64,000 bases of DNA. Origin: Raillietiella orientalis (Eukaryota). The notes beneath the pieces were generated by a model. That model made no database searches. It was given only the letters and a program-made list of their open reading frames with translations, and had not been told where the DNA came from. Below are positions 1 through 64,000 of this stretch, one piece after another. Numbering within the stretch: the first letter of the stretch is position 1; each line of letters starts with the position of its first letter. Location: the NCBI GenBank assembly GCA_036172245.1, contig JAYWIR010000018.1, positions 2,170,001 through 2,234,000 of the forward strand. The letters run 5' to 3'. A program made the position numbers and the translations under genes.

Positions 1-129
1 AACGAGTAACGTTATGGTCGAGGAAGCCATCTTGATAAAACGTCATGAGTTGCATGGGATTCTGTTATCTTGTGACCTGTGCTTCTCCTCTGCTGTTTGC
101 CTCCGAAACATAGTTTTCTGCAGACGTTT

Positions 130-1450
130 TCTGAGTCATCCCCTCGCTTTCGAACTCTCGCCAGCAGGAAACTGCATCTTATCATGAGCTTTCAAATAAC
201 AGACGTGGATGAACTTTGGCATTCTCATGCTGTTTCTGGCAGAATTTCTTCTGACCTTTCGGTGCGGTTCCACATGCATCAAGCTTGAATTAATGCACAT
301 CTCACCATGATCCTTGATCATGATCACATCACCTCAAACTTCTCTGTGCCTAAAGAGTTTCAGAAGCCTAAAAAAGTGCAGCCTCAAGAGGTAAAAAGTA
401 AACTTTCGTATAGTTAGAAGAGAATTTGCGACTTTCCCTTTCTATTCTTTTATCTCAACTTTGATCTCAATCTTCTCCTTGCTGTTTCGTCCCTACTCCA
501 GATGTGTTCTTTGTTGAAACAAAAAGCGCCGCTAGTCTACTGAAAAGTCAGATTCTATGGGGTAGATCTTTTTGGACATAAGAGCAGAATCGACTAGAAA
601 ATCAAAAAAAAAAAAAAGAAAGGGTCATCAAATTTGGGAAGTCTGCGGCCAACGCACTTCGTCTTCTCTTAGTGAAGAAGCGCTCGCATCGGTTCTCTGG
701 GAAGCGTTCTCACTACTCAGCTGCCAGTGAAATTTTTTCTGCAATAAGGGGTTCGAATGTACCAGAGGCTCTGGCGTGACAGTGACACGACTCCTCAGGT
801 CGCTCACCTGACCTCATTCTCAATACTTACAAGCCGGAGCATTGCAGTTTAGAATGTGCATGAAGTTCTCGGGAAGTTCTGCCCCATTCCTTGTTCTCAG
901 ATGAATTAGCGTAGAGCGCAAGAAGATCTAAGCAACCAAACTTTCCAAGCTGCTTTTCATCGAAGGAGTGCATCAAATTATTTGGAATCCAGCATCCGCA
1001 AATGGAATTTTTCGCATCCATATAACCACATGAGTTATGATTTTTATTCATCACTCCTTAATAGTAAAGAGGCCTCTGTCTTTCGTAAAGTAATTACACC
1101 ACCTCAGTAATTGCTTCCCTTGGTCTGCCTCTGTATTTTTTCTGGCCATCTATCTGCTACATTTTTCGTCCACTCTCCTGCTGCTTTGAGGAAATCATGA
1201 CCTGACCATCTGTTTACGCTCTTCAAGTTACCCAAGTCAACTGTCAGAATTCTAAATTTTATAATAGCAACTTCCTCCTGCAAACCCCTGTTCTAAGGAA
1301 AGTCCATCGAAATTACCATCCTATTACTCTTCTGAAGACCAATCCATTCTAAGCCACGATAGCTATTCGCCTAATTGGCCTGTCTTTCTCAAAAACCATG
1401 GTGGTCATCAGATCACATTTCCGTGTCTTCACCTTTAGCTTTGTACTCAG
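130..1450 (-). mobile_element. Possible highly degenerate Ty3/gypsy pol (integrase region) relic
   Basis: Minus-strand translation gives IVA*NGLVFRRVIGMVI...SVNRWSGHDF (cf. gypsy L.VEDG..L.G.R.VIP...SVWWPGM), FGCLDLL...SSENKEWG (cf. FGIPE.LVSDNGPQF.S.EF...WG) and a terminal VRRNSARNSMRMP (cf. RRS.R....P). Many stops; resemblance judged by eye only. Confidence 0.3.
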
Positions 1451-4400
1451 GAAATCATTCTCACGCTTTTTGTTCCATATTTGTCGTTCCTTTCAAAACT
1501 AATTGTTTCTACACTGTAATGGGTTCACAAATCTCTTACGCCTAAAAGGGAACCCAGATCCAATCCTGTTCGGGCTATGCTTCTTAATCGAGCGTCTAAG
1601 AAGATTACTTGCCATCTATCACCCTCTTTTTCTCACATCATCTTTTCTCCGATGTGTCCACATCAGACGGAAATTTTTCCCCTGTCACCGCTCCCAGACA
1701 GAGCCTTTCATCTTCCCCCAAACCATTCTCCAATTTTTTCCCAACAAACTTTTCCCAGTTTGCTCAATCCTGGATTTCATCTCAAGATAACTTTCACCAT
1801 TCCATTGCTTTTTAATCTCCTTTATCTTCCCATATTAACTAGAAGACCTCACTTCTCACACTGTACAACTAAATTCTCGATCGTTAGTTGTTTGGGGAAC
1901 TCGACCCGTTACCTACCGCTCTTTGGACGAAAAATGCCCATCCTTCCTTCTTCCTCCCTACAGTTCTTCTGTCGCGTAGGCAATCCTCCTGGAAAGAAGA
2001 AGAAAGAGAGATTCGCTTTCCCTGTAGGACTAAACGGGACCCTCATCAGGGGCCAACTGCCTTTCGTCGGGAAAAGTCGATCTTCGGTGATCGCATCCAG
2101 CATCTCTCTCAGACCCGAGGGTCTCGTTCGCGGGACGAATCGCGACGGAAAGGCAATCACTTGTACGATGCAGTCCGTTCGGTTTGTCACTTTCGATCCA
2201 GAAGGGCTCCCGCATCCCACCCCATCGGAAGGCACGATGGAGACTCGGCTCGCGGGGTGAACCGGCAACAGCTGAGGTCATTTTCTTTAAGCATTCCGTA
2301 AATGCAGCTGTTGCAGCGTGATGATGATCATCTTGACTCTGGGCACCGTATACCTGAGATGATCCCAATCAGTGAGAGCTGACGTGGCAGTACCTCCGGA
2401 AGGCTCTCAGATCTATCCAACTCAACACTTAGAGGAGGACGAGTCACTTAGAGGTTGCCTCCTAACATCGAAAGTCAATGGAGGAAGAGGATCCGAGATG
2501 TATAAATGAAAAGGGAAAAGGACCATGTGATGTCCCAGGGGAAGTTCCCAAGGAGAGCCGGAGCGTGTCGATGCAGAGCACTGAAAGCAGAATCTGAGCC
2601 AAAGTGAAGAAGTCCGCGACTATTTCTTTTCCTGCTGTTCCAGGCTAGTTCTTTACTATCAACTCTATCTCGGTAGATGAACAAGGAGTTCTTTTGTGAG
2701 TGAATTAGGTTTTCTTCATGGTCTGCCTGAAATCATCTTGGGTTACCAAGAAGTTCCTTCTTGGTTGCCCAACGCTGATGCATATGTTTCAGACGTAAGT
2801 AAGGTACTCACTGATGTCCATAAATGTATAAGTCAAGCGCACATTCGTATGTAAAATGAAGTTCAAATTATACGAATAATGGTAGATAAAGAAACCTCTA
2901 CACATTTGTATACATAGGCAACATACGTGCATATAATTTATTTAATACTCAATCGTTAGACGAATGCCAATTTGCGCGTGCAGGTATCAACCCTTTTCCG
3001 GTTTCGAAAAGCTTCAGAGATATATGAATACTAGCAGGAACAGGAAACAAACAGTTGATCATGAGATGAACACCTACTAGGGAGCTGTGACAGATCAAGC
3101 CGCCCTGGAAGCTGGCTTCTACCAATGAACTGCAAGGGAGGGAAATTTGAATCAGTTGTGAGAAAGCAAAGGTGAGATGAGGATGAAAGGGGAGTAAGAC
3201 CCGCCGGCACTTACGAGAAGATGATGAAAATTTGGCAAAGCAAAGCTTCATGGATTGCGGACTGGAAACTTCTAAAAACTTTGAAGTTCCGTCCGATCCG
3301 GAGAGCATCCATTTTTTAAGGTGCCTAAGAGCAAGTGATCGACTTGGTCATATTCGCGATGTGACCGTGTTGATGTGACCTGCTCGACTATCTGTGTCCT
3401 GATGCGCGAAACATGCGATGGGTCTTCGTCTACTGCCTTAGCACCCTGTGTACCATCCGCACGAGCAGGAACGTGGTCTTAAACGCGCAATGAGATGCCA
3501 CGAGTCATAGGAAAGGGAGGTTCTTTCTGTTCCAAAGGCCTCACTGGCAACGGTGGAGCTGCCGCAGCTACTTCGTCGACGCCACTTCCAACTGCAAAAA
3601 GCAGTCCAAGAAATGCTGAAGTTATTACTGCTACTAGAAATAATATTAGAAATAGTATCCATTGTCGTTATGGTTAGCAGAAAATGATAAAGCCCGAATG
3701 ATTCCTGTTCATCAGTGTTCACCCATCTCTGGCATTAGCAGCTGCTCCTAAGGATCACAGTCAACTGCAGGCACTAATTTGAAATATCGATTCCAACAGT
3801 ACATTTTCAAGATCATCTGCTTCGCCGGGTGCTAGACGAAGGATGAAGATCACACATCTCGACGAAGTGTGCGTGCCGGCGGTTCTGGAAGAAGGATGAA
3901 CAATTCCAGCTTTCTGTGTTCCTCTTTTTTATGCCTCTCAGTGAGCACGTTCCCAATAAAACTTGCAACTCCAGAGATAGGCAGGGATCCAAAGACTAGC
4001 CTGACTATAGGAGAAGGGAGTGTGCCAATTTGCGTAGCCTCAGAATCGCGTAGGAAGGGTCTGCGAGGAGGCTGCGGAGAGCCAAGGAGCAGAGACCCAT
4101 CACGCCATCGGATGTGACGGCAGTGTGTTTCTCTGAAAGCTCCAGTGGGACCCTTGGCTCTCCAAAGAACCTCGTTCCTTGTAAGAAGGGGGCAAGAAGA
4201 AGACCAGCCGGCTTCTCGACGTCATTTTTTATAGCCCGAGAATTTCTGGTCTCCAGGATATCTCGTTCTCCTTTGCTAGTAATGTCGTTTCCAAGTACTC
4301 TGTCCCGAGTTCTCTTCAACGTCCCCGTCGAGTCAGGAAGAGCACGGGGGAGAAAAAAGCGGCAGAAGACCAAAAGGCTCAGCGTTTGCCTTTCTTCAGA

Positions 4401-5949
4401 GTTTGATCCTCTGTTTCCGGCTCCAAGGATGCAAACTGCACCAACTTGCGAAATTCGAATCTGCAGGCACATAGCTCTGGATCGGGGAGAGACCAGGACG
4501 CGAAGCATCCGTTTCTTATCCCATCATGCCCGCGTTGGCGGCGTCCATGAGCCCACGGCGTCCGCGCTCTACACCGAACATCTCGGGTTCGAAATCCTTG
4601 AAGGGGATCGACACAGAGTTGGATGCGTCGTGGGTTTCGGGTCTCCCCGCAAGATGACGACAGGATGATCTTCCAGGCTTCGGGTATGCATCGGTAGGAA
4701 GCGCCCGTGTCCGCTTCCGGAGCCTGACTAGCTGCAGGGAAATGGGAGTGATTCTGCGATTCTCTTCAGTGTCCTCCCTTCCCACTTCGGGAGCGCCTCA
4801 GGCTGCGTATCAGTGGGAGCCAGCCTTGTGAGACCCCATGTGATGGTGCTGCCCAGCAACTATGAAGTGAGGTGAAACAGCTTCTTAAGCCCCTCCCCCT
4901 CCACCCTCAAAGAAAAAAAAAAAATTGCTTCTCGGTAAACGGAAGCGTTTCAGCTACCCTTGACACTGGTCCATTTCCCTCCACGCAGGCAGCGGCCTGT
5001 CTTTCAAAATTCTTCTGACCGTCAGCGGCTGTTTTCCTCGGACGAAGGCCGAAGATGCCCTCGGGAAATGCAAGACACAGGCTCGCGCTTTCTGTCCTCA
5101 TCTTTAAGAGGGTTCCGAGTCCAAGAGAGCCTCCGCTCATACTCAACGAAACGAGAGAGGAAGGCAGAAGGACGCCAAATGAGGACACCTCTCTTCCATG
5201 GGTACCTGGAGGCAGGACGATCCTTGTGCAAAACCCCGACCTTCTTCGTGACCGTGAGGACGTGAGGAGAAATCATGAAGGTCGGTTGTGCAAATAGCGC
5301 CAAAAATGGAGGTAGGAATCGCCTCGCATGCCTTAGCCATCGCATGCGGAATTCTCCTCTCTGCGCAAACAGGTGTCACACTCTCTCTGCACTCTCGAAG
5401 ACGACTGCTGGTCCTGGATGACCTCATCTCAACCTAAGAAAATTCTCCAGAAAAAATTCAGCTGGAGAATGCAAAGATGCAACAACCCACGAAAATGTCA
5501 AGCAACTGAACAAGATCGTGACCCGTGGGTGCACGGGGTGTCTCCCAGACAATCTCATCCTTGGTTTAAAGATCGAAATTCCATCAGGAATACGGGATAT
5601 GGGAAAACAGGTTTGGGTCTCCTCGTCGAGTATTTTCTCCCATACGTCTGAAGTAGCAGTCGCAGAAAGGATTGCGACAGACTCCAAGGAGCAGTTCGAG
5701 AGAAACCCGGTAATCAACCTACCCACCACGATTTCCGGAAGCAGGAATCCTGGACATCGTCTCGAAAGAAGCTGACAACGGAGTTATCCGAAGGTATCCG
5801 TATACTGAAGCAGATGCAGGTAAAACAGCCTCTTGTAAACGCTGGTAGCTAATGGAAGACGCTCGTTGCCTGACAACCCGTCGAAAACAAACTAACAGCA
5901 ATAATCGTAGCGCAACGATTATGGAAACAGTAGCAACAGCGGCTGTAGC

Positions 5950-8900
5950 ACAACGGTTGCGATAGAAACTCTGCTACTCGTAATGTTGATATCTCCAAGT
6001 GGGGGAACGGTCACCAGACCGGCTGGCTGGTTGGGTGCGCACGAAATGTCCTTTTCGAACGGTTGCAGCGGATCATTTTCCGGACCGTACGGATTTGTGG
6101 CTCAAGGCAAGCTTCCTTGTGTGCCACTGCTCCGCGTTGCCATGCGGAAGAACAAAAACAAACCACTCGCTTCTCTTCTGCGCTCTTCTTATACAAGGAA
6201 ACTTTTTAGTCTCGTCGAGAAAGAATTTTCCCCGCTTTCGGGAAAGAGGGAAGGAGCATGCTCCCGGTGCTCCCGAGATTTTTTCGATTCTTCGGAGGAA
6301 TTTTCAAGCAGCCTCAGTTCAGGAGCGACGAGCGGTTATGGTTGTCACTGGGATAATAGGGGACATTCGCCCGCCGTTGCACTGGGGACGGGAAGCAAGA
6401 AGGAAATGCCAAATACTGCTCAGGACACAGGAAGCACCGTCTCGAAGAGCAGGCGGCCTCTCACCATTTCTGAAGGCACCTCCTGGTGTATGCCAGCAGC
6501 GAGAACGGGGGAATGCTTTCCAGGAAGCTCAGGAAGCGGAAAGCAGCTCGGGCAGCCAATCCCAGGTAGAATCCCTCTGAGGATGGGAGGAGGAGGAGTA
6601 AAGAAGGTACTAACGACTGATGACGGCAAGAAGGAACCATTTGATTTGATTCAGAAGCACGAAAGGAAGAAAAGGAATCTCCTAGATATAAAAAAGGTAT
6701 GCACTTGCAAAAAAAAAAACTCCTCAATACACGAAAGTTCCTCTTTGACAGAGCTTTTCCTTTTTTTTTTTTGAAGCAAATTCGAAAGGAAAAAGAAAAA
6801 AAAAAAAAGGCATGCATGTCCACTACCACTGAGAAAATCGGTGAGTTCTCGTTTAAAAGTTCTTTCTATTCAAGCCGTGGCCTCACGAAAGATCTGCCAA
6901 AAGAGCGGAGGCTGGAGCTGTTTGCTGAAGGGACCACATATTTCTTGCTACACGCCAAGTTTTACGGTGGGACGTGCACGCGGGAGCTGTCAGCAGGCGG
7001 CAGTTTGCGATCAGCTTTTCTCTCCTTATCAAACTCCACGGGCATCGGAAGGAAGATCCTGGCATACGAGAAGATTTAGTGACAGGAGTATTGGGAATTT
7101 CCCTCGCGACACGCTGGAATTTCGGAAGGAAATAAAGAGACGTCTCTTTGCATTTCCGCAGGCTCCATCTGTTGCAGCCATGAGGAAGAGTGACCTCCAT
7201 CGAGCCGGGCAACCACCACCTCTCAAGGGGGAGGGGGAAAGGGGCACCAGAAACGCAATTTGTGGTTTGCGAACCGTTCAACGTCCCCAGGGTAACACGC
7301 TGAGGTCATACCCATTCCTCTTGCTTCCTAACCCGGCGTCGAGATGGCTTCAGCAAGGGGCGCAGCGCAGCGGAGTATCCGGGGGAAAGATCAGCAGCCT
7401 CGAAAATACTCTGAGCTTTTGCAGTTCCTGAGACAAAAAAAAAAAATCAAAGGTTGGTGAGAGAGAGGTCCGATCGTAAGAAGAAGGGATGCGAATGAGC
7501 AGTTTCAGATATCTGGGAAAATCAGATTTGAAATGAATGGAGTGGACCGAGACAAGTTTTCTTCTCGGGATTCTGAAGGGTAAATAAAGACAGTCCACTC
7601 ACTTCCGCAGAGGGGAAGTCGGACCTTCCGGTCGGGAAGAGGAGAGGTCGTTGAGTGAGGACTCGGGCGAGGACACATGCGGTGCCATCCGTCCGCACTG
7701 TACCGCCGCTGGCCTTGGAGGTGCAAGAGCTCAGGGGAATAAGCACAGCTCGTTTTGCATACCGAGGGAACAGATGGGCGGCAGATGGGTCTCCCACAAC
7801 GCGTGGGAGGATGCAACCACCCCGTGGAAGGACGCTTGGATTCGGCGGACCAGGGTAGCTGGCCGAGAGACGACACGCTGCCCTGAAACCCTGGTCCGCC
7901 GATTCCCAAGCAGAATACTCTCACAATCGCTGAGACGGTGTGGCGTTGCGCCCCCATTCCGCCTCGAGCGGTCGAGCGGACAGGCAGAAGGTCACCCTAC
8001 GAGGATGGAAGTGTATCTCAGTGCTGCTGCTCCTCGGCGCCCATCTTGCAGCGTAGGGCTGTCCTCCACGGAACCGGGTCGCTGATGGGGAATCCCCGGA
8101 GAGGAGGTCGGGCATCCTTCCGCGGCGCTCGCAGGAACCGGAGGCGTGCCGCCACGGGTGGCACCTGCGCCTGCGAGCGGTGCGCCCTGAACTCCCGTCC
8201 GAATTCGGCCGGGATCTCGAGCGGGCCGCCCCCCGCCTTCGGTCCCTCGCAGGAACCGAGGCACTCCACGGGCTGGCGTGCAAGCTCGACGGAGGTTCGG
8301 GGTCAGCTGGCCAGGCCGCGGAATGGGTCCGCGTCCCCCCCCCTCCCTTCCCGACGCCGCGTGGAGTCCGGCAGGGAAAAGAGGCTGCACTTTTGCTGCC
8401 CCGCCATCCTTCTGCCAACACCTCCCTTCCGTGGTCCACGGCACGAGCCGTCGCCGCGGGACGCCGAGGCTGCTGCGATGCGAGCAGCAGCGAGGGTGGC
8501 CTGGACCTTCGCGGAAGGAGCGCGCGTCCGAAGTTGCGGGCCGCCTCGGGCCCCCGGAGCCACGGCAGAGACAACCCCGTGGGTACGAGCGCCGCCTCGA
8601 GTTTTCGCCTGCGTCCTCCACCCGCGAAGACCCGCCGGAAGCTGCGCAACGGCACAGCGCGCGGTGCACTCCGCTTCGCGGCGATGCGCTCTTCCAGGGA
8701 GTGCTCGTTTCCCTCGCCTGCCTCTACGGGAACCGGTCGCGAAGGCAAGTGGGACGGTCGCGAGGGGTGATTTTCTCTGCGGATGCTGGGGACGGCGGTT
8801 CCAGGGAGTGAGCAACGGGAGTTGGATGGTGCCTGCATGGCAGCGCATCTCCATGCTGCTTGGTTCATCCGATTCTCTTGAGCGATGGCAGCGCCGCGAC

Positions 8901-10282
8901 GCACGGCACTGCTTCCTCCGGTCTCCACGAAATTGCTATCCGCAGGTGGACCATGGCCTCGTGATCTCCAGGTCAGCACCCAACGGCGGGTGACTTCCCA
9001 CGAACGCCGATGTGTGCGCCTGCACGCATTATTCTACGGAGGTGCGCCAGCAGCGAAAAACTGCTCTCGCTAGTGCCGGGCAACCACTAGAGGATGTGGG
9101 GATTCGGCTTCCCCGTGAGGTAACTCGCCTCACTAGTGGAAGCCCGCCCATAGATCTCCTGCCGCCCGACGAACTTTAATGCTTGGTGGCAGGAGGATGT
9201 TGTGCTGGGCTATGTTCCAGGAAATGGGCTCAAATCTTTGCTTCTTCCCCCCCCCCCCACGACATTTGTTGCCACGGCCTCTGGAAGCGGTGATGCAGAA
9301 CGCGGCAAAATGGTCGACCCTGGCAGCCATATCCCTCACCTCAACGCTGCCTGTCCTCATGACCTGTCCGCAAGACATGACAGCCTACTGGCGAGATGGG
9401 AGTTTTCCTGGACCATCGCGAGAAAAATTAGACCCCTTGGCGGCTGGAAGACGGGTGAGTTGGCGGATGCTGCCACTCCGCGTGCTTTAGCGAAGGAACT
9501 CCTTCGGTGGAGAGAACATCTGAATGCCGCCCCCGAAGAACTTGGTCCATCCCCATTGTGTAGACGGTTCGTTGTTCTCGAGGCAGGCCATACTGCTCTT
9601 CATCTACTGGGGATTCCAGTGTAATGAGCGACGGCATCGAGTTTCCGGAAGGGTTGCATCCCCGAACTGTTCCAGGTTCCGCACATTTTTCTGGACTGCA
9701 GTGCCCTCCAGGAACTGTGGCGACAACTCCAGGAACTGAGGTTGGCAACAGCACTCCTGCACCAGGAGGACACCGCCCGAGACGTGCTGCGGTGATTCTT
9801 CGCGCCGGGAGACCTCTCGACGGGCGCGGTTATTGCAACCGTGGGTTGCATTCGTGCCATCTTTGGGGCCTGACAGGTGCTATTAAACACCACGCATTAA
9901 AGGGAGATCACCAGGATGGCAGCCACCTACATCAGGAATGTGGCCTCACCTGGAAGAGGAAACCAAGGAGGAGCTCACCGACATCCACCGCCTGATTTGG
10001 AACGGCGGACCCGGTGATCCTTGTCCCCTCTCTCCTCTTACTTTTTTTTTCTGGTTACCCGTTCCCAGTCACTCGGTGAATACGGAGCGACACCAAAGAT
10101 CCCTGCCTTTTCCACCCACTTTGTTTGTTTTTGTTGCCCCTTTGTCCTTCCCTCGTTCCGGACTCGCTGTTGTCCCTCCCTGCGGGCCGGTGGACCCTCT
10201 CCTTGTTCCTTGTTGTCGTCCGTTGGGAAGTTTTGTTCCCAACTGATTTATTGCTATAAAATATATACCGGGTGAAAAAACT
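5950..10282 (+). mobile_element. Degenerate Tx1/L1-like non-LTR retrotransposon (3' ~1.6 kb well supported, upstream part tentative)
   Basis: zf-RVT-type C-terminus FLDCSALQELWRQLQ at ~9690, pyrimidine-rich 3' UTR, and terminus ...CCGGGTGAAAAAA at 10268-10280. Upstream there are faint echoes of RT/EN motifs (HPSALYRRW ~7690; GQPLEDVGIRLP ~9080). Frameshifted throughout. Confidence 0.6.
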
Positions 10283-13200
10283 TTCCACGAGCACCTCGCG
10301 AGAAGTGAGGGGTGACTCCGGTGGAGGAACCTGGAACGGTGGAGGATCCGAATCCGTCGGTTCGATCGGGGCTCCTTCCGTTGTCGACGGCTCGCAGCAG
10401 CTGCTCCTATGAGCGGAGGGATACAGCGCAGCCGAGAAAACGGCCCTATTCTCGCGTCGCCGTTCCTTTTCACCGGCTGGCCGCGCATACCTACGGGGGA
10501 GGGACACTCACTTGCCGCCACGGCGACCGGACGCCGCAACCGCCACCTGCGGGAGAAGCGTCAGCTTGGACCTCGTGACCTCGCTCAATGGATGGCTCCT
10601 GCTGCCCCTGAGGGAGATTTACGGGGACTGGGACTTACCGTTTGCCTGTTGGTGAGCGACGTGCTACAGCTTCCCCGTCGCCGGAGAGGGGTTGACCCAC
10701 AGCGGATGCTCGAGGGTGGGGCGTGCTGCTCTCTGAGAAGAAGGATCGCTGTGGGCCGGAGTTCCTCCCGCGTGCGCTCTTCGAACCTGTCTCTCCGTTT
10801 CTTCCGGCTCCCGGTGGTTCCCTCTGCCGGGTCGACCCTGCTCACCCGAGTTTCCACGTTGGTCCGAGGGTTCCTGGACTTCTTCCGGGATTGCTGAACC
10901 ACGTAGGTTTCTTTTGCTTTCCATGGTGGCGGCGTCGCATTGGCCAGGCAGGTCGTCGGCTCGTCTGTAGCGGCTGCTCAGCTGACGGCTTGCTGGCGGC
11001 GCCTCCTCGCAGCTCGAGGTGACGTCATGGGTTCGTGGACACTGAGCTGGCAGCCCATCGGGACGTTCTTGCTCTACTTCGCCCGTCAGAATCCTTGATC
11101 CCATCGTCGCCCCGCCCCGGAAGCGCTTCCCACGCCTTCCCTATCCCCCGAGCAATGCTCACTGACGTATCCTTGTCGGCTTCAGCCACGCAGCCTGGTC
11201 CCTTTGTGCTGCCTGCCCTTGCGGAAGAGTTCGTCCTTCGGCCTCGGGAAAAGGGTGCGAGTCTTCCTGTCACCGGAGGACGCCCGTCCCCCCAGGAATG
11301 AGCGTTCTCCAGCCAAAGGATGCCCGTACACGGCTCAACAAAAAGGGAAAAGGAGTCGGGAGGAAATTTGCGTCTCCTCGCAGTTTCCACAACACGGAGA
11401 GTCCAACGAGCGCTCTCGTTCGGTAGATGTTTGGAGGGCACTCTAGCCACTGCCTAAAGTAGATGCCTCCGGCTGTGCTAGATTTCTTCCTTGCGAGACG
11501 AGTCGCCGAATGAGAGAGAGCCAGGAATGGACATTTGGTCCGTTCCTGACTCTCATTCGGTCCACGGAGACATTTGGTCCGCGGTTCCAGTTTCCCTACT
11601 CAAAGGAGTGTGGAGCTTGCAGCCGCTGTGAGGCATCGGCCGCCAGGGATCTTCTGGTTCCATGTTCGTTCTTGTGACCGAGCCTGCTGGAAATACGTGA
11701 GCGTTTTCTTTCCCCAACGTGTCCTCTCTTTTGCCAAGTAACGGAGACTGCATCCACGTGGCGTATCGGCAACGTGCGGTAACGTGTCGGCGTTTGCCCC
11801 AAATGCGGGCGCAGAGATTCTCGGGAAGCAACCGTCTCCTTCTGCCTTCCACTCCACTTGCCAGGGCCATCTGGAGGTCACCCGCCATCCTCCACGGGTA
11901 CGATTTCCCCCGACGGATAGCCATCTCGTGGCGAGCGAGAGAAGCAAGCACCTGCGTCGCGGTGCTGCCTTCGCTCAAGAGGGTCGGGTGAACCGAGCAC
12001 ATCGGGGGATGTGCTGCCATGCCGTGCGTCAGTGGCCCCCAAGGGTAATTTCTCTTTTTCCCTCCCCTCGTTCGTGCTCCTCCATGCACATCAAATTTTC
12101 ACAACTTTTTCCACTCTACGTCGGACGCGAGACGACCGCCGGTATTAGCGGAACCACTGGCGAACCGAGTTGCTAGAAAAAGAAGATCCGTGGACCACCT
12201 CCTTCATTCTGTGTTTGTACCAAGTTCCAGTCACTCCAGAGCTGGTTCTTTCCCATCCTGAAAAATGCAGCCTCCCTGTGAAGGCGGCTGCGATTATCAG
12301 TCGGAGGCCGCGACATGTGCGCGGTCTCCATCCGGTAGCAATTCATCTCTCGTGATGTAAATCGAAAATCGCTCCCAGAAAGAGTTCCTTCCGGGATGAG
12401 GTATTTTCGGGAAGGCAGGATGAAGTAGGGAGCGGTTGCGGAGGCAGCGGAATGGAAGATTCCTCGGTTCGGAGGGAGGTAGATGGGAATCAGCGATTTT
12501 GCTATTTCAGCTCGCCTCGAACTGCCTGCACGGCAGCCATGCTTCGGGGAGCTTCGTGACATTCGACCTCACCCTCCCCATGCATTCACAATAATCCAGA
12601 GAATCCTGGAGATCCAATTCGGGTTCGGATCGATATTTTTTAAAAATTGTTGCATGTTTTTCTGATAGATGGCACGAAGGAGCTCGAAGCGAACACCCTC
12701 TTTCACCCTTTTGTCCAGTGTTAGGAAGGACAATACTCATGACTATAAGCTTATGTGGACCCGGGTATTCTTAGGGACGGCCTCATAAAGAACGTTCTTC
12801 CAGGGCGTTTGGGTCCGGCAATTCCGGCTTTCTTTCCGGCTCGGCCTCAACTTTCTGTGAAGGGAGCTATGTGTTTCTTGTGGCCGAGAAGCGGAGGCTC
12901 TTCTGACCTCTGAAGCCTCTAGGCTGTTTGCTGCGGTCTGACAGTCTATGACTACCTGCATGGGTGCACCCCTGAGTTCTGTGAAGGCATCCCCAGTGCG
13001 CTTCTTGAGCAGGCATCAGAGCCTCCTGCTTGAAAAAAGCTTGCTGGTCCAGAGATCTCCCAAGAGCTTCTCTTGAGGACACATCCTGAAAGCCTTCCTC
13101 ATCGCACTCTCTCCCCCTTTGGTGGATGAGGTCATGGTGCTATCGATCGGTTTAGCGAGGACCACTGGTAGGATTTTCAAGAAGACGAGGGGAGGACGCA

Positions 13201-13529
13201 GCCTGTCAGATTCCTGCTTTTTTGTTTCCAGGAATCGTCGTTTACAGACGCCCTTTCTTTCTTGGATTCCCCCTCCTTCCTCCACCATTTGGAGGGATCA
13301 TGGGTGAGCCTGCTTCCTAGGGGATATCGCGAGTCCGTTCGACACGGCCTCCCGCATCAGTGGGAAGAGGAAGTAGTGAAATCTCCTGTGACATCAGAGG
13401 AAGTGAGCCTCCGAATCTTCGGTTTTATCAAGCCCATCGTCACACGATGGAGTAACGCAAACCCACGCTCAAACTCGCAGAAGTGAAAAGCTTTTCCATG
13501 AATTCCTCATGAAAAATGTGAAATCCTGG

Positions 13530-14246
13530 GCTTCCTGATCCACACTTCCAGAATTCTTGCTCGTGGCCAGCACATCGTCGTCTTGCTGATACTCTGGGGC
13601 TCCCTCGAAATGAGCGAGGTCACCCAGCCTCAGGAGGGAGGGTCCTCGGGGAATATGCCCGCTGCTGAATCGTGGGAGCCCTGCCGCACGTGCTGTTGGA
13701 GTGCTCTGGGTTGTGGCAGGGATGGACGTGCACCGTAGGGACGTTCCAACTGTCTGATGATGCCCCTCAGGACCGGAAAACCGAAGGACGGTCACATCTT
13801 TATGCCTACCGGTTGCCCTCTTGCTCGCCATCCTCAGCCATGTGCGAGCAGCAGCACAGGGGCTGAGTGCAGACTTCATTCCGAGAAGCCTCTCACCATT
13901 CGTTCTCGCCTGGATGCAGAGGGAGGGGAAACGGTCCGAACTGGGAGATGAAATAACGGCAAGCCCTCGGGACTGTGGTCAGACTAGCCCGAGACCAAGT
14001 GATAGCAGCTACACTGCCACTTCCCCTCCCGTTCTTGTGCGACGCTGACCCTCGGGAGTCATGTTCGTCACCGTGAAGCCGTCCCACTATTTATTTATTT
14101 ATTGGCCCTTTCCCCTCTCGCCCTGCATTCCCTCCCTAGTTCTGTTCTCATTGAGGTTCGGCGGTTCCTTTCGTTTTGAGCGAACACATGTGAGTCCCTT
14201 TTTAATCCTAAAAAAATCAATTATTTATTCTAAATAAATGGTCTAG
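13530..14246 (+). mobile_element. 5'-truncated Tx1/L1-like LINE 3' fragment
   Basis: YARC*IVGALPHVLLECSGLWQGW zf-RVT motif, T-rich 3' UTR, AATAAATG at ~14233. Confidence 0.6.
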
Positions 14247-15653
14247 CAGTCGCCTGATCCCAGTTTGTTTTCTTTGTAGGAGCGCGTCGTGATCCCTCGT
14301 CTGGATCAGCGGCCAGACTTGCGGGTCGGGTCCTTCCGCGGGGATGTTCCGCAGGCTGTATGCCTTCTAGGGTGTGTGCCGATGTGGCGCAGCTCCAGTC
14401 ACTTGGCCGCAGCATCTCGGGTTCGACCTCCCAAAGAGTTGTTTTCCCCTTTCGCCTTCCCCATTCCTCCTCCTTTTCAACCCTTTCTCGTGGGGATGAT
14501 TCGCTTCCCCTTCCCTCCTCCAGGAGCCCCAAAGTGGCGCAAAGCCAATGACCTCCAGGTCTGTTGCGGAGAAGAATTCCTGTGGGCCGAGAATTTGGCG
14601 GACGTTGCTTAGGGGGCCACTGGACGCCAATCGGGATAGTCTCGCCTGAGCTCAGAGAGACTTCAGGCTCTTCGAGTCTGAGGCTCCTCATCCCGGAGCT
14701 CCGAACAGGAAACCGGAAGCAGCCTCCCAGGCCAGCAAACAAAGGAACGGACGCGCGCTCTGCAACGGCAGTCGCCAGGGGTGCCACGCAACCGCGTCTT
14801 CGTCCTCTTCTGCGCGTACTTCCTTGGCACCGCGGCGGGGCAGCGCCGTGAGGGAGTCAGCCCGCGTCCCGTTCCTCAAGAGCGACCGCGGCCGCCTTTG
14901 CTCGTCCGCGCTTCCTAAAAGTCCGCTCCGGTCGGATCGTCTCCTTCCGGAATCGATGCTGCTCCTCGTGTACACCTCCCTTGCCATTCGCCAGCATTCC
15001 TGTGAGTGCCCGCTGGAGGAAGACGTCTTAGGTCCCTCAAGGGCGGTGCTCGCTGCCTCTTTCTCCGGTCCAGCCACTCCGCTGGGTGCTGACCTCTCGT
15101 CGCATCCCCCGACATGGGAATTAGAGAAGGGAGGAAGCCGAGAGACTGGGGGGGGGGGAGGGGGGTCGGAAGGTGCCGTCTCGCGCGCCGCCGTGAGCTG
15201 GCGGCGAGGAATGTGCCGCACACCCCAGGCCACCCCAAGGGATTAGCTCAAGACAAAAAGGCTCGTGGTGAGAAGCTCCTGGGTGCAGATCGAAGCCTTC
15301 CGCTTGAGCAAAAGAGATGACAACCGCTTTCGCAAGGAGACGGTGGGGCAGCCGAAAACTCGTCTCCATCTCCTGTCGTTCCTCTCGGATGAAATTGCGG
15401 GGATAAAAATTCCTGCCACGAGAGCAGTACAAGTGGCCTATGTACACATCTCTGCATGCAATGTACAGATCATTCCGAGAAAAAATATTTGCGTACACAA
15501 GATGTGCAATATGTGCACGTGCACGTGCTCCTGTTCAAGCATGCCCGGAAACCCACAATTGCACACCAAGGGAAAGTGCATGCATAAGCACAGGACCTAA
15601 TGCCCCGCCTACGGAAGAAGAGGCGCGTTTAGGAACATCTGTTGATGAAAGGA

Positions 15654-16560
15654 TTTTTGCGCCTGGTCATGCCAGGGCGTTTATTCAAAGACGAATAAAT
15701 CATCGGTCAGCTGACAAAAAAAAAAAAAAAAAGTTCATTGGGATAACCACCAGCTCGTAGGTCCGCTTCTAAGGGAGTCGCGAGCACGAGGAAAGGACAA
15801 TAAATGTAGCAAAAAAAAGGGGGGAGGGAGGATAGGGACAGAGGTCGCTTGGTTTTAGTCAATCCTTTCTTTCTCAGGGGCGCCGTCCAAGCCTACAGGG
15901 CGAGGCCCTCCGTGGTCAGGAAGGCGCGAGTCGTGTGACAGCGCTTCCCGGAGCCACTTTCCGGATCCGCCTGAAAGACTTGGTAACGTCGCTCCAGGAC
16001 GCTGGCTTGGGCATCCCGACCCTTCAGAAGATCGGACTGCAGGTGCAGTTCCGACTCCTGTACCAGTGATCAATTGTAGTCATCCCATTGGTGTGCTCCG
16101 ACGCGCCTCAGCCTCCGGCGATGCGCTGGAAGCTCAGGACTTCTTTCGCTGCTGCCGTGCAATCTACGCAGGAGGACCGAATTCGCTTATCCTCTGAGGC
16201 ATCTGTCCTCACTACTGGTGGCTCATCCTTGGATCTCCTGCCGCCAGTTTTCGGGCGGCAGGAGGCTCTGGAGTTCTGGGTTGTCACTTTGGAAGTGCGT
16301 CCAGGGGAACCGCGACAACTGCAGCATCTCCTACGTAAACGGCTGGAAGATCTACAAGACTGGACGCAATAGTCCCGGATAGCCGTCACACCCCTTGCTG
16401 CGGCGCTGTCTTCCCTTAGGGAAAGAAATGACAGCAGCCAACCGGAGGGATGGGAGTTCTCTTGCAACATTGCAGGGGTCGAAAAACTCGTGGACGGCTG
16501 CAAGACGAGCGAGCTGGTGAATGTCGCTACTCCTCGTTTCCAGGCAAAGGGACTCCTTTG
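15654..16560 (-). mobile_element. Degenerate LINE 3' fragment of the same family
   Basis: Pyrimidine-rich 3' UTR on the minus strand ending in AATAAACGCCCTGGCATGACCAGGCGCAAAAA (15685-15654); coding part badly decayed. Confidence 0.45.
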
Positions 16561-16578
16561 ATGGAGTAACCTGCTTGG

Positions 16579-19500
16579 TTTAATATCTGGTAACTTCGGA
16601 GCATTTAATATGAAAATAGTAGACATACATGTGTGCGGCTATCGGCCCTACAACATCCGAAAATGTTGGGAACCTGTTGAGCAACCGGCATGCAGACCGG
16701 CGAGGTTCGCCTCGGCAGCGGAGGGGGAGGCATGTAAAACAAAAATAAAAATAAAATAAAAATCAGTCATAAAAAAAAAACTCTGGGGGGCACGGGAAGG
16801 GATATCTGTCCGCTGGAGGGCGTCTTCTGCATCCTTTCCAGGATGCCGGCAAGTTCCATCCGAGTGTGCCCCAGTTGGGACCATGTAGCTGCCGTCCGCA
16901 GGAAGCGCAGGGCAAAGTGGATGGCGTTCCTGCCGCGCCGTCCTCCTCTCGCCTGGCTGCAGGCTCTGCGCAGGCAGCAGAAAGGAACTGCTGAGGATGT
17001 GCACCAGGGGCCGTTGCGTAAAGCAATTACAGGGGCCGCAGGGAAACAGTCTACAAGCAGGCGCGGGAGGGATTTCTGTTCCCCGCACCTGCGACAGTTC
17101 GGGTCCACAGGCCCCCAGGTCCAATGAGACCAGTGTGCATTGCACGGGAGGTCCCAGTGCAACAGCAGAAGTGCCGACCCCTCCCATTTCAGGGGGAAGG
17201 CCCGGTTGTTCTTCAGCGATTGGGGCCAATCGAGGTCTTTCTGTGGAATTCTCAGCAGCTAACCCCAGAGCAATAGTCCTTTAGGTGCGGCAATTGGGGT
17301 CGCAGCGTCCGTGAGCTGGCACGTGGTCCAACCATCTGATTCTTTCGTCCGAAGACCTATTCCGCAAATGACCTCCCTTTGAACATCTAGTTACTGCCCA
17401 AGTGCTCGTTGAGGGAGGGCAGAGAGACTAAAGAGGTTCTTTGCGCTCACGCAAACGTGGTGGGTTGCACAATGACCTCCTACAGCGAGCTGTTGTTGCA
17501 GAAGGGAGTGCAGCAGTCGCTGCCGCATCTCCAGGCTCGCTTCGTTGTTCTTGGCCCATGTGCGAAGGGTTTCCTGCAGCCTGGCACTACCGTTCGTGGG
17601 TCGGAAGAAGATCCAGTTGTTGGTCCTGGTCAGTTTGTCGACCCACCCGAGCTCCAGTCCGCAGCTGGACACGTTGCGTCTGCGTCGCCGCGCCGAGAAC
17701 GAAGGCAGTGGTAGCCGGTGGCTCGCTTGACCAGGTATCGTGCGGGCTCGCACCAGTTCGTTCTCCAAAGCTTCGCTACTGGGGCAAGCGTCCTACACTG
17801 AAGCTGACGCTCCAGGCACTCCAGCGTCAGAAGACCGAGGCCTCCCTCGCGACGCGAAGCGAACAAGTCCTTCAGGTGGACTCGGGACCTCCCTGTGCCC
17901 CGCAGAGCGATTCTCAGGAGGTCCTTCGTCTGCCTCTTAATACTTCTCGGTGGGGGGCAAACAAAAAGCAGGGTGCGGAAGAAGGGGCCACGAATGTATT
18001 CCACACCGCGGCCCTTTCCGGCAAGAGCAACTTGTCATCTTGGAATGGGCTAATAGCGGATTCTGCCTTCTGGAGGAAGCTGAACCACACCTTTGCAGAA
18101 GAATAGTCCCTCAATGGTGCACCGAGGTACTTAAAGTACCGAAACGTGGGGATCCCGAAGTGGATCCAGTCCTGTTTCCCTGCCCACGACGATTTAACTG
18201 CTACCACGGACAATTTCGCCTTCTTAACCAGACAAATCGGCATTCTGTCAATCCTTCCCAGGGAGGGATTCGAATTCGGTGATTCGTTTGTTCGGAAAGC
18301 GACGTCTTTCTCTTGTACTGAAAGAAAATCAAGCCCCAAGGAGATGCTGGAAAAAGCATCACTGAGAACGGCCTCTTCCGTGTCATCTGAAGGAACGCGG
18401 GCATTTCGTTTGCAGGAATATTGAGATTAGATGTAAAGAATTCTTTGTTGCCATCTCAGGGAGTGAAGCAAGGAACCCCCTCTTGGGAGCCTCAGGATGG
18501 GAAGGCACCACTTCCCAAGAAGAGTGGTTCTTTGCCATCGTGACACAATGCCTGTGAAGTCTTATGCTTCGTCTTTTCGAATGAAATGGGCTGTCCACAT
18601 CTAGGTCAACCTCCTACTCCACTGTAGCCCCAGTACATAGAAATATACCACCTCCGCGTCGAACATCCCGGAGAGTGAATGATATTTTCGTGCTTCCGTA
18701 CCCAGTGTTCCCAGAATCGGCTGCAGCTCAAAAACTTCCCGAGAGCCGCCGTTACCGCTTACGCAGCTTACAGGCCATCATCAGTTTCGGAATTGATGCA
18801 TCCTCAGTCTTTTTTAAAGCCCCTTATCCTCTTCCTGTGCTTCCCAGGAAATTACTTTCCCAACAGTCCGTCAAGAGCAGAGACATCCAAAGGTGGAGGA
18901 ATCGCTCTTTGCCATGGTAATCTTCGCAGTGGTGGGTGTCCATCGGTTCGCAGAATGTTAGCTGATTCCGCTTTGGGTGGGCGCGGCTCTCACCAAGATG
19001 AACAGCTGCCGAGTCCAGAAAGACTGGAAAGTCTCTTCCTTGGTGTCGTATTCTGGGGCGAGAAAAGGAATACGATTACTCCTCCCTCCCCTCCCCAATC
19101 AGTGGGCGTTTCGTTCTGCATGTGGTGGCAGCGGCTGTCTCCCGAAATTGTGTCACCGCGCCCTCGTTATCTTCGGGAGCTGCTCATCCGGCCTTCCTCT
19201 CCAAATAACTCTGTGGCTACCCGGCATCGTAAAATCATTTGTTTTATCTTTCAAGCGGGATTCAGTCAGAGCAATCATTCTGTCCACCTCGATCAGTGGC
19301 AGTGAGGTCCAGCGTCCAAAAACATCTGTGATGTGAGAGATGGTCTCTGCATGCAGAGGAAAGGGTTCATTCGAAAACCGCTTTTTCGTGCGTTCCATCC
19401 TGCTTCCCTTAAGCCACATTTAAAGTGAGATGACTCGTGCCCGCGACTGAGCAGCGTTTCATTCCCAAATCAATTTTTCACATCAGTGATTGCGAGTCCT

Positions 19501-19860
19501 TATGACGATGACTCTTTGTGACGTCCTCTCTAGAATGTTCCAGCATTCTAGGTAAGCGTGTCTTCAGCATCTTCCCAGCGACCAGCTCGCCTGCATGAAA
19601 AATCTTCCAGAGTCAAGGCTGGAATCTATTTGGGTGAAGGCGGGCTGTCGAAACTGCGCACAAGGGAAGATTTTTTCAAGACGAACGCCGTCGCTACCAC
19701 TTACACAGCTTCCAGGGAGAGAGTAGGTGATTCGGACGTCGCTTCTCGAGATCAAGCGGCGGAGTTCATCTTTCCACGTTGCCACTTTCCCCCCTCCCAT
19801 TTTGATTCTTCAGATGCTCCTCTGGCCTTGGTAAGAGCAACGTTCCCCGCTTTGCGCAGA
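16579..19860 (-). mobile_element. Degenerate Tx1/L1-like ORF2 (endonuclease start, RT, zf-RVT) with 3' UTR
   Basis: KVATW (EN start, ~19790), FKYLGAP (~18130), ASRREGGLGLL (~17840), DPNCRRCGEQKSLPRLLVDC (~17090), terminus ATTAAATGCTCCGAAGTTACCAGATATTAAA at 16609-16579. Confidence 0.75.
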
Positions 19861-19984
19861 TCTCTTCCTGACATTTAAGAGCCGACAAGATGTGCCACAT
19901 GGGACAAAACAACAACAACAACAACATGAAAACAAACACAAAAGAAGCAACAACAGCAAAGCAAACAACGCACGCACGCGCGCG

Positions 19985-20230
19985 TGCTTTTCCCGTTTCC
20001 ATTGAGACCGCATTCCATCGAGGAGAAAAAGAGGATGCAATGCCGCGCGTTCCTGATCTGCTTCGGCTGTTTGCAGACGCAGAGGATTCATCGCGACGAA
20101 GGAGTCTTTGAGCACACGCATCGACGTCCACGCCCGAACCAACTGATTAAAGCTGGAGAGGAGGACGAGTTCAGAGAAACCGACGAAATGCTCTCCGTCT
20201 CGCGCGAGATCTGCTGATCCGTGGCCTTGG
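19985..20230 (+). mobile_element. Short RT fragment of an R2/NeSL/Utopia-type element
   Basis: CLQTQRIHRDEGVFEH resembles the QKGF...(D/E)GVFEH motif of RLE-type RTs. Confidence 0.35.
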
Positions 20231-23149
20231 GACGGGATGCAACGCCCAGTGTCGAACCGAGGAAGGGCTCCTAAGCTGGTGCAAGAGCAGAGGTCATGTT
20301 TACAAACTATTCATTAGGAGGAAACGGACGCGCGTGCAAGACACTGTTTAATCAACATGTAACCTTCAGTGTTTACTAAAAGAGTTGTATCTTTTTTTTT
20401 CCATTTTTTTTTTCTTTTTACTGCTTCCTAGTTTGTCCAGAGAAATAGCAATCAGCACAAGGTCGGAAAAGTTTTCCCCATGATTCTGGAAAGAGTCACA
20501 GAAGGAAAGATAAGGCAGCACTGCCTTTTTCTTTTCCTTTTTTTTTACGACTATTTTAGATGCGCACATCCGAATGTTTATTCCTTCGCGCGCGAAGTGT
20601 CCGGTTTCCAAGAGCTACACGTCAGCCGAACCAGGGTTGCCATTTTCTGCGCGGGCGCGCGTTGCGGAGGGCGCACCAGGGTGGACCAGTCTGCCCTGGA
20701 CGCGGGGGAGTACGGAAAACATCTCTCGGGCGTTCTGTCTCGGGTGACGCAAGGGGTCTCCGCGTCCGATGCCGCTCAAATGGACTCTCCTGGAGGGTCC
20801 CTCTGCTTCCCGGGGGATTCCGTTCTCTGGTGAGCCGGAAAGGAGTTGACGACGGCTGGCTCTTCTTCAGATCGGGATGAGCACCTGAGCAGCTCGCTGA
20901 TTGCAAGGAGAAGACTCAGACGAACGGGGTTTGTCCACCACGACATTTCTTGCCTTCTATCCCTACCCCTCCAACCCCATTCTCTACGTTTCTTGCAAGC
21001 AGAGGTAAGCCGCTGAGAAGCGCGCGGACCGCACACCACTTGGAGGTCCTTCGGAACTGCTGGTGCGCGACGCGTCGCGTCGCGGCTCGTGTGCCTGGCG
21101 TTGGTGCTGCCTGCCTGCAGGAGGAGCAGCCCGTACCTCCTCTCGGAGGTGCTGGAAGGTCGGCCGCCGATGCGGCCCTCAACGACTCGTTCCTGAACCT
21201 CATGGAGCAGTATTAGACGCGGATGTCCACGACGACCCTCTGGGAGGCGGCGACCAAGGAAGGAGGAGGCGCAGGAGAGACCTGCAGGATCCGGCCGAGT
21301 CGGGGTCTGGAAGCTGCGCAGCATGGAGCCGCTGGTGCCGGCGCCGTTTCTAGCTGGATCGACACGCGTCCAGTTGTCCTCCCTGCGGGTCTCCGGGAGC
21401 CCGACTCTCTCCGTGTCTTGCCTAGAGCATGGGGTCCCCTCCCCGGCTATCCGTCCACGACAGGGAGGACTGCGCCTTCGTGGAGGTGAGCGGACCTGGC
21501 GTGGGTCCCGCCGCGCCCAGGACCTCCGAAGTCTTCACCATCGGGGACATCCCACACATGCTTACTTTCCACCTCGCCGACTCAGAGGCCTCTCCGGAGT
21601 GGTGGTGTTCCGCATCTGCTACTCAGATGCTGCGCCGTTTCTGGAGTACCTGCAGACCCTTAGGGCGTCCTTCCCGTCGTCGTCAAGGCCTAGAGCGACG
21701 GGACCTTCCTGCTGGTCTTTAGAGTCGGAGAGTCAGACTGGAGGGCACCTTCCGATGCAGCACCAACAGCGCCTACTACTGGTGGTGGTCAGGGCAGCAC
21801 TCACTGGCACTTGGGCCGCGTGATAGCGGTGCGCACGCACCACTGACGGACCGTGTCCACTCGGACACCTTCCTGGCGATCGCCAACGGCAACGACAGTG
21901 GCGACTCCGTGCTGCATCGTCTCGACAAAGGGACCAGGACCTTCTGAGAGCACCAACGGTTCCACACCAATGAGGACCCCTCCGGAGGTCCTACCGGAGC
22001 GAATAAGGAAGGAGATTCCATTCGGGGTTCCTCGAAGACAACCAAGGTGGATACCCCCTCGGGCGTGAGAGCAGCGGACTCTGAACCCTTCCTGGATTCA
22101 TGGGGTTTTCTTTTTTTTGGTTCGCTAAGTACCTCAAGAGCCCTGGGGCGGTCTTCTCCCGGGGTGCTCCCTATCTTGAAGAATTCGCCGAAAGAATCTT
22201 CAGAAGAGGGACGCTCTTGAAGATCCCGCTCCTGAAGATCGCAAAAGTCAGCTTCCATTGCCATTGATAGTGTGCAGCGCGGGTTCGAGTGCTTCATGCT
22301 GGCATATGAGGAATTCCTCGATCGAGTTGGTTCCCAAGGTAGCACGTGGTGCCTTGTCTGCGAATCCTGGACACCAATGGAGCCTGATTCATGAGCGTGT
22401 ATCAGTCTGCTGGGTATTCAGGGACAACCCCGCTTTCTGCTGCCTTGATGCAGTTCATATTCCTTATTATCCCAGGGTACTGTTCCTAATCCAGGAATTT
22501 GTGCCTTCATTTCGAATCAGAGGAATCAACTCATTTCATTCCTAATTGCCAATAATTTCTCTGGTAATGCTGGAGAGATCCCGAGCGGAGAAACGGGGAG
22601 CAGAAGGAGGAGGAATGGCTATTCTTTGGAAATTCTTGGCCGAGGAGCTAACGACAGTTGATTTCGTCAAGGTTCCGCTTATTGGTCTGATCCTCCGTCG
22701 CGCACCATGGAGCTGCCTGATGTCCTCTCCTCCTCCCCCCTCAGGAGGCTGCCTCTCCAGAATGTCAGAAGCACTCTGCTCCCTTCGGGAAATTTTCAGC
22801 GAAATTTGGAGGCGTCCCTTTGGGGCTCTCCTCAGAGGAGGAGTTCCAAGAAGCTCTTCCCTTCGAAGGAAAAATTCCGGGAGCAGAGATCCTTTCCGGG
22901 TTCCCTTCGGGGAAAAAAATGAGGAGTAGTGGCCTCCCACAAACCAGAGGCTTCCTCCGGAGAGAATAAGGAAGAGGTGGTTCCCTTCTGAATCACCTGC
23001 CAAGCGTGAGAGGAACGGACTCTTTCCTCCGGAGCCCTTCCTATATTCATAGGGTCCAGGGGTTATCCACTAACTCGAATAGTTGATACGCTCCCTCGGC
23101 TGGAGCGGACAGAGTTGAAATGAGCTTCGTGAGGGTCCCCCAAGAAGGT

Positions 23150-23264
23150 GAACGGTTCTTCAGCACTCGACGAACCAAAAACAACAACAACAACAAAAGA
23201 AAAAAAAGCTGACAGGAAAGTAGCGAAAGCGAAAGAACTCCAAAGGATTTATATCACCCATGAC
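23150..23264 (-). repeat. Dispersed repeat, probable 5' end of a LINE family; related to 60457-60558
   Basis: Exact 18-mer GAACGGTTCTTCAGCACT plus collinear A-rich and GGATTT..ATCA.CC...GAC blocks at both loci; each is followed on the minus strand by GC-rich, ORF1-like low-complexity sequence. Confidence 0.6.
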
Positions 23265-23269
23265 ATCCC

Positions 23270-24194
23270 CCTTGCCCCAGTGCTGCCTTCTTTAAGGGAC
23301 GCAAGAAACAGTGTAATCCCGGCAAGGTGGAAAGTTACTTGCTATGCAGCAAAAACAAAACTTCTGGCGGTGTGGACAACTTGGGAAGTGACGGACGCTG
23401 CGACCCCGAGTGTCCCACCCCACGGACTTGGTCTCTGGTTAGAGGTGATGTGCATGCCTCGGTAGGAGGTGAAGTGGCCCCCAGAGTGCTGGAACAGTGG
23501 CACCCTCCCCCCCAAGTGGCAGGGATCGGCGTTGCTGGTGTTGCATAGGGGAATCCCGTGCGAAGCGCGCCTTCACTACTGGACACTAGAGAGCGTGAAC
23601 GCTCATTGCAACAGGTGCGGGAAAAAAGAGACCCTTCCGCACTTGCTGCTGGACTGTGCTGCCCTCCGACCCCGTCGGGATCGCATCGCGACGATTCTAG
23701 GAACACCAAGCGGGCGGTCCCAGGGACATTTTCAGACTGCTCTTCGCGCGTGCCTCTCTGCCGCCAGCCGCGTCTCTCGCAGTTCTCTGCTGTGTCCGTG
23801 GAATCGTGGCTGCCTGGAACGCGGGAGGGAGAGGCCGGAATGGCAGGGACATCATCCACTGGGCGCGAATCTTCCTGAGGTTCGCCTCGAGATGGCTCCA
23901 CCTGGGCGCTATACGTACGAAAGTTGCCAGCATCCTTAGCAGGATGCGGAGGACTCCTGGCAGCGTACCGTGATCTCATCCTCGATGCCCCCCTCCCCTG
24001 TATAAATTACCCTCCCCCGTTTTGTTTATTGTTTGCTCTTGTTTTCCCTTTCCCCACGCTGCCGAAGCGGACCTCGCCGGTGTGCGCACCGGTCCTCGGC
24101 AGATGCATTGCGCGTGGTAGAACCGGCGGTTCTATCACAAAGAATGTATTTTTGTTACTAACGTAATAAATGTCCCGACATAACCGGGTGAGAA
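23270..24194 (+). mobile_element. 5'-truncated Tx1/L1-like LINE 3' fragment
   Basis: ORF 23469-23939 contains HYWTLESVNAHCNRCGKKETLPHLLLDCAAL (zf-RVT); structured 3' UTR; terminus AATAAATGTCCCGACATAACCGGGTGAGAA. Confidence 0.75.
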
Positions 24195-27100
24195 TCACCC
24201 ATGACGTCAGACGCATTTCTTGTGCAAAGATCGCTGCTTAAACAGAAAAATCCGAATTATGAAGATCTGACATCACGCCGGATCATCTTCACTATTCATT
24301 TCGCCTAACTGAATGATATGTAATGTAACCCTGATGCAGCTCGATCGCTGCTCTGTTCTTGAACGTACACTTCTAAGCCTACGCGCACAAATAAATGTAT
24401 ATAAAAAGGTATGGGATGTGTGTGTGTGTGGAAAAAGAAAAAGAAGGAAAAAGATCCACGAAAAAGATTTCCGGCCGCCCTGTTCGCACAGTTCAGGAAG
24501 CGTTTCTCCGTCAGAAAAGCCCGCAGGACTTGTCTGAAGAAAAGGCAGTCGCCGGGATGCGGTGGTTGCTCTCGGCTGTTGAGCCGCCAGTGCCAAGTTC
24601 TTCGATTTCCAATGCGGCTCGGTGTGCAGCCGAGGGAAATGGGACGCAGGGGGTGCGTGAGGGTCAATGGACAGGGTGCGCGGCAGTGGACAGGTACCAG
24701 CCACGAGAGAGTCGGCAGCCGCTGAAAATGTGCCCGAGTGCAACTCGCACCGCTGTTTCGAGAGAGGAAACAGCAAACTCAATCTGCAAGTCGAGCTGGG
24801 GTTGCCAGTCATCCCACGACTGTTTCCGGTCATCCTGATAACATCGGACATGTCTCCAGACCATCGTAGCATAACAAGGAATGCACTCCTGCTTGACCGT
24901 GACGCCTGGTGGTTTCAGGACTGGGTTCCTGCACTCAGAGCGAGGCGCTGCACGTTCCTGAGAGACGCTGAGCTTTCCGGAGAGAGGACCCCATTTCTGG
25001 ATACACGACGTACGCGCTTAATGAAATTTTGCTCCTGGGAGACGCAAGGATGCAGATACCTGCAATCCCTCTTCTTACAGCTGCTGTGTGTGTTCGCTCA
25101 GCCCCTCCCCCCCCCTTCCCACCGCTGTCTGCTTGGCTTTGCCATCCTTGGAACCCACCAAGATGCGATCTGTGAAAGATCTGAGGTTTGGAGGAAGAAT
25201 GATGGGAAGCTGGTTCCATGCAGAACAAGAGAGGAACCTTGGCTGTCTCCGCCTTCTTTTGGAATGCATCTCAGAATGAGCAGGGAAGCACCGCTGCTGC
25301 CCTCGTAGGAATTTGCGATGCCTTTCGCTCATCCATTCGCTTGGGCGCACGAACGCGGGGATGCACTGTGCGGTGCTTTCGTAAACACTTTCAAACAGAG
25401 CGATGATGTCATCGCGCCTTCGGCACCCTTTGCACTCGAAACATTCCTAGTCGGAGAGCAGATAGATGCTTTTGCACTTTCCTCTCGAATCCGAGCCCAC
25501 TGATTTAAACGCAACTCGTAATGTGCTCTTCAACTACCCTTAATGGAGAAGTCCCCAAAGTTTTTTCAGATCAGCTGGAAAATCGATCCGCCTGGCAATC
25601 GACACTTACTTGACGCTGCTTCTAGTTAAAAAGCCTGCTTCCGCTGTGACGGATGAGGAAGATGTGGGAAAGTTTTGCATCAATCTTTTCATTTAATGCG
25701 GTCTTCCCAGTGGGTTTCAGATATGGAAACAAGTGTGCCGAGAGGCTGCTTTCCGTTCCTCGGCTACAAGGATTCATCGGTGCGGAGAACGTGTGGTTTG
25801 CATCCCGGAAGTTTTCCATGCTGTGGCTGCGCGAGGTCAGTGCGAAAGGACCGCTGGTTATGTAGATTAAAGGAGACAACTGCAATGAAGTGGGAAATTG
25901 TAACTGTGATGCTGTCGAATTGTCGGATGACTGCGGAAGAGTGCAGAAACCGCATCTTCCGAAGAGCATACTTCCTCCGCGGGAACGAATCATGCGAACA
26001 GTCTCGTGATTGTCCGAAAAATTCTGTGCATCCGATGGATGCTCCCACAATCAAGGATCAGTATTTCGAGGACATACCCTATGTTTTTCTAGGACGTTGC
26101 CGTAATCCAGGGTTAGCTGGATCTGTCTTACCGAGATCATGACAGATCTTTTTCGAGAACACAAGCAATCTGTTTTCCAATCTTTGTGTAGAATAAGATA
26201 TCAAGAAAGAGATGTCAAAGGACATCTCTTTTCTGGTATTCGAAAGCCCTTTGACTTTCATGTAATTTCATGACCAGCAGACAACAAAATATTGCATAAA
26301 ATAGAAGGGATACCAAGCTGATAATCTTGCACAAAAATGAAACGCCAATATAATACACAATCATAGGAAAATTGAAAGAATCAAATGAAAATAGAGAGGG
26401 AAAAAGAAAAAAAAAAAACAAATTAGGGGCGCAAATCCAGAATCTTTCCGGGTACTTCACTTGATGCTAACAACCGTTAACGTTAGAAGCATTTTCCAGA
26501 AGGAAAAACGCGCTGTTGCCTCTGCAAATGCACCAAGAAAAACACTATTGCAAACTACAATACAAACCCATTTGCAACACTTTTACTACATGGCATTTCT
26601 TTCCAAAATAAACATTTTTTCCAAAATGGATGTTTCCATCGGAAAGAGTATTTCTACTTTCCGGTTTACTTCTTGAAATCCTTTTCCCTCTCTCACTAAT
26701 TTAGAAAATGCAGTCGAATTCATGGACAACTGCTCAGCAATCCATCAGAGGTGCATAAGGTGTGCATGACGTTCACAGATGCACAATCCATGCTGTGGTG
26801 ATCAAATGAAGTAAATCGGTTTTCGAGAAAAAATCAGCTGCTGAGGTGCGATCCGCGATGATGCATCTGGATCCGTGTGCGTGTACTTCGCATGACCCAC
26901 GGATTCTAGAACTCTGGAATTTTTAGAAAGGGAATCGTACTGTATTGCTTGTTTGTCAATAAAACACTGGACATAAATACTGAAATAACCAAAATGCATA
27001 TGGTTAACTACATGCCTTCAATTTTTCTTAAAGGGTCAAGACAAAACCCTTTAAGCTGAAAGCGATGATTAAGGAAAACTTCCCATTTCTAGCAGGATGC

Positions 27101-27961
27101 CCGGAACTTTGGAAATCTTTCCTCCCACGCAGCGAAAGCCTTTGATTTCGCCAGCTCATCACCGAATTCTCTCCGGTTACCGAATGGGCGCTACTTGCAA
27201 AACTTTCACGAGAAGCTTTCCAGAGATCAGCGTGTCGACGAACAGTGGAAGGAAACTCTATTTCCTTCTGAGTGTTCCAAGCCAAGCGGAGTAGACGCCA
27301 CTCCATAACCATCTTTCGACGTGGTTGGAAAACAGATGCTTCCATTGCCCACTTGGCACAGTCTAAACTTGCAGAAGAAGACGGGTATCAGGTAGCCTTT
27401 TACATCAGTTCCTTTTTTCTAAGGGACAGTTTCAATCTGTCAGGTTTCACTTGCCGGAACGGGCCGCGGTTTGGAGCTCGTCCTCAGCTCCTCTCCTCTC
27501 CGCCCTGCTTTTTGTTTGTCCCGTCCCGAATGACACCAAAAATCGAAGCGAGGACTTACTACGGAAATTCCAGAGTCCAGACAGTCAGATTTCAGAGTTC
27601 AGGGAGGTGCGGGAAGGGTTTGCTTAAAAGGCTTCTGTGCTCCGCGTCGGGATGGCGGACTGGGCCTCGAGACTCAGGAGCTGATGGAGAGTCAGCCCCG
27701 ATTTAGAAGAATCGCCCTTATAGCGAAGCACTGGACGACATCTTGGTGAGCTCCAGCACGCCTTTTCGCCAAGCGAGCTGCCGGTTGCGACGCACTTACA
27801 TCAGTCTTCGTCGGCAGCCACCGAAGTGTGACCCAATACGGGTATCAACATCGTGAAATGGTTGCCTTGGTGAGAGAGAACACACGGATCTCCTGCCTCC
27901 CCACAAACTGCACTACTTGGCTTCAGAAGTCAGATCATGGCTTCAGGGATCATGGGGGGGA

Positions 27962-29030
27962 TTTTCACCCGGTCCGGGAGTTTGTTGTAAAACAATTTAC
28001 AAAAAACTGTCTTAATACATAAAAAAATGTTCCTTCCTCTTAGTAGTTTCACAGCACCACTGCGAAGGGAGATGTCTCGGAGGCGCTGCTTCTGGTGAGC
28101 CCCTCCCTCGATGACGTCCTCACAGGAAAAGTGTGGGAAGGGGTCAGCATAAAAACACACACATATACACAAATCCTGTCTTAAAATGTGTTGGGGAGGG
28201 AAGGGAAGGAAAGGGATCACAGATCTCTTCCTGGAGTCTCCAGCATCCTCTGGGGGTTGCCGGCAACTTCCACCTTTAGTTAACAGAGATGTGGCCATTT
28301 TGTCGCGTTCCTCACGAATGAGCAGGAGATTGCGATGACCTCACCGTTCGACCAGCCTCTTTCGGCGCGGCTTCTCGCTGCCACGATCCCAGGAAGGCAG
28401 CGCAGAGCCGCAAGGGAAGCTGCAGGAGACATCGAATCGCGAACGAAGAAGCACTGCAGGACCTCTCTGCCGTTGCCCATCGGGAGTGAAAGGGCAGGAG
28501 CGAAGCGTTCCCAAATGCGTAAAAGGGCAACACGATCCAACAAGAGAGGTGCGGTAAGGTTTCCCGTTTCCCTGCACAGTCTGAGACCCCACATTCCCCT
28601 CGTCCAGTAGTGGACTCGTGCGTGACATGGGATCGCTCAGTGCAGCAACTGCAATGCCGAGTCCTGTCACTCCAGGCGAAGCGTGCAGCTATCCACAAAC
28701 GCTGGGGGAATTCCGGTCGCCTCCAGGGGAATCGCAAGAAGAATCTGCCCAGCGAAGAATTCCTTTTAGGAGGATGGTGAGGGTACATGCGTCAGCCAGT
28801 TGACACGCCATCCAGCATCCCAGCTGCTTCTTTTTTCCCACGATCCAGTGGGATACTTCCCATTCTTGAAGGCACATCGTCATTTCCACTTCGTCGCATG
28901 GTGCCCAGATCAAGGGCAAAGATCCACGGCACGAGGGAGGCGGAATTCACTTGTCTGCAACGCGGCATCTACGCTGTCAGTCGCTGCAGGCGATCCTAGC
29001 AAATCCACGAAAAACCCTGTTGGCATGGTT
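27962..29030 (-). mobile_element. 5'-truncated Tx1/L1-like LINE 3' fragment
   Basis: GECGVSDCAGKRETLPHL zf-RVT motif; terminus AACAAACTCCCGGACCGGGTGAAAA at 27986-27962. Confidence 0.7.
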
Positions 29031-29039
29031 TACCTCCGT

Positions 29040-29936
29040 TGACCCAGTGCTTCCTTCCTAAAGAAGCGAGGGGAAGTCCCAGTCCGGCAAGAAGTCACCT
29101 GCTGTATTGTAGCAAAAAAGAGACTTCTAAGTGCATGGACAACACGGAAACTCACGGACGCTGCGACTCCGAGTGTCCACTCCTAAGAACTCATACACTG
29201 GGGCGAGCTGCTCAGCATTCCTCTGAAGGGGGTGAAGTGGCCTCCAGCGTGCGAGAGCAATCGCATTCTCCTTCTCAAGTGGCAGGAGCTGGCGCTGCTG
29301 GTCTTGCCTGGGGAATCCCACGCAAAGCGCTCCTTCACCATCGGGCCCGGAGAAATGCGGATTGTGACAGATGCAGGAAGATCCTCCCGCACCTGTTTCT
29401 AGACTGTCCTGCCTCCGACTCCTTTGGGATCGCCTCGTGACGTCCCTTGGAATCCCGACTAGCAGTTCCAGGCACATTTGGAAACGCCTCCTCGCAAGTG
29501 TCGCTCTGCTGCCAGCCACATCCCTAGTAGTTCTCTGATGCGTCCGTGGAATTGAGGCAGCCGAGAACACGGGAAGAAGAGGCCAGAATGGAAGGGACGC
29601 CTTCCACTGGGCGCATATCGTCTTGAGGACCACGACGAATGGTTCCACCTGGGTAACATCCGGAGCAGTCTTGCCAGCATCCTGCACAGAATGCAGAGGA
29701 CACTTCGCAGCAAACTTTTCAGGAGAGGAGGTAATCCCTTCCTCTTCTCCATTCTCCCAGAAAAAAATTACGCCTTTGTTTCTCTTGATCTTTCTTTTAG
29801 GTTATTCCCCCTCGCCTTCGCTGCTTAGGGCGAGGTCTGCGTATCCGGAAAGTTTTATGTATCTTGAAGGTGATCCCAGGAAACCTACAAAATTTATTAT
29901 TTTATGATAAATGCCCCTGCAAATTCGGGTGGAAAA
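29040..29936 (+). mobile_element. 5'-truncated Tx1/L1-like LINE 3' fragment
   Basis: NADCDRCRKILPHLFLDCPA zf-RVT motif; terminus GATAAATGCCCCTGCAAATTCGGGTGGAAAA. Confidence 0.7.
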
Positions 29937-31253
29937 CATGAATTTCCTCTTCGCTAGCTCATCGCTCATTCTTCGCTCATTCCATCTGGAACAGCACTTC
30001 TGGCAGTCCGAAACATCGCTGGGTCGGTTCAAGTAGAGTGCGGGCAATCAGGCTTGAGTTTGGCATTCACATAGGTGGCAATGGATCGAAATTATTGTAG
30101 GAGGGGGAACGCAAAAAGACGTCCCACCAAACAATTGAGAATCTCAGTGTAACGGAAACAGGGAATGTGGTTTTCAGGATAATCTTCAGCACATTAAGTT
30201 TTTCAATGGACCTGTTGTTCCGTAAACAGCTTCCAAACAGAAAGGTAGCGACCCAGATAGCAGGTATTGAAAGCCATTGTTCTGGATAGATGCTCTTCGG
30301 CGTCATTCATACTCCGAGAATGGAAATGAAACTGTCCTCAAGTCACGGCGGTTTCTTGCGGATGCCGTCTCGATCGGTGTACTGCTGATCGGAGCTCAAG
30401 GGGCGGTTTACTTCTCTACTCATCATCACGATTCTTCTCTCCCGCTGGTCCCCACCTCGAGGAAGCATCGCAATGGTATTCCGAAGAAATCGAGTGTTCT
30501 AGCCGTGGGCGTGTCCACGTCGAGAATCTGAAAAGTGCGCACAGCGAGTGAACGAAGTGTCACGATTCTCGTGGAGCTGTTGAGGAATTTTCCGAGTTGC
30601 TTTCCTTCACGGTCTCATCTTCTTTACGGTTGCCGTCACCATGCTAAGATTCGATGCTTTCATTTTTGCCATCACTGTTGTGGTGAGCACGTCGTGCCTA
30701 GTGGTGAGGTCCGGGGCACCAGTGAAGCTGATAAAAGTTCTGAGAAATTTTGGGGAGTTCCAGATGAAGGAAAGCACATTGGAACTTCAGATTGGGGCCG
30801 GACAAACGAGCTTCTGGAATTTTGCGATCAGGGAATGTGTGAACATTCACTTCGAGGGTGGAAAGCCAGAGGGAATTGAAAATTAACAGCGAGGTACGGA
30901 AGACAAGGTGCCATCCGATGACGAAGGCGCTAAAAAGGTTAGCATGCTTACATAAATGAACAGGAGGGGAATATTAAAGGAGAGAAACAGCAGCAGTATC
31001 TTCCGTCACGGCCAAATCGCATAACAGCAGAGAATGCTAAAATGCCAAGACTGAAAGGGGATGCCATGGCGGAAGTCTTCGCGACCAGATGAAGCAGGGA
31101 GGAATGAAAATAAATGAAGTTTAAGAGGGAGTTTCTGAGACAACTACAAACTACAGTGGATTGTCTTCTTTTTTTTTTTCTTTTCTTTTTTCATCCTGGC
31201 ACTCCTGCAGGAGATCCACGTGATCGCCGCAGAGGAAACTCCGTAGAGGAACA

Positions 31254-32235
31254 TTTATCACCGAGTCACTCCGGGGCGTTTGTTCCATACAAATGAAGCA
31301 GCTGGAAGCACACTGGTTCCCAGCCGAAGACAAAGGAAGGAAGTTAAGGGAGAAGGTTCACTGGCACTCAGGATCCCTGAAAGCCTGGAAACGGGAGTGA
31401 AGGAACAACATATGGAAATATGGGATGTTGCTCCTTCTTGAGAAATAAAAAACCGGGAAAGTCTAGAAAGGGTGAGAGAGAACAAAAAACAAACAAATAA
31501 GGGGTTGGGTGGGGGCAGGAGTTACCAGAATCGGCCGTTCTTTCTTTTCAGACCAGGTGCTAGATGCTGGAGATCACCTTGTTTTCTTCTTCCAGGTGAG
31601 ACCATTTGCGGTCGTCCTCAAGTCCTCATGCTGCCATCGCGGTGGCCTCCCTTCGCTGCGTCTGCGTCGCAAGCAGATGGCGGGCCGTGGCGATGGCGCA
31701 AATACATCTCGTCCCTCGGATGTACAAAGAACCTCCGCAGCAGGTCGCGGGTGATGCCCTGCTGGTGCGAGAGCGCTGATGCCAGCCTCCGTCACAGTTC
31801 TGGAGACCACCGCAGTCCAAAAGCAGGTGCGGGATCGAATCCATCGACCCGCTCCTGACCAGCACAGATTGGGGTATTGGAGACGAGGCGCGGACCTCAC
31901 TGAAGTCCTCAGTGCAGAAACAGCAGAACAGCCTGTCTCCAGCTTAAGGGGAACACGGAAGTGTTGAAGCATCGAGGAGGGACCACAAGTTCTTCGGAGA
32001 CGGCACCTAACAGTTCGGACCACCGAAGGGATCCCTTCGTCTGGATGAGCGAAGTAGCAGCGTCCACCAGCTCGCTCATCTTCCAGCCGCCCAGGAGTTT
32101 CGTGTCTCCTGCAATGGTGTAGAACTCCCACCCGCCGGTAGGCAGCTGCTGTCACTTGCCCCCAGGGCAAGCAGCTGTGAATTTGAACGAATGTGCGACG
32201 CGTTTTGATCAGAATAGGACAGCGCACGGGCATCT
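31254..32235 (-). mobile_element. 5'-truncated Tx1/L1-like LINE 3' fragment
   Basis: SMDSIPHLLLDCGGLQ motif; terminus AACAAACGCCCCGGAGTGACTCGGTGATAAA at 31284-31254. Confidence 0.7.
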
Positions 32236-33789
32236 AGAACCAGCATTTGCTTTGGAATGAGAATTTTCAGAAAAAACTACTAACACACCTTTCTATATTG
32301 GATTTTCTACAATGCATATATATGTACTGTATTCATTATTTATTAATGCGACGATAAACAAATGAACATATGATACTTGCATAAATGATGAATAATAACG
32401 ATAAATAAAAAGGGATTAATGAAGATCATAATATGTATACTAGAGGCAATTATTATCATTAAGGCTGTAGGCATTTAGATTCTGGTAAAGCAATGATGCT
32501 GTTCCCAAGCGTTTCTGAGGAATAAATGAAGACTACCATATTATAATATACTATACGTCAGCACCAGATTTTGTGGGGGATCAGTCTCGAAGAGAGATGA
32601 AAATGATAGTTCAAAGAGCTAAGCAGAAGAGTGAGGGAATTTCTAAACTGAGTCTACGAACTTAAGACGAAGGGGTTTTGCCCGTGTGCGCAGGCCAGTG
32701 CTCCCAGATAACTCTGCACAGTATGCGGAGAAATGCTAATGAATGGTTATCTTAGTTTATAAGAATATCACTGCCAAGATGAACTACCTTTTTTCTCTTC
32801 TTTCCTTTTGGGAAGAAATTTGTAAACGTGTTTAGAAAAGCTGCGGAGAGATGCATTTTTCCATACGCGCTGCTACTGTGACTGATCGATAAAACAAATT
32901 AGAAAAATGGACGTATTAGGAAGGAGGAAGAGGTTTTGCAAGCTTAATTTTCTATTTTTAAACAGACATTCCAATAAAATGTACTGGGTTGAATACATCT
33001 TTGGCGAACTTGCGACACCGAAGCAAACAGCATTGATCCACGAGACCATCTGAAGTCTCCGAAGTGATTTCCCAAGACCTAATCGCAGGGGCCAACGAGC
33101 ACTTCTTTTCCCTCTGAATCAACTTTTTCTGTCAGAACGCATTTCCAATGCTCGTGCTGATTCATTCCTCCAAATGGTCCAGTTGATGTTCGCGTAAATT
33201 TTGCGCTACAACTGGTCAGGAGAGGAGGTAAGAAAAATGGAGCCAGAAGATGCGTGCCTTTTGCCTCGATCCGTTCCTAAAAGAAATTTCACGCGAATGC
33301 TCAGCCCATCTACAAAGCTGAAGAAAAAAACCAAAAACAAAAGGAAAAGATCTTATAGATTCCAGGAAATCAGCTTGTTAGACAAATAGCGAAAAGGTGT
33401 ATCTTTACTCTCAAACTCGAGATCAGGTCCAGCAAATGACGAGTTTCTAGAAGTAAGAAATGTACGCGTCCGCACGCATCTGGTCAATCAAGTCTAAGTC
33501 GCAGGGAGAATCAATTCTCTGTACCACTCTTCCAGGGAGAGAAAAAAAAAAAAAAAAAAAAGTTACGAACCGCTGCGTCGAAAACATTTGCCCACGTCGC
33601 GTTTTAGAGCTTGGAGGAGGAGTCGAAATGTACCGGAAAATCAACGGATGCTTCTGCCTTTCTATTTTATCCGCAGCTTGCCGAGATTCTGCAGCAAAGT
33701 CACACTTTGGCTTTCCGTGTTCGAAAGGACGGCATTTCACGGATGCAGCCGAATGGTCCAGGGGCCACACCCCACCCCACTTTGAACCC

Positions 33790-36365
33790 AAGATGAAACG
33801 TGTGAATCTTGTGCATCCATTCGAACGAGGTGCCGAGAGATCAAGCTGACCCGGTGTCGATGCAACCCAAAGATCACCCTGGGCGTGTTCTGTGTGCGAG
33901 AGCTTCAATTTTTGGAAAGGAACAACCAAACAACTGGAACAGCAGTGCGTACTCTTTAGCACGGACATCACGTAACGCATCGTGATGCGGCTACATCGTC
34001 AAGCCCAGATGTCTCATCACTACAGAAAACATGCGGATGCAGCGTGGATTCATCGCTACTGAATGCTCCGAGAAAACGTCAGGGACCTGTCAGAACCACG
34101 AGCAAAAGAAGCTGTAAAGGGCATCCTTGGGAACGCGTTGTGGTTTCGTGTCCTTCCCACTGGAGCATCCATCATGGAAGGTTTCCCAGAACGAACTGGC
34201 CATCAGTCAGTTGTGTCACATCTCAGGATCAACTCTCCTCGTCTCCTACTCTGGCCCCTTCCACTCGCAGTAATCTCTTTCGGACTTTGCATCACTGAAG
34301 CCATCCTTCAAAGGGGACACGCTCCTTCTCGGAGAGATGCTCCGGATTGCATGCCCAGTCTGCTGACACCTGTATGTTCCCTCCTCCGCTTCAGATAGAC
34401 TTCATCCTCATCCACCTCCACTGTCTCATCTGTAGCTTTTCGTACAAAAATCTTTTCGTACAAAGCCATGGATGCTCCCAGGGAAAACCTCACCCTCAGA
34501 GAACCTCCTGCCTCCTCGTAAAGTCAGGTGGGATGGAAGTCTCCTCGTGAACACGTGATCCATGTCAGCTTTAATGTGGAATGCAAAAGCAGCGTTGGTT
34601 CAGCCGGAGAGCAGCTATGCGAGCTATCATCGGTTTAGCAGATAGCCACTGCCAGCTTCCTATTTACACCAATAACGATGAGCTCCTGATGAGATCGCTA
34701 CTGGTCTTATTAGAAAAAAAAAAAAAGAAAATCAAAGTAGAAGAGTACTTCGAGTCTACCATCAGTATCAAAACCGATGCTTCTCTATCAGAAAATTGAG
34801 GGGAGCGGTCCCATCTTGCCGATCGACTTCACGCCGTTCACAATGCAGGCAGCGTGCCTGGGATCCAGCGTAGAGCAGAGGATTCCTCGCCTGCAGCCGG
34901 CGGATTCACTTCCACTGACAGGAGATACGAATCAGGGACAATATACCCCGTCCCCTTAACATCCACCCGCGGACGAAGAAGGTCCATCAGTGGTGGTGGC
35001 AACATTCCCGAGCCACTGCACCACCTAAAAGATCTCCGGCGCCAAACGAAATCGCAAACTGGAGTGCGACTCCCATAGGCAAGTCCACATATCGATTGTA
35101 TGTGAGGTGTTTATCCCGCAGGCTTCGCGACCGAATGATTGATTATAAAATTATTTCACCGCAAAAGGGGGAGGGAGCAAGAATCTACGAGGCTAGAAGG
35201 TGCTCATAGCATTTGCTTCGTATCCATAAATCTCTTCGATGCCTTCCAGACAAGACTCCAGCAAACCCATCGTGATGCACTGTGAAAAGCGTGGATCGGA
35301 GATGTCTCCTTGGAAATCGTCGGTGATCTATAAAAAGGGAGTTTTGTGAGTCCCTCCCATCAGTTCGCCAAACGACTTCAAAGTCTGAAATCTGAGACTG
35401 AATCCAGAATGTACTCCTGCTCTACTCTCTTGCCTTCAGCAAAGAAGTGGTCCAAAAGAGAGTCGTCGAACCGCCAAGAGATGAGAATCCAACGGATTTC
35501 ATGATGGGGACTTTGTCGGGAAAATTCGTGGAGCGCAGACGGGGCATTGAGAGCCCAAGGTCCAGAGGAAGAAGAGCCTCGAAGAGAACAGAAGGTCGCT
35601 GGAAGTTTACTGATGGAGAGTCCAGCATAACGGTCGACGGCGTCATCTTCAGCAGCAGCATGAGGAGAAAGTTTACTTCGGGCTTAAGAACATTGCAGAG
35701 AGCACGCGTGGTGATCCCTCGTTCAAGAGCACCTCAGTCAAGGGAGAGCCATGCAGTGTGTGGGAAAAAAAATGCACCAGCTTCAAGCTTCTTCCTCACC
35801 AGTGGAAAATTCCTGAGGTTACAGGACTACAGATTCTCCCACGCAGCCCGACGAAATGTCCTATCGGTCAGGGCCGGATCGAGGATGAAACCAGAGGAAC
35901 GCTCATGTCAGCGCTCCCGTATGGAAGACGAAACGTTGCCTCACATACTGAACAGATGCAGGAAGCATTCTCATCTGCGTGACATAAGGCGATCCAAGAA
36001 ATGATCAGCATAGCCACGGTGGATGAGAAAAAGTGGACATTAGTGTCCACCAACCAGAGAGCTCCAGGAATGGATTCTCCTATGTGACCAGAACTGGTAC
36101 TGCAGAAAAGAAATCGAATAGCGGTGCTGGACATTCGCTGCCTGTTCGATGGTGGAAAGAAGACGTTAATCACAGCTAGGAGGAACAAGCTGGAAAAGTA
36201 GGAGGAAGTAGCCCTCCAGCTAGGCAGAGAGGGGAAACAGTGCAAGGTGCATGCTCTCGTCGTTGACTCACTGGGAGTCTGGGAACGAGGTAACCAAGAA
36301 GTGCTGCAGGATCATAGAATTCTTAAAAAGCACTCAAAGAAGGTGTTTGAACTTGATTGAGCTGG
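33790..36365 (+). mobile_element. Degenerate, internally deleted NeSL/Utopia-like non-LTR retrotransposon with restriction-like endonuclease
   Basis: N-terminal zinc-finger-like CLICSFSYKNLFVQSHGCSQG; RT echoes TPIGKSTYRLY, IISPQKG, INLFDAF (35070-35250); CCHC ETLPHILNRC; PD-(D/E)xK region *PELVLQ...VLDIRCLFDGG...ARRNKLEK*...ALVVDSLGVWERGN (36085-36295). Confidence 0.75.
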
Positions 36366-36589
36366 GACTTTTATTTTGAAACAGAAACAAAATAAACTAC
36401 GAGGAGTAGGGAAAGAAGGGTAACCTCTCAGAAACACGAAACGCCAAAAAAGAGAAAAGTCCACCCGAGATATCACTGGCGCGCAAGCCGGCTTCTAAAA
36501 ACTAAGGAACGGAGGGAGGGGACAATAGATAAATGAAAAAAAAAAAAAAAAGCCAAAAGGATGGAGACCGGGGTCTTTGGTATGTAACA

Positions 36590-37641
36590 TTCCTTAATTT
36601 TAAAAGGCAACTGTGGATGCTGGCGATCTTCCTGGAGACTTTTTCTGGCAGATGAGACCACCTTGCTGCTGCCCTTCTGAGGGTTGCTGCCATGCTGGTG
36701 GCCTCTCTTCGCCGCGAACTCGATTCCAGCACATGGCAGACTATAACTATGACGAGCATGCAAAAGATCGTTGCGATCGCAGCACCTCATTGGGAGGTTT
36801 CCTGCGAGATCTGGGCCCGCAGGAAGCCTATCGGTGGCTGGACACCGCGTGAGCTGGCTGGCGCAGCCGTCTCCAAAGGACTGGAACGTTGGGGCGAACT
36901 CTTCTCCATTCAGCCCGAAGAGTTGGAAGTGACCCCCGGGTTTCTAGACAGGAAGCTGCTTCCCCTCAAGTGGCAGAAATCGGCGCTGGAGTCTTCCGTG
37001 CAATGCGCGCCAGCACTACTGGGCGAGGGGAAGAGCATCGCCGCACTGTGTCAGGTGTGGAGAGAAGGAGACTTTCACCCACCTCATAGTGGAGTGTGTC
37101 GCCCTCCGGGAATTGTGGGAACGTTTCTTTGCGTCCCTTCCGCACCCCGTGGACGATCCCAGAGACTCTTTAAGGCCTTTCTTCGTGTGGGATGCCATGA
37201 CGCCCGCAGCCGCCATCGCAGCTCTGTGCTGCGTGCGCGGTGCCGTCACAGCAAAGTGCGACATCAAGAAAGGCCAGAGCGAAGGGGGGAGAGCTGCCCT
37301 GCACGCCATCCACTTCCTGCAGATAGCTTTGAGGTGGCCCCACCTGGAAAGGGAGAAGGAGCAGCTCGCCGGCATCCTTCAACGGATGCAGAGGCCTCAC
37401 CCACCGCGAAATGTGATCCCTTCCCTTCCTCCCAACTAATTTTGTTTGTTTTTTGTTTTTTTGTTGTTTCCTATAATTTGTTTTCATTTTCTATTTTTGT
37501 TTTATTCCCCTTTCCCTTTGTGGACGTGATGGACCTCTCAGGTCCCCCCTTTCTTTCTAGTGCAATAATTGGAATTGGTGGGCATCGGCTCCATCGCTTT
37601 CCTGTAAGAGAATAAAGGCCCCGGCGCACGCGGGTGTGAAA
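36590..37641 (+). mobile_element. 5'-truncated Tx1/L1-like LINE 3' fragment
   Basis: LCQVWRE...HL.VECVALRELW...RWPHLEREKEQL C-terminus, matching WPHLEEETKEEL at ~9940; T-rich UTR; terminus AATAAAGGCCCCGGCGCACGCGGGTGTGAAA. Confidence 0.7.
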
Positions 37642-38109
37642 TCACAGCACCCTTCTTTAGTCCGCTTCCGGTGAAGAAGCGTCGCATCAAGGAGAAGATG
37701 AAGCATCGGGTGGGTGGCTTCGTACATCCGGTACTCCAGTCACATCTACGCAGCCCACATCACACAAAAGACCTAAAATCAGATACGGCCGGAGTACTCC
37801 AATGGTCAGCTCTAGCGAGACGGAGAACAAGGCTCTGAGGAAGCAAGCAACAGACTGAGGGGTGACGAGAGCTCCAGATGGAAAGACGGGGAATCCCGGA
37901 AGAATGTCAAGAGCCTCTCCTGTAACGTAATGTAAAATTGTAAATTTAAGCAATAAAAGATTGCCCGCTATATAGCATCGCGATTGCATCGATTTTACAG
38001 AAGCTGGAAGAATCCTTTGGAGGAGGGAAGCTAAACAGGAAGCTGCTTCTAGACTCAGGAGGGAAAAATGCCCTGTGTGGAACGGCGCTACGCATCCAGA
38101 TGATTCTTG

Positions 38110-38445
38110 CATACTGGGAGTCACCTGAGATTTCCCGACCATCGCTTAATGCATGATGCTCTATTGGACCGCGGGCAATTGGTCCAACCGAGCAGCGAGA
38201 AGACCGAATGTGATTGGTGTGTTCGATACGATAGGAGCTCGTCCTTGATGCGCATCCTCGATCGTTGCGTGAGGGATTCCATCTCCATTGCTAAGAGACG
38301 TGAACAATCCGCTCAGATGCATCAAGGAAGCAACACAAAGATAACGGATGCTGGTGACTTGAAACTTCGTCCGGCCCGGTGCCAGAGCGGAAATCGAGAG
38401 TCGCCTGACGTGAGAGAACGCAGCAACACTTTGGAAGAATGGTGA
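38110..38445 (+). mobile_element. Possible CCHC/RLE relic of an R2/NeSL-type element
   Basis: ECDWC...LMRILDRC...IAKRRE...LKLRPA resembles CxxC..ETL.HIL..C...I..RH...LRPD. Confidence 0.35.
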
Positions 38446-41123
38446 AAAAGAAAAGTGAAAAACTCTAGAGAACTCTTTCTCCTGCTCAAAGACAGAGGAA
38501 TGTCGGCTTTGGTAAGAGCACTGGGAGTTTAAGACGAAGACGAAAGACGAAGTGCCGAGGGAACTCGAGGTTCCACGCAGAAAGCAGGAAGAGGAGGATG
38601 GCCTGCGTCCGTAGCCAGCGTATACGGAAGGTTTACCAAGTACACTTCGGTCACCATCCAGAATGAGCAACTGTCAGCGCACCTTCTGCAGGATAGCAAA
38701 ATGATGGAGTGTCCCTCCCAGCCTCCCGACGTCCCAGTGTACGCAGAAGTTCAAGGCGCACGTTGATGCAGCTGGGATCAAGAATCGAAACGCGCGTCTG
38801 AATAAAGTACGCAGCTCGTCTCTCGGTGAGCCTGCAGGAGGAGACTGATCCGACCGTCCTTCGGCTCGGGTAGATCTCCCTCCTCCAACGGCTCTGTCCT
38901 GGCGGTTGGGCTAAGGCTCGACGCTTGAGCTCCATTCATTTTCAGAGCCGCTTGCTTCAGCAGCTGAGTCGTTGTCGACATTCCTTAGCGGATTCCGACT
39001 TCCATGGCCAACTTGCTGCTGTCCATAGCAACCAACACCTTTCAGAGTCGCATAGGGTGCTGTAGCCCAACGTTTGATTCATCCCACAGTGCCAGTTCTG
39101 CTTACCAAAATGGACCCACTGTACGCTCATAGATCCGACAGTCCCAGCTTCAGCTTTCAAGAAAGACGGACTTCTCACCCATTCGAAGTTTGAGAATAGG
39201 TCGAGGCCATTTTGGCCCGGGGTTTCCCAATCATTCGATTTACCAGATGAGACTCCATTCTTTTTCTGCTTCAGCGAGCGCCAGCTATCCTGAGGGAAAC
39301 TTCGGAGCAAACCAGCAGCCACTAGAGAGTTCGATTCGTCTTTCACATCTACGCCCAGCTCTCAAGATCACTTTGCACGTTGGAATCTCTGCGGACCTCC
39401 ACCAGATTTGCCTCTGGCTTCTCCCTGGTCAGGCACAGATCCACCATCTTTCATTTGTTCCAAGGGGATGTTCTCAGGAATCCCTCTTTCCCTGGGGCTT
39501 TCGGAAATTCCATGGTTCTGAAAGTTTGCGCTTTGGTAGAGGTGTCGTGGCTGTTCGGCAGGCGTCCTCCTCATTACTCCCGGGACTCAACTCACAGGAA
39601 CCCTAAGCAGTCATTGAGCCTCTCGGAAGCCTCCCAGGTCAGGGATGGGTCAAGGGGTCAGAGGAGTGCACGGTTCCCAGCTGCCTCCCAAACTCTCCTT
39701 TGGTCAGAAGAGACCACGCTGCCACCCGTCCTGCCAACCGCAAGCCAATTCTTCCAGCCAATTCTGGATTTTCCCCCTTCCCCTTCCAGATCGCGACAGA
39801 CGTAGTCGTGAAGCAGGAACCGTGGCGTGCCGCGGACAGCTCGGGGTTCCCATGGACCCGCGAAAGATGAGATGAGATGCATCAGATGGGAGTTCAGTCT
39901 GAACATTTCGGCTGCTTTTTTCTACCAGAGCCTTCTATTCGCTGCAGCAAGATCAATTGTTTTTCCTATCTCCACAGCTCGAAGGTAAACGATGCCAAGG
40001 GATGATCTGGGATCACGCGCCTTGGAATCGGGCGAGCGTTCCAGTTGCAACGGAGCTGCAGCCAAAACCTGTCTCTGAACGGCAGGAAAATAGGCAACCG
40101 GACGAACAGTAGCACCGACGGAGCTTCTCGCAGATGTGTTGCCAGGTAACAGACCTGGATCTTGCGTCCCGGAAAGCTTTTCGGGGCAACGCCTCTGTTT
40201 GCCGCCTGGTCTGCATGCGCGTGCTCTCTCCCTCTTAGCAGGAGAGGCGAAATCTCCTCAACTTCTAAAACGAAAGTGGATCTTCCTTTTCCGGAGGAAT
40301 GCAAGGAGCTCATCCTAGGCGCGCGAAAGAAGAAATCCGGGAGGAATCGTCTGCTGTCCGACTGTTTGGGATGTTGCGGCGGGATAGAAGCTTCCCCGTG
40401 ACGGCTCCGGAATCAACCGGGGTGCTCCACCCGTAGATCGATTTCTTTGTCAAAGCAGTTCCCTCGGGAGACAAAAGCGCTGATCGCTTCGGGGGGAGGC
40501 TGGGTAGAGAGGGGCTCCTCAAGGAGGGAGATTCGGTGGCCGAGGTCTCCGGGGATATCTCGTCCCTCTCTTCGTGCGGAAGACGAAGCGAGAGGGTGAA
40601 GAGACGGGGGGAAGTCTTCCGGAGAGGATCTCGGAGACGGCGCGGAGAGGGTTCCGGCGAAAGGGGTTCCAAGGGACCTCGGGAACCAGGGGGACGGAAG
40701 TCCCGGAAGAGGATTCAGGAACGTTCAAAGGGTTGATCGAAGGAGACGGCCGGAGGGGATCGCTTTGCGCTGACGTCTCTCGCCTCCAGGATAACCAAGA
40801 AGCGTGAAGGGGGTGGGTGCTCCCGATCATAGATCAGGAAACGGTCAGGTTGGATCAGGAGCCTCGGGTGTCCCGTGGGGCGAAACAGAGAAAAAGGGAA
40901 ATGAAGCGAGAAGAGAAGTCACATGGTTTTCCACGCAGGGCAAACATGGGCTCGAAGCTGCCGTGTCTGGGGACTGCGGAGGGCGAAGGACACGCCAGCA
41001 GAGGACTGCAGCGACTTGAAGCGGGCAAGGGCCGAACCATGGAGGCAGCGAAGGGGGATCCCCACTATTCCAATCGTTCGATCTCATCCCGGAAGAAAAA
41101 AGGGAGGATGTGTGGAAGCGTAT

Positions 41124-41328
41124 CATTTGAACCTCTTGGAGGGAGAGGAAGGCATTTTCGGGTAAAGGACATGAGGAGAGGTGCGTCCCGGAAAGACAAT
41201 GTGGAAGAACATCAGGGCTCTCCGAAGGGAAGGTCCGGGAAAAGAACTCGAGACTCCCTCACAACGCCCCTTCCTTCCCCGACCAACTCAATCTCCCCTG
41301 CCGGCCCTCGTACCCTGACGAAAACGAA
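41124..41328 (+). repeat. Inverted partial copy of 43408-44160 (LINE ORF1-like sequence) with an internal deletion
   Basis: 41124-41217 matches the reverse complement of 44160-44068, and 41213-41328 matches the reverse complement of 43523-43408. The ORF track shows the same peptides (GRHFRVKDMRRGASRK; GSPKGRSGKR.RDSLTTPLPSPTNSISPA). Confidence 0.9.
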
Positions 41329-44300
41329 AGTTTGCAACTTATCCTTTGACCATTGCTTCCATGGATGTTTCGTTCCTCCTCATCAAAAGGCCGAGGAACG
41401 ACCTCAAGAGGAAAGGAAAACCATTGCAAGCGGGGAGGAAGTAGTGGGTGAGATGGAATCTGGGGCATCACGAGTGCAACCGGAAGGCGGGGGATGGGGG
41501 GTTCTGCAGGAATGCGCAGGCCAGCACCTCTTCTGAAAGCAGAGGATAGGATGAAGCGGGACTTGTGGCTTGTAATGCTTTCCTTTTCCGATTTGGGGAA
41601 CTCTGGTTTTCTTCGACAGGAAACATCGCCTCTGGGCAAGGGTCTAAGGCTGCGGCGGCGATGGCAGAGGGTCAGTCTGAGGCCACTGGGTCGGCGGCGG
41701 GAACATAGAGGGCTCCCGTGGAAAGTTTCTCATAAAAAGTGACCCTTGGAAACCACCCTCACTGGTTTGAGTCCTCGTGGAAGCTGCCGCATGCAGACAG
41801 GAGCGAATGGAAAGATCGGAGGAAAATCTCGAAGGCGGCGAATCAGCAGGAATGAAGATACTGACAGCAATGTTCTCTCAACACCAGCAGTGCACACATT
41901 CGAGTTCTGAGCTGCGCGTGTTCACAAGAGAACGCAGCTCCGAGCATGCTGTCCTCATCACGAAGCGCCGAGTTTTGCGCCTGATGGGGAAATGAAGGAT
42001 GCCGAGGATTACGTACACAAGAGGAGAGTATTGCACGCGGGGCTGCCGCCGTTTGCGAATTTCGTGGGCGTAGGTGCCGAGGGAGCAAAATGACTGTGGC
42101 ACAGCTCCAGCTCAATTGAAGGAGAGCTCCCAACTTCAGCTTTCTTATCCAAACATCCCGAGACTCATTCCGGAATTCCGAGCGCGACCGACCTTTGTTT
42201 TGTCGTCTCTGCTCCTTCCTATGACCTCTAGTCAGCTTTTCGCTACGCTCGTTCAGCACCGGACAGGAGCTGCAGTGACGGATTGCCTATGGGATTGCAG
42301 CTGGAGGGATATTGGAAGCAACTCTTCGTTGCCGGTTAGAATTGGGTATGGTGCTGAAACATTGCTTCGAAACTTAGGTACCTTTAACCCTTTTTTTTTT
42401 TTTTCTGACGACATCGACCGCAATCCTCAACTTCCTGTTGCCTGTAATTAGCAATCCGAGCATTCGCCCCAGCTTGCTCCGCTCCCCTTCTAGGAATTTC
42501 ATATCTCCTCTTTCCCGCTTTGGCTTCTCTGATCTCTGCTTTCCTTGCAATCCGCTCTTGTTCTTCTCTCAAGCTCATGCCATGGTCCTTCTGTCACCAT
42601 CCGAGGTTTGCTCCTATCTTCAAATTTTTAGGAGGATGGCGAACCCACAACTGTCAATAGATCATAGGGGCACGATGGAATGGCCATTATATCAGGCCAC
42701 ACGCATCTTTCTTCATAATCTCAAATGTTCCGGAGAAGCATCCATCATCTCTCGATTTTTCGGATGCAGAGGTGTGGAAGATAACGCTGCTGAGGGGAAG
42801 ATCTTCACTTCACGGTCGATTTGCCCATCCCAGGAGGTTTCTGGATGACTTTCCAGCCTCCTTTTCTCTCGCAGAGCTCAGGGTGGAGATGCTGACGTTG
42901 CCCTTCTCGCGGGTAATCCCGCTGTTGCTGGTGCAACTCCAGCGCACGCACGTCCTCAGACCTCACAGCGCATCTCGTCAGTCCACCCGTCGAACTGGCT
43001 GCTCAGACGGCGCTTGAGGGCGTGCAGCAGGGCGATTGGTGCGTTCGTGGACCCCACCATCTTTTCAGATTATGCATGAAAAAAATTCGCGAGGCCATCC
43101 TTGCGTCCAAACGGACAGCCGGTACCGACTGCTGCATTCTGCGTTCTTGTGCGCTCACCATTCACCATTCGCCCTCATTGCAGGGGGCGAGCCATCGAGC
43201 TGAGGTGGATGCATACTGAAGGGACCCGTCGACGACAGCAGGAAGGACTCGTCACCAGGAAGCCCTTTCCTTCTGAGTACGCCTCAGGCCAAGTTTTGGT
43301 GGATGTCAAAGCCTGTCCCCATATTCCCATCCCCTCCCTGCAGGATACATGCCTCCAATCAAGTAAACTTCAGTCACGAGACCCCGGACGGCCAGCCTAG
43401 ATCGTCATTCGTTTTCGTCAGGGTACGAGGGCTGGCAGGGGAGATTGAGTTGGTCGGGGAAGGAAGGGGCGTCGTGAGGGAGTCTCGAATTCTTTTCCCG
43501 GACCTTCCCTTCGGAGAGCCCTGGAGAGGACGTTCTTCCGACGCCAACTCTCTCTCCTCAAGTCCGCACGTCCCACAGTACGTGGAGGAGGAGCGGACCC
43601 CCTTTGGGGTCATTCATCTGAGAGCACGTGCGTGCGTCTCCCCTCCTTCAACGAGCAGCGGTTCCTACGGCCATGAGAAATCTTTGCCCCGGGATTTTCC
43701 TATGCTCTCCTCCTTCGCCTTCCGTGACCAGGGGCATCCGCTCTCTGTCTGCTGCCGCTCTGCGTGGGCGGAGGGTTCTCTTTAAGGGGCTCGGCTTCCA
43801 AAAAGGACCCTGGAAGGAAACCCTGGAAGCGCAGAGGGTTCCCTGAGCACCATCGACCCGTTTGCCCACTCCGTTCGGCTTCCCGGAAAACGAGGATGCG
43901 CGACCTCCTGGAGACTGGATGAGCGCGGCTGCGGCGGCGTCCACCTCCTGCCGCGCCATATTTCCGTTAACCTCGGAAGCTGCCGAGGCCGCCTCGGTAA
44001 GCACCGCGTTTTCCCTCTGCAGGGCAGGTTTCCCGGAGCGATCATCTCTGGAGAGATCCCTCTCCCTCCCTGATGTTCTTCCACATTCTCTTTCCGGGAC
44101 GCACCTCTCCGCATGTCCTTTACCCGAAAATGCCTTCCTCTCCCCTCCAAGAGTCCAAATGGTACCCCGAGATTTTCCTACGCTCTCCTCCCTTCCTTGA
44201 TCAGAAACCTCCCTTTCAGCTCCCTTCAGTCCGCGTTGTGCAAGGCTTGCAGGTATGACAAGCAGAGGATTGGGTTTATGTGTGCCCTGAAGAGCGACGC

Positions 44301-44999
44301 GAAGCAACGGCACCATTGTCTCCTGGGGAGAGGAGTCCACTTCCTCATATGAGGTGTCTTGGAAGATGTGTTGGCTGATGTGGTTCAACCTTGGTGGTTA
44401 AACCACATCGGCAGCGGGATTTTCTTCTATCAGGAAAACAAGCAAACGACAAGGATGGGGTGTCTGGATGGGACTCTGAAAAGAACTGAAGGAGTCGCGA
44501 CAATCCCTATCTATCCTTCCCAACTCCCCTCGTCTAGTGTGCCAGCCCTCATCCTGAAGAGGATGAAAGACAGCTCGAGATTGGCACCTTGACCTCTATC
44601 TTCCGGCGTTCCGCCCTCGCCTCGACGAAAAGTCCGAAAAACGAGCTTTGGAGGAAAGACAGAAGACAGGAGACTGGGAGGAAGTGTGTGGACATCGCAA
44701 CAGAAGAGGACGCAGGGAGAAGACGGAAGTGGGAGTCCCTGTAGAAACAGTATTGTACACGCATGTTGGTACAGTGCGTTGCTTCCTCTGCTTCGAGCAC
44801 TTTTACTGCACAGCATGAGTCACCGATATGCAGCATCTTTGCACTGCCCTCTTGCTGTCGGAAAACACTTCTAATCGATGATTTCCAGATGGCTGAGTCG
44901 GGAGGGAACGGAACCGAACCACTTCGCCGCTCGCGGGAGCGTGGTGGTCACGCTGTTTCCTGCATGAGGCTAGGGCGCCTGTGTTATTTCACGAGCCGC

Positions 45000-47900
45000 C
45001 ATCGTCAAGCGGCATCCTTCCTGCATGTACCTCTGTTAAGAAGCAAGAATAATTCGCACGGTTTCTTTGAGCAGTTGGGTAGCTGGACCTCACCGGTTGA
45101 TTCACCTGAAGGATTTCAGAAATTCCTCTTTGATTCACAAGCATCTGTGTTGCGGTTGCCTCGACTCATCCCACGCACTCCTTCTACATCCAAAAACGGA
45201 TTTTCTAAACTCACTGGGAATCCACTCTTATATTTCCCACATGCAGCACCTGCACTCCTGACAGGGATTCGTTCCTCTTGCCACGAAACGTCTGAATCTT
45301 TTCTCCGTCTGAACCCTTGAAATCTTTTCGCAAGAAACTCGACATCTTTCCCACGATGTTCGGAAAACGCCACAGCAGCCCTTTCTACATAGAAAGGGAA
45401 AATCCAATCCAGGCGTGTTGCACTTGCACTCAAGCAAGGACGGACACTGACGGAAACGAAACCTATCTTGCTCGGGCGCTGGTACCAAGAGCAGGTTCAG
45501 CACATTGCAGCTGGTGCCCCCAGAACTCTGAAGGAAACTCTTCCGTAGCACAGGATCTTGAAGAAGTTATCCGCTTCCGTTTTGTTCTCGATGAGTGATT
45601 GCCTAACCAGATTTCGAAAACTTCAGCTCGACAGACAAAAGAATCGCGGGTGGCCTTCCAGTTCCAAACTCAACGGCATCTTCCATTTCTTGTGCTGGTT
45701 TAAGAACCCGTTTCATCTCAGCAAAGGCTGCTCGCCTATGTTGCAGCAAGTACTTCCATGCAGGTTCCCTGCTGCAGATTTGAGCACCTCACGAAACTGA
45801 GTGGAAGATTTTTTTTTCACCTTTCTCATCGAAGCGTTTCGATTGCGAGCACTGCTTTTCTCACTTATGATTCCCTGCTTGACTTTCTCGTCCATTCTCT
45901 GTGAATACAAGCTTTCTTCTCGCTTGTTTTCAGAAGACTGCCATCTGCTTTTTAATGAAGATGGTTTCGTTGGGTTAAGCCATATTTGTTTAGTGCTCTG
46001 TCATCTCATTTTTCATCCGACAAATAACGCGCAATCCCGTCACATACAGAATTGTGACTTTGGATTCTCGCTGTTCACCGTCTTCATTCGCAGGTCATTT
46101 ACTGAGTGAATGTCTGTGATGCAGGCTTCTGTTTCCGCTTCCACGTGGGGTCGTTGCTCCCCCAGTCTATATACTTGCCTATTAAGGCTGACATCAGGCC
46201 TCTCGAGCTGTTAGCCAGCTTTGCTTAGACTCTGTGTGCCTCATAAGGACATTCGTCCCGTTTCCTGGTGAGATGCCAGAGTTGTAGAGCATCCAAGTCC
46301 TCCAAGACTTGGTGCAGCGAATCCCTCTTCCTTCTTTCTCTCGTGGGCGGCATGAAACTGCCGAGAACCCGTTTGCTTTCTTTCCAGAGGATCTTCCGTT
46401 GAACTTGCCCCACTTCCATCTTTGTTTTTTCGTCCAGTCGGCAGAAGGCCGCTCCAAAGAGCACCTTGGGAAGAACTCCATTCCACAAGTCGGTCCTCTG
46501 TTTCATGCTGAAATGCGCGCGGATGTAATTCGTTGCTTCTCCTCTAGCTTGCCCCAGGATTTCTATCAACAGCATTTGCAAAGCTGAGGCTTCCCCGATG
46601 CGTATTCCTCGGTACTTAATTTCATCCACCACTCGGAAACCCTTTTCCGTTAACGTGGAAAGATCCAAAATTCCAATGGGCAGCAGCTGGGACTTCTGGC
46701 ATTGATTTTCAGGCCTAGCCCTTTTTAAATTGATCTAACCACTTCCAGAAACGGGTCCTTCTCGTCCTTCAGGAATAAGAGAGAAGATCGTCTGCATGTG
46801 CTACACTGGTCAGACTGTTGTCTCCGATTGTGAGTCCTCGGAGGAAGACTTTTTGGTAGACGATCGACAACACAGCTTCCATATAAATGGCGAACAGCAT
46901 CGGACTCAGAGAGTCTCGTTGGCGGACACCCCTTGGATTGCCTCCGTCTCATGTCCCTTAATTCGGATTTTGAAGTACGCGTTTCTGAGGGCCATTTGCA
47001 CATATCTCCACCAGGTACTGTGGGACGTTCATCTTCTCCAAGATTCATAGCAGCATCCCGTGGTCAACACTGTCGAATGCCTTTTCCATGTCCGTGAAGA
47101 TTAGCACCAGGTTGTCACCGACGTACTGGGTGAGGCCAATGGTGGGCCTGGGCACACTTCACGTTATAAGACGTGCGCCGTCCAGCCATGGAGCACGTCT
47201 GGGTCGCAGAAATCAAGGAAGGTCGAACCTCCTTCAGGCAGTTGGTTCAGATCTTTGCTAGCCGTTTGGTATCCGTATTCAAGATGTTTTCAAAAAAGTC
47301 ACGCAGCGACTTTCTTGAGATCGCCACTTTCCAGCGGTGTCCGCATCCTGCTTTCGTGGAATGACTCCGGGCTTTCCTTCTTCTCGAATTTTGAAGGTTC
47401 GTAAAACAGGCGCAGGTAGACGTGCAGGTGCGTAGTGAGAGATGGGAACACTGTCGGCGTCTTCCGCATCTTTACACAGTTCTGCGAACATTTCCTTGGC
47501 TTCCTCGAGAGAGATGTCCGCGTTCAGTTCTTCTTTCTGTGTTTGCTGCAGAAGTCTCAGGATTGCTTGCTGCTCCATCGGGCACAAATCTTGACGTTGG
47601 GAGAAGGTGACGTAATGGTCTTGGAACGCCTCCGTGATCCCTTCTTGAGTGTGCCGAACTTCTTACCCAAATTCTGTTGCAAAGACATCGGTTGCAATAA
47701 TTTTCTTTTCCAGTGTATCCATCTTCCCTTTTACTTTGCGGAATACGTACCGCCTTTCGTACTGCTCCCGGTATCTTGAGAGGAAGCGATCTTCGATGCT
47801 GAGCTCCCTGTGCGCTTCCTGCATCCAAACTGCAAATTGCACAAGACGAGAGGATCATATGCTTCGGCTGTCCCAATCATTGACTCAGTGGATGGTGGTG

Positions 47901-50560
47901 TCCCACAGGGTCGTTTCGACGAGTTGCTGGTGGCTGGGGAATGTTTCTAACCAGGCAGGCATGCTGAGGAGAGCTGCCCTTGTGACTGTTTGTTTTTCAG
48001 GGTTCGTGGTTTTCAGGGTGAACCGCACCAGGGAATGGTACGACAGCAGGGTCTGCGTGTCGCAGAATCCTTGAATGCGGTTGACAAGTTCTTGACTGTA
48101 AGGACGTGATCGATCTGTTTGTGGCAAGCTGTTAGCCATAGCAGTCCGACGAGTTCGGATCCACGATGTCCATCATACAGAATTCAGCTACCAGTACCTC
48201 ATCAACACAGCAACCAGCCTGGCGATCATCTACAATGACGTGTCCGTCCTGGAGAACCATCGCCTCTCCCTCGCGCTCAGGATGATGCAGAAGGAACCCG
48301 AGTGTAGCATACTGGTCAATTTCAGTCAGCGGGACCGCTACAAGATGCAGAAGACGATCTTCGACATGGTGCTCACCATGGACATGTCGAGGCACACGGA
48401 TCTGTTAGCCCAGGTTGCCAGCATGATAGACTCCAAGAAGCAGGAGATTCATCGCCACGTAGGCCGATAAGACGTCCTGCCTCGAGCATCGGGGAGCTAG
48501 GGGATGGTATCTGGGGCTCAAAGTCACCCATGACGAGGACCATGTCTTTCGATGTGGCCTTGCTGAGCAGAAGGCTCTGCACTGCCTCTACACACTGGTC
48601 TCAGTGGTTTGTACACGTTCACCAGGTAAAGATGAATGCTTTCGGACCAGGACATGCGAAGTCCAACGATACGACCGGTCATGGAGAAAAGGTTTCCAGG
48701 ATGGTGTGCGCAAGCTCGTTCTTCAGGGGATCGCTAGCCCCTTCGTTTTCCTTTCTCCCGGGCTCACGAACAGCTGGCTGTTGCTCTACCTCTAGACAGA
48801 TTTGTTGTCCTGTCTCGTGGGTTTCCTACAGGCATAAAATCTCATGATACTGGATGGTGTGCGTGATACGTCCTCTTTTCTCCTGGTTCGCCATCCCGTT
48901 GATGTTCCAGGAAGCAATTTTAATGCTCCTGGCGAATGACAGGAAGGAGGCCATCAGGGATTATTGGACAGATTTGGTTTTTTTTTTCTGCTTGGGAGGG
49001 GTCCACTGTTTGCACCCAACAGCTTTTCCGTCTCCAACGTCACTTTCGGTCTCGGCAAAGTTGATGCTATCGTCGCTGGTCTTTTCCTTCTCTTGAGCTA
49101 GACGGGAAACCCGTATTATTTTTCTTGAGGGTGTTACTGACTGTTGGTTGGTCTGGACGCATTTGGCTTTCGTCATATTTGGGGCATCCTCCACCTGCAG
49201 TCTTAAACTGTTATGCACTGTCGTGCCTTGTATTTTGTTCTGGAGTGTGGACATTCTGAGCAGAGCCTCTCTTTGCACTTCTTCCGTGTTGTCCGGACGA
49301 GTCGCTGTGGCGAGTGTAACTGCTTTCTTTTCTCATTCTATTGACTGTTCCTTTTCCTTAGTAGCGTCGTTATCCATCGGTTCTACTGAAGGTGGAGGAA
49401 GCTCTTCTTTTGTCAGCTTCCTTTTATTTTTCTGTTTCTTTTTCTTCAGAGTTTCAACATCGTCAAGTTCGCTCTCCCCGGTTGTGGTCTCTTCTTGATG
49501 TTTTTGCTCCTGTGTTCTTGTATACTGCAGGCAGCGAGGGTAGTCCTTTTGGAACTGGCCGCGCCGAGAGCTTCCTGTGCTCTCGTTTGGTACGTTCAGA
49601 TACTTGCGGCGGTGGCACTTTGGAGGTTTTGTGCAGTCTCGAATGAAGTGACCATGCTGGTCACACTTGAAACGGCGAGCCTTTGGGCAAGTGCCGATAC
49701 GAGGATCAAATTCTTTGCAAGCTGCGCAGAAGGTGGGCTGCAGCCGGTATCTTACCTGCACATTTTGCGAGTGTGCGTCGATGCGCAGCTCTCCTCGGAT
49801 CTTTGCATCTTCGAACAATCAGATGCGGGTCACTGCTTCTTTCCACGACCTTCTGAACCTCGACATACTAGGAGAAAAAGTCCCAGATGTCCTTCTGGTT
49901 ATTGAAAGCACTAATTCCCGTTAGGTAGTGCTAATGGATACTTCACCCATTCCTCGCAGCGGTCTGCCATTCAGGACGATGCCTCGCCGATGAGCGTCTC
50001 CTGCAGGGTCTCATCATTTTTATATATAGTAAAGCCGATCATAGGAGGGGACGATGGTTTTGATTTTTGTAAATTCTACACCCCTGTTTCGGAACGCGAA
50101 ATATATGTCGCGGACGTTTGCGAGACGTAGCCGTCCTGTTTTAAAGGTCACCACCACCTTGATTTCGCCTCCCATATTCCAAACAGGCTTCTTCACCCGT
50201 TGTATTTCGAAAGTGCAGGGTTTGGTTGTCCACGCCATAGTCGGCGCTGCCATAGCCGCGTAGGAGAGGGACGTTGCTGCCGCTGGTGCTGCGAGCGATG
50301 GCAGTATCATCATTGCCGACGCTGGAACCTCTTTCGAGGTCAACGGTTGGCACCTCCACGGACGAAGTGTTTGCTGTGCACTGCCCAGTGCTTGGTAGTG
50401 CCGCTTCCCCTACTTCCAGATGGCGTACGGCTATGGAGTGATGGCTGGGTCGTTCCTCGATGTAATGGCCTCTATTTCTCATGCCGTCCTTCCTTCGACA
50501 TGGGTTGGCTGATTGTGATGACGCGGGAACCTCTCGCTACTTTTCCGGTACCGTGAGCAC
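45000..50560 (-). mobile_element. Near full-length degenerate Tx1/L1-clade non-LTR retrotransposon (gag-like ORF1 + APE-RT ORF2)
   Basis: ORF1 knuckles YRLQPTFCAACKE...FKCDQHGHFIRDC, with ORF1 stop at 48961. ORF2 ATG at 48954: MASFLSFARSIKIASWNINGM...ILCL*ETH, then VMGDF, QIDHVL and LSYHSLV (EN). RT: LIFTDMEKAFDSVDH (~47060-47105), VAHADDLL (~46790), IKYRGI (~46610). Cys-rich C-terminus ~45420. Confidence 0.85.
48159..48446 (+). pseudogene. Fragment of a class I cyclic-nucleotide phosphodiesterase catalytic domain (PDE4/dunce-like), embedded antisense in the retrotransposon
   Basis: Open frame IHDVHHTEFSYQYLINTATSLAIIYNDVSVLENHRLSLALRMMQKEPECSILVNFSQRDRYKMQKTIFDMVLTMDMSRHTDLLAQVASMIDSKK aligns by eye to PDE4 IHDVDHPG.SNQFLIN..SELALMYNDESVLENHHL...DMVLATDMSKH..LLADLKTMVETKK. 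Confidence 0.85.
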
Positions 50561-50624
50561 AATGCGCGCGAAGCCAGATAAGTGTTGTCTTCGGCAATTG
50601 TCCCCAAATCCGACAAGCGGAAGC

Positions 50625-51250
50625 GTGAATTTATTTGCATTCTTTTAGATAACTACAACTTAAACAAACACAACGAAAAATTTCATTCGCCTGCACACTA
50701 TACTACTCGCATTTTTTTCCATGGTGGATAGGGAATAATTTCAACTGTATGGACGTAATCGTCTATTTTCTTTAAAATGTATCGATACGTCCAGGCTGGT
50801 ATCCATCCGCAATTCCCAATCCCCATTTCTTTTTGTATAAGTCTCTTGAGGATTTCCACGGACAGTGTTCCTCGCTGGAGTTTTTGCATCTTTGCTCTTC
50901 TTATCACAACTGCTGTGATAAAGAGGGCAAGCCTGGTTCGAACTATCGGGTTGTACAGGGATACGTTTCCGTTGCCCTGAAACAAGCCCTCCAGAATCTC
51001 GATCTTCTTGCTTCTCTGCAGGCCGGTCACCGTCTTCACCTCCTGCCAATCAGGTCGAAGTGTGGGGCAGGTGAACAGGGGGAACTGCGTTCCTTCGGCT
51101 CCACATGCCTTGCAGAGTCCATCTTGGATATTCCCGGTCCAGTGTCGAAGTCTGGAGCTACTCAGGATCCCTCCGTGACAGAACAATAGGAGGTCATTCT
51201 GGGTGTCTGGGCGAAGGTCACTCCACCAAAGTGCATCTCCAACCGCTTGC
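50625..51250 (-). mobile_element. 3' end (zf-RVT) of another L1/Tx1-like element
   Basis: ORF 50698-51186: HGGILSSSRLRHW...LCKACGAEGTQFPLFTCP; AATAAA on the minus strand at ~50633. Confidence 0.7.
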
Positions 51251-52489
51251 AGGTTTGCATGTGGGCATCTTAGCGGCTTGAAGATGCATCGAGGGCATCA
51301 CCATTTTGATATTTCTTCATGATTTCCTCTTTCATGTTGGCTTTGGTCATCAGCAGACATACTTGATGTAGCAGCTGTATTGTTTTTAGTATGCGCGAAG
51401 AGCTGCTGCAAGGCAGATGCCACCAATATTTATGAGTGCTCTGTTTCATTTGAAATTCAATCGTTTGCCTTAAAGCTGTTCAAGTCTTAGAGGCGCGTGA
51501 ATGAAAGATCTAGAAAGTTTTCGCCCTTTGTGCTAATGAGCTAGAGTTTTGTAGGGGTTTTCCATGTCACAACAGAAATTGTTTTCTGCTTTTTTTCTTC
51601 TTTGCAAAAATTATTTGGAATAAAATTTCGCATGCTCGTTCCAGTCCCCGGAGTCCGTTCTATCTCTTTATCCCCCCCTGGGATTTCCCGTTCAAGTATT
51701 CTCAAGATCTAAAAATCATGGTGCAGCTACCTCAAGAACCGTAGTGGAACAAAGATTGATTCGAACACCATCGAAAGAAGGATGCAATTTACGAAGGATG
51801 GGAGAGAAACTTCTTTGTCCATGCCCATCCTCCACCAAGCTATTATCTAATGAGCGTCCCTCGACAGCAAAACAAGAAAGAGACATGCAGATCTCGGCAT
51901 GGCGACATTCAGATCGTTGTCGATTGTAAATGGAATATCACAGTGCTACAAGAAGCTTCCAGTAAATTATGGCTATTAGAAGAAAAGTAGATTATGGAGA
52001 CAGAAATCAGAAGACTCCAGAATCTTCTAGACGTAGCTCCTATAATGTGCAATTTATTATGAGTGGACACGTATTTCCCTTACATCATAAAGTGCATCAT
52101 CACAAACGATGTAAAGGCGGCTGACGAAGTTGTGTGCTGGAAACTTACGATATGGATGGATGTTCCTTGGTTATTCCTTGTGCCTGTCTTTGTTTGTTTT
52201 AAAATCGGTGAGGGGGGATTCAAGGACTGGAGTCGACCGAAACTTAAAACATGATTTCTTGAAGACGAACTTTATGATTACGTTAGGCTGAGTGCAACAC
52301 AATACAAATGCTCTCGTATACACAAACATACAGATGTTAATGTAAAATCCGAAATTTACCTACCTTAGCCAAGTAGCAAATTAACTTATCGATTTGCTAC
52401 CTGCATAAACTTATTCTGAATTATAAGCAAGTTTCCGCCCACTTCCAAACTATCAATTATATATATCTATATATCTACATCGACATCGA

Positions 52490-53408
52490 CGAGGCGTATC
52501 TCAAAAGTAAGAGCCGATCGGATGTAAAGAAAGAACAAATAAGAGAAACAAAAACGTATTGGTGGTCCGAAACACATACATCCCCGTGTCATTCTTCTAC
52601 GTGGTCGCCATCTTTTCTCCAAGCACTTTTGATATCATCGAAGAAGCTTTTTGAAAGCTCCTGCATGGAATTCCACCGCCTAGCAGTTCAGCCAGTCCAG
52701 CAGCAGCACTGCGCTTTTCCACTCCTTCCTTTCCCCCTCGAATCGTTGAGCCACTCCTTGAGGTGGAGGAAGACGTGGTGGTCACTGGGGGAGAGGTCAG
52801 GGCCGAGTGATCAAAAAGTCCCCATTTGAATTTCTGGATTTTCTGGACAGCAGTGTGTGGGCGCGCGTTGTGTGGGCGCGAAGGAGAATTCCTGATCTCA
52901 GCATTCCACGTCGTCGGTTCCGCTGGACGGCACGCCGCAGTGTTGAAAGTGTTTTTCGCAGTAGGCTTGCGAGGTGGTGGTTGTTCCGGGCTCCGTAAAG
53001 TCCACCCTCCGAAAGCGCACCCTTCGGTCCCACACACTGCCCTGTCCTCACATTCCAGACAATTTGGAAATTCAAATGGGGACTTTTTGATCACTCGGCC
53101 CTGACCTCGCCCCCAGTGACCACCACGTCTTCCTCCACCTCAAGGAGTGGCTCAACGATTCGAGGGGGAAAGGGAGGAGTGGAAAAGCGCAGTGCTGCTG
53201 GACTGGCTGAACTGCTAGGCGGTGGAATTCCATGCAGGAGCTTTCAAAAAGCTTCTTCGATGATATCAAAAGTGCTTGGAGAAAAGATGGCGACCACGTA
53301 GAAGAATGACACGGGGATGTATGTGTTTCGGACCACCAATACGTTTTTGTTTCTCTTATTTGTTCTTTCTTTACATCCGATCCACCCTTACTTTCGAAAT
53401 GAGCCTCG
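52490..53408. mobile_element. Mariner-derived fold-back element: two transposase 3' halves joined head-to-head
   Basis: Minus strand: VDFTEPGTTTSQAYCE / TLSTLRRAVQRNRRRGMLRSGILL / HNARPHTA...FKW. The arms carry the PDLAPSD-type motif (PDLAPSDHHVFLHLKEWL in the right arm) and KCLEKDGDHVEE*. TIR-like ends CGAGGCGTATCTCAAAAGTAAG and CTTACTTTCGAAATGAGCCTCG; (TACATC)n-like repeats on both flanks. Confidence 0.9.
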
Positions 53409-54999
53409 AATATCTACATCCACGTCTACATCTACATCTATATATGAGTGTTTCTATATTGTGGACAGAAGTGAACGGGATATGTACATTCATCTTACAT
53501 AGATTTCGATATCACCTTGGCATTTCACTCAGATGTAAGGAGGAGACTCAAGGTAATCGCACTGTACAAGACAACGGAATCGACAAACCAATTCAAGTAA
53601 TATCCAAGTACTCATATGCTTGGTAAAAGAAGAGAAAAAAATATATACATAAGAAATAAAACCAGATCGAGAAGCACAAATGCATTCCTTTTGTTTTGTT
53701 AAATAAAACGCAATTTCGCTTGCCCCATTTCGCATCTGTTTTCTCGAGCAAGAACTCGGGAAGAAGTGGGCTGGAGGAACAGCAGCATAAAGGGGAAACT
53801 CAGAAGAGTCTGCCTGGCACGGAAGCGAACAGATGAGAGATTTCTGCCTTTCCACCCCAATCGCCCCTCCCGATCTAAACATGCTACACAGCCTTAACGA
53901 ATTTTTCTATGCATACGGGCTCTGGAATTCGTAATCTCCTAATCCTTTCCGAGCAAACAACTGACTTTCATAAAGCGTTCTATCAAGTGAAACGTTTTGG
54001 AGCAGTCTGAAACTTTTTAGAATTACTGTCCATTACGAAACAGTCAATAATCCTCGCGGATTTTTTTTTTTGTTGTTGCATTAAACAACGGAAAGGGGTA
54101 ATTTGCATTTTTCTCTTGAATGACGACATCGGCATAAAATCAGGCTTTCTACATTCATTCGTGCAAAAAAAACAGAATCCCACGTTGTATATCGTGTGTG
54201 AATCTTTTTTTTACAGCTTCTGTTCCTTTTTTTTGCAGTTTACTCTGCAGCAATAAATTGCGGCCTCATAGCAACCGTGCATTCTTCTGCGAGCACCTAC
54301 TCAGTGCTTGATGACCGCTACTGCTCACAGGCTCCGCTTCCAAAGTGATACTGCCAAGGAAATTCTTGCTTTACTAGCTTGTAAGAGCATCCGCTATTTA
54401 AACAGCCGCATCGACCTCCTGGGCGATCCCCGTTTTAAGAGAGGACGTGAAACGACTATTGATATGATAGATACTAGCCAGTTAGAGCAAAGCGAGAGAT
54501 GAGGACTATCTAAATTTTGGGGATACGCCCTAGAAGGGAAGAGAAAGTGATGGCACCATTCACAGTTGCTTCCCTGATTTATTTCCTCATCCATCATGCG
54601 ATTGTGTTTCCAGAGATCTGCGCAGGAGACGCTAAACGGTTTGAAGTGGGCTGCATCGCCTGTCTGCTCTGCATGCACACGGTGCATCCGGATGTGCATC
54701 TCCAGCGGTGTGACGCACATACTCAGAAAGGCCGTGTGTACGTGCATGTGTGTGCGCACACACCTATCTTCAGGGATCAACGTCAGTGTGCACTGTCAGC
54801 ACGTGCCCCATCTGGGCATGATCTACTGATGCTCTAACCATTTGACATGCAATAAGACGGTAAAACCAGTCAAAGAGAAATCATCGGCTGCACCCTGCAT
54901 GCAACCACAGATCATCCCAGAGTGTCAGTGTTCTCTGATGATGACTTTTCCTTTTTTCCCCATTTGTAATAAAGTGATCACGAACGATTCCAGCTTCCG

Positions 55000-57150
55000 C
55001 TCATCTTCTCTTCCTGGTTTCCATGTGTTGTGCCTGAACGCTTTGTCGAAATCTTCACAAAAGAACATCCGATTTTTCTTATCCTCACCTCGTTCGGCTC
55101 TGATGCTTGCCAGGAAAGGTTCCTTCTCGTTTCCTGCTTTCAGAAGGCTCGAAACCCAGAATGCACGTGTCCTGGGAGAACTCTACAGTGGAATTCTCCG
55201 TTCGATCGAGGATCACCTGCTTCCCAGCAGCTTTTCCTTGTTTTCAGGACCTTCGACTCGCCTCGCAGCTCCCAGGAAGCCCTTGTCGAATTACATGGAT
55301 TCCCTTGTTTTCTGGGCATGGTGGTCTCTGCTTGTCTATAAGAGTGGAAGCAGGTTGAAGGCGCGCTGCTGCTGACCCGCCCGCACTCTGAGCGTTCTTA
55401 GAGAACTTCAGGGTTGCCACAGTCCTTACACTTGTGGTTGAATGCCCTCGTGTTTTGCTTCGTATTTGAGAACGCGGTTCCGATTTTCGGAAAAGTCAGG
55501 AGCCAGCAGCCATTCCATTGGGATGCAAGATCCGTCAGGACCGGATCAAGAGTGGTGGTCTGCTATCGAAGAGGAGAAGCTGATTTCATGCTGGAAGCAA
55601 TCAGATAAACATGTAGCTGCATGGATGCGATGCAGTTGCCTACAGGGACACGCGTGTGGACTCGAGCAAACTCCCATCCGAAGGGCTTTCTCACTCGGAG
55701 ATCAGGAAGCAATTCTCGTCTCTAGAAACTCCTGAGAATAAACGAGCAAGGATGCAGCTGGTTCCGAAAACTCGAAAGATGGCAGTCTTTCGGATCAGAA
55801 GATGCAGATTTTCTACCTGCGCTCCTTTCCATGTTCCGAATATTTCGACGTGAGGAACGAAGACGAGCGTCCTGCGATACGAATCCATGCAGGATTGTCC
55901 CAGGTTGTTACCATCTTTGGTTACCATCCCGTCCTCTCCCGAAGCTTCCACTGCGGCTGTTCTTCAGCTACTACGAAACCTTCTAATCTGATCCGAGGCG
56001 TTTCAGATCTGCAGTCTCTGGGAGAGGAATTCTGTTCCCGTAAACGAGCCCTCAAGGGGTGTTTGTTTCCTTTTTTTTGGTTGTTGCTGGAAACATGCTT
56101 CTTCCCATTTCTGTGGCGAATGCCCTCGGGACCGCCTTAGAGAACTCCTTTGCCGAGTGCGCGATTCAGTGGGCACTGATGCGTGCTTCACGGCTGCCTG
56201 ACGCTCTCCTCTTGGTTTGCCTCTTGAGGCTGCTTCTGCGCCTGCGCGGGCGTTTCAAGCTGCTTTTCCACCCGGCTCCGCTTCCATACGATCGCACTGC
56301 GCAGGGCCCGTTTTCCATGGGGGAGCTTCAGGGTGCGTCCCGCGCGTTCTTCCGACTTGGGCGTGGCATACGCGCAGCACACTAGCACGCGTGCGCGTGC
56401 ACTAACCTGTGAGATCAAGTGCAGCGGATTTCTCCGGGTCAACCAGCAATCTCCTTTCCGTTTGCCTTGTTGAGTAAACTTCTGTGAGTGCTGTCTCTGA
56501 ATATCCTCCTTTCATCCTTAGTGGGAAGATGCACACAAAGGCACTTTAAGTCTCTGAGGGTGATTACAATTCGTCTCCCCTCTGAAGGAAGCTGATTTCC
56601 ACTGGAATCTGTGAGATCCCGGAAGTGCTTTCGTGTTACAAAGCAGATGATTGAGCAACTAAATGGGATTCTGCACCTGCATCTGCATCTGCAAACTAAG
56701 CGGTTCGGAAAACTCCGTGGTGCCTGCGCAACGCAAAGTTTTCCTAAATGCTTGGCTCAGTTTCGAAATCCATTATTTGGAAATCGATCAATTCCCTGTT
56801 TGCATCCATTTAAGGATTCCTGCACACTCTTTAATTCCGTTCAGGAAATTTGCAAGACGGAACGTTCGAGAACTTCGTGGAGTCCAGGAACATGCAAGCA
56901 AGAGTCTGCGTCTTGACGTCTTCGTCACTTTTGGGTCTTAGAGTCCAACCGGTGGACGGCTGCTGTTGCACTCTCAGTCGTCCAGGAACCAATCTCTTGC
57001 TTAGCTGCGCTCTAATCTTCCGTGATTTTGGGGGACAGATTTCCAGCCTGCTATCTACCATCAACACTGTGTTTCGGTGTCACACTGTTTTACGCGACTT
57101 CTGTGCATCTGTCTTTCCTTGGATTTGAAGATTCATCTGCCTTTCTCTTC
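55000..57150 (-). mobile_element. Highly degenerate R2/NeSL/Utopia-type element
   Basis: Minus-strand echoes in the expected order: ACMFLDSTKFSNVP (cf. LDL.NAFGSVP), FADAD (cf. FADD), RAFNLLPL (cf. RLNL.PL), DTCILGFE (cf. DVTCPFE). Confidence 0.4.
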
Positions 57151-57254
57151 AAAAAATCTTCAAGATACTTGGATTAAAGAAAAAATCACACCATTTAGTC
57201 AGCATTCATGAGATCGCAACGTATGTAAAAAACAACAACTCTGTCACCCTGAAT

Positions 57255-57670
57255 TATACACATATATACGTAGATATGCATGTATACGTATACGTATACA
57301 CACGTATACGTATACGTATGCCTTTATACGCCTACACACACACATATACATGCATAAATCTGTATGTAAAAATGCATGCCAAAACGTAAACACACATATA
57401 TTACATATCAATCTGCACAAATATACGTATATGCATATATATATATATATATGTATACACATTGATATTTAATGTGTATTTATGCATGTCTCTATATATG
57501 TGCCTCTGTGTATGTGTACACACATGCTCCTACGCATACATGTGTGTACGTGCACACATTCATTAGACATAAAATTGCATATACACATATATAACTTTAC
57601 ACAAATATGCAGATTCACATACATACACATGCACACATGTACGTTTACTGGTTTTGCGTGCCTACGTACA
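57255..57670. repeat. Compound alternating purine-pyrimidine microsatellite (TA/CA/TG/CG mix)
   Basis: Directly visible, e.g. TATACGTATACGTATACACACGTATACG, (TA)n, ACATACACATGCACACATG. Confidence 0.9.
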
Positions 57671-58942
57671 CGTGGATCTTATCGAAACGAATTCATCACT
57701 GGTCTTCATCATTTTCTGGATGTCCTTTTTAACGTTTGGGTGTGAGAGGATAAGTTCCGATTTCCATTTTGGTCCCTTCCTTTGGTATTGTATTCCTATC
57801 CTTCGGATTCTTGCGCTTGTAGGCGGGAAGAGAGGAAGCATCACTTTTCGTTGAGTACAACACGGTATTTCTGATCTTGAATCTAGCAGACGACCCAGTA
57901 GACGAGCCAGCCGATGTTGAAACGGATGCTGAAGAAAAAGTTCTTGGTCTGGTTGGGGGGGGGGGGGTAATTGGAATTCGCTTCGCCTCGTACACAGACG
58001 GATTTTTGCCCTAAACGCAGCTTTTCGGTCCCGGAAACTGTGTGTGCTCTCATTCGGCGTGTCCACCTATAGCACTCAGCGCGCCGATAGGAAAACGAAT
58101 TCGCTGCAATGGGCCCAGTCGACCTGACCGACAAAAGAACACAATCTTTGAAACATTACGACATCTTGATTTGTTCTGCTGCATGTAATCATCACGAAGG
58201 AAAGCACCGATAGATAGAGACACACACACACACAAGATGCATGCGAAAAAGGGAAAGAAGAAAAAATCCTCTGAAAGGCCGAGCTTTCCAGTTGACAAGG
58301 AAGAAGGCAGAGCTGACCATGACACATGGAAATGAGACGCAGTTTGATGCCCACGGTGTGTTAACTACAGCAAGACGGCCTACCCATCGTGTGTGGTGCT
58401 GTGCGTGAAATCAACGCCACGCACTTTTTCCAGATCTGAGATACCCAGATGCTATCAAGCACAAATTGATACAGCTTTTACTATACCGATTTAGGAGAAG
58501 AGCGCCTAATGTAAATTCCTGCTGTGCTGATCTGATGGTGCTGCATCCAGAAAACTCGGAAGCACGTGATTCCGAAGGATAAGAAGGGGTAAGGGAGCTC
58601 TTGAAGCATTTCTAGGGAAACGGAGACGTGGCGCGAGCGAGCTGCCGTCTAAGCGAACTTCTCCGGAGATGAACAGAGCATGCAGGATGACCGGAGTCTG
58701 CGTACTCCAGCCACCACTGGAATAAAAACGAACGCCGGAATCCAGCAAATCCCATTTGATCGAAAGCGGTATCCTTGGCACGCTATACACTGCTCTCCCC
58801 CCACCATGCCCTAGAGCGTACCTCTCGTGTCATGTCTTCCACCTCGTTCCTCGGTCGTACCCTCCTCTTTTGAGTCAGTTCAGTCGAAGTGAGTGGAAAT
58901 TCTGACCTTGTAATATGCTGTTGTGTGCGGATGCGCTGCAGA

Positions 58943-59221
58943 ATGCGTTTCCGCAGGCCATGCAGTGTGATGGTGGCTGCCACTCTTTTACTCGAGTTCT
59001 TGGAGGTTCTCTCTAACAAGGAGATGGTGAAAAGGCACAAGAAGGACAGGAAGACGGAGACGCTGTACATCGCCGGGTTCTTCCCCACCGGTGCAGAGAT
59101 AGCCGAGGGTCGGATAGGGAGGGGCGTGTTGCCGGCCGTCGAGCTCGCCATCGAGCATGTGAACAGCAACAGCAAGATCATCCCCGGTTACAAGCTGGAG
59201 ATCATCTGGAACGACACAAAC
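58943..59221 (+). CDS. GABA-B-R2: GABA-B receptor subunit 2 (class C GPCR), first coding exon; partial CDS (alternative in-frame ATG at 58931)
   Basis: Signal-peptide-like MRFRRPCSVMVAATLLLEFLEVLS, then LYIAGFFPTGAEIAEGRIGRGVLPAVELAIEHVNSNSKIIPGYKLEIIWNDTN. This matches insect GABA-B-R2 as recalled (VYIAGFFP...GRGVMPSVKLAL.HVN....IL..Y.L...WNDT). Homology ends exactly at a consensus phase-0 donor AAC|GTGAGT (59222). Confidence 0.9.
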
Positions 59222-60456
59222 GTGAGTTTCCTCTCTCTCTGTCACTCCTGAGGAGGGAGGAAGGGGGGCTTAAGGCGAAGGATGAGGACAACGGATAGCC
59301 GAGACGATGGCGAGATCTATTCTGGAGTCAAAAGCGTTCAACTCCGAGACTGCATCCGGAAATCAGATTGAACCTCAGCAAACATCTCCCACAGGGAAAG
59401 AACATCTCTCCGCAAGTTGACTTCCTTCGACACTGCCACTCATCTGCGCGTGCTGCGTCCTCGTCCCGTAAGAGACGCAAAAGGACCTCCTCCGAGACGC
59501 AAAGAGGCAAGGGGAACAAGGAAGCCGAAACGTACTCCGTTCCCGGAAGGGAGTTGCAAAGCAGCGGCGTTTCGTAATTTCGTGGTACAAAGTACGAGTA
59601 CAGTACACGCTCGCTTCTCCCTGTCCTTTTCCTGCTCCTGCCGTACGATGATTTCCGACTCTGCGCACAGGTATATGTGAGCTTTGTCCACGCTGAGGAT
59701 CGTGTTGGTTTCGCAGTTGGCGCGCCTCGGATAGAGAGAAAGCAGCCCTTTGTCACTTAGTTACCCGGGACGTCGAAAATGAGCGTCCGAGGTCTACGTT
59801 CGTGGTACCACGCGCTGCGGGTTCGGATCCCACCAGGGGGAAACGTGAAGAAATGGAGTGCGTGTCGTGGGTTTCGATTTCCCCCTCAAGATGGCGCTGG
59901 TTGTCCTATAGGTTTCGGAGCGCGGCACTGGTGCAAGCGGGGAAGCCCTCGTTGACCGGTCGGGATTGGAAGTGGACCCTCCACCGTTCTTCCAGGACAT
60001 CAAGGAACCCTTCGGGGTTCCCCTCCGGCCGTGGAAATGGAGCCGTCAATCCCCCAGGGGTGACCCCCCTTCGCGTGCCATGGAGCTGGCCTATTCCGCT
60101 CCTGAGCGCAAGAAGCGCGCCGCCACCCTCCCTTCGGAGAACGTCCTTCACAGAAATCGGGAAGCGTCCGTTCGCGGTTCTCTTCAGAGGAAGAATCAGG
60201 AGGTTCGAACGCGGTTCCTTTGCGGGTTCTTTCCTTCCGGAGGAGAAGTTCCAGGAGCGCATCCTTTTCGGATTCCCTTCGGCGAAGAAAATGAGGAACG
60301 AATGTTTCCGGGTGGTCCCTCCGGAGACAACCAGGGGGAGGTTCCCTGCCCTTCCCCAGACTCCTTCGTCCTTGAATTCAGAAGGTGAGCCCCCCCAAAC
60401 TTGAGGAACCTCGGGGAGAGTGAAACAGTGCTAAAAGGCCTCGCGAGCTCCTACGC

Positions 60457-60558
60457 GAACGGTTCTTCAGCACTTGGAGAACCGAAAAAGAAAGAAAGAA
60501 GAGCTGGAAGAAAAACAGCGAATCAGAAGAACCCAGAAGGATTTCCATCATCCTAGAC
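60457..60558 (-). repeat. Dispersed repeat, probable LINE 5' end; related to 23150-23264
   Basis: Shared GAACGGTTCTTCAGCACT and collinear flanking blocks. Confidence 0.6.
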
Positions 60559-61576
60559 CTATAGTCACGATCCCCTCATGTGTACCCTACTGGTCTTTAT
60601 AAATGCAATTCGTCGAGCTGGCGCCAACATATTCCTTGCGCGACGACACTCAAAAAAGGTCCCGGAAGAGAGGTGACTCGACTCCGCGGTTTCGTTAGGC
60701 GCGCGTTTCGCACGGTGTCACGATGCGCCTCCGTCGCGACCCCCTCTGATCAGCGGGAGCAAGAAACGCAGAACTCGCTCTTGCTTGGCTCGGTGGTCGA
60801 AACTCACCCCGAAAGCTCGTTCAGGAACGCCGCAGCGTCCTCAACTCTTCATTTTGGATGAGTTGCATCTGATCAGCCGTACGACTCTTCCCAATAAATC
60901 TTCACCGCTCATGCGCCGCACAGTGCGGGGTCATCATCATCGATAGACCGCGGAAGACTTTCTCTAAGCCCACGGATAGACATCTCCACCGTCCTCTTTT
61001 ACCCTCAGCCTCCGGAACGCAGAGCATGCTCAGTGGATCGACCCTCACGTTGAGGGAGGTCACTGCTATAGGGATGCTGGCCTAGATCATTGCCAGCTGA
61101 TGAGAACGGAAATTTCCTACTCCTATTTCCCGTTCCCTTCGCCAAGGGAGGAGGCAGACGGCAGAGGAAGGCTGATGCTGAGCGGCACACCTGTCTGTCA
61201 ATTTCTCTTTTTTTTTGCTGTTGCTGTTTTCTTCCCCCTTTCGCCGCTGCTTTCTTCCGAGAAGGAGGAGCAGAATTTGGCAAACGAGATTATTCCCTTT
61301 TTCCTTTCGTCCTGTGGGAATCTTTCCCAATAGGTGTCGTTCGTCATTCAGGAATGTCCTCCGGAACGACGATGAGTGCGTCTCGGAAGTCTGGAGCTTC
61401 CCCGCGCGTGGGGGTGTTGAGCGATCGCTGCGACTGCGACCTCCGTCGGAACAGTGGTCCCTCGCTGCTTCTCTTGTGCTCGCTGGCCCAACAGAGACGC
61501 TGCTTCAGGGAACTTCCTAGACGCTCCCTGAAGACTCGACTTCCTGTTGTCGGCAAATCGCTCGCCTTCCCTGAAG

Positions 61577-62340
61577 TTTTTCATTCGGTCACTCCAGAGC
61601 ATTTATTTTATAGCAATAAATCAGTTGGGAACAAAACTTCCCAACGGACGACAACAAGGAACAAGGAGAGGGTCCACCGGCCCGCAGGGAGGGACAACAG
61701 CGAGTTCGGAACGAGGGAAGGACAAAGGGGCAACAAAAACAAACAAAGTGGGTGGAAAAGGCTTTGGTGTCGCTCCGTATTCACCGAGTGACTGGGAACG
61801 GGTAACCAGAAAAAAAAAGTAAGAGGAGAGAGGGGACAAGGATCACCGGGTCCGCCGTTCCAAATCGGGCGGTGGATGTCGGTGAGCTCCTCCTTGGTTT
61901 CCTCTTCCAGGTGAGGCCACATTCCTGATGTAGGTGGCTGCCATCCTGGTGATCTCCCTTTGGTGCGTGGTGTTTAATAGCACCTGTCAGGCCCCAAAGA
62001 TGGCACGAATGCAACCCACGGTTGCAATAACCGCGCCCGTCGAGAGGTCTCCCGGCGCGAAGAATCACCGCAGCACGTCTCGGGCGGTGTCCTCCTGGTG
62101 CAGGAGTGCTGTTGCCAACCTCCGCCATAGTTCCTGGAGGGCACCGCAGTCCAGAAACGTGCGGGATCGACTCCGTCGACTCTGAAGTCGCCAGCGCGCG
62201 CAGCGTTGCTTTCAAGCTCGGGTTAGCGGAGAGGGAACGGGATCCTCCCTGCTGAAAAAGAGGAACCACAGAAACGTTGCCCAGCGTCCGGCCCGCGTGA
62301 CTCGGAGATTTTCTGATGCTTCCCTCTGCTCCACGTCATT
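61577..62340 (-). mobile_element. 5'-truncated LINE 3' fragment in the GABA-B-R2 intron; near-identical inverted copy of 9688-10262
   Basis: 61604-62157 is the reverse complement of 9688-10262 apart from a handful of substitutions and two short indels; terminus AATAAATGCTCTGGAGTGACCGAATGAAAAA. Confidence 0.9.
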
Positions 62341-64000
62341 ACCTCCCGTTTAGGGAGTGAATGGACTGAAGGTTTTTTTGTTTTTGCCTTGTTCTGTCCG
62401 CTTTTCTCGAAGATTTTTTTTTTTTTAGGAAGGGTGAGATGTGAGATGTGAGGTGGTGGTAGTAAGGCGTGAGTGTGCGTGTGTTTTCTCGTCTGGAAAG
62501 TGGGGCCAATCTTCTCGCCTCGCAGTTCCCTCCTCTGCCAGGAACCACACCACTCTGTTACTCAGTGCGCCGGTGGCAGCAGCAGCTCCGGTCTCCCTTC
62601 CCGCAGCATCCATGCGTCTTCCTATCGTCTTTCGCGTCAAGGCTAATCATAAAACGGCGTTCATCTTGGCCGGGGGGAGGGAGGCAGGATGGGGTCAGGA
62701 TCACTAGGAATCCCTACCAGTGCCTTGACTCGTCTTGCTCCCCCCCTTCCCCCATTTTCTCGCGCGGCCGGACCGTACCGAGCAAGGACTTGCACTTCGG
62801 AGGGCTTCGGTCAAGCAGCCGTGCAGCATCAGAAGACGATCGCCTAAAAAAGGGGTATCAGCAGCTGGCAGAAGCGGGATCAGAGCGCAGCGACTCTTCC
62901 CTTTTGCTGCTTCCTGGATTCGCGGTTGCTGCGCGTGGATGGCCGCACGGTGCGAAGCGCGCGCGCTCGGCCGTTTCTTGCTGAATCGGCAGGCCTCAGA
63001 CCGCCGTCGGCTTCCAGTAGGATGGCGACCTCTCGTCTCGCTTAGGGAACGTCATCCCCTTCCAGTGCTTCTTCGCCTCCCTTTCCCTCTTCCTTCTCCT
63101 CGGGGACGAGTGGATGCAGTTGCTAGGAGCCGAGGAACTCCCGTGAACCCTCAGAACGATCGTTTTTTCCAGATCCTCACCCACTCGGTCTTTCCGTTTT
63201 TCATGCTCGCGAGATTTCCCGCTGGAGGCGTGCCGATCGCTCCGGCCTCTGGATCTGTATCCCCCACCTCGGGGGCTCGCACGAACCGGTATGGGAACGA
63301 GTAGTGATGACGGAGATGTTGACAGGGAGAACGGATCCGAGAGGGCATCTCATTCAGAAGGATCCATTCCGGAAAGGAGCATCGTCTGGGTTAGAGACAG
63401 CTTTCCCAAATGACCCGTCTCCGAAGAAACTAGCCGTTTTCGCCCGAGGAGAGGAGGTCTTGTCTTTCAAGTTTCTCCGGAAAGTGCTCCATTCCGAGAG
63501 GGGATCCTTGCTTTGCCGGGTCGCCCGACGGAGGTGCTCCGTCTCCTCCCTTACGAGACTACTCCCCTTTCCAGAACGTTCCTTCCTTTTGTGGCCCTCG
63601 CCAGTCCCCGAGACACCCTCTCCCCAACCCTGGATCTGCTCCTTGCCTTCCACGCCAGGAAGACGTTCCGAGTTCGGGCAAAAAGAGGGGCAGTCAAGTG
63701 CGCTCTTCTGGAGAAGCCCCGTGTAGTTCACTTCCAGGATGACCCCGAGAGGGCCGTGCCGAGCTGCATCCCCGAAAGGGGAGTCGGTGAGGAAAGGTGG
63801 ACAGGAAGAGAGTCGGGGAGGTTGCGTAGTGGGATCCTGGCAGCTTGCTTCTGGGTAAAAGGAGGAGGAAGACGCTCTGGACCGGAGGAGTCCGAGCGGG
63901 GAGTGCGTTCGTCCAGAGGGGAAGGGAGACGCAAGGAGGTCGTTCACGCTCCCCTCCTCCTACTTATTGCGAAAACAGTAGAGGCCCGCGTGCATTCCCA

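Follow-up and report, generated by a model that had tools for sequence, protein, structure and literature searches.

Class 2 templated insertions (class 2 TSIPs) are short pieces of a distant locus that carry neither a target-site duplication (TSD) nor a poly(A) tract and come with a microdeletion, microhomology and added nucleotides, and the experimental events described in Onozawa and Aplan (2016; PMC5110952) measure 73–414 bp. In mouse zygotes, internal pieces of spliced mRNA without poly(A) were found at CRISPR-induced breaks, among them an Inadl piece of about 310 nt and a reversed piece of Pcnt (Ono et al. 2015; PMC4516963). Short fold-back inversions are described as arising at breaks in yeast (Yu et al. 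2024; PMC11724301). A fourth related class is formed by chimeric retrocopies, in which a host RNA is fused to a LINE; those described in Gogvadze et al. (2007; PMC2104539) and in a preprint (bioRxiv 10.1101/2025.02.02.635956) are mostly in the same orientation, fused at the LINE 5' end and bounded by one TSD.

The insert reported here lies in a window of 64,000 nt (C18:2170001-2234000; contigs are numbered C1, C2, etc.) from the 210-Mb genome of Raillietiella orientalis. It is an intron-less, PDE4-type mRNA fragment at 48159–48448 of the plus strand, 290 nt from the HD motif to KKQE, and is 88.3% identical to its parent gene on C6. Compared with the spliced parent, it contains 34 mismatches (26 transitions and 8 transversions) and no gaps over 290 nt; its end moves to 48451 if a 2-nt match beyond one mismatch is included. 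Like the class 2 insertions as described in PMC5110952, it is a short piece of a distant locus within the reported size range, here a multi-exon spliced cDNA, but it is old (about 9–12% diverged), non-mammalian, located in a LINE and accompanied by a hairpin-loop inversion. The capture of an internal piece of spliced mRNA without poly(A) is shared with the mouse events, whereas the breaks of PMC4516963 were induced by CRISPR and here a break is presumed and the microhomology is 1–2 nt. As in the yeast fold-back insertions reported in PMC11724301, a very short inversion on microhomology stands beside the presumed break, here combined with a distant RNA-derived patch. With the LINE chimeras of PMC2104539 and bioRxiv 10.1101/2025.02.02.635956 it has in common that host RNA is joined to a LINE, but here the host sequence is internal and antisense. 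In all, the insert is real and mostly an ordinary fossil of a known kind, an RNA-derived fragment with break-repair scars.

A stop-free PDE catalytic segment on the plus strand, placed between the GDF and QIDHVL motifs of a retrotransposon and inserted into its endonuclease region, was the core of the original prediction, and the analysis agrees with it on each point. The plus-strand frame at 48102–48467 is free of stops over 122 codons and matches Pfam PDEase_I (E 1.4e-23), with 48159–48448 as its PDE-derived part. On the minus strand, the GDF codons of the element are at about 48520–48528 and QIDHVL is at about 48103–48120, with the insert antisense between them, and sibling copies of the element are uninterrupted across the site.

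The insert corresponds to three separated stretches of one gene on C6, namely three exons. The 3' part of the first lies at 48159–48210, the complete middle exon (158 nt) at 48211–48368, and the first 80 nt of the last coding exon at 48369–48448. Both parent introns in this interval (2 of 2; GT-AG introns of 76 and 177 nt) are missing, precise to the base, at the junctions 48210/48211 and 48368/48369, which shows that the insert was copied from spliced PDE4-type mRNA. It was proposed earlier that introns in the parent interval would mark an RNA-mediated capture, and two such introns were found. The start of the insert, at the HD motif, falls within an exon, and about 450 nt of parent sequence separate its end from the stop codon; the insert is therefore an internal piece of the mRNA. 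The donor gene is intact over the interval, with open exons and GT-AG introns.

By similarity, the parent is a PDE4-type gene with a catalytic domain nearest PDE4: its last coding exon matches PDE4 structures with E values of 1e-48 to 1e-43, versus 1e-18 for PDE7/PDE8. Its translation also includes an exon that may correspond to the upstream conserved region UCR2. A different PDE gene as parent was rejected, the sole DNA alignment of the insert to any other PDE locus being one 39-nt hit at 79%. Two motifs, HDVHH and ENHR, had been listed as altered PDE residues of the fragment. The first is not damage to the copy, because the parent gene carries HDVHH as well; at the second, the parent reads ENHS. 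Human PDE4 has HDVDH and ENHH at these positions, and the second histidine belongs to the metal-water network; with HDVHH and ENHS, the parent enzyme may be unusual.

In a DNA search with the insert, only the window and the C6 gene were matched (2 of 2 candidates scored), and a genome search with the parent region recovered the window insert again (4 of 4 candidates scored). No second filled copy of the element was found among the 40 of 320 sibling candidates that were scored. The insert is thus a single copy that did not spread, which answers the earlier question whether other copies of the element carry it, and an element-borne, transduced gene fragment was rejected on the same ground. A protein search of the insert against longer proteins gave no match at E 1e-15, and human PDE4 from the structure database was therefore taken as outgroup.

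The host is a decayed LINE copy on the minus strand. ORF1 with a zinc knuckle and upstream sequence occupies 48961–50500, ORF2 from its start to just beyond the GDF motif (the first part of the AP-endonuclease) occupies 48463–48960, and the remaining ORF2 (IDH motif and reverse transcriptase) occupies 46129–48144 and ends at about residue 872 of 1177. This copy is 3'-truncated, and 27 non-triplet gaps interrupt 2.6 kb of its ORF2; judged from its sequence, it is dead.

Dozens of sibling LINE copies give the empty site, which makes the case unusually well resolved: the deletion, the filler and the fold-back inversion can each be placed with single-base precision. Element homology to siblings ends at 48463 and restarts at 48159, where empty copies have 5 nt between, and these 5 nt of the target are lost. 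At the 3' junction there is a filler of 14 nt (48449–48462); 8 of these nt recur in the parent cDNA immediately before the 5' junction, a weak match (shuffle P 0.046). At the other end is a fold-back scar (48145–48159), in which 5-bp inverted arms (48145–48149 and 48155–48159) enclose a 5-nt loop (48150–48154) that is inverted relative to siblings. At 48159 the element shares 1 nt of microhomology with the insert, and at the opposite junction no more than 2 nt. The hairpin 15-mer has 103 exact sites in the genome on both strands, and only one of them, the window, has the inverted loop in the element-sense context; none of 24 distinct sibling rows shows it (4 of the 24 are mis-anchored by indels). 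The filler and the inverted loop are additions to the original prediction, which had rightly noted the absence of poly(A) and of a clear TSD: there is no A-run at the insert, and no direct repeat of at least 5 nt is shared by its flanks (48 nt on the left, 52 nt on the right), whereas other copies of this LINE family do have TSDs (see below). In a sibling copy at about C24:1015200, a short duplication is present at the hairpin where the window has the inversion, so the hairpin site may be fragile.

Two other sources of the filler were considered. A decayed TSD of the element is unconvincing, with about half of the bases matching by eye. A 16/17 match to the 3' junction of the insert plus filler exists at C6:2918403-2918419, 8 kb downstream of the parent on the opposite strand; its chance probability is 0.2–1.1%, but it was found post hoc and the stretch has a 99.9% identical duplicate 192 kb off (C6:3110924-3110940), so that templating from this site was treated as a probable coincidence.

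A classical TPRT processed pseudogene or class 1 TSIP was rejected, since the insert is without poly(A), mRNA 3' end or TSD and 5 nt are lost instead. An assembly artefact is scarcely credible: it would be about 100% identical to the parent, compared with the observed 88% and the 26:8 excess of transitions, and it would produce neither the filler nor the hairpin-loop inversion.

The explanation we regard as probable is a PDE4 cDNA patch over a chromosome break in LINE DNA, that is, a class 2 templated insertion. A germ-line chromosome break would have occurred inside the endonuclease region of the LINE copy, after or during its integration, and would have been filled with DNA from an internal part of spliced PDE4 mRNA, either ready-made cDNA or a product reverse-transcribed at the break. 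End joining would have removed 5 target bases and left the 14-nt filler at one end and the fold-back inversion at the other, and the patch would then have decayed neutrally, by about 0.09 substitutions per site, doing nothing. The enzyme was probably the LINE reverse transcriptase acting in trans. Several marks of class 2 insertions and of break repair by reverse transcription are found here: no TSD or poly(A), a microdeletion with microhomology and filler, and an intact donor locus. Against this explanation speak the indistinguishable ages of insert and host copy, which leave capture during integration some probability, the raw dN/dS, which resembles constraint until selection on the parent is taken into account, microhomology of only 1–2 nt, and two more PDE4 pieces that tile with the insert, which one independent patch does not explain. 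If the explanation is right, the locus offers a clean natural case, outside mammals, of a germ-line break repaired with RNA-derived sequence. Capture by template switching or break repair had been suggested before; the RNA-derived capture stands and break repair suits the scars, while the usual first-strand switching fits poorly.

Template switching could take two forms. In the first, which we hold to be unlikely, the LINE reverse transcriptase switched to PDE4 mRNA in second (sense) strand synthesis during integration and then returned, in a manner resembling twin priming. This route predicts that the insert is antisense and as old as the element, antisense mRNA/LINE-1 chimeras are attributed to twin priming in the preprint cited above (bioRxiv 10.1101/2025.02.02.635956), and related elements are abundant, some with open ORF2 frames. 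The ages of insert and element are indeed indistinguishable: second-position mismatches are found at 9 of 97 codons in the insert and at 49 of 363 invariant ORF2 codons in the host copy (Fisher p 0.31), and because of this the order of insertion and element integration cannot be fixed. However, the element is collinear on both sides with only 5 nt lost, and the chimeras as published there are fused at the LINE 5' end. Moreover, non-triplet gaps number about 10 per kb in the host copy, of which about 2.5 per kb are alignment background, versus 0 indels in the 290 nt of the insert, a weak hint that the insert is younger than its host.

In the second form, the first strand would have jumped twice, from LINE RNA to PDE4 mRNA and back. 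Tripartite LINE chimeras are known (PMC2104539), and the host LINE family itself acquires snRNA heads, but the chimeras described in that paper have the same transcriptional orientation and the insert is antisense (PDE on plus, element on minus). An ordinary first-strand jump fits badly for this reason, and an antisense spliced RNA would be required as template; we judge it highly improbable.

The open frame of the insert raises the question of selection. Against the parent, dN is 0.091, dS is 0.319 and omega is 0.285 (Fisher p 0.001), which taken alone indicates constraint. We simulated a neutral copy against a constrained parent with 250 runs per setting, and obtained a median omega of 0.30–0.38, a probability of 0.25–0.44 for omega at or below 0.285, and a probability of 0.56–0.60 for no stop. 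Neither the open frame nor the low omega requires selection, since neutral simulation reproduces both. The dN/dS comparison suggested earlier does yield apparent constraint, but this is lost once selection on the parent is modelled, and purifying selection on the insert was rejected. At 18 residue differences (compared by eye), the parent equals human PDE4B at 11, the insert at 0 and neither at 7, and conserved PDE4 residues are replaced in the insert (HPG to HTE, N to Y, ATDM to TMDM). On this evidence the insert appears neutral, with no shown function.

These data bear on two possible roles. The 122-codon stop-free frame and the omega of 0.285 could suggest a functional exon, or part of a retrogene, within a plus-strand transcript, but such a frame stays open by chance in about 6 of 10 simulations and the replaced residues are conserved ones. 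Also, no other PDE exon is present in the window and the nearest PDE gene on C18 is more than 260 kb away on the opposite strand, which leaves this role very improbable. Equally poor are the prospects of the proposal that the insert was retained because element transcripts yield antisense small RNAs tuning PDE4. It has a 42-nt perfect run (48218–48259), and 196 of its 270 21-mers have at most 3 mismatches to the parent; however, only 22 of 270 are perfect, the divergence is that of neutral decay, the dead host copy keeps no more than a remnant of its head, and the insert is single-copy. The antisense small-RNA role put forward in the original prediction is thus unsupported, although it would raise the importance of the insert if such RNAs did act on PDE4.

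The search with the parent region also revealed two further decayed PDE4 pieces, at C32:798773-799065 and C1:4888452-4888676. Along the parent cDNA, the window insert spans 49–338, the C32 piece about 326/341–603 and the C1 piece 574–817, so that the three lie nearly end to end. With random placement, tiling within 35 nt at both joints occurs in 0.005–0.015 of trials, for a pattern that was noticed post hoc. The C32 piece is not inside the host LINE family. No extra PDE4 pieces were found upstream or in the 3' region beyond the C1 piece, in a search that short decayed exons could escape. Altogether, 29 of 31 PDEase_I matches group as apparently nine genes, and PDE4 is the origin of both remaining orphans. 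None of four other PDE catalytic regions searched alike (0 of 4) has a distant orphan piece of at least 100 nt: that on C16 gave a local duplicate and a paralogue exon, that on C2 a 54-nt hit, and those on C78 and C32 nothing. The local duplicate (C16:2256448-2256736) repeats part of another PDE gene at 96% identity over 290 nt and lies 2 kb upstream of the catalytic exons of that gene.

The C32 and C1 pieces share a Val codon, versus Ile in the parent, in their overlap. The window insert is 88.3% identical to the parent and the other two 80.2% and 81.9% (p 0.008), with 0 gaps versus 4 and 4, and by these measures the two look older than the insert. Synonymous divergence among the three does not differ significantly (p 0.46). 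Neither the C32 nor the C1 piece crosses an intron position, and hence they need not be RNA-derived.

From the tiling it might be supposed that the insert was copied from DNA, either an earlier processed PDE4 retrocopy or one cut-up long cDNA of which the C32 and C1 pieces are other parts. The end-to-end arrangement, with its chance of 0.005–0.015, and the absence of comparable orphans from the four other PDE regions favour such a source. The lower divergence and lack of gaps of the window piece go against it, a contrast in age that the synonymous comparison softens; the pattern is post hoc, the two other pieces span no intron, and a longer retrocopy was looked for in the genome and none was found. 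We consider a DNA source rather improbable.

A related possibility, still unlikely although we give it somewhat more room, is that the three tiles of 250–290 nt on C18, C32 and C1 come from a diced cDNA or retrocopy that patched separate breaks, or from an mRNA cut at fixed sites and captured repeatedly. If true, the tiling would preserve, as a fossil, how fragments of RNA or cDNA entered germ-line repair, and abutting orphan fragments would allow this to be traced genome-wide; if general beyond PDE4, it would imply a defined step of RNA or cDNA cutting as the source of repair patches. For a tiled gene-fragment pattern of this kind no publication was found in a search of mainly open-access papers.

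The host LINE family encodes a CCHC knuckle in ORF1 and an AP-endonuclease plus reverse transcriptase in ORF2, as in L1/Tx1-type non-LTR elements, and an open relative of the host element has Exo_endo_phos and RVT_1 domains. Its best database relatives are 28–38% identical and mostly unnamed, and the label Tx1 is given by resemblance. At the 5' end the family carries a full-length U4 or U1 snRNA, and at the 3' end AATAAA and a short hairpin without poly(A). Element sequence follows in 29 of 30 U4 loci examined (of 42 scored), and many unrelated upstream flanks end at U4 nt 1. TSDs of 13–16 nt were recognized by eye in 3 of 5 fetched U4-headed single copies; in the other two no 3' end was detected. 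The family also forms 5.5–5.7-kb arrays of divergent units (73–95% alike), at whose joints the 3' end of one unit meets nt 20–27 of the next snRNA head. The crocodilian Tx1-Mar elements, as described in Kojima 2015 (PMC4494074), are likewise autonomous Tx1-type LINEs with U1- or U2-derived 5' ends; here, in contrast, full-length U4 occurs besides U1, the copies form head-to-tail arrays joined at about nt 20–27, and the clade is assigned by resemblance. No publication that treats U4 snRNA together with a Tx1 non-LTR retrotransposon was found, again in a search of mainly open-access papers.

In the text of a 2015 paper (PMC4640811), the snRNA-targeting elements named are only Keno, Utopia, Dada-U1 and Dada-U6. 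Among the first 30 LINE 3' ends by contig order (of 168), one is followed by U4 and none by U1. Strict targeting of U4 or other snRNA genes, of the Keno/Utopia type, was rejected because only 1 of 30 examined 3' ends precedes an snRNA; there may be a strong but loose preference for snRNA targets. Many U4-headed copies have common flanks on both sides with a 14-nt duplication; these may go back to an insertion in another repeat, multiplied together with that repeat, or to a repeat that is preferred as target. The shared upstream flank was also considered as a U4 promoter, and this was rejected since the final 14 nt of the flank turn up again behind element 3' ends, as a TSD within another repeat would.

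Among the relatives found, the U1-headed subfamily is the closest intact relative of the window copy. A probable remnant of a U1 5' head is present in the window at 50552–50584 of the minus strand (profile positions 2–37; E 0.044, weak alone), and old copies on C2 and C10 have it at the equivalent position. Rfam reported no snRNA at 50200–51000, where only a profile built from the genome's own U1 copies matched weakly. Upstream, at 50597–51360 of the minus strand, a second copy from this LINE family is represented by its 3' end, with the ORF2 end, AATAAA and the terminal hairpin but no poly(A). This 3' end lies about 12–14 nt upstream of the U1-like head of the copy that carries the insert (both within 50552–51360), an arrangement that would result if the two had integrated at a single target site; a matching repeat upstream of the 50597–51360 piece was not found.

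Regarding the rest of the window, 2 of 125 long ORFs of the host gene context matched Pfam, and a weak ANF_receptor match under the Pfam cut-off at 58874–59248 of the plus strand is possibly an exon of a plus-strand host gene. An isolated fragment of large-subunit rRNA (Rfam RF02543, model positions 675–1447) lies at 38835–39515 of the minus strand. There are also two inverted repeats, one of 579 nt with 95% identity whose arms (9688–10266 and 61601–62157) are 51 kb apart, and one of 396 nt with 92% identity (52490–52884 and 53021–53408), which forms a near-palindrome.
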